From Candidatus Hydrogenedentota bacterium (lineage in GTDB: Bacteria > Hydrogenedentota > Hydrogenedentia > Hydrogenedentales > SLHB01), in the NCBI GenBank assembly GCA_045863295.1, contig BTWA01000007.1, positions 8,459 through 72,458 of the forward strand: DNA of 64,000 bases, given 5' to 3'. This document shows, in pieces, positions 1-64,000 of this stretch. Each line of letters opens with the position of its first letter. The stretch's first letter is position 1. The translations under genes were made by a program, and so were the position numbers. Under the pieces are notes generated by a model that was not told the origin of the DNA, did not search any database, and saw nothing but the letters and a program-made list of their open reading frames with translations.

Positions 1-10
1 GTTGTGGCAT

Positions 11-47
11 AAAAGTGAAATGCGCCGCAACGGGGATTGCAGCGCAC
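11..47 (-). terminator. Putative intrinsic terminator
   Basis: GUGCGCUGCAAU-CCCC-GUUGCGGCGCAU stem followed by a U-rich tract on the minus strand. Confidence 0.6.
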
Positions 48-238
48 TCAAGGAAGAAATACGTAGGGACTTGCGAGTCTCCGGACTGGCGGGATAGACC
101 AACCGGCGACTGTGCCGCTTAGGAGATTGGATAGGTCTCCTTGGCGGGAGAATGCGGCGAGGGATGAGCACCGCATTCCGTTTTCAACTGTCCGACATCC
201 GTGTCGAGTTGCCTTAGCATCCTTGCTTCGGCCTTGTA
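11..238 (-). ncRNA. Candidate sigma28-dependent structured sRNA (2 GGA-loop hairpins, 4 AUCC-loop hairpins, terminator)
   Basis: Lies downstream of a sigma28-type promoter (245-271). Hairpins on the minus strand at 216-227 (AGCA-AGGA-UGCU), 185-211 (CGACA-CGGA-UGUCG), 150-178, 115-147, 81-106 and 20-47, the last followed by UUUCACUUUU. Stems at 81-106 and 20-47 have G-U pairs on the minus strand that would be C-A mismatches on plus. The 5' end is estimated from the -10 position. Confidence 0.55.
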
Positions 239-244
239 CTCTGT

Positions 245-271
245 ATATCGGCCGGGTGGTTCAAAACTTTA
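245..271 (-). promoter_or_regulatory. Sigma28 (FliA/SigD) promoter
   Basis: Minus strand reads TAAA-N15-GCCGATAT, matching the FliA/SigD consensus TAAA-N15/16-GCCGATA(A/T). Confidence 0.75.
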
Positions 272-424
272 GCATTCCACAAGGGGTTGTGTGTTGATTC
301 GGAAATGGTTTTATCCGTTGGGGCAAGCTGGTACAATCTTCCTGAGGGTCGGGTCGCGCGCACGAATGGCGGAAGTGCCCTGCGGCCCATGGGTGTCCTT
401 TCCGGGGCAAGGGTAGGCGAACGC

Positions 425-1273
425 ATGAGCGTGGTTGTCTTTGGGGCCGGCGGTCAATTGGGCCGCGATCTCCTCCGTGTATTTTCCCGGACAGAGGACG
501 TGTTTCCCTATGACCATCACGACGTGGATATCACCAATCGCGATGCCGTGATGAAATGTATGCAGTCCGTTAATCCGGCTTGGGTCATTAATGCCGCCGC
601 CTATACCGACGTGGAAAAGTCGGAAGACGATCGAGACGCCGCGTTTCGAGTCAATGAAACCGGTGCTCGTGTCGTGGCGCAATGCGCGCATGTTCAGAAT
701 GTGCCGGTCGTTTACTTCAGCACGGATTTTGTTTTCGATGGAACGGCATACACTCCGTACGAACCCGAAGATGCCATTGAACCCCGAGGCGCGTATGCAC
801 AGTCAAAAGCCGCGGGCGAAGCCGCCGTGAGGTCGGTATCGCCCCGTCATTACATCGTGCGCACCGCGTGGTTGTACGGACCGGGAGGAAACAACTTTGT
901 AGAGAAGATACTGAATGCCGCCTCCGTACGGCCTTCGTTGCGCGTGGTTACAGACGAAATAGGCTCTCCGACGCATACGCTCGACTTGGCGCGTGCAACC
1001 GCCGCGCTCGTATGCACCGGACAGTACGGTACGTACCATGCCGTAAACGAAGGGAGTTGTTCCCGGTTCGCATTTGCGGAGTCAATCGTGCGCGAGGCCG
1101 GGCTCGCCACTCAAATTGAACCGTGTTTGGCGTCGGACTATCCGTCCAAAGCGCCGCGTCCATCGTATTCAGTGATGTCGAATGCCAAGTTGAAGGCTGC
1201 GTGCGGAATAGAGATGCCGCAATGGCAGACCGCTCTGGCTGAGTATATGAAGAGAAGGGAGATCCAGGAATGA
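425..1273 (+). CDS. rfbD: dTDP-4-dehydrorhamnose reductase
   Basis: GAGGQLG, NAAAYTDV, STDFVFDG, YAQSK, RTAWLY and GSPT motifs; start moved to the ATG at 425. Confidence 0.95.
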   Translation: MSVVVFGAGGQLGRDLLRVFSRTEDVFPYDHHDVDITNRDAVMKCMQSVNPAWVINAAAYTDVEKSEDDRDAAFRVNETGARVVAQCAHVQNVPVVYFSTDFVFDGTAYTPYEPEDAIEPRGAYAQSKAAGEAAVRSVSPRHYIVRTAWLYGPGGNNFVEKILNAASVRPSLRVVTDEIGSPTHTLDLARATAALVCTGQYGTYHAVNEGSCSRFAFAESIVREAGLATQIEPCLASDYPSKAPRPSYSVMSNAKLKAACGIEMPQWQTALAEYMKRREIQE

Positions 1274-2268
1274 AGCGCGTCGTGGTGACAGGTGGGGCAG
1301 GTTTTATCGGGTCCAACTTTGTCCGTTACATGTTGGCCACGTATCCGGAAGTGCACATTGTCAATGTGGACAAGCTTACGTATGCGGGCAATCTCGAAAA
1401 CTTGAAGGGAATCGACGAGTCGCGCCACACCTTTGTGAAGGCGGATATCGCCGATCCGGAAGCCATGGATCGGGCGATGGAAGGCGCCGACGCTATCGCG
1501 AGCTTCGCGGCCGACAGCCACGTCGACCGAAGCATCATGGAGGCCGCCGACTTCATCGCGACCAACGTCAAAGGGGTCCACAACATTCTTGAATCCGCCA
1601 AGAAACACGGGACCAAGCGGATACTGCTGGTCTCCACCGACGAAGTGTACGGCAGCATCGCGCAAGGCTCTTTCAAGGAAACCGATCCCGTCAATCCTCG
1701 AAATCCCTATTCCGCCAGCAAGGCCGGCGGTGAATTGCTTGGCATGTCGTATTTCCACACGTTTGGATTGCCGGTAATCATTACCCGAGGTTCCAACACA
1801 TACGGGCCGTATCAATACCCGGAGAAAGTATTACCTCTGTTTGTAACCAATGCCATCGACGGGGAGCCGCTTCCACTCTACGGCGACGGCAAAAATGTCC
1901 GGGACTGGCTATACGTCGAAGACCACTGCCGCGGCGTCGATCACGCTCTGCGCCATGGCACACCCGGAAATGTCTACAACGTCGCCGGCGAAAACGAACG
2001 GGAAAACGTCACGCTTACCCATCGAATCCTCGAACTCACGGGCCGGGGACACGATCTGATCAAACCTGTTGCGGACAGACCGGGTCACGACCGCCGGTAT
2101 TCGATTGATTCGACCAAGTTAAAGGCGCTCGGTTGGGAACCCAAAATGCCGTGGGACGACGGCGTCGCAAAGACCGTCGAGTGGTATCAACAGAACGAAT
2201 GGTGGTGGAGGCCCATCAAATCCGGTGCGTTCCGCGATTACTACCAGCGGCAATACGGAAACAGGTGA
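1270..2268 (+). CDS. rfbB: dTDP-glucose 4,6-dehydratase
   Basis: TGGAGFIGSNF, DKLTYAGN, SHVDRSI, STDEVYG, PYSASKA and RPGHDRRY motifs; ATGA overlap with rfbD. Confidence 0.97.
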   Translation: MKRVVVTGGAGFIGSNFVRYMLATYPEVHIVNVDKLTYAGNLENLKGIDESRHTFVKADIADPEAMDRAMEGADAIASFAADSHVDRSIMEAADFIATNVKGVHNILESAKKHGTKRILLVSTDEVYGSIAQGSFKETDPVNPRNPYSASKAGGELLGMSYFHTFGLPVIITRGSNTYGPYQYPEKVLPLFVTNAIDGEPLPLYGDGKNVRDWLYVEDHCRGVDHALRHGTPGNVYNVAGENERENVTLTHRILELTGRGHDLIKPVADRPGHDRRYSIDSTKLKALGWEPKMPWDDGVAKTVEWYQQNEWWWRPIKSGAFRDYYQRQYGNR

Positions 2269-2471
2269 AACAGTGGCTTGCCGCGGGTTGAAACCAGGAT
2301 GCTTGGCCAAAGGTCCAAGAAGCGGGCCTGAGGTAAATACCTTCAGGGAATTGGGTGTGGTTTGGATCGTGAATCAGAAGGGCAATCTACTGCGCCAGAG
2401 TATCGAACAGGCGGCCTGCCCAGACACTACTCAAGGCCGGGTTTCCCAAAGTAACCCTCGCGTATCGGGTT

Positions 2472-2501
2472 TTGACATGCCTGCCATGGTTTTGTCATAC
2501 T
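2472..2501 (+). promoter_or_regulatory. Putative sigma70 promoter
   Basis: TTGACA-N18-CATACT with an extended -10 TG, about 190 nt upstream of the SDR start. Confidence 0.45.
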
Positions 2502-2507
2502 CCCCCG

Positions 2508-2682
2508 ACTTTATGCCTGACTGCGGTTTTGCTGGCCAAACTGGCCAGTGCAACCGGGGGGATGGCATTCTGAGACGGACGCGAATCCACGCAATTCCAC
2601 GAGTTCTTATGGGATCGGGTTCGCGCCTTCTTTGGGGTGTGAACCGCCCTGTCATATGCAGTCAATCGCATTCAAGAGAGGA
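2508..2682 (+). promoter_or_regulatory. Structured 5' leader with alternative pairings (cis-regulatory RNA candidate)
   Basis: Hairpins at 2524-2556 and 2618-2645; long-range TGACTGC (2518-2524) with GCAGTCA (2658-2664); directly precedes the SD AGAGAGGA. Confidence 0.4.
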
Positions 2683-2688
2683 TCAAGC

Positions 2689-3870
2689 ATGAAGGGCAAG
2701 ACCGTGCTATTGACCGGGGCCACTGGCATTATGGGCAGTTGGGTCCTCGGCGAAGCCTTGGCGAAGGGCGTGCGTCCGGTAGTCATCATGAGGGACGAAA
2801 ACCCGCAACGCGCACAAGACCGAATCGACGCCGTGCTGCGCCTGATCGGCAAAGAGCAATACCGCGATCGTGTGCGCGTCGTCAAAGGTGATGCTTCGCG
2901 GCCAAATTTCGGGCTTGCGTCTGCGCTAGTCGATGAGTTTCGATCCACCTTGGACGCGGTCCTGCACTGCGCGGCGTCAACAAGCTTCAATCCCAGCGAC
3001 GATTCCGACATTTGGGCGACCAACGTCGAAGGTGTGTCCCATGTATTGAACTTCGTGCGCGGCACCGACATCACCCTGTACCACGTTAGTACCGCCTATA
3101 TCGCCGGAACCTATCCCGGACTGTCCCACGAAGACGTTCTTGATCGGCAACAGGAGTTCAACAATACCTACGAACGCAGCAAGTTCGAATCCGAAGGCAT
3201 GGTTCGGCGCGGCCTCAAGAACGGCGATTTCCAAGGGGCCATTTTCCGTCCGGCCATCATCGTCGGGGCCACTGATACGGGCAAGATCTCCGATTTCATG
3301 AACTTCTACGGGTTCTTGCGTATGGCCGATTTGGCCTCAACCCGCAAGGGTACCGGCAATACGATAGTGCGGGTAGAGGCAAGCCCCGATGTGCGGGTGA
3401 ATCTCGTTCCCGTGGATTGGACCGCCAAGGCGCTTTGGCACATTATCGAGGCTGAAGGCGCCAGCGGCCACGCCTACCATCTCACAAATCCCAACGCGCA
3501 CCCGGTCGGCGAATTGAAAGACTGGGTGAATACCTTGATTCACGATCAAGGCCTGCGATTCGAGTTGGTGGACCGTTTGGATGACGCCACCACAACGTTG
3601 GAAAACATTGCGCACAACGCGTTCAGGCACTACCGGTGCTACCTGAAACAGCAACCGGATTTCGACCGGACCAATACCGATCGCGCCCTAAATGGAACGC
3701 TTCCGTTTCCGGAAATTGGCCCTGACACCTACAGCGTACTCCTGGATTACGCGCGCTCACAGCGTTGGAAAGGCATCTTCGCCAATTCCAAAGTCTCGGC
3801 AAACGGACACACCGGCAGTGGTCGCCGCATCTCGACCGACTACACCCCGGCCGCTGCTGTGGCAAATTAA
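2689..3870 (+). CDS. Extended SDR oxidoreductase (NAD_binding_4 / fatty acyl- or thioester-reductase-like)
   Basis: LLTGATGIMG, HCAASTSF, HVSTAYIAG, NTYERSK, FRPAIIVG and NLVPVDW motifs; SD upstream. Confidence 0.85.
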   Translation: MKGKTVLLTGATGIMGSWVLGEALAKGVRPVVIMRDENPQRAQDRIDAVLRLIGKEQYRDRVRVVKGDASRPNFGLASALVDEFRSTLDAVLHCAASTSFNPSDDSDIWATNVEGVSHVLNFVRGTDITLYHVSTAYIAGTYPGLSHEDVLDRQQEFNNTYERSKFESEGMVRRGLKNGDFQGAIFRPAIIVGATDTGKISDFMNFYGFLRMADLASTRKGTGNTIVRVEASPDVRVNLVPVDWTAKALWHIIEAEGASGHAYHLTNPNAHPVGELKDWVNTLIHDQGLRFELVDRLDDATTTLENIAHNAFRHYRCYLKQQPDFDRTNTDRALNGTLPFPEIGPDTYSVLLDYARSQRWKGIFANSKVSANGHTGSGRRISTDYTPAAAVAN

Positions 3871-3899
3871 ACGCGTCAAAGTACAAGTCGGAATTCCTG

Positions 3900-3930
3900 A
3901 ATGCTCCGGTCAAACCGGGGCATTTTCTAT
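3900..3930 (+). terminator. Putative intrinsic terminator
   Basis: AATGCTCCGGT-CAA-ACCGGGGCATT followed by a T-rich tail after the SDR gene. Confidence 0.55.
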
Positions 3931-5571
3931 TCATGCGCGTGTGACCCGTATTCCTTCCGGAGCGGTAACTTCGCTCATGACGCTTCCATCCGCATGTCGC
4001 GTGTGCGATACCGTGATAAGTCCATGCGGGGTAGGCAGCGCCCCCTTGGCCCATTGCAGATCGCCCAGATTCGGCTTGACGAGCACGCTCTCAAATCCCG
4101 GCGCCAGCGGCTTGATACCTAATACATGTTCCGACATCCACGCTGTCGGCCCTGCCGCCCAGCCATGGCACAGGCTGTGGCGCAAGCCAACGTAACAATA
4201 GTCGCCGAAGTCAGCGTGGATATCCTTCTTGCCGTCCGGGGTGATGGCATCGATTGTCCCGCAGTTCCGGGTCCAATCAAGGTTGAAGTCTTCCCAGAAT
4301 GTGGTCGCGCCGAGTTTTAGCATTGTGCCCCAATAATGGCGAATCACATCCAGACAGCCCTGATAGTCGCCTGCTTCCGCCCGGGCCTGAAGAACGTAAT
4401 AGCCGTAGAACGTCGAGATGCCCGAATACTGACCCGCCGCGAGGATATCGGCGTTAATTTCCTTTGTGTCGGCGACCCCGGCCAGCGCCATGAGCGCGCT
4501 GGCTTGTTTGCTTGCCGTTCGAGCAGGAGTATGCAATTGAAGCGAATTGGCCGCGGCGAGGCACTCGTTTTGCCCTTGCGGTTCTTCCAGTGCATAACAC
4601 AGATCGGCCGCCGCACGAAACGCAATGATGAGCAAGGAGTGAAGACCCGCATGAATAGCGGCCGGATCTTCGCTGCTGGGCCAGTCGAGAAATCGATGGC
4701 CCTCCAGCTTCTCGCTGTGATCCGGCCCAATGCAGGCATGCAGTTGCTTGAGTAACCCCATCAGATATTCGCGCTGTTGCGCGAGATAGTCTTTGTCCGC
4801 ATGATAGAAATACCAGCACTGCTGAATAATAATCCACCAAAGCGAATAGGAACTGATTCCATTCATCCAACCTGGAAGTGGCGTCTTGTCCCGCACCCAA
4901 TCCAGGCTGTCAGGCACGACATCTACATGGCCAAACACCGTGTTGATGACCATTGTCTCCGGATGCATGTCGCCTATCCAGACGAGTCGGTCGCGCTTGA
5001 TGCCGTCCCAAACATGCTCCTGCATGCAGAGGTGCACCGTATAGGCGCCGGTATTCCAAATCGTATTCAGTAACGGATCACTGCACTCAAAGCGGCCCAA
5101 ATAGGGCAAGTCGCGATACAAAAAGACGGCTTCGACCTTTACAAGATCGAGCCGGCTCCCAGGTTCAACCAAATCTATACGTACAAATCGAAATCCCGTA
5201 TTGCCGATCTCTGTGCTGCCGTACCATGGTATCTCGCAAAGGATGTTGTGTATGGCGTGATCGTTGTTCGGCGTGCCCATGGCCTCGCTGACAGATTCGC
5301 CAAAACGCACGCGGACCTTTACCGGGGCCTGCACAGGCGTGATGAAGTTGGTGATTTTGATGCCGCCATGCAGTTCGCGGCCAAAATCCAGCAGCATACC
5401 CGGTGCCTCGGCGCTCTTAAACTCCATTACGCAAGTGCCAATATTCGGATCCGGGCTCAGCAGGCGTTCCGTATTGTGCGGCCCGGATTCGTCGTTCGTC
5501 GACCACACAATTCGCGTGGGGAGGAGGTAGTCCCGAACACGGGGATCGCGGCGTCCGTTGTGTTGCAACAT
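3931..5571 (-). CDS. Alpha-L-rhamnosidase-like glycoside hydrolase (GH78, short form)
   Basis: LDFGRE, GFRFVRI, DGIKRDRLVWIGD, GATTFWE, SLCHGW and PTPHG motifs. Confidence 0.85.
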   Translation of the reverse strand: MLQHNGRRDPRVRDYLLPTRIVWSTNDESGPHNTERLLSPDPNIGTCVMEFKSAEAPGMLLDFGRELHGGIKITNFITPVQAPVKVRVRFGESVSEAMGTPNNDHAIHNILCEIPWYGSTEIGNTGFRFVRIDLVEPGSRLDLVKVEAVFLYRDLPYLGRFECSDPLLNTIWNTGAYTVHLCMQEHVWDGIKRDRLVWIGDMHPETMVINTVFGHVDVVPDSLDWVRDKTPLPGWMNGISSYSLWWIIIQQCWYFYHADKDYLAQQREYLMGLLKQLHACIGPDHSEKLEGHRFLDWPSSEDPAAIHAGLHSLLIIAFRAAADLCYALEEPQGQNECLAAANSLQLHTPARTASKQASALMALAGVADTKEINADILAAGQYSGISTFYGYYVLQARAEAGDYQGCLDVIRHYWGTMLKLGATTFWEDFNLDWTRNCGTIDAITPDGKKDIHADFGDYCYVGLRHSLCHGWAAGPTAWMSEHVLGIKPLAPGFESVLVKPNLGDLQWAKGALPTPHGLITVSHTRHADGSVMSEVTAPEGIRVTRA

Positions 5572-5576
5572 GGCGG

Positions 5577-6518
5577 TTACTTCTCCTTATGCGAGGCAAC
5601 CCAAATCTTCGCTTGGCCCGGATGGTCCGTGAAGATACCATCCACGCCGAACGTGGCGAAAAACTGGCGTAGCTCGTCCTCAAAACTGCCCATGGTTTGC
5701 GGTACCTGGTCGGCACGAAGTGTGTAGGGATGAACCTTCAAATTCGCCGCGTGCGCCCATTTCACGACCTCCGGATTTTTTACAATACGGCCCTTGTCCG
5801 GTCCAATGCCCTGCGCATACGCGGCTATCGCTTTCAATCCGTCCTGCGTCACCATGCCATCCTGAATCACTCCGCCCGAAATCAGTTGTATCATCTGCGC
5901 CTTGCATCCCATTTCGCCGCGAAGCCGTTTTAAGGCATCAGGTTCAAAGCACTGAACGAAAATCGGAGCGTCCAGCCGATCCAAATTGTGGGCCCGGATA
6001 ATCTCCAGGAACGCCGCCTCCATGGGCAAACCCTGTTCCGCATGCCAACTAGGCTCTTTCAGTTCGGGATACACACCCGCGTTCCTCCCCGCCGAAGTGT
6101 TCAGCGCCTCAACCGTTTTCAACATCTCTTCAAACGTAGGCACTTCAAAATACAGCGCATCTTGAGGAAAGCGGTTTGCCAAACGCTCATGTACGCGAAG
6201 TGTCTTAATTTCAGCGAGCGTGAAATCCGCTGCATACCAGCGACCGTCATCTCGCTTGCGATCGGGAAATACCTCCTCCACGTTCGTCGTAGCCTCAAGA
6301 TGTATGTCGTGCAAACAGATGAACGTGCCATCCTTCGTCAGGACAAGGTCCGGTTCGATGTAGTCTGCCCCCTGGGCATGCGCAACGGCATACGCGGCCA
6401 ACGTATGTTCGGGCAAGTGTCCGCTCGCGCCACGGTGCGCGATAATTATCGGGTCGGCGGAGGCTGCGATCCCCGCCAGAAGACCCGGAATACAGCATAC
6501 AAGTACGGTCCGAATCAT
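5577..6518 (-). CDS. glpQ: Glycerophosphodiester phosphodiesterase
   Basis: IIAHRGASGHLPEHT, YIEPDLVLTKDG, HD, YPELK and GIFTDHP motifs; signal peptide; GGAG SD before ATG 6518. Confidence 0.9.
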   Translation of the reverse strand: MIRTVLVCCIPGLLAGIAASADPIIIAHRGASGHLPEHTLAAYAVAHAQGADYIEPDLVLTKDGTFICLHDIHLEATTNVEEVFPDRKRDDGRWYAADFTLAEIKTLRVHERLANRFPQDALYFEVPTFEEMLKTVEALNTSAGRNAGVYPELKEPSWHAEQGLPMEAAFLEIIRAHNLDRLDAPIFVQCFEPDALKRLRGEMGCKAQMIQLISGGVIQDGMVTQDGLKAIAAYAQGIGPDKGRIVKNPEVVKWAHAANLKVHPYTLRADQVPQTMGSFEDELRQFFATFGVDGIFTDHPGQAKIWVASHKEK

Positions 6519-6710
6519 GAGTTGCGGCTCCAAGTGTTGACGCGAATTCAAAGTCGCTACTCTACACCATTAGGAAGAAGCCGCCAAAGTAACGAAGAGG
6601 TCAGCCGCGAATTCCACTTGCGTTTTGCGGCCCAACGTGATTTGATGGATTAAGTTTGCGCCGGCGGGATATGGGGGCATAGCCCGGCCAGGCGCCCGGG
6701 GGGTCCGGCC

Positions 6711-7505
6711 ATGCGCCCAGTTGCTCTGCTCCTTTGCGCCCTGCCCTTGTTGTCTGTGGCCTCATCCGATACGCCAGTCCGTGTACTCATCCTGTCCGGC
6801 CAGAACAATCATGACTGGAAAACCACGACGCCGTTCATGGAACAAATGTTTGATGAAAGTGAACGATTCGCCGCCGACGTCATGGAAGATCCGTCGAAAC
6901 TGACCGCGGAGTTTCTGGCCCCTTATGATGTGATCGTGAGCAACTGGAGCGCATATCCCGCAATGACCGGCCGGCAATGGGGGCCTGTAGCCGAGCAAGC
7001 ACTCATCGAGTTTGTACGGAATGGAAAGGGTTTCGTGCTGGTCCATGCCGCAACGGCATGCTTCTCCGATTGGCCCGAATTCCAGGAAATGGCGGGATGT
7101 ACCTGGGGAGACGCGTCAGGACACGGCAAAGTGCATGCGTTTGCAGTGAACATCAAGGACGCGGAACATCCGATCGCAGTAGGGATGTCTGCGTTCATAA
7201 CGCAACCCGACGAACTCTATCATCGGCTTACACCCCAGCCGTCGATGCACGTAGTGTGCGAAGCCTATTCCGATCCCGAAATGAAAGGCACGGGTCAGTA
7301 TGAGCCGGTGGCCGTGGTCACAAATTATGGCAAAGGACGCTGTTTCTACAACATACTGGGTCACAACGTGGCGGCAATGGACGGCCCCGGCTGGCGCACA
7401 TTGATGCTGCGGGGCACGGAATGGGCTGCCACCGATAATGTGACAATTCCGATTCCGCAGCCCTGGCCGTCCGCGAAAGTAAATAATCCTCCAGCGACTG
7501 AATAG
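6711..7505 (+). CDS. ThuA (trehalose utilization)-like domain protein, secreted
   Basis: VLILSGQNNHDW, GKGFVLVH, DELYH, YGKGRCFYNILGH and RGTEWAA motifs; signal peptide. Confidence 0.85.
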   Translation: MRPVALLLCALPLLSVASSDTPVRVLILSGQNNHDWKTTTPFMEQMFDESERFAADVMEDPSKLTAEFLAPYDVIVSNWSAYPAMTGRQWGPVAEQALIEFVRNGKGFVLVHAATACFSDWPEFQEMAGCTWGDASGHGKVHAFAVNIKDAEHPIAVGMSAFITQPDELYHRLTPQPSMHVVCEAYSDPEMKGTGQYEPVAVVTNYGKGRCFYNILGHNVAAMDGPGWRTLMLRGTEWAATDNVTIPIPQPWPSAKVNNPPATE

Positions 7506-7556
7506 TAGGCACGAACGCTGTCTCCCCCAGGACGGCCTTAATCGGGAGACTTCGCC

Positions 7557-8861
7557 ATGAGAACCCATACTTTCCTTACCCGCCGTTGCTTCCTGGGGTC
7601 GGCAGCCGCTGGTGCGGCCCTGCTTGCGTTGCCCGCGCACGCGAAACCGAAGCCATCGGATCAAATCGGCGTGGGATTCATCGGCGTGGGGGATAGGGGA
7701 AGTTACATTCTGGGAAGCGCGCTTGAACTGCCCGAGGCACGGGTATTGGCCGTGGCTGATGTGAAGCGTGACCGACGTGAAAAGGCCGTGCAGACAATCA
7801 ACGAACGCTACTCCAATTCCGACTGCAAAGCCTACAACGAATTTGAAGAACTAATCGCGCGAGACGATATCGACGCGATTGTCGTTGCATCGTGCGATCA
7901 CTGGCACGTGCTTCATGCTTTGGCTGCCGTGCGCGCGGGTAAAGACGTTTACGTGGAAAAGCCGCTCGGAGTCAGCATTGAACAAATCAAGGCGTTACGG
8001 AAAGCCGTGCGGCGCCGCAAACGCATCTTCCAATTCGGCACGCAACAGCGCTCCGACGAACGATTCCGGCTCGCCTGTGAACTCGTGCGCAACGGCCGCA
8101 TAGGACAGTTGAAGTCAATCAAAGTTTGGTCTCCTTCAAGCGCCTCGGGCGGTCCCACAAACCATGTGCCCGTGCCGGAGACCCTTGACTACAATCGCTG
8201 GATTGGCCCCGCGCCTTTTACCCCCTACACCCAGGATCGCGAGACAAATCAATGGTGGTGGTTTATTTCGGATTATGCCCTCGGGTTCATCGCAGGCTGG
8301 GGAATTCATCCGATGGATATCGCGTTATGGGGGGCCGGCGATTTGGCGGCATCGCCTGTCGTGGTTCAAGGTACCGGCGAGTTTCCCCGGGAGGGAGTGT
8401 GCAATACCGCCACGAAATGGGATATCACACATACATACGACAACGGATTGACCATCCAGTTCGCTTCCATGCCGGCAAAAGAGGAATGGAAACTGCGATA
8501 CGGTGAGGTGGCGGAACACGGAACCGCATTCGAGGGCTCCGAAGGTTGGATTATTGTGGACAGGCGTCACATCAAGACGTATCCCGAGTCGGTGGCAACC
8601 GCTCCCTTCAATGCGAATGACTATCGTCTGCCGGGCAGCAATCACCATCTCCGCAATTTCCTGAATTCGGTGAAGTCGCGCCAAGACCCCGTGAGCCCAA
8701 TTGAAGAGTCCGTACAAAGCGACATTGCCTGCCACGTCGCGGACATCGCGATCCGCTTACAACGCCCGGTCCGTTGGGACAACGCAAAAGAGCGGTTTAT
8801 CGATGATGCCGAAGCCAATGCGCGACTGACTCGCCCCATGCGCGAACCTTGGACCTTATAG
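7557..8861 (+). CDS. Tat-exported Gfo/Idh/MocA oxidoreductase
   Basis: TRRCFL twin-arginine motif; GVGDRG, DHWH, DVYVEKP, GTQQRS and WGIHPMD motifs. Confidence 0.9.
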   Translation: MRTHTFLTRRCFLGSAAAGAALLALPAHAKPKPSDQIGVGFIGVGDRGSYILGSALELPEARVLAVADVKRDRREKAVQTINERYSNSDCKAYNEFEELIARDDIDAIVVASCDHWHVLHALAAVRAGKDVYVEKPLGVSIEQIKALRKAVRRRKRIFQFGTQQRSDERFRLACELVRNGRIGQLKSIKVWSPSSASGGPTNHVPVPETLDYNRWIGPAPFTPYTQDRETNQWWWFISDYALGFIAGWGIHPMDIALWGAGDLAASPVVVQGTGEFPREGVCNTATKWDITHTYDNGLTIQFASMPAKEEWKLRYGEVAEHGTAFEGSEGWIIVDRRHIKTYPESVATAPFNANDYRLPGSNHHLRNFLNSVKSRQDPVSPIEESVQSDIACHVADIAIRLQRPVRWDNAKERFIDDAEANARLTRPMREPWTL

Positions 8862-8979
8862 GCCCAAGACGCGAAATCGGCCAGTCCCTGCTTTTGCATC
8901 CAACCCCGGCTGCATGCTACACTTCCATGATTTTTTGAAGCATTTTATGCGCTTTTTTGCGCTCGAATAGGGGGTTGCC

Positions 8980-9735
8980 GTGAGAACGCCGCTGGTTGCT
9001 GGAAATTGGAAAATGAATCTGTTGGTCAAGGACGCCGTGGACTTGGCGACGGCACTGAAAGGGTTGACCGCCGGGGTGTCCGGTGTGGAAGTCGTGGTAT
9101 GCCCGACGTTTGTGTGCCTTAACGCCGTGGCGCAGGCCCTGAAGGGATCGAATGTCGCGCTCGGCGGCCAAAACTGCTATCTTAAGGAAAAGGGCGCCTT
9201 CACGGGCGAGATCTCGCCCCAAATGTTGAAGGACGTCGGCTGCACCTGGACCATTATCGGACATAGCGAACGGCGCCAGTATTTTGGCGAAACGGACCAA
9301 ACGCTCAATGAAAAATTGAAGTTTGCTTTGGCCGCCGGGCTCAAGGTGATGTTCTGCATTGGCGAGACCTTGGAAGAACGTGAAGGCGGCAAGATGAACG
9401 CCGTGCTCACGCGCCAGGTAACCGAAGGGTTGAAGGGGCTGAGCGAAGCCGATTTCGCCTCTGTATCGGTGGCCTACGAGCCCGTCTGGGCAATCGGCAC
9501 CGGTGTGACGGCATCGCCGGAGCAAGCGGAAGAAGCCCACGCGTTTGTGCGTGAGCTGGTGCGCAAGCAATTTGGTGGAACTGTGGCCGATGGGCTGCGG
9601 ATTCAATACGGCGGCAGTGTAAAGGCCGATAATGCGGCTGAACTAATGGCTAAGCCAAACGTTGACGGCGCCTTGGTGGGCGGTGCGGCGTTGCAGGCCG
9701 AGGGCTTTGCAGCCATTGTGAAGGCGGCGGTTTAA
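8980..9735 (+). CDS. tpiA: Triosephosphate isomerase
   Basis: AGNWKMN, GAFTGEIS, IGHSERR, AYEPVWAIGTG and YGGSV motifs. Confidence 0.99.
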   Translation: MRTPLVAGNWKMNLLVKDAVDLATALKGLTAGVSGVEVVVCPTFVCLNAVAQALKGSNVALGGQNCYLKEKGAFTGEISPQMLKDVGCTWTIIGHSERRQYFGETDQTLNEKLKFALAAGLKVMFCIGETLEEREGGKMNAVLTRQVTEGLKGLSEADFASVSVAYEPVWAIGTGVTASPEQAEEAHAFVRELVRKQFGGTVADGLRIQYGGSVKADNAAELMAKPNVDGALVGGAALQAEGFAAIVKAAV

Positions 9736-9751
9736 GAAGGGCACTATTTCG

Positions 9752-10288
9752 ATGAGCGCGATTTTGAGTTGGAATACATTGTGGTGGCTCATGCTCGTGA
9801 TCTATGTTCCGGCATGTGTCTTTCTTATCATCATCGTGATGATGCAAAAGGGCAAAGGCGGCGGATTCGCCGGCGCATTTGGCGTTGGACCAGGATCGGA
9901 AGCGGTGTTCGGCCCGCGCATGATGCGCAGCCTGCCCATTCGCTTGACCTTTATCTTGGCGTCCGTTTTCATGTTTCTCGCATTGACCATGTCGGTCGTG
10001 CAGGGCCGAGCCATTCGCGGTGCCGCACCGGACAAAGTGACGGACTCGGCCGTACTGTCCGGCACTGGTACCGTACCTGCGGACGATCCGCTCAGTGGAT
10101 TGACAGGATTGGGAGGCGGCGCGCCCGCGGAAGCCCCGGATGGCGCCCCGGCAGAGGCCCCTGCGGAAACAAGTGCACCCGCCGATGCGTCAACAAGTAC
10201 TGCTCCCGCGACGGATGCCGCCGCTCCCGCCGCCCCGGAAACGCCTGCGGCCGAATCCGTGCCACAGCCGGCGGAAGGCGCCAACTAA
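9752..10288 (+). CDS. secG: Preprotein translocase subunit SecG with an Ala/Pro-rich C-terminal tail
   Basis: Two TM segments, QKGKGGGFAGAFG loop, conserved position after tpiA. Confidence 0.9.
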   Translation: MSAILSWNTLWWLMLVIYVPACVFLIIIVMMQKGKGGGFAGAFGVGPGSEAVFGPRMMRSLPIRLTFILASVFMFLALTMSVVQGRAIRGAAPDKVTDSAVLSGTGTVPADDPLSGLTGLGGGAPAEAPDGAPAEAPAETSAPADASTSTAPATDAAAPAAPETPAAESVPQPAEGAN

Positions 10289-10309
10289 ACTTCATGAACG
10301 GGCAAACGG

Positions 10310-10350
10310 ACGGCCCCGAGCACAAGGCTGCTTTGGGCCGTTTTTCTTTT
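10310..10350 (+). terminator. Intrinsic terminator
   Basis: ACGGCCC...GGGCCGT stem followed by TTTTCTTTT. Confidence 0.65.
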
Positions 10351-10422
10351 ACACGAAACTCTTGTCCGAGTGAAAGAGATTACACAAGCAAGATCTGTAC
10401 AACGCGACCAAGGGGATAGAAC

Positions 10423-11676
10423 GTGGACAGGATTCTGATACGCGGAGGCAAGCCCCTTAAGGGCACGGTACAGGTGCGCGGCGCTAAGAATTCCGTGCTC
10501 CCGCTCATGGCCGCATCTATTCTGGCCGAAGAAGCGTGCACGTTGCACAACGTGCCATGTCTGCACGACGTCTTCACCATGGATAAACTGCTAACGTCAT
10601 TCGGAATGAACGTCGAGTTCACCGGCCGCTACATGAAGCTGGACGCATCGAATATCCAATCCAGCCTTGCCCACTACGATCTCGTGCGAAAGATGCGCGC
10701 CTCGTTCTTCGTATTAGGACCCTTGCTGGGCCGGTTTGGTAAGGCCAAGGTTTCACTGCCAGGCGGGTGTGCCATCGGTACACGCCCGGTGGATATTCAT
10801 CTCAAAGGTCTCGAGGCGCTCGGTGCGGATATCACCATTGAAGAAGGCTACGTCATCGCCGAAGGGCGCCTTACCGGCGCGGACTATGCCCTCGAATTTC
10901 CCAGCGTGGGCGCCACCGAAAATCTGATGATGGCCGCATGCCGGGCCAGTGGCGTAAGCCGCATCAGCAACGTGGCCCGGGAGCCGGAAATCGTGGATCT
11001 CGCCCAGTTCCTGAACGCGATGGGTGCGCGTATCTCCGGCGCGGGCACGGACATGATCACCATCGTCGGCGTGGATTCACTCGGAGGAACGGAACACACA
11101 GCCATCCCCGATCGTATCGAAGCAGGCACATTCCTGATCGCCGCGGCCGCGACCGGCGGTGACGTGGTCGTACAAAACGCGAATGCCGATCACCTGCCCA
11201 CGTTCCTTGGTAAACTGCGCGAAGCCGGGGCGGAAATGGAAATCCACGGCAACCGGATTCGGGTTTCCTGTCCGAATGGATTGAAGGCAATAAACCTGAC
11301 GACCCAGCCTTATCCCGGATTCCCGACCGATCTTCAGGCACAGATGATGTCAATGCTATGCATGGCCGAAGGCGCAAGTGTGTTAAAAGAAACCGTCTTC
11401 GAAAACCGTTTCATGCAGGTGGGAGAGTTGCTGCGCATGGGTGCGGTCATCGAATCCGACGGAAATACGGCCATCGTCCGAGGCGTATCCCAATTGAGCG
11501 GAGCGCCCGTGATGGCCTCGGATTTGCGAGCCAGCGCCGCCTTGGTCATTGCCGGACTGATGGCCGCGAAAGGCGAAACTTCCATCCAGCGGGTGTATCA
11601 TATCGACCGGGGGTACGAACGCATTGAAGAGCGGCTCGCGGGGCTTGGCGCGGACATCGAGCGAGTCCGGGATTGA
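10423..11676 (+). CDS. murA: UDP-N-acetylglucosamine 1-carboxyvinyltransferase
   Basis: GAKNS, MRAS, LPGGCAIGTRP, PDRIEAGT, PGFPTDLQ and DLRA motifs. Confidence 0.99.
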   Translation: MDRILIRGGKPLKGTVQVRGAKNSVLPLMAASILAEEACTLHNVPCLHDVFTMDKLLTSFGMNVEFTGRYMKLDASNIQSSLAHYDLVRKMRASFFVLGPLLGRFGKAKVSLPGGCAIGTRPVDIHLKGLEALGADITIEEGYVIAEGRLTGADYALEFPSVGATENLMMAACRASGVSRISNVAREPEIVDLAQFLNAMGARISGAGTDMITIVGVDSLGGTEHTAIPDRIEAGTFLIAAAATGGDVVVQNANADHLPTFLGKLREAGAEMEIHGNRIRVSCPNGLKAINLTTQPYPGFPTDLQAQMMSMLCMAEGASVLKETVFENRFMQVGELLRMGAVIESDGNTAIVRGVSQLSGAPVMASDLRASAALVIAGLMAAKGETSIQRVYHIDRGYERIEERLAGLGADIERVRD

Positions 11677-11750
11677 TGTGCGCATGCACGCAAGTATAGA
11701 GGGCCGAAGGTCCGATAAGTCCGGTTGAAGCGGGGGCGGTACGAAATCGC

Positions 11751-13055
11751 ATGAAGTATTTCGAAATCAAGGACAATGCATCGTTTGATCGAGCGGCAAA
11801 GCGGCTCGCCGCGCGCGCGGACGTCTCAAGCGATGAATCCGCGCTGAAGGACAAGTTGGAAGCCACACGCGCCATCGTCGACGACGTGCGCGACAGGGGC
11901 GATACGGCCGTGGCCGAATATACCGCGCGCTTCGACAAGGCAAACTTGTCGCCGGACCGGTTCGAGATCGCGAAGGCGGAAATTGATGCGGCCACGGATG
12001 CTCTCGATCCCGCCCTCGTCAAAGCGCTCGAAAAAGCCCACGCCAATATCACCGATTTCCATTCCCGCAATCTGCGCCAGTCCTGGCAGGAAGCCAAACC
12101 CGATGGATCGCTCGTAGGGCAACGATTGACGCCCATCGAAAGCGTCGGCGTATACGTCCCCGGCGGCACCGCGTTTTATCCCTCTTCCGTGCTTATGAAC
12201 ATCGTGCCCGCGCGTGTCGCGGGTGTGCGCGAGATTGCCATGGTTTCGCCGCCCAGTTACCACGGCACGCTGCACCCCCTCGTACTTGCGGGCGCGAAGA
12301 TCGCCGGGGCCACGCGCGTATTCCGTGTTGGGGGGGCGCAGGCCGTCGCTGCGCTTGCCTATGGCACGAACGCCATACCGTCCGTACTGAAAATCACCGG
12401 TCCCGGAAACATCTACGTGACCTTGGCCAAGAGACTCATTTCATCGGTATGCGATATCGACAAAGAAGCAGGACCTTCCGAAGTCGTCGTCATTGCCGAT
12501 GCGAACGCAAACCCGGACTGGGCCGCAATTGAACTTATTGCCCAAGCGGAACACGGCGAAGATTCGCCCGTCTGGCTCGTGACTGATAGCACGGAAATGG
12601 CCAATCGTGTGAAGGTTTCGCTCGAAAAGCTCGTACCCACACTCAGCCGAAGAACCATTATCGAAAAGGCGTTGGCGGATTGTGCCGAAACCTACGTGGT
12701 CCGTGATATGAATGAGGCTGCGCGGCTTGTGAACATCATCGCTCCCGAGCACCTCAGCATCCAGACGGCAAATCCTCAAGCCGTTTTGGACGAAATCCCC
12801 AACGTAGGCTGCGCCGTATTGGGCGGCGGCACGTCCGTCGCCTGCGGCGATTACATGGCCGGGCCGAATCACATTTTGCCGACCTCGCGGCGAGCTCGCT
12901 TCGCGTCTCCGTTGACAGCCGAAGATTTCCGGAAAGTGACCAGCATCATTTCGTATTCCCCCGATCGGATGCGGCAGGATGCGGATGACATAATCCGGCT
13001 GGCATCCGCTGAAAAACTGGATGCCCACGCCAGGGCGCTGGAATTACGCAAATGA
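11751..13055 (+). CDS. hisD: Histidinol dehydrogenase
   Basis: GVYVPGG, GGAQAVAALAYG, GPGN, AGPSE, QAEH, APEHL and GDYMAGPNHILPT motifs. Confidence 0.98.
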   Translation: MKYFEIKDNASFDRAAKRLAARADVSSDESALKDKLEATRAIVDDVRDRGDTAVAEYTARFDKANLSPDRFEIAKAEIDAATDALDPALVKALEKAHANITDFHSRNLRQSWQEAKPDGSLVGQRLTPIESVGVYVPGGTAFYPSSVLMNIVPARVAGVREIAMVSPPSYHGTLHPLVLAGAKIAGATRVFRVGGAQAVAALAYGTNAIPSVLKITGPGNIYVTLAKRLISSVCDIDKEAGPSEVVVIADANANPDWAAIELIAQAEHGEDSPVWLVTDSTEMANRVKVSLEKLVPTLSRRTIIEKALADCAETYVVRDMNEAARLVNIIAPEHLSIQTANPQAVLDEIPNVGCAVLGGGTSVACGDYMAGPNHILPTSRRARFASPLTAEDFRKVTSIISYSPDRMRQDADDIIRLASAEKLDAHARALELRK

Positions 13056-14098
13056 AGTTTACACGCAAGATACTAAAAGGCGTGGAAGGATACGTGCCCG
13101 GTGAACAGCCCCAACGCACAGACGTAATCAAGCTGAACACAAACGAGAATCCCTATCCGCCGTCGCCCAAGGTGATGGAAGCGCTTCGGAGTCTCTCTCA
13201 GGATGCACTGGTAAAATACCCGGATCCGGTGTCGGGCAAGTTCCGTCGTGAATGCGCCATGCAGTACGGGTATCCCGGCGAAGATTGGGTCATTGCAGGC
13301 AATGGCATGGACGAAGTCCTCGCCATGACCATACGCACGTTCGTGGATCCCGGCGACTCCATCTTGACAACAGACCCCACCTACACCCTGTACGAAACCC
13401 TTGCCGACCTGCACGGAGCAAAAACCGTGAAGGTCGAACTGGACGCCGAGTTTCAACTGCCGGAGTCATTCTATACCGCGCCTGCGCGCGCTTGTTTTAT
13501 CACCCGCCCCAACGCCCCATCCGGCGTGTGCGCGCCGCGCGCAGCCATGGAGCGCCTGTGCAAGAACTTCAATGGTATCGTCGTTATCGACGAAGCCTAC
13601 GTCGATTTTGCGGACGACAACTGCATGGATTTCCCGGAACGATTCGACAACGTCATCGTGGCGCGTACGTTTTCGAAGTCCTACAGCCTGGCGGGCATGC
13701 GCCTGGGCATCGGCGTCGCGCGCCCGGAAATCATCGCCGAATACATAAAGACCAAGGATTCGTACAACATGAACGCCGTGGCTCAGGCGGTGGGTATTGC
13801 GGCCATGGAAGACATGCCCCATATGCAAGCCAATGTGGAAAAAGTCCGCGCCACACGCTTGCGCACAATCCAGGAGTTAACCACGCTGGGCTTCCAAATC
13901 CCGCCTTCGCAGTCAAATTTCATCTTGGCCTGCTGGCAGGGCGCTCCAACGGCACGCGGCATCTTTGAACGTCTCCGCGATCGCGGCATCTACGTCCGGT
14001 ATTTCGATACGCCCAGATTGAAGGATGCTCTTCGGATCACGATAGGGACAGATAAACAGATGGAAGCGCTACTCAATGCGATCAGGGAAATAATCTGA
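13052..14098 (+). CDS. hisC: Histidinol-phosphate aminotransferase
   Basis: YVPGEQP, KLNTNENPYPPSP, DEAYVDF and RTFSKSYSLAGMRLG motifs. Confidence 0.97.
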   Translation: MKFTRKILKGVEGYVPGEQPQRTDVIKLNTNENPYPPSPKVMEALRSLSQDALVKYPDPVSGKFRRECAMQYGYPGEDWVIAGNGMDEVLAMTIRTFVDPGDSILTTDPTYTLYETLADLHGAKTVKVELDAEFQLPESFYTAPARACFITRPNAPSGVCAPRAAMERLCKNFNGIVVIDEAYVDFADDNCMDFPERFDNVIVARTFSKSYSLAGMRLGIGVARPEIIAEYIKTKDSYNMNAVAQAVGIAAMEDMPHMQANVEKVRATRLRTIQELTTLGFQIPPSQSNFILACWQGAPTARGIFERLRDRGIYVRYFDTPRLKDALRITIGTDKQMEALLNAIREII

Positions 14099-14102
14099 GC
14101 GG

Positions 14103-14510
14103 TTACGCACCAAACCACAAATCCGGCGTAGCCAATTCAAGTGAATTCCCGGCGGGATCGCGAAAATAAATGGATATCGCTCCGTTGGGCCAAGTCATTT
14201 CCTGCTCAATGTCGACCTTACTCGCGGCAAGATGTTTGCGCCAAGGATCCAATTCTTCATGACTCACCGCAAAGCACAAGTGACCTTGCCCTGGAACGCC
14301 GCCATGCAGGGGCACCGAAATCCCTTCCATGGGTTTAGCTGTGGCACCGGGATTGAACAGCAACACCATGCCGTCCCCACAACGGAAGAAGACATGGCGC
14401 CCTTCAACCCGGGCGTGAAAGGTCAGCCCTAAGACATCGCGGTAAAACGCCTCGGCGGCCTCCAAATCGTCCACATACAACGCGCTTTCCAGAACACGCT
14501 TTGCTTGCAT
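14103..14510 (-). CDS. VOC / glyoxalase family protein
   Basis: LESALYVDDL..AEAFY, HLCF and SIYFRDPAGNSLE motifs. Confidence 0.9.
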   Translation of the reverse strand: MQAKRVLESALYVDDLEAAEAFYRDVLGLTFHARVEGRHVFFRCGDGMVLLFNPGATAKPMEGISVPLHGGVPGQGHLCFAVSHEELDPWRKHLAASKVDIEQEMTWPNGAISIYFRDPAGNSLELATPDLWFGA

Positions 14511-14556
14511 CGCGACGCCTCCGGAGCTTACGAGTGCTCAATGTGTCACGGAATCA

Positions 14557-15387
14557 TCATGGAAACAAATAGGCGATTAAAGCGTCCCGTTCGCCGAAGT
14601 CCGGAATCAAGATATCCGCGCCGGCGTCCGCCAGTCGCTGGCGTTTGACCTCGTCCCAGCCGCACCCTTCCAACTCATTCGAACACACCCCAATGGACAC
14701 GCAGCCTTCCTGCTTTGCCACCTTGATTTCCACCGGGCCGTCTCCAACGATTAAGACTTCAGATCCATGCAAATGATGATCTTCGATCGCCTTTCGCAGA
14801 ACCTTTTCTTTGTTCGACTCGGCATATGTCTTCCGTGCACCATACACTTCGGTGAAGTAGGACCGCACGCCAACTAACCCCGCCTCATGTTCAACGTCTT
14901 CGTGATCCGTGCCGCTGAAGATGCACATGTACAAACCGCGCTCGTGCATCGCTTTCACAAACGCCACAGATCCCCGCACGGTGGTCTCTTCCGGGCTCAG
15001 CTTGCCCTCCGCCATCTGCTGAATGCGTTCGCTCACCCTGACCATCAGCCGGTCATTGTAAATCTTCTTGTATCCGTGCGCATCCAGCATCTTGTCCTCA
15101 GGCACAAAGCCCTTCTTGCGCACCATGTCCACAAGGCCTTCCATCTGAAGAATGGTATTGATCCCCGTGGTTTCGTGGATAAACTCCATCACCTCGTGCT
15201 CAATTTCAGGCGTGCAGAGATGCTCGCCGCAAATGCATTCGATCATCACCGGCTTCATCACTTGCTGCCAGCCCTCGCGCAGCAGGCTCACCGTGCCATC
15301 GAAATCAAATAGGGCATGCTTGAACTTGCCGCGAGGAACTTCGCGAACAACCTGTATTTGGGTTCCAGGAAGATAATTGATCGTCAT
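14557..15387 (-). CDS. HAD-superfamily hydrolase
   Basis: LFDFDGT motif I, FSGT and VGDGPVE; start either ATG 15387 or TTG 15396. Confidence 0.85.
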   Translation of the reverse strand: MTINYLPGTQIQVVREVPRGKFKHALFDFDGTVSLLREGWQQVMKPVMIECICGEHLCTPEIEHEVMEFIHETTGINTILQMEGLVDMVRKKGFVPEDKMLDAHGYKKIYNDRLMVRVSERIQQMAEGKLSPEETTVRGSVAFVKAMHERGLYMCIFSGTDHEDVEHEAGLVGVRSYFTEVYGARKTYAESNKEKVLRKAIEDHHLHGSEVLIVGDGPVEIKVAKQEGCVSIGVCSNELEGCGWDEVKRQRLADAGADILIPDFGERDALIAYLFP

Positions 15388-15396
15388 GATGTCCAA

Positions 15397-15918
15397 TCAC
15401 TCCACCATGAACTCAATCATGGTATTCACAGGATATCGCGCCAGTTTCTCGCGCCCCTTCAACGGCGGCAGCTCAATCACAAACGCAAGTTCATCGATCG
15501 TCGCACCCAGGCGCTCCACCAGCTTGCACACCGCGTCCACCGTGCCCCCGGTAGCAAGTAAATCGTCGATCACAACCACCTTGTCGCCGGGTTTTAATGC
15601 GTCGACATGCATGTGCAGTTCGTTGACGCCGTATTCCAGTGCATACGACTCCGAGATAGTCTTGTAAGGCAGCTTCCCCGGCTTCCGGGCGGGCACGAAT
15701 CCAAGCCCCATTGCATACGCCAGCGCCCCGCCAAACACGAACCCGCGCGCTTCCACACCGACAATCGCGGTCAAGCCGCGCCCGGAATACCGTGCCTTCC
15801 ACGTATCAATGATATGCCGGAGTGCATCGCCATCTTCCAGCACCGTCGTAATGTCCTTGAATTGGATGCCAGGCACCGGAAAGTCCGGCACATTGCGCAC
15901 CAATGCCGCCAAATCCAT
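15397..15918 (-). CDS. apt: Adenine phosphoribosyltransferase
   Basis: PDFPVPGIQFKDIT, EARGF, RKPGKLP, YALEYG and VIDDLLATGGT motifs. Confidence 0.98.
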   Translation of the reverse strand: MDLAALVRNVPDFPVPGIQFKDITTVLEDGDALRHIIDTWKARYSGRGLTAIVGVEARGFVFGGALAYAMGLGFVPARKPGKLPYKTISESYALEYGVNELHMHVDALKPGDKVVVIDDLLATGGTVDAVCKLVERLGATIDELAFVIELPPLKGREKLARYPVNTMIEFMVE

Positions 15919-16046
15919 ATGAAAACTCCTCGATCAATTGGATTTTCCCCATCAGGATGCCGCGGATCGCGGTCAGGGGAGATCATACCGGTTGGAACTG
16001 GGGGATGTCGAACAGAACGAGCGGGCGCGATACCGCCCTTACCCCG

Positions 16047-16874
16047 TCAGGGCATGAAGTCGTCCGCGCGTTCACGCACGAACAAGCGAAGCCGCTTCAT
16101 CACGTCATTCTCGATTTGCCGGATACGTTCCCGCGTGAGGCTGAATTTCCGGCCCGTCTCCTCAAGCGTATGCGCCTTGCCGTCCATCAGGCCGTACCGG
16201 TAGCGGACTATCTTCTGCTCCCGCTCATTAAGCTGCTTCATGATCTCTTCGAGTTGCTGATCCAGCTCGATTTGTTCGATGGCCTGATCGACCCGCCGAG
16301 GTTCCACACTCTCCGGAATCCCCCGGCCGTCTTCGTCGTTCATGCTGTCCAGATTGTCCAGTGGCGAAACATCGTCCACAAACGACTGCAGCTTCCGCGC
16401 CTCGGAGGCCTTGATTCCCATCGCCTCGGCAATTTCTTCGGGATCGGGTCGCCGGCCCGTCTTGATGTACAACTCCTCCGACGTCTTCTTATAGCGGGCA
16501 ATATTGTCGGTCACGTACACCGGAATCCGGACCGTCCGGCCGTAGTTGGAAAGAGCCCGTGTAATCGCCTGCCGAATCCACCACGTGGCATACGTCGAAA
16601 ATTTGCACCCTCGGCCCGGGTCAAACCGGTCCACTGCCTTCATGAGTCCCAGGTTGCCTTCCTCAATAAGATCCTGCAAAGGCAATCCAAAGTAGAGATA
16701 TTTCTTGGCAATACTCACAACCAGCCGTAGATTGGACACAATGAGTTTGCGCCTCGCCTCGCCCTCGCCTTTCAGCGCCAGCTCCGCAAGCCGTATCTCC
16801 TCTTTGGGACTAAGCAGGGGAATGCGCGAGATCTCCGCAAGATACGTGCTCAATCCGCTTTCGCGCATGTCCAT
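16047..16874 (-). CDS. Sigma70-family (RpoD/RpoS-like) sigma factor lacking region 1.1
   Basis: [48 protein letters not shown] and [13 protein letters not shown] motifs; 275 aa. Confidence 0.93.
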
Positions 16875-17073
16875 TCAGGCGGGTCCTTTACAGCCGAATT
16901 CCGTGCGGCAGTGTAAACAATAAACGCGGTCCAAGCCCGGCAGCCCTGTTCGACGGGTCGTTACACAACCTGTGCAGCGGCAAGGGCATTCTACTGAAGC
17001 ACCGAAAATTCATTCAAGACCGCGATGGAACCATGTCCTGTCGTAGTATTCTCACCGGTTTGTCCAATATCAT

Positions 17074-17101
17074 GTATCGGACCGGCCCCGATCAAACTTG
17101 A
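17074..17101 (-). promoter_or_regulatory. Possible sigma28-type promoter for the sigma factor gene
   Basis: Minus strand reads TCAA-N16-TCCGATAC, about 200 nt upstream of the start. Confidence 0.35.
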
Positions 17102-17133
17102 ACCCGGACCCACTACCAAGCAAAATCTGCCCC

Positions 17134-17619
17134 ATGGTCGATGAACATACATGGTACATGCAATACGCACTGCGGGAAGCCAACCATGCCAAGGAAAAAG
17201 GCGAGGTGCCCGTGGGCTGTGTCATTGTGTGGGACGGACAGATCATCGGCAAGGCCCACAACCAGCGGGAAACCCTCCAGGACCCCACGGCCCACGCGGA
17301 AGTGCTGGCCATTACCCAGGCCGCGGACTACCTGAAAAGCTGGCGTCTCGAAGGCGCGACGATGTACGTCACCCTCGAACCCTGCCCCATGTGCGCCGGA
17401 GCCATCATTCTGTCCAGAATCTCCGAAGTGCACTTTGGAGCCTCCGATCCAAAGGCCGGCTGTTGCGGCTCGCTTATGGACCTGCTGGCCGACTCACGAT
17501 TCAACCACAACCCCAACGTCCATTCCGGGTTGCTCGCCGCCGAGTGCGGGGCGATTCTGACCGAGTTCTTCCAACAAATCCGCCGGAATCGGTCCGATCG
17601 GCGTCAAGAATCAGAGTAG
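17134..17619 (+). CDS. tadA: tRNA adenosine(34) deaminase
   Basis: GEVPVG, DPTAHAE, YVTLEPCPMCAGA and DPKAG motifs. Confidence 0.97.
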   Translation: MVDEHTWYMQYALREANHAKEKGEVPVGCVIVWDGQIIGKAHNQRETLQDPTAHAEVLAITQAADYLKSWRLEGATMYVTLEPCPMCAGAIILSRISEVHFGASDPKAGCCGSLMDLLADSRFNHNPNVHSGLLAAECGAILTEFFQQIRRNRSDRRQESE

Positions 17620-17728
17620 CTCCAGATCGCGCTACTGCCCTGACTTGATTCCTTTGCTCCCCTTTCCCTCCGGTTGGTATACTCTCCGCGTTTGTTTCTC
17701 AACCCAATATCTAGAAAGCGATTGCACC

Positions 17729-18502
17729 ATGAGTGAAGTATTGCGGCCACTGGTGGAGATGTCCCGGTACCTCGGGGATCCCTCAAAAGGATACGCCATG
17801 CTGGGGGAGGGGAATACGTCCGCCCAGTCTGGCCCCGACTCGTTTTACGTGAAGGCGTCCGGCACGACGATGGCCACCATCGATGAAACCGGGTTCGTCC
17901 ATTGTTCCATTTCCAGAATCACGGCCATCCTGGAAGACCCGAAAGCGGGGGATGAGGACGTGACCAAGGTGTTTCAGGATTCGCTGCTCACACCAGGCGA
18001 AAAACGCCGACCGAGCGTCGAGGCCATGCTCCACGCGATTTTGCTGCAGGTGCCGGAGTACAAGTTCATCGGCCATACGCATCCGGTTTTCACCAATGCG
18101 ATTCTGTGCTCGGTCAATGCCCGCGAAGCGGCCGCCGGCCGGATTTTCCCTGATCATATCGTCTCCATGAAGCACAAGTCCGTTTTCGTGCCGTATGTCG
18201 ATCCGGGATTGGAATTGGCGCGTACCGTAAAGCGGGAGTTCGACGCATTCGTGGACAAAGAAGGCGTGTTGCCGTCCGCAATTCTCATGGAGAACCACGG
18301 CCTGATCACCATGGGCGATTCACCCAAAGCGGTAACGAGTTGCACGGACATGTGTGAGAAGGCGTCGCAGATCATCGTGCACACCTACGCCCTGGGTGGA
18401 CCGCGGTGGATGACGCCGGAACACGTGTCCCGCATTTTCACACGCCCGGACGAGCACTACCGCCTGAAAAGCATCGCCGACACAAAGCACGCTGGGAATT
18501 AG
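17729..18502 (+). CDS. Class II aldolase/adducin family protein (rhamnulose-1-phosphate aldolase-like)
   Basis: GEGNTS, VKASG, RPSVE, HTHP, PYVDPG and MENHGL motifs. Confidence 0.88.
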   Translation: MSEVLRPLVEMSRYLGDPSKGYAMLGEGNTSAQSGPDSFYVKASGTTMATIDETGFVHCSISRITAILEDPKAGDEDVTKVFQDSLLTPGEKRRPSVEAMLHAILLQVPEYKFIGHTHPVFTNAILCSVNAREAAAGRIFPDHIVSMKHKSVFVPYVDPGLELARTVKREFDAFVDKEGVLPSAILMENHGLITMGDSPKAVTSCTDMCEKASQIIVHTYALGGPRWMTPEHVSRIFTRPDEHYRLKSIADTKHAGN

Positions 18503-18571
18503 ACCCTCGTTAAGATTGGAACTTCTTTAGCACCGCTGCGTGAAGAAGGACGCGTACCAAAGGAGCAAGTC

Positions 18572-20173
18572 GTGAGTACGTTGGATCAATATCGCAAAGC
18601 CGACGCGCCTCTGCCGGACCAATACAATGCATGGCAGGTGTTTGGCGCGGGTATCGAAAATGTGGGACGCGATGGCAAGCCGGTCACGGTCGCGTTGCGC
18701 GAACCGGCCGCAAATGAAGTCATGTTGCGCGTGGATGCGCTCGGGCTCTGCTTATCCGATATGAAGATCATCAAAATGGGTGGCGATCACCCGCGCTTAA
18801 GGGGCCGCGACCTGTCGAAAGATCCAACCGTGTTGGGACACGAGTGTGCCGCAACCGTGGTAAAGGTCGGGGAACAATGGAAGAACCAGTTTAAGGTCGG
18901 TCAACGGTATATCGTTCAAGCGGACATTTACTACAAGGGAATTGGATACGCCTTCGGGTACCTCATTCCCGGTGGGTTGGCGCAATATTGCTATCTCGAC
19001 GAACGGGCGCTTGCCGGCGATGAAGGCTGTTATCTGTTGCCGGTGAAATCAGAGACAGGCTACAGCCAATCCGCACTCTCCGAACCTTGGGCCTGTGTCG
19101 AGATGTCCTACAACCTGCAGGACCGCTTTACCGTGGGAGAAGGCCCCGTGTTGGTTGTCAGCGACGAAGACCTGACGACCGTCTATGAGGGCGCAACCCA
19201 CATTCCCTCGTCCCTGGAAGGTCTACTTGACGAAAAGTTCGACACCATCATCGTATTCAAGCCCACGCCGGTAATCGTCGAAACCCTCGCCAACAACATG
19301 AGTAAAGACGGAATCATGTTTCTGGTGGGCTCTCCCGCGGAGGACGGTGTCGCCTCTCTTGACATCGGCAGGATTCACTACGAAGGCCTTCGCTTCTACG
19401 GCGGCGGAGAAAACGAGGCCGAGATAGAGAAGGTCAACAGCCGACAGGATTTACTTCCAGGCGGCAGGGCGCTGTTCATCGGCGCCGGCGGCCCCATGGG
19501 GCAGATGCACGTACAGCGCTCTATCGAAATTGCGAACGGTCCGAAATGCGTAGTCGTGACCGATCTGGATCGCGGACGTCTCGATCACATTGTCCGGCGT
19601 TTCGGCAGCTTGGCCAAAGATCGAGGGGTTGAACTGATTACATATTCTCCCACCGAATTCGAGTCACCCGAGGCCATGGATCGACAACTGGCCAGCCATG
19701 CCGTCGACGGTTACGACGACATTGTCATTCTCGCGCCGCTGGCGCGCCTCGTGCCCCAATACCTGAACATGGCTGCGGACGGTTGTCTCGTGAACGTATT
19801 CGCCGGTGTGGGGATTGGCAGCATGGCGCCCATCAAGATTGAAGACCTCTGCCGAGGCATCAAGATCATTGGTTCTAGTGGCTCCCGTATCAGCGATTTG
19901 CGCAAAGTATTGCAGATGGTCGAAGGCGGCGAATTGAACACCAACCTGAGCATCGCCGCCATCGGCGGACTCAATGCGGCGCGCGAAGGACTTGAGGCCG
20001 TGCGTGATGCGAAATTCCCTGGAAAGACGGTCATCTATCCGCAAATTCCCGATTTGCCCCTCACACCCTTGGAAAAAGTCGCCGAAGTCGTTCCCGAACT
20101 GAAAGAAAAATTAGGCGCTGACAGCGCGTGGACCATTGAAGCGGAAGAAACCCTGCTGGAGAAGTACGTCTAA
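18572..20173 (+). CDS. Zn-dependent MDR, L-sorbose-1-phosphate reductase (SorE)-like, elongated
   Basis: GLCLSDMK, GHE, GGLAQY, SEPWAC, GAGGPMG and TD motifs; 533 aa with an internal extra segment. Confidence 0.8.
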   Translation: MSTLDQYRKADAPLPDQYNAWQVFGAGIENVGRDGKPVTVALREPAANEVMLRVDALGLCLSDMKIIKMGGDHPRLRGRDLSKDPTVLGHECAATVVKVGEQWKNQFKVGQRYIVQADIYYKGIGYAFGYLIPGGLAQYCYLDERALAGDEGCYLLPVKSETGYSQSALSEPWACVEMSYNLQDRFTVGEGPVLVVSDEDLTTVYEGATHIPSSLEGLLDEKFDTIIVFKPTPVIVETLANNMSKDGIMFLVGSPAEDGVASLDIGRIHYEGLRFYGGGENEAEIEKVNSRQDLLPGGRALFIGAGGPMGQMHVQRSIEIANGPKCVVVTDLDRGRLDHIVRRFGSLAKDRGVELITYSPTEFESPEAMDRQLASHAVDGYDDIVILAPLARLVPQYLNMAADGCLVNVFAGVGIGSMAPIKIEDLCRGIKIIGSSGSRISDLRKVLQMVEGGELNTNLSIAAIGGLNAAREGLEAVRDAKFPGKTVIYPQIPDLPLTPLEKVAEVVPELKEKLGADSAWTIEAEETLLEKYV

Positions 20174-20965
20174 ATGGCTCGATTGGAAGGAAAAAAAGCG
20201 ATTGTTACGGGCGCGGCGCAGGGACTCGGCGCGGCTATCGTGGAGCGGCTCGCCCAGGAAGGCTGTGATGTCGCCATCTGGGACGTGAACGGCGAAGGCG
20301 CGCAAGTAACCGCAAATCGGATCGCCACTGAAACCGGTCGAAATCTCGTCGCAGCCCAAGTGGACATTACCAATGCCGATGCCGTGCGCCAAGGCGTGGA
20401 CGCGGCGGCCGCGCAACTGGGCGGGCTGGACGTGTTCGTCTCAAACGCCGGAATTCTCATTTCCGGAGAAAGTATCGATTTCGATGCCGCGAAGTGGCGT
20501 AAAGTCATTGACGTGAATTTAACCGGCTATTTCCTGTGCGCGCGCGAAGCAGCCCGCCTCATGCTGGCGAACGGCGCAAAAGGCTCTATCATCCAGATCA
20601 ATTCCAAGTCCGGCAAGAAAGGCAGCTTTCGCAACAGCGCATACGCCGCGTCCAAGTTTGGCGGAATCGGCGTTACTCAGAGCCTCGCACTCGAGTTTGC
20701 CGAACAGGGCATTCGCGTGAATTCCATATGCCCGGGCAATCTGCTGGATTCGCCCTTGTGGACCGGCAGCCTGTTCAAACAGTACGCCGCCAACCAGGGC
20801 ATCAGCGAGGACGAAGTGCGCAAAAAGTACATCGACCAAGTCCCCATGAAACGGCCTTGCACGTATCAAGACGTGACCAATGTGGTCGTGTTCATGGCCT
20901 CGGATGATTCGAACTACATGACCGGTCAGGCGATCAACGTGACCGGCGGCCAGGAAATGCGATAG
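20174..20965 (+). CDS. srlD: Sorbitol-6-phosphate 2-dehydrogenase
   Basis: IIQINSKSGKKGS..NSAYAASKFGGIGVTQSLALE, GNLLDSP, YIDQVPMKR and YMTGQAINVTGGQ are SrlD signatures. Confidence 0.88.
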   Translation: MARLEGKKAIVTGAAQGLGAAIVERLAQEGCDVAIWDVNGEGAQVTANRIATETGRNLVAAQVDITNADAVRQGVDAAAAQLGGLDVFVSNAGILISGESIDFDAAKWRKVIDVNLTGYFLCAREAARLMLANGAKGSIIQINSKSGKKGSFRNSAYAASKFGGIGVTQSLALEFAEQGIRVNSICPGNLLDSPLWTGSLFKQYAANQGISEDEVRKKYIDQVPMKRPCTYQDVTNVVVFMASDDSNYMTGQAINVTGGQEMR

Positions 20966-21021
20966 GCGTTCCCAACGACTTCGATGGACAAGGGCATAAC
21001 CCAAACCAAGAGGGATACTGT

Positions 21022-22302
21022 ATGCGATTCAAAGGTTTTCTCGTTACAGCCATTGCCGCGTGCGCGGCGCTTGGCGTGGCGCAGCCGGCAGCACATGCCG
21101 CGCTGCAGGTAGGCGCGTCGTCTGTCAATGTCACTCCCGATCCCCTCATTCCCGTCTCGGGCGGGATGGGAATCCCGCGCAAAACGGAAAAGCAACAGGG
21201 CAACCTCGAAGTCCGCACGATTGTCATAGACAAAGACGGCGAACGCGTTGCATTCGTCAGTGTGCCATTTATTGGATATCCGCGCGTGCTGGGCGACAAA
21301 GTCCGTGCCTTGGTCAAGGACATTCCCGGCGATCACATCCTCATCGGCTCGACCCATACCCACAGCGCGCCCGACATGTATGCGTTTCCATTGCCCGACG
21401 GCGGACATACCGGCGAATTGGCCTACATGGAAAAGGTCGTGACCCAGGTGGCCGAGGGTATCAACGCGGCCGTAAAGGCTCTGCAACCCGCATCCATTAA
21501 AATTGCCAGTGGCGACGCGGCGGAAAAGATCGCCTACAATTACTACGCGCCTCAACTCTACGACCGCCGCTGCCATGTAATTCAGGCAGTTGGTAAAGAT
21601 GGCAAGGCCATCGCCACTGTCGTTAACTATGCGATTCACCCGGAAGTCATCGGACCCGGCCAGGGTATCTGCAGCCCCGACATGGTCGGCCCGCTATACG
21701 ACCGTGTCGCCGAACTCGGTGGCGGCACGTGCGTGTTTATGAACGGCGCCCAGGGCGGCATGGTAACCGCCGATTGCCGCGGTGAAGACGGCGAAGATGT
21801 GCAAACATGGGACGAGTGCATCCGTATCGGCAACCTGTTGGCGGACGAGGCCATGCGCATCGTGAAAGACGCGCCCGTGCAGGAGAATCCCGATCTCTGG
21901 GTCGGCGCGAAGGAAGTCAAGTTTCACGTGGATTCCGATCTCTTGTGGGCCGTTGTCGAAGGATCCCCCCTCGGCTATCCAACCAACGACGATCGCACGG
22001 TGACCACACTGATGAACCTAATCAACGTCGGCAATGCACAGATCCTGACGATTCCCGGCGAAGCCCTGCCGAACATCGGTTTCTATCTCAAGCGTCACAT
22101 GAACGGAGAAGGAGACAATAACTTCCTGTTCGGCCTTACCAACGATGCCTTTGGATACATCCTCACCAAGGAAGACTTCAACAGCTTCAAGCGCTACGAC
22201 TACGTATCCGAGACAAGTCTCGGCGAACGCACCGGCACCACCCTTATTGAAGAAGGTCTGAAGTTCGTGAGCGAAGCACCAAAGCCAAAACCCGTAGGCT
22301 GA
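21022..22302 (+). CDS. Secreted neutral/alkaline ceramidase-like protein
   Basis: Signal peptide; STHTHSAP, NYAIHP, NGAQG, PGE and GLTND motifs. Confidence 0.65.
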   Translation: MRFKGFLVTAIAACAALGVAQPAAHAALQVGASSVNVTPDPLIPVSGGMGIPRKTEKQQGNLEVRTIVIDKDGERVAFVSVPFIGYPRVLGDKVRALVKDIPGDHILIGSTHTHSAPDMYAFPLPDGGHTGELAYMEKVVTQVAEGINAAVKALQPASIKIASGDAAEKIAYNYYAPQLYDRRCHVIQAVGKDGKAIATVVNYAIHPEVIGPGQGICSPDMVGPLYDRVAELGGGTCVFMNGAQGGMVTADCRGEDGEDVQTWDECIRIGNLLADEAMRIVKDAPVQENPDLWVGAKEVKFHVDSDLLWAVVEGSPLGYPTNDDRTVTTLMNLINVGNAQILTIPGEALPNIGFYLKRHMNGEGDNNFLFGLTNDAFGYILTKEDFNSFKRYDYVSETSLGERTGTTLIEEGLKFVSEAPKPKPVG

Positions 22303-22323
22303 TAACACATAAAGATTGCGATC

Positions 22324-22357
22324 AAGCGCGACAGGTAATCCTGCCTGTCGCGCTTTT
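22324..22357 (+). terminator. Terminator-like hairpin
   Basis: AAGCGCGACAGGT...GCCTGTCGCGCTT followed by TT. Confidence 0.55.
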
Positions 22358-22424
22358 ATGTACACTGCCCATGCTCAGCAACGAAAAGAAGATCCAAATC
22401 TCCATTTCACATACAGGGCCGGAA

Positions 22425-22448
22425 GTAGAAGCGACATCCTGTCGCTTC
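22425..22448 (+). repeat. GTAG-type REP-like palindrome
   Basis: GTAG immediately followed by AAGCGACA-TCC-TGTCGCTT in the gap between convergent genes. Confidence 0.4.
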
Positions 22449-22585
22449 CGTGCCGCCTGAACAAGATTATGCAATCTCTGAGCTTATCAAAGAGACATTA
22501 TTAGCATCGGCGATTGCGCCCCGCGCCCGGTGATTCCGGACGCGGGGCACATAGTGTCGCGTGGCGGCACGCACGAATGCCTGTC

Positions 22586-25219
22586 TTATTGGCCTTTGAT
22601 GTTCTTCGCCGCAACGACCAGACTCAGGAACTCGGATCGGCGGCCATTGATGTCGTAGCCATTGGCCCCTTCGGCAATTTGCTGCACAAGGCTCAACGTC
22701 GTGTTTCCTTTGTATTGCGAGTTGCGCAACTCCATACCAAACGCCGCGACGGCCGCCGCCCAACGGAATTCGCGGCTGGATTGATCGTATCCTTGACCAT
22801 GGTCGGTAACCGGTACCTCAATCAACTTGCTGGTCGTGCCCTCTGGTTCCTTGTAGCGAAGGCGCAGGAACAGCATCTCAGCACTTTCCTTCAACTCGAC
22901 CGGAGGCGGAGTGACAGCCTCCGGCTGGCCGCTGTACCGCAAAGGATCGACGCCGCCGGTGGAAGGCATGGGCACGCCGGCAGGCACGATTTCATACAGA
23001 GCCGTCACTGTGTGGCCCGCTCCGATTTCACCCGCATCTTTGCGGTCGTCATTGAAATCCTGCGCGGCCAACGCGCGGTTTTCATACCCAATCAGGCGAT
23101 ACGCTTGTACCTTGCCGGGATTGAACTCGATCTGAATTTTCACATCCTTCGCAATGGTCACCAGCGTGCCTGCCATGTCTTCGACCAGCACGCGCTGGGC
23201 CTCGCCAAAATTGTCGATGTAGTAATAGGCTCCGTTGCCTTTGTTCGACAACTGCTCCAGGCGATCATCCTTGATGTTGTCCATGCCGAATCCGAGGATG
23301 CTGAGGAAGATGCCGTTACCGGCTTTTTCACGCACCATCTGCACAAGTTGATCCGTGTCCGTCACGCCAACATTGAAATCGCCGTCGGTGCACAGGATGA
23401 CGCGATTCACGCCACCCGGCAGGTAATACCGTTGCGCCATGTCATACGCCAGACGAATGCCGCCTTCGCCGTTCGTCGATCCGCCCGCGCTCAAGCCCTG
23501 AACGGCGGAGAGGATGGTCTCACGACTGTCCACCGACGTGCTTTCCAACGCGATGCCCGCCGCGCCCGCATACGTCACGATGCCTACGCGATCCTGCGGC
23601 GACAGCCTGCGCGCCAGCAACAACATGGCCTCTTTCAACAGCGGCAGCTTGTTCGCAGGTTCCATCGATCCCGACACGTCGATCAGAAACACCAGGTTCG
23701 CCGGAGCACGGTCGTCCATGGGAACGTCCTTGCCCTTGATGCCCACACGCACCAGCCGGTGCTCCGGTTTCCACGGCGCGGGCGCCACTTCCACATGAGC
23801 CGCGAACGGGTGTCCGTCCGTGGGGCCCGCGTATTCATAGTCAAAATAATTGACCAACTCCTCAATTCGTACCGCATCCGGAGGAGGCAACTGGCCCTGA
23901 TTGAGAAACCGCCGCGTGTTGGAGTACGAAGCCGTATCCACATCGATGGAAAAAGTCGACAAGGGATTCTGCATCGGCGTCAGGAAAGGGTTTTCCACGA
24001 TCGGCGCATACGCCTCGCTGTTCGAATAAAAGTTCAGGCCGAAGGATAGTTGACGCGATTCAGACTGACTCAGAGGGTCTACCTGTTTGCCCAATTCTGT
24101 AATCAACGGAAGGACTTTGCCCTCCGCAAGACGCTCACTGGAACCGGAACGTGCCTTGGCCTTGCTTTCGATCCGGCCGGGCATTCCATTCGCTGATTCG
24201 ATATACGCTTGATAGACGTCAACGTCGTCGTGCAAGGCCGGGCGGTTTTCCAATGTCCCCAACGTATCAACACTAATGCCACCGCCGCCGAAACCACCAC
24301 TGCCACCTTGGCCAGCGTCAACGCCTTGTTGCCCGGGTTGTCCACCAAAGCCGCCTCCGCCGAATTCACGCGCCTTGCTGTGAAACTGCACAGCGCTGGG
24401 CGTAGCTCCATTCACATTGGCTTCGACAGGGGGCGTCGGAAGAAGGGCCAGGGGAGTACTAGAGGAAGGCGTAGACGCTTGGCCATCACCGTTAACATCG
24501 GCGAAATAGCCTCTGCTGCTGCCATCGACTTCCAACTCGCGAACACGACCTTCGCCGCTTGCCGATAGGTTCCAATTGGTTTCGGCCCCCTGAGCGGAGG
24601 TTGCTGCGGGCGACGACTCAGCCGAAGAGTCGGCAACCGTAAGTCCCTCCTGCAGAATAAATAAATCACCAACGGGTGCGTCCTGCGGCGGCGCCGTCGC
24701 CGGTTCCGCAAGCCGGTTTTGTTCTATTCTATGGACCAGGTTCGAATCGTCAGGTCCCGTGAAGGACGTCGACACGTTCTCCTTGTCCATCCTCGCCAAG
24801 TTCACCCGATCCTGGTAACGCAACGCCAAATCGTCACTGGCAACAGGGACTTCGCGGGCGTTAAACGTTCGCGGCAACACATAATAGCCAGCGAATACCA
24901 ATACCGCTGCCGCCGCGCCCCATCGAAGCATGACCGCCGGGCGGAACCATCGGATTCGCAATCGTGGTGCATCCTCATCACCCACACGGCCAATGATTTC
25001 CTGCCGCTGGGCCGATTCCAACTCGGGTGCGTCAAACCCCGCAAGCGAAACTTCCACCAGCTTCGCCGCGGCCTGAATCTCTTTCACGGCTTTTTGCGCG
25101 TCTGGGTCATCCGCAATCAGTTCTTCCAAGGCCACCCGGTCGTCCTCCGGCAATTCGCCAAGGGCGTATTCAGTCAATCGGATATCGTCTCTCTCGATGG
25201 GCATTGTCCTATTCCTCAT
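22586..25219 (-). CDS. Anti-sigma-like N-terminus fused to a YfbK-like module (vWF_A + VWA + DUF3520)
   Basis: N-terminal LTEYALGEL..LEELIADDP and a TM helix; PLSTFSIDVDTASY, VRIEELVNYF, DVSGSM MIDAS, YRLIGYENR and DAGEIGAGH motifs. Confidence 0.88.
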   Translation of the reverse strand: MRNRTMPIERDDIRLTEYALGELPEDDRVALEELIADDPDAQKAVKEIQAAAKLVEVSLAGFDAPELESAQRQEIIGRVGDEDAPRLRIRWFRPAVMLRWGAAAAVLVFAGYYVLPRTFNAREVPVASDDLALRYQDRVNLARMDKENVSTSFTGPDDSNLVHRIEQNRLAEPATAPPQDAPVGDLFILQEGLTVADSSAESSPAATSAQGAETNWNLSASGEGRVRELEVDGSSRGYFADVNGDGQASTPSSSTPLALLPTPPVEANVNGATPSAVQFHSKAREFGGGGFGGQPGQQGVDAGQGGSGGFGGGGISVDTLGTLENRPALHDDVDVYQAYIESANGMPGRIESKAKARSGSSERLAEGKVLPLITELGKQVDPLSQSESRQLSFGLNFYSNSEAYAPIVENPFLTPMQNPLSTFSIDVDTASYSNTRRFLNQGQLPPPDAVRIEELVNYFDYEYAGPTDGHPFAAHVEVAPAPWKPEHRLVRVGIKGKDVPMDDRAPANLVFLIDVSGSMEPANKLPLLKEAMLLLARRLSPQDRVGIVTYAGAAGIALESTSVDSRETILSAVQGLSAGGSTNGEGGIRLAYDMAQRYYLPGGVNRVILCTDGDFNVGVTDTDQLVQMVREKAGNGIFLSILGFGMDNIKDDRLEQLSNKGNGAYYYIDNFGEAQRVLVEDMAGTLVTIAKDVKIQIEFNPGKVQAYRLIGYENRALAAQDFNDDRKDAGEIGAGHTVTALYEIVPAGVPMPSTGGVDPLRYSGQPEAVTPPPVELKESAEMLFLRLRYKEPEGTTSKLIEVPVTDHGQGYDQSSREFRWAAAVAAFGMELRNSQYKGNTTLSLVQQIAEGANGYDINGRRSEFLSLVVAAKNIKGQ

Positions 25220-25749
25220 GCATCCGGCGCCGAGGCATGCTGGGCGCGGAGTTGTTCGCGTATGGTGTTCAGCGCGGTGTGAATCGTATGGCTGACCGTC
25301 GCCAGCGGCATTCCCACGACATCGCTAATCTCGCGGTAGGTGAGGCCGTCATGAAACTTCAGCATGAACACTTCCTGTTGCCGTTTGGGCAACGTAGTCA
25401 CGACGGTCCGTATCATGTGTTGTGTCTCGTTCGCCTCCGCCGCCGCGCCGGGGCTCAGCCCTCGTGCGGGCAACGAATGCATCACGCTATCCTGCAAGGA
25501 CTCCATCCGTCCCTCCTTCTTGAGAACGTCCAGGGCCCGGTTCCGGCACACCGTGTACAACCACGGGCCGAGATGGCCGTCGATCGCCGCGTGGTCCGCC
25601 GTGCACAGCTTCAGGAAGGTGTCCTGCACCACATCGCGTGCCGTCTCCAAATCGCCCGTCAGCCGCAGGGCATACCCCACCAACCGCCGTTCATAGTCGG
25701 CCAAAGCCTGCCGAATCCAAGCCCCTTGCGGGGTTCCGTTGTCGCTCAT
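25216..25749 (-). CDS. ECF sigma factor
   Basis: ARDVVQDTFLKL, WLYTVCRNRALD and LPKRQQEVF..GLTYREIS motifs; GGGAG SD; ATGA coupling to the downstream gene. Confidence 0.93.
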   Translation of the reverse strand: MSDNGTPQGAWIRQALADYERRLVGYALRLTGDLETARDVVQDTFLKLCTADHAAIDGHLGPWLYTVCRNRALDVLKKEGRMESLQDSVMHSLPARGLSPGAAAEANETQHMIRTVVTTLPKRQQEVFMLKFHDGLTYREISDVVGMPLATVSHTIHTALNTIREQLRAQHASAPDA

Positions 25750-25790
25750 GAAGGACTCCCGGGATGTCGCGTCATGGTCTGCAATTCTAT

Positions 25791-25814
25791 AACGATTGGA
25801 ACCCGTTGCTGTTC
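25791..25814 (-). promoter_or_regulatory. Putative ECF-type (autoregulatory) promoter
   Basis: GAAC-N16-CGTT about 40 nt upstream of the ECF start; fits the generic ECF AAC/CGT consensus. Confidence 0.45.
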
Positions 25815-26023
25815 GAAAGTTCAAAAGGCAGATCGACATCGTGTCGTTTCCACGCCATCTCCGCGTGTAGCCATTCCCTTAACCCGGATATTTCACGACT
25901 TTGTCCAACTAACTGTGTAACAACAATTCAACCGGGCCGTTACCAAAACTGGCGTACTTACAGTGTGCACGTGAAGTATCCTCAGCGTTTCAAGCTTAAG
26001 GAATTCTGTGTGAGCAATTTGCA

Positions 26024-26124
26024 CCACGGAGACTGTACTTCAGTCCTCCACGGAGACTGTACTTCAGTCTTCCACGGAGACTGTACTTCAGTCTTCCACG
26101 GAGACTGTACTTCAGTCTTCCACG
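26024..26124. repeat. Tandem repeat, 4 x 24 bp plus a partial copy, palindromic unit
   Basis: Unit CCACGGAGACTGTACTTCAGTC(C/T)T at 26024, 26048, 26072 and 26096; internal GACTG-N5-CAGTC; no spacers. Confidence 0.95.
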
Positions 26125-26221
26125 CACGCTTTTAGCGTGGTGCAATATGCGGGTTAAGTGTTTCTGCAAACGTTCAACCCCCAATAGGCCCGATCATCCC
26201 ATTGAACGGCTCTCCCATTTC

Positions 26222-26237
26222 TGGCCAAATTGTTGCA
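26222..26237 (+). promoter_or_regulatory. Possible sigma54 promoter
   Basis: TGGCCA-AATTG-TTGCA (GG-N10-GC) about 60 nt before the esterase ATG. Confidence 0.3.
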
Positions 26238-26299
26238 TCAAGTCCTTATAGGCAAATCGGTTGGGACACCGATTGACACAGAAATGGGGTCCGGAAGGC

Positions 26300-27187
26300 A
26301 TGTCCAAGACGAGACGACTGATTCGTGTGGCAGCAGCCATAGTTCTATTGTGTGGCGTAATACAGGCCGCAGGCCAGGAATTCAGGCCACTCGAAAGGAC
26401 CGTGTCTTTTCGCGGCATAAAGCGCTCGTATTTCGTCGCGCTGCCCGATCGGTACGATCCCCAAAAGTCCTATTGGCCGCTGGTGTTTATTCATGGCGGC
26501 GCCGGAAACGTACAAACGAATTCGAAGGCAATAGCCATGCGTGAAATAGCCGACAAAGAGGGACTTCCAGCCATTTTGATATTGCCGGAGTTCGTCACCA
26601 AGGACAAGCAGGTGAGCCGGTTTCCGGAATTGGGCGAAGCCGATTTTCTGCTGGAAGTGATGAATGAAGCGCACAAGGAATTTCGGCTGCACGACAAGTT
26701 GTTGCTCGCGGGCTACTCCATGGGTGGCCAGTGTGCGCACCGGTTTGCGCTGGCGCACCCGGATCAAGTGATGGCCTGTGCACCCTCCGCCGCTGGTACG
26801 TGGACAACACCAGACGGCCGATTCCTTGTGGAAGACTACGGCGAAGTGAAAGACCCCGCCAAGTTTCTGACCGACAATTCCAATAAATCGGCCATCCCGG
26901 ATCGGTTACACGATCTGTTTGATCCACGGGTCGCCGCCGTCGCGGGCACTCCAGCGGCAAAAGGTGCGAAGTCTGTACCGTTCTTAATCATGTGCGGCAC
27001 ACTCGATTCTCGCTACTCCATTGCCGTCGAGTTCGCAGCGTCTTTGCAAGCCCGGGGATTTACCGTTGAGACCGAGTGGCCAGTCACGCCGCATGGGTCG
27101 AATTCCAGCCAGTACAAAGCGGAATTCCGGAAATACTCAGAGCGCGCTGTTCAGTTTTTCAACCGGATAGTAAATGCAAAAGAATAG
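26300..27187 (+). CDS. Secreted alpha/beta-hydrolase (esterase/depolymerase-like)
   Basis: Signal peptide, FIHGG oxyanion motif, GYSMGG nucleophile elbow, GTLD and PHG. Confidence 0.8.
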   Translation: MSKTRRLIRVAAAIVLLCGVIQAAGQEFRPLERTVSFRGIKRSYFVALPDRYDPQKSYWPLVFIHGGAGNVQTNSKAIAMREIADKEGLPAILILPEFVTKDKQVSRFPELGEADFLLEVMNEAHKEFRLHDKLLLAGYSMGGQCAHRFALAHPDQVMACAPSAAGTWTTPDGRFLVEDYGEVKDPAKFLTDNSNKSAIPDRLHDLFDPRVAAVAGTPAAKGAKSVPFLIMCGTLDSRYSIAVEFAASLQARGFTVETEWPVTPHGSNSSQYKAEFRKYSERAVQFFNRIVNAKE

Positions 27188-27306
27188 TCGGGATACCCCG
27201 AAACGATGAATCTGGACTCTGAATGACCGTCGAATAAGGAATCGACGTCCTCGTTGGGTGTATACTCCCCAGGTTCGAAAACCTTGGAAAGTATATTCCT
27301 TCGCCT

Positions 27307-28644
27307 ATGTTCAGAAATCCGCTTAAAAGCAATCTTTACACCGAGTTAACCGATTTCTTCGGCACGGATCCCAGCACACTTGCTATTGACAGCATTCGGT
27401 TTATGGCCGTCGATTTGCCGAATGTTCAGGCGGCGATGGAACGAATCTGCGAATCGGAACGGGCGGCCCATCGCGTCCTGGGAATCTCAAGCGTTGATCT
27501 GCTGAACAATTCCCTCGGCAATTTGCTGGTGCAGAAAGCGCCCTTGGGTCCTGTGTCGTATACCAATGTCCGTGTAGCACAGGAAGCGTTCCTGCGATGC
27601 GCGGTGAATAGTGTGCATTTCGTCGAATGGCCAGGCGCGAAAGTGGCCGTACATGTGCGCAAGGAAGACCACGCCGTCGATTACGCATTGGAGATCATGG
27701 CCGGAACCGAAGAATTGAGCCGCGAGTTTATGAAGCGGCTGTGGCAGTCCGTGGACAGCGAGAATGTGTACCGCGGCCGGATCATCGCCCTCGAATCGGA
27801 CGACTACACCGCGATCGATCCCGAGAACTATACAATTGCGTTTCGTACGATCCAGATGGTGCGCCAAGAAGACATCGTTTTGCCAGACGGCGTGATGGAG
27901 GTCATTCAGCGCAACACATCGGGATTTTTCGAACATGCATCCGCCCTTCGCAGGAGCGGGCGTTCCGTGAAGCGGGGCCTGTTGTTGCACGGCGCACCGG
28001 GCACAGGAAAATCATATACCGCAAAATGGGTGGCGCAATCGGTGGAAGGACTGACGGTCATCCTCGTCGCGGGAAATCAGTTGTGGATGATCAAACAAAT
28101 CTGCCGGTTGGCCGCCGCACTGTCGCCGAGTCTGGTGATTCTGGAAGACGTCGACCTCGTGGCATCGCGCCGTGACGGTGTGAGGCATCCTGCCTACGAA
28201 TTGACCCTGCACGACCTCTTGAACGAAGTGGACGGCATGGCGCCCGATGCCGAAGTGTTGTTCCTGCTCACCACCAACAAGCCCGAGGTCATTGAACCCG
28301 CGATCGCATCGAGGCCAGGCCGGATTGATCAGGCCATCGAATTCCCATTACCGGATTCCCGGTGCCGTAAAAGGTTGTTCGACTTGTACAGCTACGGGTT
28401 GGATGTGCGCCTCGAACGGCTGGACGAGTTCGTCGCACGGACGGAAGGGGCCAGCCCGGCCTTCATTCAGGAGTTGTTTCGCAAAGCAGCCATGTTTGCG
28501 GCGGAGGATACAGCCCACTCTATCGGTCTTTTGCGCGTAACCGACGAACACTGCGAGTTAGCGCTTCGTGAACTGCTTTTCGGCGGTGGCGACCTGACTC
28601 GCAATCTCCTGGGGTTTCGTTCCTCGCAACTGAATCTCCTCTGA
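27307..28644 (+). CDS. AAA+ ATPase (classic clade, no protease domain)
   Basis: GLLLHGAPGTGKS, ILEDVD, LLNEVDG, TTN and SRPGRID motifs. Confidence 0.88.
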   Translation: MFRNPLKSNLYTELTDFFGTDPSTLAIDSIRFMAVDLPNVQAAMERICESERAAHRVLGISSVDLLNNSLGNLLVQKAPLGPVSYTNVRVAQEAFLRCAVNSVHFVEWPGAKVAVHVRKEDHAVDYALEIMAGTEELSREFMKRLWQSVDSENVYRGRIIALESDDYTAIDPENYTIAFRTIQMVRQEDIVLPDGVMEVIQRNTSGFFEHASALRRSGRSVKRGLLLHGAPGTGKSYTAKWVAQSVEGLTVILVAGNQLWMIKQICRLAAALSPSLVILEDVDLVASRRDGVRHPAYELTLHDLLNEVDGMAPDAEVLFLLTTNKPEVIEPAIASRPGRIDQAIEFPLPDSRCRKRLFDLYSYGLDVRLERLDEFVARTEGASPAFIQELFRKAAMFAAEDTAHSIGLLRVTDEHCELALRELLFGGGDLTRNLLGFRSSQLNLL

Positions 28645-28694
28645 ATCTATAACGCCATTGTTTTCAAGGCTTTAAGGAAAGCGGTCGAAATATC

Positions 28695-28722
28695 TAAAGT
28701 CAGATTCTGCCGATGCCGATAT
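28695..28722 (+). promoter_or_regulatory. Sigma28 promoter
   Basis: TAAA-N16-GCCGATAT upstream of the yjfB-like gene. Confidence 0.75.
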
Positions 28723-28778
28723 ACTTAGTACCAAGGGCGAACCCCAAAAAGGGGTCCAACCAATAGGAGGAAGGGCAT

Positions 28779-28973
28779 ATGGCAAGCATAGACGGCATCG
28801 CGGCCACCGCGACAGCACTGAAATCTGCCGAGTTCTCTGCCTCCTACCAAATCGCCGCCCTCAAGAAGCAAATCGAAACTGTCGACAAAGCTGGCGCGGC
28901 AGCATTGAAGCTTATCCAGACCGCCATGAGCCTTGATCCGCAGGTGGGCCAGAACATCAATGCCCTCGTTTGA
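28779..28973 (+). CDS. yjfB: YjfB-family putative motility protein
   Basis: 64 aa with IAALKK..AALKLIQ..DPQVGQNIN pattern; AGGAGG SD; sigma28 promoter. Confidence 0.8.
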   Translation: MASIDGIAATATALKSAEFSASYQIAALKKQIETVDKAGAAALKLIQTAMSLDPQVGQNINALV

Positions 28974-28992
28974 TTCAGATCGCGTATAATAC

Positions 28993-29025
28993 AGCGCCCT
29001 CGACGGTTGAGGGCGCTTTTTATTT
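28993..29025 (+). terminator. Intrinsic terminator
   Basis: AGCGCCCTC-loop-GAGGGCGCT followed by TTTTATTT. Confidence 0.8.
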
Positions 29026-29057
29026 GATTGCGCGTTCGTGGGAGCACCCGAAGAGCC

Positions 29058-29417
29058 ATGCCTAAATTTGGAGTCACTGTACAGAAAGAAGCCGAGTTAT
29101 TCTTACGCATGGAAAAACTCGGCCTGCGTGAAGAGGATCTGAACGAACAGTTCGTACGGTCGAGCGGATCGGGCGGCCAGCACGTGAACAAGACCGCCAC
29201 TTGCGTCCAACTGGTGCACGAACCTTCCGGCTTGGATGTGAAGATGCAGCAAGCCCGCTCGCAAAGCCTGAACCGCTATTACGCGCGCAAACGCATGTGC
29301 GAATTGATGGAAGCGCGCGTGTTGGGAGATGAAAGCCCGGAAGCAAAAAAGGTGGACAAAATCCGAAAACAGAAGGCGCGCCGCCAGCGCCGAAGCCGGT
29401 CCGCCATTGCCGACTAG
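29058..29417 (+). CDS. Short RF-1 domain (GGQ) peptidyl-tRNA hydrolase, ribosome-rescue-like
   Basis: FVRSSGSGGQHVNKT, RSQSLNR and a basic C-terminal tail KIRKQKARRQRR. Confidence 0.85.
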   Translation: MPKFGVTVQKEAELFLRMEKLGLREEDLNEQFVRSSGSGGQHVNKTATCVQLVHEPSGLDVKMQQARSQSLNRYYARKRMCELMEARVLGDESPEAKKVDKIRKQKARRQRRSRSAIAD

Positions 29418-29512
29418 GCCCAACCTCAAGCCTGCCGCTTAGCCAGACAGTCCCATCCCAACGGTAGTGGCAACCCCAGGAACCAACTCAAGTTGAACCC
29501 TTTTTGAAAATT

Positions 29513-29543
29513 AACTTTACAATACAAAGGACTTTGTTATAGT
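29513..29543 (+). promoter_or_regulatory. Sigma70-like promoter with an overlapping palindromic operator upstream of creD
   Basis: TTTACA-N16-TATAGT; ACAAAG-GA-CTTTGT and CTTT-N7-AAAG inverted repeats. Confidence 0.5.
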
Positions 29544-29601
29544 ATTGGCCAAGTGGCCGGGGATACCCAAGCCGAGGCAAAATACGACCGGAGGTGCGCA
29601 T

Positions 29602-30954
29602 ATGTCCGCAAATTGGTTCGTCGGAGTCATCGATTCAATTCGAAACGCACCCCTGTTGCGCGTGCTCCTGGTCGGATTCCTCGTGCTGCTGCTCTTGATC
29701 CCGGCACGCATGATCGAGGCGGCCATCTACGAACGTCAGAGCACCCGAACCGAAGCCGTGGAAGAGGTTACTGGCAAATGGGGGAGGGCACAGAAACTGG
29801 TGGGTCCGTCGCTGGTCATCCCCTACACAAAACGATGGACCGAAACACTGGAAGACGGCGAAGTGCGGACGCGCAGCGAGGTGCAACATGCCACGTTCCT
29901 GCCGGAACTCCTCGAGGCGAACGGAACAATTACGAGCGAATCACGCCACCGGGGAATCTTCGAAGTGCCAGTATACAACGCGTCTCTCGCGCTGGCTGGC
30001 CGTTTCATCAAACCGAGTTTTGCGGAATGGGGTATCCCGGAAGACGACATCCAGTGGGAGAGGGCTTACGTGGCCATGGGCATTTCGGACGCCCGTGGTA
30101 TTTCGAAAGAGGCAACACTGAACTGGAATGGATCGCCGCAGGATTTTCTACCGGGCATGGGCAAATGGGGGGCAGGGGCATCCGGGATTCACTCGCCGAT
30201 CGTGGGAAGCCTGACCGGCGAACTCTTCGAATTCTCCTTCGCTCTCGAGTTAAAGGGCAGCGAAGATTTGTTCTTCGCGCCATTTGGCAAGAAGACAGTC
30301 GTATCGCTGGAGTCCGATTGGCCCGATCCGAGCTTCCAAGGCAACTGGCTTCCCGGTGCCCGCGATGTCGATGCGCACGGATTCAAGGCGACCTGGGACA
30401 TCCCATTCCTGGGACGCAACTATCCCCAGGCGTGGCTGTCCGAGTCGGGAACGGAAGCGCAGATCGACGCCTCCACGTTTGGCGTAAGACTGGTGTCGCC
30501 CGTGGATGCCTACCGTATGGCGGAACGGAGCGTGAAGTATGCGTTCTTGTTCATGGCGCTTACGTTCGGCGTGCTGTGGCTCTTCGAAGTGCTCGGAAAG
30601 CGGCGGGTTCATCCGCTTCAATACCTCTTGATTGGGGCGGCGATGTGCGTGTTTTATCTGCTCGAATTGTCGCTCGCGGAGCATATCGGGTTCATCGCGG
30701 CGTACGTGCTGGCGAGCTTGGCGGTCATCGTGCTGATCAGTGCGTACAGCGTGGCCGTGTTGAAAAGTCTGCGCCGCTCGGCCGTCGTGGGCACGGCGCT
30801 GGCCGTGTTGTACGGGTATCTCTACGTCTTGTTGAACAACCAGGACTATGCCCTGCTCATTGGCTCGGTGGGCCTGTTCTGCGTGATTGCCGGCACCATG
30901 TACCTGACGCGCAAATTGGATTGGTATTCGCTGCAGACCGGAAATGGGCAGTAG
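29602..30954 (+). CDS. creD: Cell envelope integrity inner membrane protein CreD
   Basis: LLLLIP..IYER, GPSLVIPY, RGIFEVPVY, WPDPSFQG, RSVKY, HPLQYLLIG, LSLAEH and MYLTRK motifs; GGAGG SD. Confidence 0.95.
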   Translation: MSANWFVGVIDSIRNAPLLRVLLVGFLVLLLLIPARMIEAAIYERQSTRTEAVEEVTGKWGRAQKLVGPSLVIPYTKRWTETLEDGEVRTRSEVQHATFLPELLEANGTITSESRHRGIFEVPVYNASLALAGRFIKPSFAEWGIPEDDIQWERAYVAMGISDARGISKEATLNWNGSPQDFLPGMGKWGAGASGIHSPIVGSLTGELFEFSFALELKGSEDLFFAPFGKKTVVSLESDWPDPSFQGNWLPGARDVDAHGFKATWDIPFLGRNYPQAWLSESGTEAQIDASTFGVRLVSPVDAYRMAERSVKYAFLFMALTFGVLWLFEVLGKRRVHPLQYLLIGAAMCVFYLLELSLAEHIGFIAAYVLASLAVIVLISAYSVAVLKSLRRSAVVGTALAVLYGYLYVLLNNQDYALLIGSVGLFCVIAGTMYLTRKLDWYSLQTGNGQ

Positions 30955-31006
30955 CGCGAAACCACTCCGCAATTGGCTCGGTCCGGAGATGATGTGCTCG
31001 GATCAT

Positions 31007-31045
31007 AAAAAGCGCGCCCCGGATCGTTCTGCAATCCGGGGCGCG
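31007..31045 (-). terminator. Intrinsic terminator
   Basis: 12-bp stem CGCGCCCCGGAT/ATCCGGGGCGCG with a U-tract on the minus strand. Confidence 0.75.
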
Positions 31046-31059
31046 ACGTGTTGCTTCGC

Positions 31060-32343
31060 TCAGGCCAATTGCGGCACTTCAAATCCGGGCCGGTAGGCGC
31101 GGCTCAACATGGAATTGGCCTCGTCGTCGTTCTTGAACCGCTCCGTCTCCGGATCGAACTCGAGGGACCGGCCAAGCCGATACGAGATGTTTGCAAGGTG
31201 GCAATGCACGCAGGAGATGTGCCCCTGTTCGGGCGTTCCGTGGACCATGCTCTTGTCTCGCGCATGTACCGCCGCAAGGAAATTGCCAAAGGCGCCTTTG
31301 GTCTCCACGTCCGCCATGGGCACCTGCATGGGTTTGTCTTCCTTGTCGAAAAAGCCCTTTTCTTCGGTGAGATATCCATCTGAACCATAAAAGAGATTGC
31401 CGACTTTTACGCCGCCTTCATCGTTGGTGAAGCGGCTGCGCACTTCGAAAACAAACATGGTGCCGTCGGCATACTTGAAGGTGGCCACGTGCGTGTTCGG
31501 CGTCTGTCCCTGATCCTTGTAAGTAAAGCGTCCGCCTTCGCTGAACACCTTGACCGGCAGCCCCTTGTTCATACCCCAGGCGCCGATGTCCATCTGGTGT
31601 ACGCCCTGATTGCCGATTTCCCCGTTGCCGTAGTTCCAGAACCAGTGCCACGTATACGGGTGGTATTTCTCATTGTAGGGCTGTTCTTCGGCCGGGCCCT
31701 GCCACATTTCCCAATTCAGATAGTCGGGTGCCGCGGCATTGTCGGCAAAGCCAATCGATCCGCGGTTCCCGTTCTTGTAGCACAGGCCGCGCGCCATGTA
31801 GACCTCGCCGATACAGCCGCTCTGCAGCGCTTGCATGTACTGCATCCATTTGGCCGAGGATCGGCTTTGCGTTCCGTGTTGCACGATGCGGTCGGATTTT
31901 GCGGCCGCCGCGGCCAGTTGACGGCCTTCGAAAATGTTGTGCGACAGGGGCTTCTCGACGTAGACATCCTTGCCGTTTTGCACGGCCCAGATCGCCAGCA
32001 GCGAGTGCCAATGATTCGGCGTCGCAATCGAAACTACGTCTACAGACGGATCCGAAACAATCTCGCGCGCGTCGGAAGTCAATCGCGCGTCCTTGCCCGT
32101 GGCGTCTTTCAATGTCTTTGCCCGGGCTTCCAGCGTGCGCTGGTCGGTATCGCACAACGCGACCACCTCAGAAAGCTCGCTGGTGGAAAACTCCTTCACA
32201 TGATCCTTGCCGCGTCCACCAATGCCGCAGCAGGCCACCCGCACCTTGCTGTTCGCGCCAAACACCTTGCCCTTGGCCATCGTACCCGCCACAATAACCG
32301 CAGCCGCCGACGATCCGATGAACTTTCTCCGTGAGATTGCCAT
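31060..32343 (-). CDS. Tat-exported Gfo/Idh/MocA oxidoreductase (paralog 1)
   Basis: SRRKF Tat motif; ATPNHWH, DVYVEKP, HGTQSRS and GNQGVHQMD motifs. Confidence 0.92.
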   Translation of the reverse strand: MAISRRKFIGSSAAAVIVAGTMAKGKVFGANSKVRVACCGIGGRGKDHVKEFSTSELSEVVALCDTDQRTLEARAKTLKDATGKDARLTSDAREIVSDPSVDVVSIATPNHWHSLLAIWAVQNGKDVYVEKPLSHNIFEGRQLAAAAAKSDRIVQHGTQSRSSAKWMQYMQALQSGCIGEVYMARGLCYKNGNRGSIGFADNAAAPDYLNWEMWQGPAEEQPYNEKYHPYTWHWFWNYGNGEIGNQGVHQMDIGAWGMNKGLPVKVFSEGGRFTYKDQGQTPNTHVATFKYADGTMFVFEVRSRFTNDEGGVKVGNLFYGSDGYLTEEKGFFDKEDKPMQVPMADVETKGAFGNFLAAVHARDKSMVHGTPEQGHISCVHCHLANISYRLGRSLEFDPETERFKNDDEANSMLSRAYRPGFEVPQLA

Positions 32344-32494
32344 TGCCGTTCCCCTTTTGCCTGGTTTCAGCAGGGTTCTTGCCCTCGAAGTTCAATTCGC
32401 CCCGGAAATTTCGCCATGGCCCGATGGGACGGGACGAACGATATACGAACCCTAACGGTACCGTTTTTTACCCTCGGTGTCCACCCGATCGCAT

Positions 32495-32528
32495 AAAAAA
32501 AGCCCCTCGCCCATCGTGGGAAAGGGGC
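32495..32528 (-). terminator. Intrinsic terminator
   Basis: GCCCCT..CCCA-loop-TGGG..AGGGGC with 7 U on the minus strand. Confidence 0.7.
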
Positions 32529-32543
32529 ATGGGTTCTATGGCC

Positions 32544-33827
32544 TCAGGCCAACTGCGGCACTTCGAATCCCGCGCGGTATTCGCGGGAAAGCATGGCATT
32601 GGCCTCGTCGTCGTTCTTGAAGCGTTCCGTTTCGGGATCGAACTCCAGCGACCGTCCCAAGCGATACGAAATGTTGGCCAAGTGGCAATGCACGCACGAA
32701 ATGTGGCCTTGCAGCGCGTTGCCATGGACCAGACTCTTGTCGCGCGCATGAACGGCCGTTAGAAAGTTGCCGAAAGCACCTTCGGACGTCATCTCCGGCA
32801 TGGGAACGTCCATCTTCTTGTCTTCTTTGTCGAAGAAGCCCAAGTTTTCGGACAAGTAGCCGTCTGACCCGTAAAAGAGGTTGCCGACTTTGACACCACC
32901 TTCATCATTGGTAAAACGGCTACGTACTTCAAAGACGAACATGGTGCCATCGGCATACTTGAACGTGGCCACGTGAGTATTCGGCGTCTGACCTTGATCC
33001 TTGTAGGTGAAGCGTCCGCCTTCGCTGAATACTTTCACCGGCAGGCCCTTGTTCATGCCCCAGGTACCGATGTCCATCTGATGTACGCCTTGATTGCCGA
33101 TTTCGCCGTTGCCGTAATGCCAGAACCAGTGCCACGTGTAGGGGTGATACTTTTCGTTGTAGGCCTGCTCGGCCGCGGGACCCTGCCACATGTTCCAGTC
33201 CAGGTATTCAGGCGGCGTCGCGTCCTCCGCAAACCCGATAGAACCGCGATTCCCGTTCTTGTAGCAAAGGCCGCGGGCCATGTAGACCTCGCCGATACAA
33301 CCGCTCTGCAGTGCCTGAATGTATTGCATCCATCGCACATCGGACCGGCTCTGCGTGCCATGCTGTACGATGCGATCCGACTTCTCCATCGCGGCGACCA
33401 ACTGCCGTCCTTCGTATATGTTGTGGGAAAGGGGCTTCTCGACATACACGTCTTTGCCAGCCTGAATGCCCCAAATGGCCATCAGCGTGTGCCAATGATT
33501 GGGAGTCGCAATGGAGATAATGTCAATGGAATCGTCGGCCAGCACGTCACGCACGTCTGTGAACGTCTTGGGCTCCATCCCGGTGGCCTCCTTGAGGGCC
33601 TTCGCGCGACTTTCGAGTACGTTCTTATCAGGGTCGCATAGTACAGCTACTTCGGATCGAGGATCGCTCGAAAACGCGTTGATGTGTGATCCGCCACGGC
33701 CATTGATGCCGCAACAGGCCACCCGCGCCTTTGCGTTGGCCCCAAATACCTTGCCCTTGGCCACCGTACCCGCCGCAATTACCGCGGCCGCCGATGCGCC
33801 GATGAACTTCCTGCGTGAAACATTCAT
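32544..33827 (-). CDS. Tat-exported Gfo/Idh/MocA oxidoreductase (paralog 2)
   Basis: Same motifs as paralog 1; start at MNVSRRKF gives 427 aa, equal to paralog 1. Confidence 0.92.
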   Translation of the reverse strand: MNVSRRKFIGASAAAVIAAGTVAKGKVFGANAKARVACCGINGRGGSHINAFSSDPRSEVAVLCDPDKNVLESRAKALKEATGMEPKTFTDVRDVLADDSIDIISIATPNHWHTLMAIWGIQAGKDVYVEKPLSHNIYEGRQLVAAMEKSDRIVQHGTQSRSDVRWMQYIQALQSGCIGEVYMARGLCYKNGNRGSIGFAEDATPPEYLDWNMWQGPAAEQAYNEKYHPYTWHWFWHYGNGEIGNQGVHQMDIGTWGMNKGLPVKVFSEGGRFTYKDQGQTPNTHVATFKYADGTMFVFEVRSRFTNDEGGVKVGNLFYGSDGYLSENLGFFDKEDKKMDVPMPEMTSEGAFGNFLTAVHARDKSLVHGNALQGHISCVHCHLANISYRLGRSLEFDPETERFKNDDEANAMLSREYRAGFEVPQLA

Positions 33828-34279
33828 GGTACAAACCCCTTGTACGTGATTGAGAGTTCCCGACCCATGCCAAGCAGCCCGTAAACACGGATTTCGAAAC
33901 ATAATGGCGAAAAAAGAACCGTAACACAACCCGAAAAACGCCCCGGCTGGCCGTAATTGACGCATCACTCCAAGGCGAAGGACAAACCCGCATGCAACAC
34001 GCTCGCGTAAGACAGATAGGGAGTGTTTTCATGGTGCCAAGAGCTCACCCGGAATCGTCGCCCCAACGGAAGCGAACATGTCACGCGCAACAGTGCGTAC
34101 GAACGGGGTGTCGCTCCAATCGCGACCGAAAAACAACGACTTACGAAGATTTCGCCTTACCCCCCCCTTGAATCGTCAAAAAATGAGTAGGAACACCCCC
34201 TGTATGCGAACCATGCAACAGGTTCCCCAAATATGTAGGTGCCGTTCGGTTCCGGCTCGTGCCAGCTTGCCCGGGGCGG

Positions 34280-35581
34280 TCACGTAATTTCAGGAACGGT
34301 GAAGTCCGGGTGGTAGTGTCGTGTGAGCATGGCGTTGGCCTCGTCGTCGTTGACGAACCTTTCTGTGGCCGGGTCGAAGTCCAAAGCGCGGCCCAAGCGG
34401 TAGGAGATGTTGGCCAAATGACCGTGTGCAGAAGCGATGAATCCTTCGGATGCAGGAGCGAAGTTGTCTTCTTCCTTACCGGAGAGTACCGCAGTAACAA
34501 AGTTCTGCCAGCACCCCTCGGTCTTTACCCCGGGGTCTTTGACCGAGAGGGTCTTGTCGTTGTTGCCTACGAATCGATATTGATTGTCTTCTTTCGCTTC
34601 GTCGCCGTCGATGAAGTAACCCTCGGATCCGTAAAAGAGGTTGCCGATGCGCGTATCGGCTTCGAAGTTGGTGGCGCGACCGCGCACTTCGAAGGCCAAC
34701 GTGGCTCCGTCGGCGTAGGTAAATGTGGCGAGTTCAGTGTTTGGGGTCTCTGCTTGATCTTTATAGCCGTACCGCCCGCCAGCGGCATAGACCCTTGTAG
34801 GCAGTCCTTTGTTCAGGCCCCAAATCGCGACGTCCATCTGGTGGACGCCCTGGTTGCCGATATCCCCATTGCCGTAGGCCCAGAACCAGTGCCAGTTGTA
34901 ATGCACATAGTTCTTGCAGAATTCCGCGCGTTCGGCCGGGCCTTGCCAAATATCCCAGTGAAGTTCTTTGGGCGGCGCCTCGAACGGCGCAAAGCCGATG
35001 GAGTCGCGACGCTTGTAGCAAAGTGCACGAGCCATGTAAATATCGCCGATGACACCATCACGCAGATGTCGGATTGTCTGAAGCCATTTTGTCTCCGATC
35101 GGGCCTGGGTGCCGTGTTGCACAATCTTGCCCGACTTCTTCGCGAGATTGACGAGTTGGCGGCCTTCCCACACGTTGTGGCAGAGCGGCTTTTCGACATA
35201 CACGTGCTTGCCGGCCTGTAACGCCCAGATGGCCGCGAGCGTGTGCCAGTGGTTCGGCGTGGCAATGGTGATAGCGTCGATGGAGGGTTCCTCAAACATG
35301 ACCCGCATATCGGTGAAGGGTTTGATGTCGCCGCCGGTCTTGATGCGGAGTTGGTTGACACGGTCACTCAGCACACGCTCATCGACATCGCAGAGGGCTG
35401 TGATTTGTGCGCCTTGGGTGTCGCAGAGCGCGCCCATATGCTCCTGGCCCCGGCTATTTAGTCCGATGCACCCGATATTGACGCGGCCGTTCGCACCAAA
35501 GACCTTGCCCTTCGCCATCGTGCCCGCAACGATCACTGCGGCCGCGGACGATCCGATAAATTTCCGTCTGCTGATGTTCAT
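34280..35581 (-). CDS. Tat-exported Gfo/Idh/MocA oxidoreductase (paralog 3)
   Basis: Same motifs; catalytic domain more divergent. Confidence 0.92.
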   Translation of the reverse strand: MNISRRKFIGSSAAAVIVAGTMAKGKVFGANGRVNIGCIGLNSRGQEHMGALCDTQGAQITALCDVDERVLSDRVNQLRIKTGGDIKPFTDMRVMFEEPSIDAITIATPNHWHTLAAIWALQAGKHVYVEKPLCHNVWEGRQLVNLAKKSGKIVQHGTQARSETKWLQTIRHLRDGVIGDIYMARALCYKRRDSIGFAPFEAPPKELHWDIWQGPAERAEFCKNYVHYNWHWFWAYGNGDIGNQGVHQMDVAIWGLNKGLPTRVYAAGGRYGYKDQAETPNTELATFTYADGATLAFEVRGRATNFEADTRIGNLFYGSEGYFIDGDEAKEDNQYRFVGNNDKTLSVKDPGVKTEGCWQNFVTAVLSGKEEDNFAPASEGFIASAHGHLANISYRLGRALDFDPATERFVNDDEANAMLTRHYHPDFTVPEIT

Positions 35582-35694
35582 GGCATGCGCCCTCGCAAGT
35601 TCAAGCCGCCGAATGCATCACGTCAAATGACGTACTGAAGCAGTCATTATAGGAGACAAAACAGAAAGGCGCAAAAGGAGTGTCGCGCGGATGG

Positions 35695-36489
35695 TCACAT
35701 GCCGGGACTCGTTTTTCGGCATGCCTCGAGGCGGGTTTCCTCGGCCGGCCCGGACTGAGACACATGAACGAAGACAAGTACGCCATGAATGGTGACTAAC
35801 AATACCCCTGCAATCGCTGGCAACGTCATGGACTGCATTAACGCTATGGCGAAGAAGAACAGGATAATCGTAAGGCCCGGCAACGAAGATCGTAGGGGTA
35901 TGGGATGGTTGGGAGATTTTGCAATCGCTGTTGTGAAAAGAAACAGACCGGTAAGGAACCACCCAAGGAAGTTGGACGCGGGAATTCCGTAGTACGTACC
36001 GTGCGAGTGCCAGGTCCAGAGGGCCATGGGGCCCACGGCCACGGGATCTACAAGCAAGTCGGCTATCACCAACAACAACGATCCGCAGACAATTTTCTGC
36101 CATGAGGCAAAGCTTCCTTGACTGATCAGCACGTGGGCATAAGCAAAAATGGTAATCCACGCGGCAATCATCGTGATGGGCGCACCGAAAAAGCTTGGCC
36201 CCAATGCGTCCGTGTAATGGTACGCGCCGAAAGGATATCCGGTCTGGACACCAATCACTTCGATGGCCCATCCCGCCATGCCAGCTCCAACACTGCGCAT
36301 GCGATGAACTGGCGGTAAACGTTTGAGGGTCAACGCGGCGGCAAACCAAAGGAAGAACGGACCGGCCCATGCGGCCTCGGGCCGGGGAGTAGAACCAGGC
36401 ATGTACCCGAGCAGGCCAAAGATCCAAAAGAGGCCATACACGATCCACATGCAATGGCTAAGCGACTTCATGAAAAGTGCTGTGTTCAT
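35695..36489 (-). CDS. Carotenoid biosynthesis membrane protein (CruF-like 1',2'-hydratase family)
   Basis: EVIGVQTGYPFGAYHYT, DLLVDPVA and YYGIPASNFLGW motifs; multiple TM; start uncertain. Confidence 0.8.
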   Translation of the reverse strand: MNTALFMKSLSHCMWIVYGLFWIFGLLGYMPGSTPRPEAAWAGPFFLWFAAALTLKRLPPVHRMRSVGAGMAGWAIEVIGVQTGYPFGAYHYTDALGPSFFGAPITMIAAWITIFAYAHVLISQGSFASWQKIVCGSLLLVIADLLVDPVAVGPMALWTWHSHGTYYGIPASNFLGWFLTGLFLFTTAIAKSPNHPIPLRSSLPGLTIILFFFAIALMQSMTLPAIAGVLLVTIHGVLVFVHVSQSGPAEETRLEACRKTSPGM

Positions 36490-37996
36490 GGCGTTCGATG
36501 AGATCCACGGTTATCTTGGATGATAGCACGACGTTGGGAGTGCCACCGCCCGGGTGCCCGCTGCCTCCAACTCGGTAGAGGCCGGCATAGCCGCGCACCC
36601 TGGCGGCAGGGCGGAGAAACGCGTTTCGTATACCATGCGATGCCGCACCGTAAATGGCCCCACCCGGCATCAGATAGGATTCGTGCAGGTGAGCCGGGGT
36701 CAAAATCTTTTCGACGTGGATGTCGCACTCTGCAATGGTCAATCCACTTGCGGCAAGGCGGGCTAGTACCCGGCGGCGCGCCTCTTCGCGCATGGCAAAC
36801 GTCCAAACCGAAGGATCCGATGCCGGCGCATTGGCCATGATGAAAAGGGACTCGCCGTTTGGCGGCGCCGCGCTGGCGTCCGTCTTGCTCGCGACGCAGA
36901 CATACACAGTCGGGTCTTTGGGAAAGACGCGCAGTTCGAACAACTGGGAGAATTCCTTCTGATAGTCTCGGGTAAAGAAGACATTATGATGAAGCAAGTC
37001 CGGCAATTTGCGTTTGATGCCCAACATCATCACGAAACCGGAGAGGGAGAGATGCCGTGGCGTTCCCTGGCCTTCCGAATCACCCAGCAGACCCGGGAGG
37101 CAAGAAGCATCGCCGTTCATTACGACAACCTCCGCGGGCAAGTGAGTGGGGCCGTCGAGTGTAACGCCGGTGACTTTGCCTGCCTCGGTGTCAATGCATT
37201 GAACTGTCGCGTTGGTCTTGATTTCGACCCCAAGTCTCTCTCCAATTGTCACGAGGCTCTGGATCAAGGTGTAGAGCCCGCCCCGTATATGCCAACCGCC
37301 GAACGCATGTTCGATGTAAGGGATAACCGCGAACATGGCGGGGCACTGGTACGGAGACGAGCCGACGTATGTCGGATAACGGTTCATCACCATGCGCAGA
37401 TGTGGACTCCGGAAGTACATATTCACGAGGTGGGTGTATCGCAGGCTGAAGTGCCGCCAAGGCGTATTCAGGAAAGTGCCAATGTTCGCCCAAGGCGGAA
37501 CATGGCCCACCGGATGCTCCAGAAAAGTCTTCTTCGACAGTTCGTACAAGCGTTTTCCCAGCGCCACGAAATTCGGCCATTGGGCCGCGTCGCCCGGATT
37601 CAACGCGTGCAGCGTTTCCAACAAGCGGGACGTGTCTGTATGCCAGTCGAATCGGACTCCGTCCGCAAACACATACCGCGCGAGGGGGGTCAACGGAAGC
37701 AAGTCGAGGTGTTCATCCAATCGCTCTCCGATGTCTTCATACAATTCTCTGAAGACCCAAGGCATGGTGATGAGCGATGGGCCGGTATCAAATTGGAATC
37801 CGCCTTCTGTCCACCGGTTCATCTTCCCGCCCGGCGATTCGCTGCGTTCGCACACGGTAACGCGCCAACCACGCCGGGCCAGACGAACCGCTGTGCACAA
37901 ACCTCCAAGCCCCGCTCCGACTACAATTGCGCGCCGGACGTTGCGGCCGGCTTGGACTGCCGCGGCTCGCGCGGCCGGTACATGCGACCTTTCCAT
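36458..37996 (-). CDS. Phytoene-desaturase-family enzyme (CrtD/CrtNb-like carotenoid desaturase or oxidase)
   Basis: GAGLGG, FDTGPSLITMP, YVGSSPY, GGAIYG and VGGSGHPGGGTP motifs; AAGGAG SD before ATG 37996. Confidence 0.85.
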   Translation of the reverse strand: MERSHVPAARAAAVQAGRNVRRAIVVGAGLGGLCTAVRLARRGWRVTVCERSESPGGKMNRWTEGGFQFDTGPSLITMPWVFRELYEDIGERLDEHLDLLPLTPLARYVFADGVRFDWHTDTSRLLETLHALNPGDAAQWPNFVALGKRLYELSKKTFLEHPVGHVPPWANIGTFLNTPWRHFSLRYTHLVNMYFRSPHLRMVMNRYPTYVGSSPYQCPAMFAVIPYIEHAFGGWHIRGGLYTLIQSLVTIGERLGVEIKTNATVQCIDTEAGKVTGVTLDGPTHLPAEVVVMNGDASCLPGLLGDSEGQGTPRHLSLSGFVMMLGIKRKLPDLLHHNVFFTRDYQKEFSQLFELRVFPKDPTVYVCVASKTDASAAPPNGESLFIMANAPASDPSVWTFAMREEARRRVLARLAASGLTIAECDIHVEKILTPAHLHESYLMPGGAIYGAASHGIRNAFLRPAARVRGYAGLYRVGGSGHPGGGTPNVVLSSKITVDLIERHEHSTFHEVA

Positions 37997-39084
37997 GAAA
38001 CTCCTTCTCCGTGCAAATAGCGATGCCTTGATGAAAAACACAAGGCTACAAACAGACATTCAACCACCGGATGCAGTACGACCGTGATCCACCCTTGGCA
38101 AAACCGGACAGCCAGCGCCGATCGCGCGGCGAGTGTGACCAAAGCCGCCGTCCAAATCGGCCACTCTAGTCGATCGGTGAAGAGATCGATCGGAATGTAG
38201 ATAAATGGACCCAGGAATACGGCTGCGTGCAGCAATGTGAAGATCCAGAATGAACTATCTCGCCTGAATGCCGGGTACACTACTTTCTGGAAACCACTCC
38301 AAATAGATGCGAATGAGTTATACATACGGACGTGAACAACATCTTGTCCGTCCAGACACACGCCAAATTCACCGTGTTCGCGCCATCTACGGGCAAGCAC
38401 CGTATCTTCAAAAACTTCACTGCGGACCATGGCGTGTCCACCAATGCGGTGGTAAGTTTCACGGTGGGCCAGAATGCACGCACCGTGCGCAATTCCCAGC
38501 GAAGGTTCCTTTCGTTTCAGTGACAGGGGCGCGGGAAAGACGGAGAACACGCAGAAGTTGAGAAAGGGCATCAGAGCCCATTCCCAAGCACTGCCCATTT
38601 TCAGTCGCGGCCATGCGGAAACCATGGATGCATTTCGCGCACACGCTTCCGACACGAGCGCATCCACGGCGCCGGGCTGAAGCCGCGCGTCGGCGTCAAT
38701 GAACAACAGCCAGTCGCCTTTCGCGGCGGCTGCAAGTTGATGACAGGCGAACGGTTTTCCGCACCAATCCGAAGGCAAATCCGCAGTTGCGATTAGCCGG
38801 ATGCGCGTGTCAAATTCGCCCGCTTCTCGGACGAGCTTAGCCGTATCGTCGTTGGAGTGATCGTCGTAGACGAGAACTTCCAACACGCCTTGTCCCAAAT
38901 ACCGCGTGTGCTCGAGACAGGACCCTATGTTGGCGGATTCGTTTCTGGCAGGTATGAGTATGGACACGGATTGAAATGTGGCGTGCGCGCCCAAAGGGAT
39001 GCGCGCCCACGCAAATACATTCCATAGGCACACCGCGGAAAATCCGGTTACCACCGCCAATAGAATTGCCTCGACCCATATCAT
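37921..39084 (-). CDS. GT2 glycosyltransferase (carotenoid glycosyltransferase CrtQ/CruC-like)
   Basis: SILIPARNE, DDHSND, WCGKPFAC, FIDAD, EVFED, RMY and WKGR motifs. Confidence 0.85.
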   Translation of the reverse strand: MIWVEAILLAVVTGFSAVCLWNVFAWARIPLGAHATFQSVSILIPARNESANIGSCLEHTRYLGQGVLEVLVYDDHSNDDTAKLVREAGEFDTRIRLIATADLPSDWCGKPFACHQLAAAAKGDWLLFIDADARLQPGAVDALVSEACARNASMVSAWPRLKMGSAWEWALMPFLNFCVFSVFPAPLSLKRKEPSLGIAHGACILAHRETYHRIGGHAMVRSEVFEDTVLARRWREHGEFGVCLDGQDVVHVRMYNSFASIWSGFQKVVYPAFRRDSSFWIFTLLHAAVFLGPFIYIPIDLFTDRLEWPIWTAALVTLAARSALAVRFCQGWITVVLHPVVECLFVALCFSSRHRYLHGEGVSWKGRMYRPREPRQSKPAATSGAQL

Positions 39085-39896
39085 ATGCCGTCTTTCGCCC
39101 GCTGGAATCGACTATGAAAGAGTATGTCTGCAAGTAACTCGGGGGATTCCTTGATGGGTGCGTGTCCCGTTTCCGAGAGTTCGACGAATGTGGCGCGGGG
39201 AAACGCTCCGGCATACATGGGGAGTGAGTTCTTGACCGCTCCGAGCGTCGATTTGGAGTGAACGATGGTAATGGGGCAATGCACCCCGGCGAATCTGGAC
39301 AGGTTTTTCATACTCGCCATGACCTTCAGTTGGGCGATCGCGTCGGACGCAGGGAGGGCATCAAATCCCTTGGTCAAATCCGTGTCCTTTTGTCGTGCAC
39401 GCCGAAGCGATCCATTTACCAGGAAACGTCCGAACTGGGTCTTGAATGCGGACCAATACGCGATACGCCCGGGCAATCCCCAGGTGAAGATCGCGAAGCA
39501 GAGCGGCAAATACGCGAATGGGTCAATTAACACCAGATCCTTGATTGTGCTAGGCCGAAGGCGAGCCAATTCCAACGCGTAGAGTGCGCCGCCGCAGTAA
39601 CCAATCGCTGTGAGTGTTTTCGATTGCGATGCGTCTACCGCGGTTAACACGGGCATCATCATGTCGACCACCGTCCATGTCTTGGGCCGTGGGGCCTCGC
39701 CATGACCAGGCAAATCGGGAGCGAGCAATTGAACGTCGTCTGGTACATGGGGAAGCAATGGCGAAAATGTGCGATGGCTGCCGGCCCATCCATGCAAGGC
39801 AATGTACACTCGGCGGCAATCTTTCGCCGCATGTAACCGGATCTGATTGCGCCCGGTAGGCACAAGACCAGGGGTATTCGGGACGGACGCACTCAC
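39081..39896 (-). CDS. Alpha/beta-hydrolase fold protein with a Cys nucleophile (GYCGG)
   Basis: LHGW, DLPGHG, IGYCGG and TGHAP motifs; translationally coupled within the crt cluster. Confidence 0.8.
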
Positions 39897-41533
39897 CTTT
39901 TCATTTCCGAAGGTGTTCCCCGCTTCCTTCCGTTTCTCTTCTTCGGCGAAGGCCTGAATAGACCCGCCCAGTCAAACGACAGGTCACGTAAGACGGCCGA
40001 CGCCGTGTTTCGGCCCGCGGCGCCCATAATGCCGCCACCCGGATGGGTGCTGGCGCCGGTCAGGTAGAGGCCACGAACCGGGCCACGGTACCGGCTGAGG
40101 TCAATGGTGGGCCGGAGGGCAAACATCTGATCAATGGACATTTCCAGATGCATTACGTTGCCCCGAAGCAACCCAAGGGTTCGCTCCAGATAAAGCGGTG
40201 TTTCGATCAGGCGATCCACGACCGCACCGCGCACGTTGGGGGCATATTCGGCAAGTTTATCCAACATCCGATCCGCTTCCCGGTTGGCTATGTCGTCCCA
40301 GTTTTCGCGGCTGGCCAGTTCGTAAGGATAATACTGGCCCCACAGGAAGAGCACGTGTTTTCCCGGTGGGGCCAGTGTGGGATCCGCGGCGGAAAAGGTC
40401 ATGGCGATCAATGCCGGATCGCGAGATACTTCTCCGCGCAGGTAATCCGCATAGGCGCGATCCAGATAGTCCATGTCTGGGCAAAGAAACTGCAGGGCCT
40501 GATGATGGGGCGCGCCGGCAACCGTATCGGCGCACGGCGCGGCGGTGTAGTTCGGCAACTCGTGCATGGCATGCCGTACGATCATCCCGAAGCCGTTTCC
40601 AATGCGGCTGTTTGCCATACGATCACGCACCCCTTGCCGGAATGTCGCATGCTCCAGGAGTCTCAAAGTCGTATGCAGATGTGCGCCACTGACCACCTTT
40701 CGTCCCGTATACTTGTCTCCGTTTTCGGTCTCCGCGCCGACGACCCGGTTGTTTTCCACAAGAAAGCGCTTGACTGGAGCGTTTGTGACAATGGTCCCGC
40801 CGTTGTCCTCGATCATGCGTGCGAGGGCCTGTGTCAACATTCCGGATCCGCCCTTCGGACGCCTGATGCCGCTAACGTGATACATGGGATGCCACAACGC
40901 AAAAGGAGCAGACAAAGGTTCCATGGGCGGCGGACCGGACTGGGCTGCCATCCATCCAATCATGGCCTGCACGCGCTTATCCTGAAACGTCTGCTTCAAA
41001 AACTGCCCGTAGCCGCCACATATTTTGGGGAGGAGATCCCGGATGTTCCGGTTCGTGCGAAACATGTTCAGACCTAGGAATCGAGCGAGGTTTGGAAGCG
41101 TAGGCGGGTGGAGAAATGCTTCGACCATCTGTGCCGCGATAGGTTGCCACGTCTTAATGAAACTGCGATAGGCCTCTGCATCGTGCTGGGAGACTGCGGC
41201 GATGCTTTCGCAAGTGCGATCCAGGTCGCGCCACATGGTAATGGACGAGCCATCAGGAAATGGCGCGAAGAACAGCGGATCAAGGTCAATGTACTCTAAT
41301 CCGTATTTCTCCAGTTCGAGGTCTTTTACAATGGGAGTATGGTTGATTAGGATGTGAGCGCTTCCCCCTAGATCGAACTTGAAGCCCGGTACAATCTCCT
41401 CTGTGACGACAGCACCTCCCACGACGCCCCGCCGCTCCAGGACTTGTGTCTTCATTCCCGCTTGCGCAAGATATCCCGCACACACGAGGGCATTGTGACC
41501 CGCACCTACAACCAGTACATCGCAATCAGGCAC
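39893..41533 (-). CDS. FAD-dependent oxidoreductase, CrtO-type carotenoid ketolase-like
   Basis: [36 protein letters not shown] and [12 protein letters not shown] motifs; crt context. Confidence 0.75.
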
Positions 41534-41602
41534 GGCGGTTCACTCCCCGTGTGAAGCGGTAGACCTTGGCTAAATCGCACAATCTCCCTTTCTTGTTGCG
41601 TT

Positions 41603-42598
41603 TCATAGAATCGACTCCAGCGGCATTCCGGCCAAGCTGCCGGCGACACACGCGCGAACGGGAAGGATGTCCAAGGGAAATGAAAATACCCTTGTGATGG
41701 TGGCAGGTCTGAAGCGATGGACGGTTCTAATCGGGAATTCGAGCACGGACATGGAGACCGCCTTGGTCGCCAACGCCAATTTGCCAGCCTTGGATACGTG
41801 GGCACGCCCACTTTGGATGTCCCACCGACTGCGAGCGATCTGCGTGCCTATGGACGAGTAAACCATGCGGGCTGTGCGAACACCAAGCGCGGATCGCCAG
41901 GAGAGATACCGAAGACCCTCGTCGGCGGATGCATAGTATTTATCCGCTTCCTCCAGTAAGTCCCGCACACAGCGGCCAAGGGCCAACGCATGGCCGTCAG
42001 TCATGGGTCTTCCAGCGCCGCGGGAAATGCCTCCAGCGCCGTGCCTTTCCAGCAGCGTCTCGGGAACGTACAGGCGCCCGCGATTCCAATCCTCCAGAAT
42101 ATCTCTGCAGATGTTTGTGATTTGCATGGCAATTCCGAGGTGGGCGGCGCGTGGCAAGGCGTGCGGATGCGTGACGCCCAGCACATGACACATCATGAGT
42201 CCGACCGTTCCGGCCACCCGAAAGCTGTACAGCAACAGATCATCCATCGTGCGGTATTGCCACCCATCTGCGTCCATCTCCATGCCAGCCAACAGTTCGT
42301 TTGGATAGTCAAAAGGTACGTTGTACTTTCTCACGACCGATTGGAACTCGGCCAGGATGGGGTCGGTGAACTGTTCACCGGCATAGATGGCTCGGAGTTC
42401 AGCTTTCAGATCGTTGACCACGCGCCAATGATCCTTTTGGGGGGCAAGATCGATGGCATCGTCGGCCCTCCTGCACCACGCGTATACGACGGCCACTTCG
42501 TCACGATGGTTTTTGTGCAGGAGAGCCGACGCCAAGGAGAAACTCTTGCTATGGTGGGCAATGATCGCTCTGCTCTCTAGGATGGCCGGTTTGATCAT
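41603..42598 (-). CDS. crtB: Phytoene synthase
   Basis: HSKSFSLAS, YAWCRRADD, GMEMD, VAGTVG, LGIAMQITNICRD and GRLYVP motifs; ATGA overlap with the crtI remnant. Confidence 0.93.
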   Translation of the reverse strand: MIKPAILESRAIIAHHSKSFSLASALLHKNHRDEVAVVYAWCRRADDAIDLAPQKDHWRVVNDLKAELRAIYAGEQFTDPILAEFQSVVRKYNVPFDYPNELLAGMEMDADGWQYRTMDDLLLYSFRVAGTVGLMMCHVLGVTHPHALPRAAHLGIAMQITNICRDILEDWNRGRLYVPETLLERHGAGGISRGAGRPMTDGHALALGRCVRDLLEEADKYYASADEGLRYLSWRSALGVRTARMVYSSIGTQIARSRWDIQSGRAHVSKAGKLALATKAVSMSVLEFPIRTVHRFRPATITRVFSFPLDILPVRACVAGSLAGMPLESIL

Positions 42599-42879
42599 GC
42601 GAATTGTCCTGCCGCGATATCCGAGGCTATAACGCTCATGGTCGCCTTGGCGGAGTTGATCACGCCTGGCAGCCCCGCGCCTGGATGTGTGCCCGCGCCG
42701 ACGATATAGAGGCCCGGAATCTTTGGATCTTTGTTGTGCGGCCGGAACCACGCGCTCTGGCGCAGCGTGGGGGCGACAGAGAATGCGGAACCTTGGTAGG
42801 CGTTCAGGGTTGATTGGAAATCTTTCGGGGTAAACCAACGCTTTACAACGACGTGTTTACGCAGGCCGGGCATGTGTTT
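42595..42879 (-). pseudogene. crtI: 3' fragment of phytoene desaturase (about 92 C-terminal aa; 5' part absent)
   Basis: MPGLR..FTPKDF..GSAFSVAPTLRQSAWFRPHN..YIVGAGTHPGAGLPGV is the CrtI C-terminus; the upstream in-frame sequence is unrelated and meets a stop near 43018. Confidence 0.85.
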
Positions 42880-42911
42880 GACACAATCGGGATTTGCCTC
42901 GACACAAACCG

Positions 42912-42946
42912 GGGGCGGGTCCCGCCCCGTGGGCGGGACCGGCCCC
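42912..42946. repeat. GC-rich inverted repeat next to the crtI breakpoint
   Basis: GGTCCCGCCC-CGT-GGGCGGGACC extended by GGGGC/GCCCC. Confidence 0.7.
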
Positions 42947-43019
42947 GCGTATTTCGTTTGGAAGGATCGGCCCCTGCTGCTATCGTACTTCCATCGTTCG
43001 AAGAAATGGAGTATCTGTC

Positions 43020-43928
43020 ATGCAATGGGTTCCCCGAATTGGCTGTATTTCCGCCGTGATGGCGGGCTCTCTCCTCGCGTCCTGGTTTGCCGGGGCCAGC
43101 GCGGATGAGTTGCAGCGTCCCGATCCAGGAAAGAGAGTCAAGGTGTTTATATTCGCCGGCCAATCCAATATGGAAGGCCGGGCCGATGGAGAAAGGCTGA
43201 GCCCTGGCGACCGGGCCCGCATCGAGCGTGCGCAGCGGCAGGTGCAACTTGCTTACAACTACGAGCCCGTTGAGCCCCTTGATGTGGTCGCGCCTTCGGA
43301 TCGGATCAAGGAAACGTACAAAATTGATCGCATGTTCGGCCCCGAGTTGTTTTTTGGCGTGGCCCTGTCGGAGGCATGGCCCGAGGAGAAATTCCTGTTC
43401 ATCAAACGTACCGAGGGGGGCACATCGTTACACGGGTGCTGGAATCCGGATTGGGATGAGAAGAAAGCAGCCGTCATGGGCGAGGAAAAGGAACCCAGGC
43501 TGTACGGCGAAATGGCGTCGTATGTAAAGGATGTGTTGTCGGGCTATGCGCGGGACGAGTACGAGATCTGTGCGTTCTTGTGGGTGCAAGGCGAGGCCGA
43601 CGATGGCACGGAAGAATCCGAAGCAGCATACGGCGCCAATCTGCGCAGGCTTGTCGAACAAGTGAGGAAAGACACAGGAAAAGCCGAATTGCCATTTCTA
43701 TTTTTTGATGTGGGCAAGGGAAAAGTGGAGGAGGGCATGAAATCAGTCGCGGATACCGTGCCTGGCGTATTCATGATGCCGCAGAGCCCCGATCCGGATT
43801 CGCCTGATTTCTACACGAAGATTCCGAACGGCCACTACGATCACGAAGGTCTCAAAAAGCTCGGCGAACGGTTTGCGACGCTGTACTTGAATACAGTCGA
43901 GGTCAGGGCGGCAAATTCCGGTAAATGA
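43020..43928 (+). CDS. Sialate O-acetylesterase (SASA/SGNH) domain protein, secreted
   Basis: FIFAGQSNM, FGPEL, GGTSL, WVQGEAD and GHY motifs; GGAG SD. Confidence 0.85.
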   Translation: MQWVPRIGCISAVMAGSLLASWFAGASADELQRPDPGKRVKVFIFAGQSNMEGRADGERLSPGDRARIERAQRQVQLAYNYEPVEPLDVVAPSDRIKETYKIDRMFGPELFFGVALSEAWPEEKFLFIKRTEGGTSLHGCWNPDWDEKKAAVMGEEKEPRLYGEMASYVKDVLSGYARDEYEICAFLWVQGEADDGTEESEAAYGANLRRLVEQVRKDTGKAELPFLFFDVGKGKVEEGMKSVADTVPGVFMMPQSPDPDSPDFYTKIPNGHYDHEGLKKLGERFATLYLNTVEVRAANSGK

Positions 43929-43978
43929 TGCACTTTATCTGAATTGCTTTTGTGTCCGCGCTCCCCTACGATCCCTGC

Positions 43979-45295
43979 ATGAGTGAAAACCTGTTTGAAC
44001 ACGCCGCAGCCGCGCAACTGCGCAAGGAAGCACCGTTGGCGCGGCGAATCGCGCCACGCACGCTGGACGAGCACATCGGCCAGGAACACATTCTGGGTCC
44101 GGGCAAGATCCTGCGCAGGGCTATCGAGGCGGATCGCATTACTTCACTTGTTCTCTACGGTCCCCCGGGATGCGGCAAGACCGCGCTTGCCCGGCTGATT
44201 GCCATGCGCACAAAGTCGTCGTTCGAGCACCTCAATGCCGTGACTTCCGGCGTGAAGGACGTCCGTGAACTCATCGCCATGGCCAAGCAGCGGCGTATTC
44301 AGGACGCACGCAAGACCATCGTATTCATCGACGAAATTCACCGGTTTAATCGCACTCAGCAAGACGCGCTATTGCCGGATGTGGAAAACGGGACCATCAC
44401 GTTAATCGGGGCGACGACCGAGAATCCGTTTTTTTCAATCGTCGCGCCGCTGCTGTCGCGTTCTCAGGTGTTTGAACTCCATCCATTGACCGAGGAACAT
44501 CTGCTGACGCTACTGCGCCGCGCATTGGTCCATCCCGAGAACGGCTGGAAGGAACTGGCCATTGAGACGGACGAGGATGCGTTGCGTCACATGGTTACCT
44601 ACGCCGAAGGAGATGCCCGGCGCGCGCTGAACGCGTTGGAGATTGCCGTGCTTACCACGCCTGCCGGCGATACTGGCGTTATTCATATCACGATCGATGT
44701 TGCGCAGGAATCGATTCAGCGGAAGATGCTGCATTACGATGGAACCGGCGACGAACATTACGACGCGGTGTCCGCGTTTATCAAGTCGATGCGCGGCACC
44801 GATCCCGACTCCGCGTTGTACTGGATGGCGCGGATGCTTGAAGCGGGGGAGGACCCGCGTTTCATTGCGCGGCGCATTTGCATCGCGGCGGCGGAAGACG
44901 TGGGCAACGCGGATCCGATGGCCCTTGTGGTGGCGACCAATGCGTGGCAGGCCTGCGAATTCATTGGCATGCCCGAGGCGCAGATTATCCTGGCGCAAGC
45001 GGCTACCTATGTGGCCTGCGCCGCGAAATCGAATGCCGCCTACATGGGCATCAACCTCGCCCGGCAGGACGTGCGCGAAAAGACAACCATCCCGGTGCCC
45101 AAACACTTGCAAGACGCCCACTACAAAGGCGCGGCGCGCCTCGGCCGGGGCGAGGGATATCAGTATCCGCATGACGCGCCGGAAGGGTATGTGGAACAGA
45201 ATTATGGCGTGCCAAGGGGAAGCTTTTATCATCCCGTCGATCGCGGAAAGGAAATGGAGTTTAAAGAGCGGTTGGAAGGGTTGAGCGAGGACTAA
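43979..45295 (+). CDS. rarA: Replication-associated recombination protein A
   Basis: PLARRIAP, GPPGCGKT, FIDEIHRFN, GATTENPFF, SAFIKSMRGTDPD and EDVGNADP motifs. Confidence 0.97.
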   Translation: MSENLFEHAAAAQLRKEAPLARRIAPRTLDEHIGQEHILGPGKILRRAIEADRITSLVLYGPPGCGKTALARLIAMRTKSSFEHLNAVTSGVKDVRELIAMAKQRRIQDARKTIVFIDEIHRFNRTQQDALLPDVENGTITLIGATTENPFFSIVAPLLSRSQVFELHPLTEEHLLTLLRRALVHPENGWKELAIETDEDALRHMVTYAEGDARRALNALEIAVLTTPAGDTGVIHITIDVAQESIQRKMLHYDGTGDEHYDAVSAFIKSMRGTDPDSALYWMARMLEAGEDPRFIARRICIAAAEDVGNADPMALVVATNAWQACEFIGMPEAQIILAQAATYVACAAKSNAAYMGINLARQDVREKTTIPVPKHLQDAHYKGAARLGRGEGYQYPHDAPEGYVEQNYGVPRGSFYHPVDRGKEMEFKERLEGLSED

Positions 45296-45317
45296 TTCTT
45301 CCAGGCACAATGACCAT

Positions 45318-45346
45318 TTGACGTATAACGTTATGCGTTATAAACT
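45318..45346 (+). promoter_or_regulatory. higBA promoter with palindromic operator
   Basis: TTGACG-N17-TAAACT; TATAACG-TTATG-CGTTATA palindrome at 45324-45342. Confidence 0.75.
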
Positions 45347-45354
45347 GAGTGGCA

Positions 45355-45636
45355 ATGATTCAATCATTTGCGTGCAAAGAGACAGCCAAGATCTTTCGGC
45401 GCGAGTATTCGGGTCGCTTTCCAGCAGCGATTCAACAAGCCGTGCTGCGGAAGTTGCGCATGCTCCATCGCGCGACCTCATTGGACGACCTTCGCGTTCC
45501 CCCGGGCAATCGGCTTGAGAAACTGAGTGGCGACTGGCAGGGCTTCTTTAGCATACGCGTCAATGTCCAGTGGAGGCTTTGTTTCGAGTGGCGAAGTGGA
45601 GATGCGTTCAATGTGTCGTTGGTCGATTACCACTAG
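45355..45636 (+). CDS. higB: HigB (RelE/ParE-family) toxin
   Basis: MIQSF..KET, DLRVPPGNRLEKL.G, SIRVN.QWRLCFEW and VDYH motifs. Confidence 0.95.
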   Translation: MIQSFACKETAKIFRREYSGRFPAAIQQAVLRKLRMLHRATSLDDLRVPPGNRLEKLSGDWQGFFSIRVNVQWRLCFEWRSGDAFNVSLVDYH

Positions 45637-45648
45637 GAGAATCCGACA

Positions 45649-45945
45649 ATGCCCACTAAGTTGAAGCCGGTGCATCCCGGTGAAGTGCTTTACTGTGAGT
45701 TTTTGGAGCCACTTGGCCTTAGCCAGAACAGGCTTGCGGGCGAGCTCGGCGTTCCTCCTCGACGCATCAACGAAATCGTGCTGGGGCAACGCCGCGTAAC
45801 GGCCGACACCGCGCTGCGTCTCGCCCGCTATTTCGGCAACTCCGCGCAGTTTTGGTTGGGTCTTCAAATGGACTACGACTTGGACGTGGCGGAAGACACT
45901 TCAGGCCGTCAAATCGCAAAGGAAGTACGGGTGCGGGCGCTTTGA
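45649..45945 (+). CDS. higA: HigA antitoxin
   Basis: PVHPGEVL..EFLEPLG, RRINEIV, TADTALRL and FWLGLQ..YDL motifs. Confidence 0.95.
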   Translation: MPTKLKPVHPGEVLYCEFLEPLGLSQNRLAGELGVPPRRINEIVLGQRRVTADTALRLARYFGNSAQFWLGLQMDYDLDVAEDTSGRQIAKEVRVRAL

Positions 45946-46170
45946 TGATGAATGAAGTCAGGTGGGGCGCTTTCGCCAAATGCGCTTGCCCACTAAGCAG
46001 CCACCTCGCCCACATCCAGGAACAGCAACGCCGTCGCCAGCTACTTATTTGGACTGTGGCGGCCGCGTCGCCGCTTTCGCGTCGCCATGTAGCTGCTTCC
46101 ACATCGGCCCAATCCAACTCGAACCGACTTCATAGGCGAAGGACACGTGGAAAGGAGCAACTCGGAAATC

Positions 46171-46425
46171 ATGATAAACAGCAAAGACCATCCCGTCGAA
46201 TGGGCTATGTTGCTCTACGAGTTGGACGACGCGCGGGACCACTTGGAGTCGCTCCTAAAGGAAATGGTGGCGTCCGGTTCGATTGAGGACGAGGGTTTTC
46301 ACATTCAACTGCGACATATTTACGAGCATCTCAACCGGGCTTGGCATAGCCGAAACTTCGTTGGAGAAATGCCCAATGAACGGTATGAGGAATTCTCCCG
46401 GCTTCCCAATGACCTTAAATTATGA
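46171..46425 (+). CDS. Small hypothetical protein
   Basis: 84-aa helical-looking ORF (HPVEWAMLLYEL..HIYEHLNRAWHSRN) with AAGGAG upstream. Confidence 0.6.
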   Translation: MINSKDHPVEWAMLLYELDDARDHLESLLKEMVASGSIEDEGFHIQLRHIYEHLNRAWHSRNFVGEMPNERYEEFSRLPNDLKL

Positions 46426-46478
46426 TGAGGCACCGGAAACAACGTCGATGAATCTGTGGATGAAGAAGAGTATAGAAC

Positions 46479-46554
46479 CACAGATGGACACGGATGCACA
46501 CAGATGTGAGAAGAATCAGCCCGAATTATCCGTGTCAATCCGAGTTCATCCGTG
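46479..46554. repeat. Inverted repeat built of 10-nt periodic CACRGAT units
   Basis: Left arm CACAGAT-GGA-CACGGAT-GCA-CACAGAT; right arm ATCCGTG-TCA-ATCCGAG-TTC-ATCCGTG. Confidence 0.75.
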
Positions 46555-46627
46555 TTTCAATTCCGATCGGCTGCGCCCCTTGGGTTGGTGGGCTGTCGGC
46601 GCGCTAGCGATTTAGCGGCGGGAGTGG

Positions 46628-46771
46628 GTCGCATTAAGGATTGTCACGAAATTCCGGCAATACGGCGGAGTTTGGCTCAGCCTGCAGATGGATTATGACT
46701 TGGCGATTGACATAGCCAAGAGCGAAAGGCACATTTCGCGAGAACTGCAACGACGGCCTGACCGTGGTTGA
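46628..46771 (+). pseudogene. higA: Decayed second higA (C-terminal half, two frameshifts)
   Basis: Corrected translation VALR/LSRNSGNTAEF(W)LSLQMDYDLAIDIAKSERHISREL aligns with TALRLARYFGNSAQFWLGLQMDYDLDVAEDTSGRQIAKEV of the intact HigA. Confidence 0.75.
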
Positions 46772-46844
46772 CAATTAATATGGATGCCACTCTCTGGACC
46801 GAGTATCGAGTGTTACTGGCACTACCCTTGAATTGTTAACAATG

Positions 46845-48029
46845 CTATTGATCTGTCTCCCCCGTCTTTATCCACGCTTCATCGAACCGCACGTGCTTGA
46901 TCGCTTCGTTGGGCGAAGGCGAATACGTGTACACGCAGTGGATTGAGCCGTCCTTTGCCTGAATGACCGAGGGATAGGACGCAGCGCATTCTTCGCCGTG
47001 TTTTTCGAGGTGGCGCTTCCATTTCCAGGTCTGGCCTTCGTCGTCGCTGAGCAGTGCGGCCAACTGGTTGCGACCGCCTCGCGCGCCGCCTTCGGTGTCA
47101 TTGCACACCATGACCCAGTTTCCGCTTTTCAAGACGATGCAATCGACGCTGGAATCGGGATTGGGTAAGTCGGTCATTTCCGTATGAGACCACGTCAGGC
47201 CGGCGTCGTTGGATACCGCCTGCGGGACCCGTCGGGCCGCGCCCCTATCGCGCATGTAGGCCACAATGCTGCCGTCTTTCCTGGGCACAAAACAGGCCTG
47301 CACATTGATGTTGAGCACGGGCTCGCTAAACGTCCACGTCTTGCCCCAGTCTTCTGTGAACGCGGCAAGCGAGCAGGCAAACCGGTCGGAGTAAAGCGGC
47401 AGCATGATGCGGTTGCCGCTGGTCATGATGGGATGAATACGTGTCATCCAGCCCATTCGTTGGTTCAACTTGTCCGTCACCGCTGCCTTGGCATCTTCAA
47501 TCCATGTCGGATACTTCGGGTGCGTCGCGAGGTAATCCGCGTATTGTTGCGGGTAGTTCTCGAAATCCTCGAGCAGCCGCGTGTCCAGGTTGGTGGGGCG
47601 GACATGCATGATGTCCTGCCAATCCCATACCGGCGCAGCGTCACCGTCGGGATTCTTCGACGTAAGGTATTTCACCAAGTAGGAATTGTAGGTGTTGTCC
47701 TGGCTGGTGATGAAAAACAGCCACAGAGTCCCGCGCGGATCGACAAACAACACCGGATTCTGGTCGGGAAGATCTTGTGAATCCGCCATCAGAAACGGTT
47801 CGGACCATTTTCCCGCGCCGGCTTTCTTTCGAGATCCCTGGATAATAAGCGTGTCGTCGCTTTTCTCGCCTTTGCCGTAGAACCACGCCGCGATCAGATC
47901 TCCATTGGGCAGTTCTGCAATGGACGCGCCGTGCGTGTGCATCGGTACCGGGTCAAAAATGGCTTGCGCTTCATGAACCGGCGCTTGCGAGATTGCCAAA
48001 AACAGAATCGTGGCCGCCGTGACAAACAT
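46845..48029 (-). CDS. BNR/Asp-box sialidase-like protein
   Basis: HGASIAELPNGDL, DQNPVLF, Asp-boxes TEDWGKTW, SNDAGLTW and SDDEGQTW, and SYPSVIQ. Confidence 0.85.
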   Translation of the reverse strand: MFVTAATILFLAISQAPVHEAQAIFDPVPMHTHGASIAELPNGDLIAAWFYGKGEKSDDTLIIQGSRKKAGAGKWSEPFLMADSQDLPDQNPVLFVDPRGTLWLFFITSQDNTYNSYLVKYLTSKNPDGDAAPVWDWQDIMHVRPTNLDTRLLEDFENYPQQYADYLATHPKYPTWIEDAKAAVTDKLNQRMGWMTRIHPIMTSGNRIMLPLYSDRFACSLAAFTEDWGKTWTFSEPVLNINVQACFVPRKDGSIVAYMRDRGAARRVPQAVSNDAGLTWSHTEMTDLPNPDSSVDCIVLKSGNWVMVCNDTEGGARGGRNQLAALLSDDEGQTWKWKRHLEKHGEECAASYPSVIQAKDGSIHCVYTYSPSPNEAIKHVRFDEAWIKTGETDQ

Positions 48030-48077
48030 GGTCGTATCCCCCCGTATGATTCGCCCGGATCGAAGAGTCTACCAGAA

Positions 48078-48878
48078 TCAGCCGGTACCGTATTCAACCG
48101 TTACCAGGGCCAGTCCGTGCGGCGGTGCGGAATGCCCATGGTAGGGTCCGGGCGACTGGAGCAATTCCTCGATCCGTCTTTCCGGCACATGGCCTCTAGA
48201 CACGTCCACCAGAGTACCGGTGATATTTCGCACCATTTTGTAGAGAAACCCGTTACCGTGGAAATCCAGCCGCCATTGCTCCTCGTCCGCGCACGGAGTC
48301 AAAATTCCGCCCTGGCTCAACGTAATACTGTGAATGGTCCGCACCGTGGAGGCCTTTGGCGACGCATTCCCTCCTTGAAAACCGGCGAAGTCATGGGTCC
48401 CCGTCAGTCGGGGCAACAGTGCCCGCAGCCGGTCCATGTCGACGCCCTTGCGGATACGCCAGGCGAACTTGCCCGCCCACGGGTCGGGCTCGCCGGCGGT
48501 CGTAATGGCATAGGCGTAGCGTTTGCCCGTGGCTGAGAACTGGGCGTTGAATTCCGGCGACGCGGGTTCCAGCGAGTCGATTCGAATTTCCGGTTTCAGG
48601 ATGCCTGACATGGCACGGCGAAGCAGCTCAAAATCCTCGTCTTCCCACCATAGGAACGACATGACCTGCCCCAATGCGTGCACTCCCGCGTCGGTGCGGC
48701 CCGAACCCTGAACGGTTACGGGCTGTCGGGCCAACATGGCCAGCGCGTCCTGAATGACTCCTTGCACCGTCCTCAAGCCGGGCTGAAACTGCCAGCCGTG
48801 GAAGCCTTCGCCGTTATACCGCAAGACGGCTTTGATGTTTTGGGTGCGCGGGAAATCATTTTTGTGAATTGTTGACAC
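48078..48878 (-). CDS. truA: tRNA pseudouridine(38-40) synthase
   Basis: YNGEGFHGWQ, GSGRTDAGVHALGQ, GTHDFAGF, FLYKMVR and APPHGL motifs. Confidence 0.97.
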   Translation of the reverse strand: MSTIHKNDFPRTQNIKAVLRYNGEGFHGWQFQPGLRTVQGVIQDALAMLARQPVTVQGSGRTDAGVHALGQVMSFLWWEDEDFELLRRAMSGILKPEIRIDSLEPASPEFNAQFSATGKRYAYAITTAGEPDPWAGKFAWRIRKGVDMDRLRALLPRLTGTHDFAGFQGGNASPKASTVRTIHSITLSQGGILTPCADEEQWRLDFHGNGFLYKMVRNITGTLVDVSRGHVPERRIEELLQSPGPYHGHSAPPHGLALVTVEYGTG

Positions 48879-48934
48879 TTTGAACGGCCCTAGATTACGC
48901 TTGTCCCCGGCAACGAGAGCGGAGATTACTCGAA

Positions 48935-49375
48935 ATGAAGCATTTTGCCTTTTTGTTGGCAGGCCTTATGGTGGCATCCTTTGGTTCCGGGTGCAACACG
49001 TTGGGCCGTCAGCCTCAAATGTCCGAGGCGGCCATTGTCCCGGCGGCGTTGAAACCCGGCGAAAGTGCAGTGATTAGCGCGAAGATCACGGACAAACAGC
49101 GCATCGTCGATCGTGTCGTCGCCATTGTCAAAGAAGACACGCGCATGAAGCTGATGTTGAAAGACGATGGTCTGGCGCCAGACGCCAAGGCGGGCGACGG
49201 GGTTTGGACGGTGGAAGTCGAAGTGCCTTTTATGGCGGCCCCAGGCAAGTATACGCTTGAAATCACGGCGTTCAACCGTGAAGGCGGCGTGATCAACGTA
49301 AAGCAGGCGGACAAATCCGAAGGTCCTTTGGTGGCCGTGACGGAGTTGGTCATCAATTATCCGCCTGAGCAATAA
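48935..49375 (+). CDS. Lipoprotein with a choice-of-anchor-X-like (DDG..D..AGDG) domain
   Basis: Lipobox-like GSGC; LKDDGLAPDAKAGDGVWT. Confidence 0.65.
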   Translation: MKHFAFLLAGLMVASFGSGCNTLGRQPQMSEAAIVPAALKPGESAVISAKITDKQRIVDRVVAIVKEDTRMKLMLKDDGLAPDAKAGDGVWTVEVEVPFMAAPGKYTLEITAFNREGGVINVKQADKSEGPLVAVTELVINYPPEQ

Positions 49376-49418
49376 GCTGCAAATAGGCGTGCAGGCGCCT
49401 GACCCGAAATTGACAATC

Positions 49419-49452
49419 CGATCCCCTCTCGCTGCAGAGGGGATCGTTGTTT
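49419..49452 (+). terminator. Terminator-like hairpin
   Basis: CGATCCCCTCT-CGCTGC-AGAGGGGATCG followed by TTGTTT. Confidence 0.6.
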
Positions 49453-49490
49453 ATGGCCAACGTGATGTCAGACAGCAGAGGTAGAGTTGC

Positions 49491-50753
49491 ATGTTGCCCA
49501 TTCTCTTCGTAATTGCCGCCGCGTCGCCGAATGTGGTCGTGGTTTCCGTCGATACGCTACGGGCGGATCGTCTCGGTTGCTACGGGTACGAACATCCGAC
49601 CTCGCCCGTTATTGACGAGTTTGCCTCCCAAGGGCTTTTGTTTGAAGACTGCGTGACCGAAGTTCCGCTTACGGCCCCTTCGTTCGGCGCCATGATGTCT
49701 TCGCGCTATCCCCGCATGAACGGATCCACCCGCAATGGTTTGCGCATGCCGTCCAATGTGCCGTTGGTCGCCGAGCAGTTTCAAAAAGCGGGGTACGAGA
49801 CGGTTTGCGTAACCAGCAATTGGACCCTGAAAGCCGGCTTGTCCGGTTTGGACCGTGGCTTCGATGTGTATGACGACGGATTCCGGAAGAAGCGGTGGGG
49901 GTTTCTAAAGTCCGAACGGGATGGCGACGAAGTTACCAAGCGGTCACTCGACTTGTTGAAAAAGCGGGACACATCCAAACCTTTGTTTGCCTGGTTCCAC
50001 TATTCCGATCCGCATGCGCCGTATCTGTTTCACAAGCGATTCAATCCACGGAATGTGCCGGTGCGGAAGTTGGACAAAGAGGAAAGCGTCCAGGCGCGAT
50101 ACGATTCCGAGGTGGCCTTCACCGATCACGAAATCAGCAAGCTGCTTCGCGCATTACCTTCCGAGAACACATTTGTCGTCTTCGTCGCGGATCACGGCGA
50201 AAGTCTCTACGAGCACGACTACCTGGGCCACGGCCGTCGCATTCACCAGACGGGCCTACACATTCCCCTAATTCTGAAAGGGCCGGGCATCGAACCCGGG
50301 CGCAGCGCGTTTCCGGCCCGTGGCATCGATATTGGACCCACCTTGCTTGCCATGGCCGGACTATCCGCACCGGAGACCATGCTTGGCCTCAATCTGCTTG
50401 CTCCTCCCACGGAAGCAGCGCGTGCGCGCGTTATTGAAACCTATGGCGGGGCTGTGCCGGGCCTGCCGGGAGCGGAAGCCATGATGGCGGATGCCCCACC
50501 CATGTGGCAGGGGGTGATCCGCAGTCCTTGGAAGCTGATTCGCAACGAGGACGAGGACGACACCGAGTTGTACAACCTCGTCGACGATCCCCGCGAACTG
50601 ATCAATATTGCGGAAGATCATCCGGAAGTGGTGGGGGAGTTGTCGGAACTTATTGCTGCCTGGAGCGAACAGACCGACCGATCCAGCGAAGAATCGGCCG
50701 ATCTAACGAAGGAGGATGTTCAGGCGCTAAAAAGTCTCGGCTACGTGGATTGA
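49491..50753 (+). CDS. Sulfatase-like (alkaline phosphatase superfamily) protein with Thr at the nucleophile position
   Basis: VDTLRAD, TAPSF, HYSDPHAPY, ADHGE, YNLVDDPRE and LKSLGYV motifs. Confidence 0.85.
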   Translation: MLPILFVIAAASPNVVVVSVDTLRADRLGCYGYEHPTSPVIDEFASQGLLFEDCVTEVPLTAPSFGAMMSSRYPRMNGSTRNGLRMPSNVPLVAEQFQKAGYETVCVTSNWTLKAGLSGLDRGFDVYDDGFRKKRWGFLKSERDGDEVTKRSLDLLKKRDTSKPLFAWFHYSDPHAPYLFHKRFNPRNVPVRKLDKEESVQARYDSEVAFTDHEISKLLRALPSENTFVVFVADHGESLYEHDYLGHGRRIHQTGLHIPLILKGPGIEPGRSAFPARGIDIGPTLLAMAGLSAPETMLGLNLLAPPTEAARARVIETYGGAVPGLPGAEAMMADAPPMWQGVIRSPWKLIRNEDEDDTELYNLVDDPRELINIAEDHPEVVGELSELIAAWSEQTDRSSEESADLTKEDVQALKSLGYVD

Positions 50754-51935
50754 GTCTTGTCCGCCGGACAGGTACGGGGTGGGGTCCACGGCTTTGCCGT
50801 TCTTGCGCACTTCAAAGTGCAGGTGAGGGCCGGTGGAACGGCCCGTGGAACCGACTTCGCCAATCGGCGTTTCCGCAGTCACGACCTGACCCGCGGTCAC
50901 CAGATTCTTCGAATTGTGGCCGTAAACGGTTTCCAAGCCGTTCTCATGCTCAACAATCACGACTTTCCCATGCCCCGGATTCCATCCACTGAATTTGACG
51001 GTCCCAGCCTGGTAGGGATAGATGGAGGTGCCCGCCTTGGCGGCGATGTCGACGCCTTCATGCATCTCGGGTCGGCCGTTAAATGGGTCTTTCCTCATGC
51101 CAAATCCCGACGTCAGCCGTCCCGATCCGTCCAGAATCTTTGTCCAAGGGCTCTGTTCCACGACCTCGGGCTCCGGGGCGGCTGCGTGTTTGGGCCCAAG
51201 GATGGACTGAATCAGCGCAGTCACGTCAAATGCGCGCGTGTGTTCGACCCGAGGGGCTTCTCCACCCACGCCGGTGTACTGGTTCGCGGCATCTCTCGGC
51301 ACCAGCGGAGGGGGGGTGTTGCCGTAGATCGAACCAATCGCGTTCGCGGCCGGATCGGTTGCCGGCGGCATAGGCGCCATTTCATCCGGCTCGGGAGTCA
51401 GTGGAATCTCGCCCATTGCCGGAAAGTCGAGTGACGGTGCCGTCACGGGGTTAAAGATCGAGAGGGAATCATCCGCAGGGGGAACGGCGATGGCAGCCGT
51501 TACAGGCTCCGGCGTATCGAGTTCGGGCAATTCGGCCGGGACGGCCTCCGCCTGTACGGCAGGCGGCGCGACGGCTGCCGGGAGCAACGTTTCGGCTTGT
51601 GTCTCGACCGGCGTGAGCGCGCTCAGGTCCAGGGATTGCCCGACCCGTATCAAGTCAGGATTGCCCAGCGCATTTGCCTTTGCCACGGCTTGCACGGCGT
51701 TGTACACCGATGGCCCAGATGCTTCGAGTCCTGAGGCAGTAAGGCGATCCCGGCAAATGCTCCAGAGAGTATCGCCTTTCATTACCGTGTGATCGGAAGA
51801 GGCCAGTGTCGACGGAGCGGACTCAACCGCCCGTTGGAGTGCGTCTTGAAAGCCCGTTTCCGCCGTCTTGGCATATAGAATAGTCGGCTTGCCGGCCACG
51901 ATTTCGGGCCGTTCCTGAACCGGCGCAATCCACAT
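50727..51935 (-). CDS. LysM domain + M23 peptidase
   Basis: HTVMKGDTLWSI..NPDLIRVGQ LysM; HEGVDIA and GRSTGPHLHFEV M23 motifs; GGAGG SD before ATG 51935. Confidence 0.9.
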   Translation of the reverse strand: MWIAPVQERPEIVAGKPTILYAKTAETGFQDALQRAVESAPSTLASSDHTVMKGDTLWSICRDRLTASGLEASGPSVYNAVQAVAKANALGNPDLIRVGQSLDLSALTPVETQAETLLPAAVAPPAVQAEAVPAELPELDTPEPVTAAIAVPPADDSLSIFNPVTAPSLDFPAMGEIPLTPEPDEMAPMPPATDPAANAIGSIYGNTPPPLVPRDAANQYTGVGGEAPRVEHTRAFDVTALIQSILGPKHAAAPEPEVVEQSPWTKILDGSGRLTSGFGMRKDPFNGRPEMHEGVDIAAKAGTSIYPYQAGTVKFSGWNPGHGKVVIVEHENGLETVYGHNSKNLVTAGQVVTAETPIGEVGSTGRSTGPHLHFEVRKNGKAVDPTPYLSGGQDSIHVAETF

Positions 51936-51978
51936 TCGACACCCCTCCCAATGAGCCATATTCACCCACCGGTTTTTA

Positions 51979-51995
51979 AGCAACTGCTGTGCCGG
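51979..51995 (-). promoter_or_regulatory. Sigma54 promoter
   Basis: CCGGCAC-AGCAG-TTGCT (GG-N10-GC) about 45 nt before the ATG, with an AT-rich tract upstream. Confidence 0.6.
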
Positions 51996-52100
51996 TTGAT
52001 ATTATTGCATGTAAAGCACTATCATAAAACAACTTGTAAACTCTTGGCCTTCAGTGTGGCCACCACGAGGGCAGGAAAGTTTTTCCGCTTTCGGCACGAA

Positions 52101-52877
52101 ATGTCCACCATCGAAACGCGGATGCAGGAATTGGCAAACGTGACCTCAACTCGAACCAGCCCATCAGAATCGCCACCATCGCGCCAGGATGCGTGGCGTA
52201 TGTTCGATCGGATAGCCCACCGGTATGACCTGCTGAACCGGATGCTCTCCATGCGCCAAGATGTTGCCTGGCGCAACCGGCTCGCCCGGTGCTTGAACGA
52301 CACGCCGGGCCAGCGCGTTTTGGATCTCGCCACTGGCACCGGCGATGTCTTACTCACCCTGTGCCGCCGCAATTCGAACGTGTCCTCGGGAGTGGGAGTC
52401 GACATGTCGGGCCGGATGTTGGGCTACGGGCATGAAAAAGCCGCCGCGGCCGGTCTGGGGAGTCGTCTGCGCTTCGTACGGGGGGATGCCACCCGCATTC
52501 CCGTGCCCGAAGGTTTCTTCGATGCCGTCACGATTTCCTTTGGTATCCGGAACGTCATCGACGTGCCAACTGCGCTACGTGAAATGCGCCGGGTGCTGAA
52601 ACCGGGCGGTCGCGTTTTGATACTGGAATTCTCTCTGCCCGGCAATCCCCTGTTTCGCTCATTGTACTTGTGGTATTTCCGGAAGGTGCTGCCGCGCATC
52701 GGAGGCGTGATTTCCGGCGACCACCATGCCTACCGGTATCTGAATCAGACTGTCGAGACATTTCCCTACGGTGACGCGTTCTGCCAATTGATGGAAGACG
52801 CTGGTTTTCGGGATCTGAAAGCCATTCCCTTGACGTTTGGAATTGCCACGATTTACCAGGGCGACAAGCAGGCGTAG
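52101..52877 (+). CDS. ubiE: Demethylmenaquinone methyltransferase (MenG/UbiE)
   Basis: MFDRIAHRYDLLN, LDLATGTGD, FGIRNV, RVLKPGG and AYRYL motifs; start uncertain. Confidence 0.95.
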   Translation: MSTIETRMQELANVTSTRTSPSESPPSRQDAWRMFDRIAHRYDLLNRMLSMRQDVAWRNRLARCLNDTPGQRVLDLATGTGDVLLTLCRRNSNVSSGVGVDMSGRMLGYGHEKAAAAGLGSRLRFVRGDATRIPVPEGFFDAVTISFGIRNVIDVPTALREMRRVLKPGGRVLILEFSLPGNPLFRSLYLWYFRKVLPRIGGVISGDHHAYRYLNQTVETFPYGDAFCQLMEDAGFRDLKAIPLTFGIATIYQGDKQA

Positions 52878-53027
52878 TGCCGCTAATCCCTTTTTGTCCA
52901 AACACGGGACTATTCCGGCGACTCACGGGCTCTTCAAACGGGCCTGCCTCGAATACCGTGTCCTATGAGCGGAATACTGGCGGTTTCCGTGCAATCAGGG
53001 CCGTATGTCGCGTAAAATGGCAGAAGT

Positions 53028-54437
53028 ATGACGAAGCTGTATTCCCATTCCGAAACCATAGAGCCGCGCCTTGCGAAAGACGCGTTGGCGTCCGTTGTGC
53101 AGCAGGTTTTGGAGTCGGTCGTGCCGGGGGAACGTGAGTTTCCGCGCGCCCTCCGGGTCGAATTCCCCATCGAACATGTCGATGCCCTTTCGTGGCTGCA
53201 CGCACAGAGGACCTCGCCGCGCATGTATTGGGCCGATCGGGAGAGTGAATTTGACGTGGCGGGCGTGGGTGCGGCGGACGTCATTGCGGCGGATACCGAC
53301 ACGGATTTTGAGCCCTTGATTGCACAATTACGGGCTACTGTATCCTCCACCCATCCTGATCTCCGGTACTACGGGGGGGCGCGTTTCAGTCAGGGCACGG
53401 CCAAATCCGATCCGTGGCGGCCGTTCGGGGCGTGCAGTTTCGTCTTGCCGCGCTTCGAGTTGTTGAACCGGGGCACACAGTCGTATTTGGTGTGTAATGC
53501 GCTATTGCACGACGCCGGTGGTGTCGAGGCGGAACTACGGGAGATATTCGAGGCGATCGAGTTGTTGCGATTTCCCGATGCGGCGTCCTTGTTGCCGTTG
53601 CCACGCATTGTGAAACGCGTCGACCGGCCCGATGCAACGGGCTGGGCTCAAATGGTGACCGAGGTGTTGCGGTCGATAACCGGCGGATCGGTGCAGAAGG
53701 TGGTTCTGGCAAGGGAAACCACGTTTACGTTCGACGCGGCGCTCGATCCCATTTCCATCTTAACGCGGTTGGTGCCCCGGTCTCCGGAATCCTACCGGTT
53801 CTTTTTCGAGCCGGAGCCGGGCGTAGCCTTTATCGGGGCAACGCCGGAGCGATTGGTCAAGCGGGACCGGCGCTATGTGCAAAGCGAAGCGGTGGCGGGC
53901 ACCCGGCCGCGCGGATCGAACCCGCAGGACGACGATCGTCTGGGTTCGGAATTGATGAACAGCGACAAGGATCGGCGCGAACACAAAGTGGTATTGGATA
54001 CGATTCAGAGTGTATTCAATGACTTGTGCCATGCCGTGCACGTCGCGCCCGAAGTTTCGCTCCTGAAATTGCGGCGCTGCCAACATTTGTTCTGCCCGGT
54101 GGAAGGCATCCTATCGGATAACGCGTCAGGGTCGAAGATTTTGCGGGCACTACATCCCACGCCCGCCGTGGGAGGATATCCCACGGCACGGGCACTGGAC
54201 GTCATCGAAAGTCTAGAGCCCTTTGATCGCGGTTGGTATGCAGGTCCAATAGGCTGGGTAGGCAACAAGGCTTCAGAATTTGCGGTGGCCATCCGGTCGG
54301 GTCTCGTGCACGGCAATACGCTGTCGCTGTATTCGGGCGCTGGCATTGTGGAGGGTTCCACGCCTGCCGACGAGTGGGCTGAGATTGAGAACAAGATGAG
54401 CAATTTCTTGAGCGTGTTGACCGGCGATGTCGACTGA
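53028..54437 (+). CDS. menF: Isochorismate synthase
   Basis: KVVLAR, GATPERL, AVAGT, KDRREH, LHPTPAVGG, DRGWYAG and GAGIV motifs. Confidence 0.93.
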   Translation: MTKLYSHSETIEPRLAKDALASVVQQVLESVVPGEREFPRALRVEFPIEHVDALSWLHAQRTSPRMYWADRESEFDVAGVGAADVIAADTDTDFEPLIAQLRATVSSTHPDLRYYGGARFSQGTAKSDPWRPFGACSFVLPRFELLNRGTQSYLVCNALLHDAGGVEAELREIFEAIELLRFPDAASLLPLPRIVKRVDRPDATGWAQMVTEVLRSITGGSVQKVVLARETTFTFDAALDPISILTRLVPRSPESYRFFFEPEPGVAFIGATPERLVKRDRRYVQSEAVAGTRPRGSNPQDDDRLGSELMNSDKDRREHKVVLDTIQSVFNDLCHAVHVAPEVSLLKLRRCQHLFCPVEGILSDNASGSKILRALHPTPAVGGYPTARALDVIESLEPFDRGWYAGPIGWVGNKASEFAVAIRSGLVHGNTLSLYSGAGIVEGSTPADEWAEIENKMSNFLSVLTGDVD

Positions 54438-56187
54438 TCGGCCGACTTTCAATATCAATCAGGTATACGCGTACCTGATTGTCGAAGAATTAGTCCGGTG
54501 CGGCGTCGAATTGTTTTGCATTGCACCGGGATCGCGATCGACCCCGTTAACCCTCGCCGCGGCCATGAATCCAAAAGCCAGAACCGTTGTCCATTACGAC
54601 GAGCGTGGATTGGCTTACTTCGCGCTGGGATATGCGCGAGGCGCCGGAAAGCCCGCGGCAGTCATTACGACATCCGGTACTGCCGCCGCGAATTTGCATC
54701 CCGCCCTGATTGAGGCTTCCAAGAGCAACGTTCCACTGATTCTACTTACCGCCGATCGGCCACCGGAAGCCAGGGATTCCGGCGCCAATCAGACCATCGA
54801 TCAGGTGAAACTGTTTGGCAATGCGGTGCGCTGGTGGCACGAGTTTGCATGTCCGCACTTGGGTCTCGAAATTCCGGCTCAAGCCATTTTGTCTGCCGTC
54901 GACTACGCGTTACAGCGTGCGCGCGAACAGGGCGGTGGCCCGGTCCACTTGAATTGCCCTTACCGGGAACCCTTGGGCAGCGCTGCCCCCGAGCCTGGTA
55001 TCGTCCGTTTACTCAACCTGTTTCCAGGCGCATCCGAATGGCACACCAGCCAACAACCGAATTCACGGTCATTGCCGGGCAAAATTCAACCAAGCGAAGA
55101 AGCGCAGCGGGAGTTGATCGACATCGTTGCTGCGGCGAGACAACCGCTTCTCGTCGTGGGTCAACTTAATCGCGTAGAAGATGCTCGAATGGTCGAGCGG
55201 TTTCTGGAATCTGCTCGGTGGCCCGTGTTTGCCGACATTTGTTCGGGTATTCGCCTTGGAACTCATGGCGGATACTCCGATCTTTTACTTGGTACCAATC
55301 CATTCAACTCTTTCATTGCAACGGATTTGATTGTGTATGCCGGCGGCGCGGTCACTTCGAAAACAACGCTTCAGTTCTTGGAAAATGCACGCCCCAAACA
55401 CTTCGTGCGCGCGCTCGATCATCCATTTCGCCACGATGCGACGTTTCGATCCACGCTGCGCGTTGAAACGGCCTTTGCACCTTTCTTCCAGTGGATGGAG
55501 GAAGTCACGCCCAAGGTTGATAACTCCGATTGGCAGAATGGTTGCGAAAAGTTCTTCCGGTTAAGCGCTGATGCCGTTCGCGCGTTTTTTGACCAAAACG
55601 ATTTGTTAAGCGAACCGATGGTAGCCCGCTGTGTCGCGCGGATGGCGCCGGAAGACAGCATCATTTTTGCCGGAAACAGTATGCCGATTCGCGATTTGGA
55701 TTTGGTTTCAGCGCCCGGCCGGTCGCCTGTGCGCGTAACGGCGAATCGCGGCGCGAGCGGAATCGACGGCACTGTGGCCACGGCGGCGGGGTTGGCCGAA
55801 AGCGGATTGGTGACCGCGCTGTTAGGCGATCTCGCCGTGTTGCATGATCTGCCTTCATTGGCGCTGCTGCGGAACCGGCGGGCCATTCTCGTGGTCATTA
55901 ACAACGATGGCGGCGGCATCTTTCACTTTTTGCCGATTGCGCAAAACGAGGCCGTGTTCGAGAAGTATTTTGGCACTCCCCATGGCCTTGATTTTCAACA
56001 TGCGGCGAGTCAATTCGGTCTGGGCTACACAAGTCCCACGACGGTTTCCGCCTTCGAGGCCGCTTACGCGATGTCACTGGAATCCGGCCAATCCTGCATC
56101 ATCGAAGTCAAGACCGATCGGGTGAAAAACCGGGCCCTCCATCAACAATTGCGGGACGCGGTGGCTCAAGCGCTTGCGGCGGATTGA
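54427..56187 (+). CDS. menD: SEPHCHC synthase
   Basis: APGSRSTPL, DERG, TSGTA, TADRP, NSMPIRD, NRGASGIDG, GDL and NNDGGGIF motifs. Confidence 0.97.
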   Translation: MSTDRPTFNINQVYAYLIVEELVRCGVELFCIAPGSRSTPLTLAAAMNPKARTVVHYDERGLAYFALGYARGAGKPAAVITTSGTAAANLHPALIEASKSNVPLILLTADRPPEARDSGANQTIDQVKLFGNAVRWWHEFACPHLGLEIPAQAILSAVDYALQRAREQGGGPVHLNCPYREPLGSAAPEPGIVRLLNLFPGASEWHTSQQPNSRSLPGKIQPSEEAQRELIDIVAAARQPLLVVGQLNRVEDARMVERFLESARWPVFADICSGIRLGTHGGYSDLLLGTNPFNSFIATDLIVYAGGAVTSKTTLQFLENARPKHFVRALDHPFRHDATFRSTLRVETAFAPFFQWMEEVTPKVDNSDWQNGCEKFFRLSADAVRAFFDQNDLLSEPMVARCVARMAPEDSIIFAGNSMPIRDLDLVSAPGRSPVRVTANRGASGIDGTVATAAGLAESGLVTALLGDLAVLHDLPSLALLRNRRAILVVINNDGGGIFHFLPIAQNEAVFEKYFGTPHGLDFQHAASQFGLGYTSPTTVSAFEAAYAMSLESGQSCIIEVKTDRVKNRALHQQLRDAVAQALAAD

Positions 56188-56193
56188 GACGGC

Positions 56194-57000
56194 ATGGGAA
56201 TGGAAACCGGACTCTCTCATGTGTTGTTTGGATCATCCCGCAAGCCCCTGATCGTATTTTTACATGGGTTCATGGGATCCAAGAACGACTGGACGGATGT
56301 CTCCAGTACGCTGGAGGACCAATTTCACCTAATGTCCGTGGACTTACCCGGTCACGGCGAGAGCCCATTCCCCAATGAACCCGGCTACGGCGTGGCGGAG
56401 CTTTGTGCGGACCTGATAGAGGTCATCGACGAGACGGGTCACGGAACGTTTTCGCTGGTTGGCTATTCCATGGGCGGACGAATCGCGCTCTATCTGGCCA
56501 CCATTTACGCGATGCGCATCGATGCGCTGGTACTGGAATCGGCGTCGCCGGGGATTCAAGACGACGAAGAAAGGCATACTCGCCGTGCGACCGACGAATC
56601 GGTTGCAAATCAATTGGAGACCGGCGATTTCGAGGCATTCCTGCGTGATTGGTATAAACAGCCCCTGTTTCAAAGTTTGCATCGCGCGCCACACCTCATC
56701 GAAGCTGCCATGGAGTCCAAGCGTGGCGGCGATCCCGGCGGGCTGGCCCGCGCGCTTCGCGCCTTTGGACCTGGCACAGTCCCTTCCGTTTGGGGGGATT
56801 TGCCTGCGCACCGCATACCGACGCTCCTGATTACCGGCGATTCTGACAGTAAGTACTGCGATATCGCCAGGTTAATGACACAGCGGTGCGGGCATATGGA
56901 ACACCGTCGCATGGCCGAGGCGGGCCACAATGTGCACTTGGAACAACCCAGTCAGTATACTGACGAATTGCGTCGGTTTCTGCAGACACATCTGGAGTGA
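56194..57000 (+). CDS. menH: SHCHC synthase
   Basis: LHGFMG, GYSMGGR, ESASPG, WYKQPLF and GHNVH motifs; between menD and menB. Confidence 0.93.
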
Positions 57001-57008
57001 CAGGATTT

Positions 57009-57836
57009 ATGGCCTCTGTTGAATGGAAAGCGTGTGGGGACTACACCGATATCAAATATCACAAGTGCGAGGAAGGCATCGCCAAGATCACCATTAACCG
57101 GCCTGAAGTGCGGAATGCATTCCGGCCGCAGACCGTGGACGAGATGTCCGCCGCACTGCACGATGCCCGGTTCGACGCGAATGTCGGCGTAATCGTTCTG
57201 ACAGGCGAGGGGCCGCTGGCCTTTTGTTCCGGGGGCGATCAGCGCATTCGGGGAACGGCGGGATATGTGGATTCGAATACGGGCGCGCATCGGTTGAACG
57301 TGCTCGATTTCCAGCGTCAGATGCGCACCTGCCCGAAGCCCATTATTGCCATGGTGGCGGGATACGCCATTGGAGGCGGACACATCCTGCACATGTTGGC
57401 CGACCTGACCATTGCCGCGGATAATGCGGTATTCGGACAGACCGGTCCCAAGGTGGGTTCGTTCGACGCGGGATACGGATCGGCATACATGGCCCGCATC
57501 ATTGGCCAGAAGAAAGCCCGGGAAATCTGGTTCTTGTGCCGGCAGTACAGTGCGCAACAGGCGTTGGACATGGGTCTGGTCAACACCGTCGTGCCGTTGG
57601 ACCGTCTCGAGGAAGAGACCATTCAGTGGTGCCGGGAAATATTGGCAAATTCACCCATCGCCTTGCGGTGCATCAAAGCCGCGATGAACGCGGATTGCGA
57701 TGGACAGGCTGGACTGCAGGAACTCGCGGGGGATGCGACGATGCTTTTCTACATGTCCGAAGAAGGCCAAGAAGGGCGGAACGCATTTTTGGAAAAGCGC
57801 AAACCGGATTTCTCCAAGTTTCCAAGGAAGCCCTAG
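57009..57836 (+). CDS. menB: 1,4-dihydroxy-2-naphthoyl-CoA synthase
   Basis: [37 protein letters not shown] and KKAREIW motifs. Confidence 0.99.
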
Positions 57837-57945
57837 ATGCGGCATCCGAGGGAATCGAATGTTTTTGCCACGACCATGGGGATAGGGTGGATACGGTGGA
57901 CCGTGTAATGGGGCGTGCCTGCTCCATCGTTGCCAAGGTGCTGGC

Positions 57946-58851
57946 GTGAAGCCGGGAATGGTGTCCGCATGGGTTATGGCGGCGCGGCCCAAGACGCTGT
58001 GGGCCTCGATTGCGCCGGTGGTGATTGGAACGGCCATGGCTTTTCACTTCGGCCGTGTGGACGTGGCGTCACTTTTCGCGGCCTTGCTGGGCGGTTTGCT
58101 TATTCAAATCGGTACCAACTTTGCAAATGACTATTTCGATTTTGTGAAAGGTACCGACACCGAGGAACGCATTGGCCCGGCCCGTGCCACGCAGAAGGGC
58201 ATGGTGTCACCGGGTACGATGCGAACGGCATTTCTCGTCGTGTTTGCGCTCGTGTTTGTGCCGGGGGCGTACATTCTCTACCGTACCAGTTGGCCGGCAA
58301 GCCTGGCCGGATGGATCTATCTTGCCATAGGATTAAGTTCCATTTTATTTGGGATTCTGTATACCGGAGGGCCGATGCCGCTTGGCTATATCGGCTTGGG
58401 GGACGTGTTCGTGCTCGTTTTCTTTGGTCCTGTGGCGGTCTGCGGCACGTACTATCTCCACGCGGCGGCATTGCCCCAAGTCGTCGTGGTGGCGGGATTG
58501 GCTCCGGGGCTGTTGTCAGTCGCGCTGTTAGCTATCAACAACCTGCGCGATGTGGATCAAGACCGCATGGCGGGGAAAAGGACTCTGGCGGTGCGGTTCG
58601 GCCCGGAATTCGCCCGGGTTGAGTATCTTGTCTGTGTGTTTACCGGCGCGTTTGTGATTCCCATGTTCTTATACGGTTACACGGGAGTCCGCTGGTTTGC
58701 CTTGGTACCCCTGGTTGTGCTCGGCCTTGGGTACCGCGCCATTCGAATCGCGCTGAAAGAGAAGGGGCCAATTCTCAACGACGTGCTTGCATCGACGGGC
58801 AAAATGCTCTTGGTCTTCAGCGTCGTGTTTTCACTGTGTTGGATACTATGA
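57946..58851 (+). CDS. menA: DHNA polyprenyltransferase
   Basis: ARPKTL, NFANDYFD..KGTD, YTGGP and NNLRD..D...GKRTLAVR motifs. Confidence 0.97.
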   Translation: MKPGMVSAWVMAARPKTLWASIAPVVIGTAMAFHFGRVDVASLFAALLGGLLIQIGTNFANDYFDFVKGTDTEERIGPARATQKGMVSPGTMRTAFLVVFALVFVPGAYILYRTSWPASLAGWIYLAIGLSSILFGILYTGGPMPLGYIGLGDVFVLVFFGPVAVCGTYYLHAAALPQVVVVAGLAPGLLSVALLAINNLRDVDQDRMAGKRTLAVRFGPEFARVEYLVCVFTGAFVIPMFLYGYTGVRWFALVPLVVLGLGYRAIRIALKEKGPILNDVLASTGKMLLVFSVVFSLCWIL

Positions 58852-59903
58852 TTATCGCGACTGTCAAGTTATACCGTTACCTGCTTCCCTTGAAGCGACC
58901 GCTAATCTTGCGCACGCGCCGCTTGGAACAACGCACCGGATACCTTGTGCGTTTCATCGATGAGAACGGACGCGAGGGAGTGGGCGAAGCGGCTCCGTTG
59001 CCTGGGTTCAGCCGGGAATGGGTCTACGAGACCAAACTGCAATTGCAGCGCTGCGCCGGGCTTTTGGCCGGGCAAGAAATTTCCAATGTCGAGGAAGCGT
59101 TGAACGGACTGACGCCCGTCGTGGGCACCCTGTTTCCGTCAGTTCGGTTTGGACTGCATACCGCGCTCTCCATGACAAGCGCGGCGGGTTTGCCCGCATC
59201 GCCGTGCCGGGATTTTGTATCCCTGAATGCCCTGATCACGATGGACATGCGGGATTGCGTGGAAGAGTTGAGCCGGATTCGCGAGTCGGGTTACCGTACC
59301 GTCAAGATCAAAGTCGGCAGCGATTATCCCGAGTTGGATGCGGAGGCGGTGCGCAAAATTGCACATGCTCTTGGCGATAGTGTCCGCCTGCGGCTGGATG
59401 CCAACCGGCGCTGGAGTATTCAGAAAGCGCTCCATTTCGCGGAACGCGTGGCCGGCTGCAACATCGAATACGTGGAAGAGCCCGTTAGAAGCCTTGCCGA
59501 GTTGCGCCTGTTTGCTAAACACGCCACCCTGCCGTATGCATTGGATGAGACCTTGCATGACGAAGTGGTGGAACCGCCGCTTGCCGAAGGCGCCGCGGCC
59601 TGGGTTATCAAGCCCACGTTGGGCGGTCTGCAGGCGTTGGACCGCGCGGAATCGAGGGCACACCGGCCAAAGCTCGTGGTCAGTTCCTCCCACGAATCCG
59701 GATTCGGATTGAGTGTGCTCGCGCTCATGGCGGCAAGTCTGAACGACAGCGATGTCCCGGCAGGTTTGGATACCTATGGCTGGTTGGGATCGGATCTTCT
59801 GGCAAAACCTCTTCCACTGCCATCGCCCATCCTCAAGTCTGCCGACGTGCTTGAATCCATGCGCTCGATCGATTTCGGCCGTTGCGAGGAAATCGACTGG
59901 TGA
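58848..59903 (+). CDS. menC: o-succinylbenzoate synthase
   Basis: GEAAPLPGFS, KIKVG, RLDANR, YVEEP, ALDE, KPT, SSSHES and GLDT motifs. Confidence 0.93.
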   Translation: MIIATVKLYRYLLPLKRPLILRTRRLEQRTGYLVRFIDENGREGVGEAAPLPGFSREWVYETKLQLQRCAGLLAGQEISNVEEALNGLTPVVGTLFPSVRFGLHTALSMTSAAGLPASPCRDFVSLNALITMDMRDCVEELSRIRESGYRTVKIKVGSDYPELDAEAVRKIAHALGDSVRLRLDANRRWSIQKALHFAERVAGCNIEYVEEPVRSLAELRLFAKHATLPYALDETLHDEVVEPPLAEGAAAWVIKPTLGGLQALDRAESRAHRPKLVVSSSHESGFGLSVLALMAASLNDSDVPAGLDTYGWLGSDLLAKPLPLPSPILKSADVLESMRSIDFGRCEEIDW

Positions 59904-61243
59904 AAGCGTTGGAAGAAGCCGCAGTCCGCTGGCCGGACCGGCCTTTCTTGAAGTCCGCCGATCAGACGCTGAGTTTTCGAGATACGCTTTCCCTTGTTCA
60001 GTCGCAGCATCCTCGGACAGCGCAATCCACCCTTTCGGATTTTGTTCGGGTGGCGATCGAGCCCGAAGCAAGCGTGTCCGGTATATTGCGTTTGCTGGCT
60101 CACTGGCGAACCGGCGTATGCACGGCACTTCTGAATCCGCGTTGGCCATCCGGTTTGAAACAAGCCGCCGCTGCCCAGACGGGTTGCGTGTTAGAAATGG
60201 GTGCGTCCGGCCCACCGGTTTCCTTCCGCGGGTCAGGCGCCCCTGCGACGATCGTGTTTACGTCCGGCAGTTCCGGATCGCCGAAGGCCGCCGTGCACAG
60301 TCTCAACAATCACCTTGCCAATGCCATCGCATCCAACGGCAACATACGCGTGTTACCCGGCGATGCATGGTTGCTTTCGCTGCCGCTTTATCACGTTTCT
60401 GGCCTGGGAATCCTGTTTCGCTGTTTGGCGGGGGGGGCGTGTGTCGTGCTTCCGGGGGATGCCGCCCTTGGCGAGGCTATACACAGGTTTGCAGTAACGC
60501 ACGTCTCCATGGTCTCCACGCAATTACATCGCATGTTGCAAAAGAGCGAAGACTTGTCCGCATTGCGCTCGTTAAAGGCAATACTTCTGGGAGGGAGCGC
60601 CATTCCCCGATCGACTATCGAAATGGCCCATGAGCACGGGCTGCCCCTGTTTAAGACGTACGGCATGACAGAGACCGCTTCGCAGATAGCCACGACCCGG
60701 CCAGGGGCGACGATTGCCGACCTGTTAAGCGGGGCGCCGCCTATCGTGCCGGGAAGCGTGCGATTGACCGGGGAGGGTGAAATACAAGTTCGTGGCGAAA
60801 CGCTTTTTCTAGGGTATCTGAACCATGACGAGATAGTGCTTCCGATGGATGCCGAAGGCTGGTTTTCCACAGGAGACCTGGGAGAGTTGGACGATCAAGG
60901 GCGATTAATGGTTACGGGCAGAAAAGACAACATGTTCATTTCAGGAGGCGAGAATATCCTGCCTGAGGAAATCGAACAGTGTCTAATGCGCATTCCGGGG
61001 ATCGTTCAGGCATTTGTAGTCCCTGTGCAGGACGAGGAATACGGACAGCGGCCAGTGGCATTTATTGAAACGGACGGAGTCATCGAAGCCGACGTGTGGA
61101 AGGCACAATTGCGGGAATGGCTACCACCCTACAAGGTGCCGCTACGGTTCGAGGCTTTGCCAACGAATCCCACGGGCCTGAAAGTCAGTCGCGCGGACCT
61201 GCAGACCCTAGCGGATCGGATGAGGTCCGGATCAACCGGCTAA
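59900..61243 (+). CDS. menE: o-succinylbenzoate-CoA ligase
   Basis: FTSGSSGSPKA, LPLYHVSG, YGMTETASQ, TGDLG and GRKDNMFISGGENI motifs. Confidence 0.95.
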   Translation: MKALEEAAVRWPDRPFLKSADQTLSFRDTLSLVQSQHPRTAQSTLSDFVRVAIEPEASVSGILRLLAHWRTGVCTALLNPRWPSGLKQAAAAQTGCVLEMGASGPPVSFRGSGAPATIVFTSGSSGSPKAAVHSLNNHLANAIASNGNIRVLPGDAWLLSLPLYHVSGLGILFRCLAGGACVVLPGDAALGEAIHRFAVTHVSMVSTQLHRMLQKSEDLSALRSLKAILLGGSAIPRSTIEMAHEHGLPLFKTYGMTETASQIATTRPGATIADLLSGAPPIVPGSVRLTGEGEIQVRGETLFLGYLNHDEIVLPMDAEGWFSTGDLGELDDQGRLMVTGRKDNMFISGGENILPEEIEQCLMRIPGIVQAFVVPVQDEEYGQRPVAFIETDGVIEADVWKAQLREWLPPYKVPLRFEALPTNPTGLKVSRADLQTLADRMRSGSTG

Positions 61244-62508
61244 CGCCGTAGAAAATCCAAGAAGATGCCGCCGAACAGCGCCTCGCAATCCCGCTTGATT
61301 TCATCCTCATGAACGCTCCATCCCGTCCTCAGCAGGTCACGGTATTTCTCCGCAAGCACATTTCCGATAATCGCCTTGGAATGTTCCCATTTGTAGATGA
61401 CCTGTTCAAGCACACGCGCATCTGAATGTTGCGGCATTATAGTGGGGCCGAGAAGTTCAAGTCGCATGCGGGTCATTTCTTCGATGAGACTGGGGTTGTT
61501 CAAAAACCACCAGCATCCGAACAACAGCAGATTGGGGAACTTGCGCGCGGCCACGCAAATCTCATGCTGGTTCTCGCGGCTCAGCAAAGTGACCATGAAC
61601 TTGTTCTCGGGGTAATCCGAGCAAATGCGCTCCACCGATCCCACGTCGGCCTTGCCGACCCCATCGCCGGCGAGACGCAACGCAGGATTTACGCTGCGCT
61701 TGACGCCAATCATCATGGCAAACGGCACACCTCGATCCTGGGCGACGGGAAGAATGGCCTCTTCAATGAGTCGTACGCGGGTGGATTCCTCGGGATAGGT
61801 GAAATCGGGCGGCAACGATACCGCCATATACAAGGCGTTCATACGCTTCAGATTGTCCGCGAGAAACCGCCTCACTTCATTGATAGCCTTGGGACTGACG
61901 CCCGCGTCGACGGAGTAGCCCCATGCCTGCAATTTGGGGTACGCATTTTTCCAATCATTGAGTATGGGGTCGATGCGCAAGGCCGCATGAAAGCGGGGAT
62001 CGCCGGTGTAGTCGGATTGCCATACCGGGCGTTCCATGTTGTCAAACGGGTCGTTGGTCATGACCACCGAACTTAGATTGGCAATGTGCAGCACATGCCC
62101 GACGTGGTCGTCGATCCGGACCCCGTTGAAATAGGCACGGTAGTCTCTGAGTGACCGCGACCCGGTATCCAGTCCAAGCTTGTCGAGTACGGTCAGTACG
62201 CCCCTGCACGCTTCGCTGATCGGCGATCGATTGATGAACAATTCATTCCAAATCAGGTCCGCCTGCTGTTGCTTCGTCAGGCCGAAAAATGCGCCGGGCT
62301 CCATCCGGGTGGCGCGCAACACTTCAGCAATCAAGTAGTGGTAGGTTAGAAGTTCGTCAATACCGTACAGCAATAAATTGCCAAACGGAGGAGCATACAA
62401 ATGCGTATGCAAATCCGTAACCGGCGTCTCCGCGATAATTCGGTCGACGGTTTGCTGGACGATCGAATTATTCGATTCCAATCCCGGAAAGCTGGCGGTG
62501 GTGGACAC
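61240..62508 (-). CDS. Uronate (glucuronate) isomerase, divergent amidohydrolase-fold type
   Basis: DLHTHL, LTYHYL, MTNDPFD, GCWWFLN, PQHSDAR and YKWEHS motifs; AGGAG SD. Confidence 0.85.
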   Translation of the reverse strand: MSTTASFPGLESNNSIVQQTVDRIIAETPVTDLHTHLYAPPFGNLLLYGIDELLTYHYLIAEVLRATRMEPGAFFGLTKQQQADLIWNELFINRSPISEACRGVLTVLDKLGLDTGSRSLRDYRAYFNGVRIDDHVGHVLHIANLSSVVMTNDPFDNMERPVWQSDYTGDPRFHAALRIDPILNDWKNAYPKLQAWGYSVDAGVSPKAINEVRRFLADNLKRMNALYMAVSLPPDFTYPEESTRVRLIEEAILPVAQDRGVPFAMMIGVKRSVNPALRLAGDGVGKADVGSVERICSDYPENKFMVTLLSRENQHEICVAARKFPNLLLFGCWWFLNNPSLIEEMTRMRLELLGPTIMPQHSDARVLEQVIYKWEHSKAIIGNVLAEKYRDLLRTGWSVHEDEIKRDCEALFGGIFLDFLRR

Positions 62509-62592
62509 GGTATGACTCCTGAAGTTGCCGTCATTATACAGTATTCGGGCCGGACATCGAAGGTGCTCGCCCTCTACACGGTCCGCCCGGAA

Positions 62593-64000
62593 TCATGCCA
62601 AAGGGCTTGTAAACAGGTACCTCCCGGAGTCTACATGATATATGGCCGATTCCCCTTCCATTCTGACAAACGTAACGTACGGTGCGTTGCTCACGGGACC
62701 GCCCGATTCGGTGATACCCGTCGGATACTTAGTGGGGACATAGACTAACGCGGTGCAGTTGGGCGGCACCGTGACGGACATTTCCAGCGTATCATGACGA
62801 ATGCGCCAAGACGACGCGATCTCGCCCTGAATCGAATCGTAGTTCGCGTTCGCGAATGGAAAGTCGCCGCCCAACTCGGGTTTGATGATGAATTGGCGAT
62901 ACGCGGGTGTGTCCGGATGCAGATCGATTCCCGCAACGTGCCGGTAGAGCCAATCGCCGACGGCGCCAAAGGAGTAATGGTTAAACGAATTCATGCCGGG
63001 GTCCTGAAAACCCTTGTCGTGGGTCCAGCCGTCCCAGCGCTCCCACATGGTCGTTGCGCCGTAACGGATGGTATACCCCCAGGAGGGATAGGTGTCGTTG
63101 AGAAGCAGGCGATACGCAATGTCGCTCCGGCCGATTTGTGACAATACAAGATTGATGAACGAGCAACCCATGAACCCGGTGGATAGGTGCCAATCCCTTT
63201 TTTCAATTAGATGTACCAGACGATCGGCAGCCGTCCGCCGGTCCTGTTCGTGCAGCAAATTGAAGTAGATGGCCAGGATATAGCTGGTCTGCGTGTCTCC
63301 CTCAAGAGTCCCGTCTTGCCGCCAGAAAGTCCTTGTGAATGCTTCTCGTATTTGATGGAACAAATTCTGGTACTTCGTCACGTCGCCCGTCTTGCCCAGG
63401 ACCCGCGCGATTCGGGACATCAGATCGGTTGAATAAGCGAAGAACGCGGTCGCGATTAGCTCCTTTACGGAGTCGTCCTTGTTGTTCAGCCAGTCGCCAT
63501 AGTTGTTGTTCAATCGTTCCCGGCGAATGAAATCTTTGCTGCCGTCCAGTTGGTATTGAATGAACCTTGCCATCGAGTCATAGTGGCGATCGAGTATCCT
63601 TGTGTCTCCATAGCACAGATACATGGTCCAAGGGCATATGATGCCCGCATCGGCCCAAGCGGGCGCGCCATCCACATTGTGCGCGCCGCGAGGCGCCACA
63701 TCCGGGAAGCAACCCTCGGCGGACTGGCCGTCAACGACATCGACGATCCATTTTGTCATGAATGCAGCGATATCGAAATTGTATGCGCCCGTGCGAATGA
63801 AAACTTGGGCATCGCCCATCCAGCCCAGACGCTCATCCCGTTGTGGACAGTCCGTTGGAATCTCAAGATAGTTGCCGCGCTGGCCCCATTCGATGTTGTG
63901 TTGAAGTTGGTTGACCATGGGATTCGGCGAAACGAACTGTCCGGTGTGGGTCATGTCGGAGTGGGCCACGATTCCGGTAATGGTATCGCCGTTGGGAATG
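62593..64000 (-). CDS. Alpha-L-rhamnosidase (GH78), 5' part outside the window
   Basis: PTDCPQRDERLGWMGD, YGDW, GATTMWERW and MNSFNHYSFG motifs; frame open to the window end. Confidence 0.93.
   Translation of the reverse strand, partial: IPNGDTITGIVAHSDMTHTGQFVSPNPMVNQLQHNIEWGQRGNYLEIPTDCPQRDERLGWMGDAQVFIRTGAYNFDIAAFMTKWIVDVVDGQSAEGCFPDVAPRGAHNVDGAPAWADAGIICPWTMYLCYGDTRILDRHYDSMARFIQYQLDGSKDFIRRERLNNNYGDWLNNKDDSVKELIATAFFAYSTDLMSRIARVLGKTGDVTKYQNLFHQIREAFTRTFWRQDGTLEGDTQTSYILAIYFNLLHEQDRRTAADRLVHLIEKRDWHLSTGFMGCSFINLVLSQIGRSDIAYRLLLNDTYPSWGYTIRYGATTMWERWDGWTHDKGFQDPGMNSFNHYSFGAVGDWLYRHVAGIDLHPDTPAYRQFIIKPELGGDFPFANANYDSIQGEIASSWRIRHDTLEMSVTVPPNCTALVYVPTKYPTGITESGGPVSNAPYVTFVRMEGESAIYHVDSGRYLFTSPLA

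Follow-up and report, generated by a model that had tools for sequence, protein, structure and literature searches.

A candidate sigma-28-driven small RNA of Candidatus Hydrogenedentota with leader-like CsrA-type hairpins and a segment antisense to flagellin translation starts

What is made from a flagellar-type promoter that has no gene behind it? Such a promoter lies at one end of the window, the whole 64,000-nucleotide stretch of DNA analysed here, which comprises positions 8,459 to 72,458 of contig BTWA01000007.1 from a Candidatus Hydrogenedentota bacterium (GCA_045863295.1). The locus occupies positions 271..11 of the window on the minus strand. A sequence-only reading had proposed that it encodes an undescribed flagellar-regulon RNA in which hairpins with GGA loops are followed by hairpins with C-rich loops. 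Most likely the product is indeed a small non-coding RNA, here called RNA1, whose transcription is turned on along with that of the late flagellar genes and which has relatives across almost the whole uncultured phylum.

The near-consensus sigma-28 promoter of that reading was borne out by the minus-strand sequence. The -35 element of this sigma-28 (FliA)-type promoter, TAAAGTTT (264..271), is separated by an 11-nt spacer from the -10 element GCCGATAT (245..252). From this spacing and from the conserved 5′ end of the family, AGUNCAAGG, the start of RNA1 is predicted at about 240..238. Downstream follow, as had been suggested, about 230 nt without a credible ORF: closed ORFs of at least 60 aa are absent, and the longest ORFs have 33-57 aa. 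The stem and U-tract noticed at the end of the unit form an intrinsic terminator (11..48, minus strand) with a 13-bp stem (48..36/31..19), a CCCC loop (35..32) and a U-rich tail (18..11). Taken by itself, the terminator scan was at chance level (1 found, 0.6 expected).

To the left of the window lies a second, homologous promoter-to-terminator unit, RNA2, which is a tandem paralogue of RNA1. Beyond it, about 780 nt contain no credible ORF. Since the left flank holds this copy with no gene after it, RNA1 is not a 5′ leader, and the proposal of a stand-alone RNA held. There is no flagellin coding sequence nearby; the flagellin genes of the genome sit on contigs C4, C21 and C40. The gene of a dTDP-rhamnose-type reductase starts divergently 150 nt away from the locus.

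Few copies of the sigma-28-type motif exist in this genome: a relaxed pattern matched 18 times on the two strands of its 6.3 Mb. The motif precedes two FlgM genes (one of which, at 23.4 bits, is slightly below the Pfam cut-off of 25 bits), FlgK, FlgN, a flagellin, FliD and the motility protein YjfB, and seven of the eight submitted proteins encoded downstream of the motif belonged to flagellar families. The genes fliA, csrA and fliW, all named in the sequence-only reading, were found in the genome. FliA matches above the curated cut-off, fliW and csrA are adjacent, and the CsrA protein (73 aa, encoded on contig C46) can be aligned end to end with solved CsrA proteins. Hfq (PF17209) gave no match in this 96%-complete genome.

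Folding of both strands favoured the minus strand only. Its fold (-94.1 kcal/mol) was more stable than those of 200 shuffled sequences (-73.6 +/- 4.9 kcal/mol; z -4.20, no shuffle as good), whereas the plus strand folded no better than its shuffles (z -1.00, 34 shuffles as good). The six predicted hairpins are all where they had been placed on this strand. Hairpin 1 (211..233), AGCA-AGGA-UGCU, exposes the loop AGGA at 223..220 in the minimum-free-energy fold. It consists of outer CC/GG pairs, a purine internal loop and the inner stem AGCA/UGCU, which deviates from the GAC...GUC core of the family. Hairpin 2 (193..206), CGACA-CGGA-UGUCG, carries the loop CGGA at 201..198 in the same fold, and on its 3′ side lies the conserved linker AGUUGAA (183..189), in RNA1 partly paired with 211..207. 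The predicted loops of the next three hairpins are CUCAUCCCU (168..160) on the 11-bp stem of hairpin 3 (149..179), CCUAUCCAA (135..127) in hairpin 4 (115..147) and CUAUCCC (97..91) in hairpin 5 (76..111). GGA triplets other than those of the two hairpin loops are in stems; the AGGAGA stretch at 141..136, for example, is concealed in the inner stem of hairpin 4.

A conformational switch through contacts between GGA and UCC loops, which had also been envisaged, found no support. In an informal comparison by eye the hairpin-1 loop varied between family members (AAGGAGG, ACGGAGG, AAGGAAG, AGGGAGG) and the 3′ anti-SD motif (ACCUCC/ACCCUC) showed no matching changes; pairing between the two was dropped as a candidate.

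The description of the RNA as a new one agrees with the Rfam searches. At E values up to 10, positions 1..3000 of the window and the left flank gave only chance-level matches: the best one, RsmY (12.7 bits, E = 6, gathering score 57), covers only 235..192, msiK (18.9 bits) lies inside the rhamnose gene and the MS2 hairpin scored 13.4 bits. A covariance model of the 3′ module matched in 97 of the 133 genomes of the order (68 of the 84 high-quality ones), mostly with 2-4 copies each, and in neither of the 2 genomes of the phylum outside the order. The copies are often arranged in tandem. The 5′-module model had matches in 101 of the 133 genomes and in this genome found RNA1 and RNA2 only. The architecture is kept across 13 families of the order, in varied gene neighbourhoods as well as in tandem arrays. 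The sigma-28 motif was present 130-290 nt upstream of 46 of 50 3′ modules that had been found by the profile alone, and in 30 of the 37 matches of a second set (22 new loci). Scanning of a named collection yielded at least 117 stretches, most of which are coding repeats or unrelated hairpin pairs. Among the matches listed, most records that share the architecture bear the label Candidatus Hydrogenedentota, and two Firmicutes-labelled loci, L038 and L151, are minimal versions that consist of two hairpins with a sigma-28-like promoter and a terminator and nothing more.

Covariation was detected in both helices of the 5′ module and in the terminator. In alignment A1, five of the six pairs of hairpin 1 have changed on both sides, with 97.9% of cells paired, and the GGA loops are invariant over covarying stems; the core of hairpin 2, GACANGGANGUC, is also invariant, in part owing to how the sequences were selected. 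In alignment A2 (47 sequences) the terminator has 7 of 10 pairs changed on both sides and 95.3% of cells paired, and its covariation score was matched by none of 500 shuffles. Many of its pairs are G-U (at two of them in 11 and 13 sequences, for example), which would be A-C mismatches on the opposite strand. The family has no conserved ORF, the longest closed ORFs of 69 unique RNAs having 3-56 aa.

Both the GGA hairpins and the UCCC-type loops of the original proposal recur as conserved features, the latter in hairpins with differing stems. A covariation count on the UCCC-loop hairpins was discarded as uninformative, because these hairpins came from each sequence's own fold and were paired by construction. 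In the 69 unique family RNAs, whose base composition is balanced, the motifs are biased to one strand: ATCCC occurs 83 times and GGGAT 4 times, TCCC 159 and GGGA 28 times, CCCTC 46 and GAGGG 2 times, and the linker motif GTTGAA 26 times against a single complement. Across the family, conservation is highest in the C-rich 3′ half and lower in the GGA hairpins.

The 5′ module resembles a known type of element. The promoter, hairpin 1 and hairpin 2 of RNA1 align with the promoter, the GGA hairpin and the SD site of four sigma-28 flagellin leaders, and to judge from these alignments the 5′ hairpins look as if copied from the CsrA sites that the flagellin leader itself carries. The two A(N)GGA hairpin loops are conserved, about 22 nt apart and CsrA-type by motif resemblance, and the hairpin core ACANGGANGU is one which we take to be identical to the CsrA/RsmE site consensus. 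By a hand tally over the 133 genomes, 89 have both the RNA and csrA, 8 the RNA only, 13 csrA only and 23 neither. Family f11 largely lacks both (RNA in 3 of 23 genomes, csrA in 1 of 23). Most of the eight RNA-positive, csrA-negative genomes are incomplete, yet G060 and G073 are 94% and 95% complete. The twin GGA hairpins were recovered in 22 of 30 members picked by their 3′ module only; since about a quarter of this unbiased sample (8 of 30) is without them, CsrA binding cannot be the core function of the family. Two GGA sites per RNA are also few for a sponge.

The sequence-only reading had let the AUCC loops pair with SD sequences. For the C-rich parts of the RNA this is upheld by the duplex predictions, which place the main pairing element elsewhere, in the 3′ segment 75..42. 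This 34-nt segment (42..75, minus strand) is antisense to the SD, the start codon and the first codons of two flagellin mRNAs. In the fold, 75..54 is unpaired, 53..49 pairs with the 5′ end (CAAGG) and 48..42 begins the terminator stem, so that not all 34 nt are free. With the two tandem flagellin starts on contig C21, duplexes of 30 bp (-42.3 kcal/mol) and 27 bp (-36.7 kcal/mol) are predicted, which rank 2 and 9 among 8806 SD-bearing start sites (z about -4.5 and -3.8). The start sites of the two FlgM genes, FlgK, FlgN and YjfB rank between 3602 and 8651, and the third and fourth flagellin genes are unmatched by RNA1 (ranks 1450 and 5171). The flagellin leaders show the mirror image of the motif bias of the RNAs, with 47 GGGAT and 5 ATCCC in 59 unique 200-nt upstream segments.

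For RNA2, flagellin start sites were not enriched in this genome (ranks 968-1850 of 8806), and with a longer segment the best flagellin duplex reached only the top 4.75%. Its best start-site matches fall on the gene of a large secreted repeat protein and on unrelated genes, and show no pattern. A BLAST search with the whole of RNA1 and RNA2 for long complementarity, in one orientation, gave only chance-level matches of 13-18 nt. Ungapped runs of at least 10 nt were abandoned as a target filter; for RNA1 they gave 11,715 sites, too many without energies.

The complementarity extends to other genomes. In 28 genomes, sRNA 3′ segments were compared with the final 28 nt of the flagellin leaders from their own genome. 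The longest perfect complement had a mean of 9.0 nt, as against 5.5 nt for shuffled segments and 8.03 nt for mismatched genome pairs (label permutation p = 0.00045); the excess of cognate over non-cognate pairs is small, and the relatives are not independent. Ranked against 1200 background start sites, a flagellin duplex reached the top 1% for 20 of 53 sRNA segments and in 17 of the 28 genomes, the background sites being crudely called and, for the other genomes, taken from this one, and the flagellin leaders being a sample of some per genome. The variable base of CA-N-GGAGG showed no significant excess of changes matching CCUCC-N-UGAG (0.67 observed, 0.65 permuted, p = 0.42) in a test whose pattern caught the sRNAs of 19 of the 28 genomes.

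A single 152-nt contig from an RNA library agrees at every base with positions 71..222 of the window. It speaks for presence only; it is of read length and low depth and could be due to DNA carry-over. Sequencing run X1 is probably DNA and hence silent on expression. In run X2 no contig covers the RNA flanks; missing contig cover is no evidence.

We lean, with somewhat better than even confidence, towards RNA1 being an sRNA of the late flagellar regulon with two functions: it would repress flagellin specifically, by antisense pairing, and, to judge by its motifs, would also bind CsrA. We infer that positions 240..11 (minus strand) are transcribed by sigma-28 RNA polymerase, alongside the late flagellar genes, into a trans-acting sRNA of about 230 nt. 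Its 3′ segment would pair with the ribosome-binding site, the start codon and the first codons of the two C21 flagellin mRNAs. This pairing would block the initiation of flagellin translation and would probably yield a substrate for RNase III. The AUCCC-type hairpin loops may in addition contact GGGAU-type loops of the same flagellin leaders. In the 5′ half, the leader-like pair of A(N)GGA hairpins would bind one CsrA dimer. RNA1 might in this way be a decoy that pulls CsrA away from flagellin mRNAs, or CsrA might be a matchmaker for RNA-RNA pairing, no Hfq having been found. The net outcome would be a sigma-28-timed, paralogue-selective flagellin brake within the CsrA-FliW-flagellin circuit.

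Either half of the RNA might have to carry the function alone. If RNA1 were purely a base-pairing antisense sRNA whose GGA hairpins serve stability, folding or anti-SD masking and meet no CsrA in vivo, the flagellin complementarity and its specificity would be explained, as would the members that retain the 3′ half without the hairpins and the pairing of the 5′ CAAGG with 53..49. We regard this as unlikely, given that the GGA loops stay invariant while their stems covary and that they match the leader's own sites and, presumably, the CsrA site consensus. The joint loss of the RNA and csrA in family f11 also speaks against it, but does not separate it from the dual-function reading, because flagellin is largely lost there too (present in 2 of 8 sampled). 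Conversely, RNA1 could be a sigma-28-driven CsrA sponge and nothing else, its flagellin-start complementarity reflecting mere common descent from a flagellin 5′ region. The twin consensus hairpins in 101 of 133 genomes, the co-occurrence with csrA, the homology to the CsrA sites of the flagellin leader and the bare two-hairpin RNAs with promoter and terminator in L038 and L151 (among the matches listed) would fit. A 2020 review, moreover, treats joint action of FliW and sRNAs on CsrA as undetermined in any species (PMC7652899). We nevertheless consider a pure sponge distinctly improbable: the C-rich 3′ half is better conserved than the hairpins, which 8 of 30 members lack, each RNA has only two sites, and the antisense match is kept at the 1% level in 17 of 28 genomes. 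This match is also sense-inverted relative to the leader, and simple duplication does not explain the inversion.

Nor does the locus have the marks of debris. An inverted, decayed flagellin 5′ fragment with a fossil promoter and no functional RNA would make both halves resemble flagellin 5′ regions, one in sense and one in antisense, and the support for expression, a single RNA-library contig, is not solid. The architecture is, however, kept in 13 families, three helices show compensatory changes, 46 of 50 cases have retained both promoter and terminator, the flagellin similarity ends at codon 4 and the motif bias is strand-specific; a silent relic is therefore very improbable. A cis-acting leader or attenuator, either of a downstream minus-strand gene or of the plus-strand rhamnose-pathway gene, can hardly be credited at all. 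The divergent reductase gene 150 nt away is what it has in its favour, and it is opposed by the terminator and the second unit with its gene-free flank of about 780 nt, by the plus-strand fold, which is no better than shuffles, and by the differing neighbourhoods and tandem arrays of the family members.

The dual-function reading can be taken further, to a leader-derived, two-headed riboregulator in which one sigma-28 transcript unites a decoy of the leader's CsrA sites with an antisense version of the flagellin start. We put this forward tentatively, as possible and somewhat doubtful. If true, the RNA removes CsrA from flagellin mRNAs or uses it as a chaperone in place of Hfq, and selects which flagellin paralogues are translated. 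A FliW-type CsrA would then have its first small-RNA partner, one conserved across a whole uncultured phylum, and some Firmicutes-labelled genomes would contain decoys reduced to the two hairpins.

In Gammaproteobacteria the control of CsrA is attributed to sponge RNAs, and in other bacteria to the protein FliW. The family described here is a concrete candidate for control of CsrA by an sRNA and FliW together, with clear predictions as to the CsrA sites, the mRNA target and compensatory mutations. It stems from a phylum that has FliW, CsrA and sigma-28, and Hfq was not detected in this genome. If the proposal is true, an sRNA gene has arisen out of the 5′ region of the very gene that it targets, and the checkpoints known from flagellar assembly are supplemented by a flagellin control that selects between paralogues. 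Annotation would also gain, since about three quarters of the phylum's genomes contain 2-4 unannotated RNA genes that the two covariance models flag.

Among known RNAs, RNA1 shares with CsrB, CsrC and RsmX/RsmY/RsmZ the GGA motifs in hairpin loops, the intrinsic terminator and the presence of several paralogues per genome. CsrB carries 22 GGA motifs, and the CsrB/Rsm sRNAs depend on BarA-UvrY/GacS-GacA and are found where fliW is absent (PMC7652899). RNA1 differs in its large antisense half, its sigma-28 promoter and its two sites. It reaches the gathering score of no model of the CsrB/Rsm clan (Rfam CL00106), where 4 to 22 GGA motifs are typical as against two in RNA1 and most members, and its sigma-28-type promoter, taken alone, argues against a GacA/UvrY-type dependence.

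By its promoter, TAAAGTTT-N11-GCCGATAT, RNA1 would belong to the sigma-28-dependent flagellar sRNAs, judged on sequence. This class includes UhpU, MotR, FliX and FlgO of E. coli and CJnc170/FlmR and CjNC1/CjNC4 of Campylobacter jejuni, which are reported as late-regulon modulators of flagellin, flagellar number and motility (PMC10578931, PMC11187230, PMC4626219). The E. coli RNAs come from UTRs and are bound by Hfq, and the pairing sites of MotR and FliX lie within coding sequences. RNA1, in contrast, is a free-standing gene with CsrA-type hairpins and is antisense to the SD and start codon of flagellin. We know of no report of CsrA binding by any of the E. coli or C. jejuni RNAs. According to a 2025 paper, no study has linked an sRNA to the modulation of CsrA in either H. 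pylori or C. jejuni, whose genera carry FliW (PMC11905337).

The closest relatives of the 5′ module are found among flagellin mRNAs. The flaA mRNA of C. jejuni is both a target and a titrator of CsrA (PMC4894983), and in it, as in the hag leader of Bacillus subtilis (PMC13443453), a sigma-28/sigma-D promoter is followed by two CsrA-bound GGA sites. The 5′ module of RNA1 aligns with the flagellin leaders of its own phylum. The flaA and hag elements are leaders of coding mRNAs, whereas RNA1 has no ORF, ends in a terminator and has a hairpin instead of an SD as its second site. In RsaE/RoxS and RNAIII of Staphylococcus aureus, UCCC-type motifs, single-stranded or exposed in hairpin loops, base-pair with ribosome-binding sites that are rich in G. 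RNA1 did not match these families in Rfam at E values up to 10, belongs to another phylum and has another promoter, and its antisense segment is much longer and gene-specific.

McaS of Escherichia coli is Hfq-dependent and gammaproteobacterial, and to our knowledge it is not sigma-28-driven. In the logic of its action it appears to be the closest match to the function proposed for RNA1: it pairs with mRNAs including those of motility genes and binds CsrA with high affinity through at least two GGA motifs (PMC7652899). The two are unrelated in sequence (no Rfam family matched RNA1), and the Hfq dependence of McaS has no counterpart in the genome of RNA1, where FliW is present and Hfq was not found. 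A seed complementary to translation starts was found in RNA1 in silico, and it is joined there to a GGA module that, by its alignment, would copy the CsrA sites of the target mRNA itself.

The window carries on its minus strand a sigma-28-type promoter (271..245), recognized by sequence as TAAAGTTT, an 11-nt spacer and GCCGATAT; the E. coli sigma-28 consensus is TAAAGTTT-N11-GCCGATAA. It leads into a predicted small RNA of about 230 nt (RNA1, 240..11), in whose body an ORF scan of the minus strand found no closed ORF of 60 aa or more. Sequence and fold indicate a terminator at 48..11, a GC-rich 13-bp stem with a CCCC loop followed by a U-rich tail. In the minimum-free-energy fold of the minus strand, hairpins 1 and 2 display AGGA (223..220) and CGGA (201..198) in their loops, hairpins 3 to 5 have the loops CUCAUCCCU, CCUAUCCAA and CUAUCCC, and the stretch 75..54 is mostly unpaired. 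The minus strand folded better than dinucleotide shuffles (z -4.20; 0 of 200 equally good), whereas the plus strand of the region did not (z -1.00). The promoter, the body of about 230 nt devoid of a credible ORF, the final stem and U-tract, the GGA and C-rich loops and the choice of the minus strand, all proposed by a sequence-only reading, were thus recovered.

RNA1 might alternatively be the leader of a gene to its left, and read-through into such a gene, the case anticipated by that reading, was checked on the flank. The window begins at base 8459 of contig C7 (BTWA01000007.1; genome 6.3 Mb, 96% complete). Immediately to the left lies RNA2 (contig C7 8207..8420, about 1249..1462 of locus L001, minus strand), identified by sequence as a second, tandem member. 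Its promoter, TCAAGTTT-N11-GCCGATAG on the minus strand, is followed by two GGA hairpins of the GACANGGANGUC type, a single hairpin with AUCCC in its loop, a C-rich stretch with a GGUCUUGCCUCC motif and a terminator much like that of RNA1. Beyond RNA2, about 780 nt (contig C7 about 7423..8206; L001 465..1248) contain no credible ORF or Rfam match; the frames there are Arg/Pro-rich only, 120-136 aa, on both strands. The RNA2 unit and the stretch behind it make the leader explanation very unlikely, and the read-through case does not apply. Two plus-strand ORFs (425..2268) diverge from the RNA1/RNA2 pair; by eye they resemble dTDP-4-dehydrorhamnose reductase and dTDP-glucose 4,6-dehydratase, and a link to flagellin glycosylation is conceivable.

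A search of the genome for fliA, csrA and fliW found all three, with fliW adjoining csrA and FliA scoring above the curated cut-off. A relaxed sigma-28 motif occurs 18 times genome-wide. Besides RNA1 and RNA2 it lies upstream of two FlgM-like genes (proteins at 41.8 and 23.4 bits, cut-off 25 bits), FlgK, FlgN, flagellin, FliD and the motility protein YjfB, and seven of the eight tested proteins downstream of it matched flagellar Pfam families. The sigma-28 promoter type is real in this organism. Within the window, one such promoter (TAAAGTCAG...GCCGATAT; 28695..28970, plus strand) is followed by a strong Shine-Dalgarno (SD) sequence and a 64-aa YjfB-family protein (38.4 bits; putative motility). 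A further one stands some 550 nt ahead of another flagellin gene, on contig C21 (L190, C21 62000..63750, minus strand), which together with its downstream neighbour is a predicted RNA1 target. The long leader of this gene holds many GGGAU and GGA hairpin motifs.

BLAST with RNA1 and RNA2 matched 26 of 41 related genomes over short stretches. The corresponding loci contained 23 units, each led by the promoter and all built to one plan, often arranged as tandem pairs or triplets. The sigma-28 promoter is followed by hairpin 1 (a GGCC-type stem outside, a GAC/GUC stem inside, purines in the internal loop between them and A(N)GGA(N) in the terminal loop), the second hairpin GACANGGANGUC, often with a linker AGUUGAA, one to four hairpins with (A/C/U)AUCCC in the loops, a C-rich single-stranded motif (ACCUCC or ACCCUC type) directly ahead of UGAG, and a terminator starting GUGCGCC. 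When sites were found by the profile of the 3' module alone, a promoter lay 130-290 nt upstream of 46 of the 50 at hand, the other four having a variant -10 element or lying at a locus edge. In 22 further loci picked by the 3' model only, 30 of 37 matches had the promoter; two of the seven lacking it were opposite-strand echoes of the terminator. Since 22 of these 30 members carry at least one GGA hairpin and eight carry none, the family comprises two forms, a long one that includes the GGA module and a short one that lacks it.

Compensatory changes are seen in hairpin 1 and in the terminator. In hairpin 1 (48 sequences) both-sided changes occurred at five of six pairs and 97.9% of cells were paired. 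The core of hairpin 2 did not vary in these sequences, in part because 24 of them came from a pattern scan requiring that core. The terminator (47 sequences) had both-sided changes at seven of ten pairs with 95.3% of cells pairing, a covariation score equalled by none of 500 shuffles, and its strand is fixed by the frequent G-U pairs. In 69 unique family RNAs (13,316 nt, with G and C nearly balanced) ATCCC outnumbered GGGAT 83 to 4, TCCC outnumbered GGGA 159 to 28 and CCCTC outnumbered GAGGG 46 to 2; their longest closed ORFs were 3-56 aa, with no frame in common. Among 254 non-terminator hairpin loops of the family folds, 75 contained GGA and 75 had UCCC inside or abutting; UCCC lay within 27 of 68 terminator loops. 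The expected loop conservation in homologues is borne out by these counts. No Rfam covariance model matched the family, in keeping with the earlier suggestion of an undescribed RNA. Judged by sequence, the feature is a real, conserved and undescribed family of predicted sRNAs.

Of the order's 133 genomes, 97 matched the 3'-module model (68 of the 84 that are of high quality), most of them with two to four copies, often spaced 250-480 nt apart; the remaining two genomes of the phylum in the database had none. The 5'-module model matched in 101 of the 133, in the window's genome at RNA1 and RNA2 only. csrA was found in 102. Counted by hand from both tables, 89 genomes had RNA and csrA, 8 RNA only, 13 csrA only and 23 neither, a tally that is descriptive because the genomes are related. 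The last class is mostly family f11 (RNA in 3 of 23, csrA in 1 of 23), which is mostly devoid of flagellin as well (present in 2 of 8 sampled). A named collection yielded at least 18 promoter-bearing pattern matches in 17 loci, among the 117 loci listed; labels among the matches listed were Candidatus Hydrogenedentota/-tes/-tales (10), uncultured Nitrospirales or Nitrospiraceae (5), uncultured bacterium (1) and Hydrogenispora (1). Some relatives have their sRNA array 0.5-2 kb away from a cluster of flagellin genes (G095:C2 218920..223653; G098:C6 43041..47923; G025:C32 10980..12045); in the window's genome the flagellin genes are on contigs other than that of the sRNA pair.

The CsrA of this genome has 73 aa, and its whole core aligns with solved CsrA proteins. 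A second, weak CsrA-like frame (L023 900..1043, on the 1.5-kb contig C88) lies in an open frame of 131 aa and sits at the Pfam cut-off with 26.9 bits. The flagellin leaders in this genome and at 30 loci of relatives are built alike, with a GGA or GGGAU hairpin loop about 20 nt before an SD region of the type CUCA-N-GGAGGA. In 59 unique 200-nt flagellin upstream segments GGGAT outnumbered ATCCC 47 to 5, a bias that mirrors the one in the sRNAs. Only 7 of 61 flagellin genes have a sigma-28-like promoter within 200 nt upstream; many therefore sit within clusters. When RNA1 and RNA2 were aligned with four sigma-28-led flagellin leaders, the promoters coincided, hairpin 1 fell on the leader GGA hairpin (CCGA-x-GCA-x-GGA-x-GC-xx-AGG) and hairpin 2 on the SD site. 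Because of this correspondence the 5' module, the twin GGA hairpins, appears to duplicate the two putative CsrA sites of the leader.

The 3' half is complementary to the same leaders. The (A)CUCA-N-GGAGG of the leaders has its reverse complement in the family's conserved C-rich motif plus UGAG(U), and GGAGGUAAGACC, found upstream of AUG in several flagellin genes, has its own in the common motif GGUCUUACCUCC. The sequence-only reading had assigned pairing with SD motifs to the AUCC loops; complementarity to flagellin SD regions was found, with segment 75..42 as its main element. The predicted duplex of this segment with one C21 flagellin mRNA has 30 bp (-42.3 kcal/mol), from 22 nt before AUG to codon 4, and that with the neighbouring C21 flagellin mRNA 27 bp (-36.7 kcal/mol); when the terminator arm is left out, the energies fall to -30.5 and -24.0 kcal/mol. 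Among 8806 SD-bearing start sites called by a crude procedure in this genome (mean -16.9, s.d. 4.0), the two starts rank 2 and 9. Flagellin starts on contigs C4 and C40 rank 1450 and 5171, and those of FlgM (two genes), FlgK, FlgN and YjfB 3602-8651. RNA2 showed no flagellin start-site preference in this genome (ranks 968-1850).

For 28 genomes, sRNA and flagellin loci were both available. Between the sRNA 3' segment and the final 28 nt of a flagellin leader from the same genome, the longest perfect complement averaged 9.0 nt (range 5-15); shuffled segments gave 5.5 +/- 0.2 nt and mismatched pairs of genomes 8.03 nt (p = 0.00045 by label permutation; 0.0008 allowing G-U pairs). The flagellin duplex was in the best 1% of 1200 background start sites for 20 of 53 segments (17 of 28 genomes) and in the best 5% for 31 (20 genomes), figures blurred by weak profile matches among the segments, probably non-members, and by partial sampling of each genome's flagellin genes. 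Matching changes at one variable base between sRNA and leader were not significant (p = 0.42).

Sequence features, conservation, covariation, co-occurrence and complementarity are what the analysis shows; the most likely mode of action, an inferred one, is that of a sigma-28-timed sRNA, antisense to flagellin and binding CsrA. When sigma-28 is active, flagellin mRNAs and the sRNAs would be transcribed together; the 3' half would base-pair at the starts of certain flagellin mRNAs and silence them, probably with involvement of RNase III, and the leader-like 5' half would bind a CsrA dimer. CsrA might thereby be titrated by a decoy, freeing other flagellin mRNAs such as that of the unmatched C4 gene, or it might bridge sRNA and leader. 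The latter, matchmaker role is attractive because Hfq was not found in this 96%-complete genome; in B. subtilis, CsrA is reported to promote the pairing of an sRNA with an mRNA (PMC7652899). C-rich loops could kiss the GGGAU loops of leaders, a contact supported at the level of motifs: the CAUCCCUA loops of several members are exact complements of UAGGGAUG leader loops. In the public RNA library X2 one 152-nt contig is identical to 71..222 inside RNA1, which attests presence in an RNA library and no more; a second run is probably DNA.

Similar hairpin pairs occur elsewhere among the matches listed. L038 416..520 (labelled Hydrogenispora sp., followed by a tRNA gene) and L151 (labelled Bacillota bacterium) hold minimal predicted RNAs of about 65 nt that lack the C-rich half and have just two GACANGGANGUC hairpins between a sigma-28-like promoter and a terminator; they may be free-standing two-site CsrA decoys in Firmicutes. 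Paired long-stemmed GACA(U/C)GGAUGUC hairpins in records labelled Lachnospiraceae, Clostridiales and Acetatifactor (L067, L069, L074, L089, L092, L118, L132) share a TTCTTAGTGTT-like box at a fixed distance upstream. Further GGA-loop pairs, several multi-copy per genome, lie in intergenic-looking DNA of other phyla or classes: Pontibacter (L041, L055, L106, L109, L137), Salinicola/Halotalea (L062, L078, L083, L084, L101), Lysobacter (L082, L110, L112) and Acinetobacter (L064, L097). The gammaproteobacterial pairs may be Csr/Rsm-type sRNAs.

In the main texts of open-access articles we found no sRNA partner of a FliW-type CsrA, and the RNA1 family bears on an open question. The closest system in logic is E. 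coli McaS, a base-pairing sRNA that also carries two GGA motifs bound by CsrA (PMC7652899); sigma-28-dependent sRNAs tune flagellin in E. coli (PMC10578931) and C. jejuni (PMC11187230), and the flaA and hag leaders (PMC4894983, PMC13443453) provide the model for the 5' module. No system among these has all three traits of the RNA1 family, which, itself undescribed, joins two known kinds, the sigma-28 sRNAs and the dual-function CsrA-binding sRNAs.
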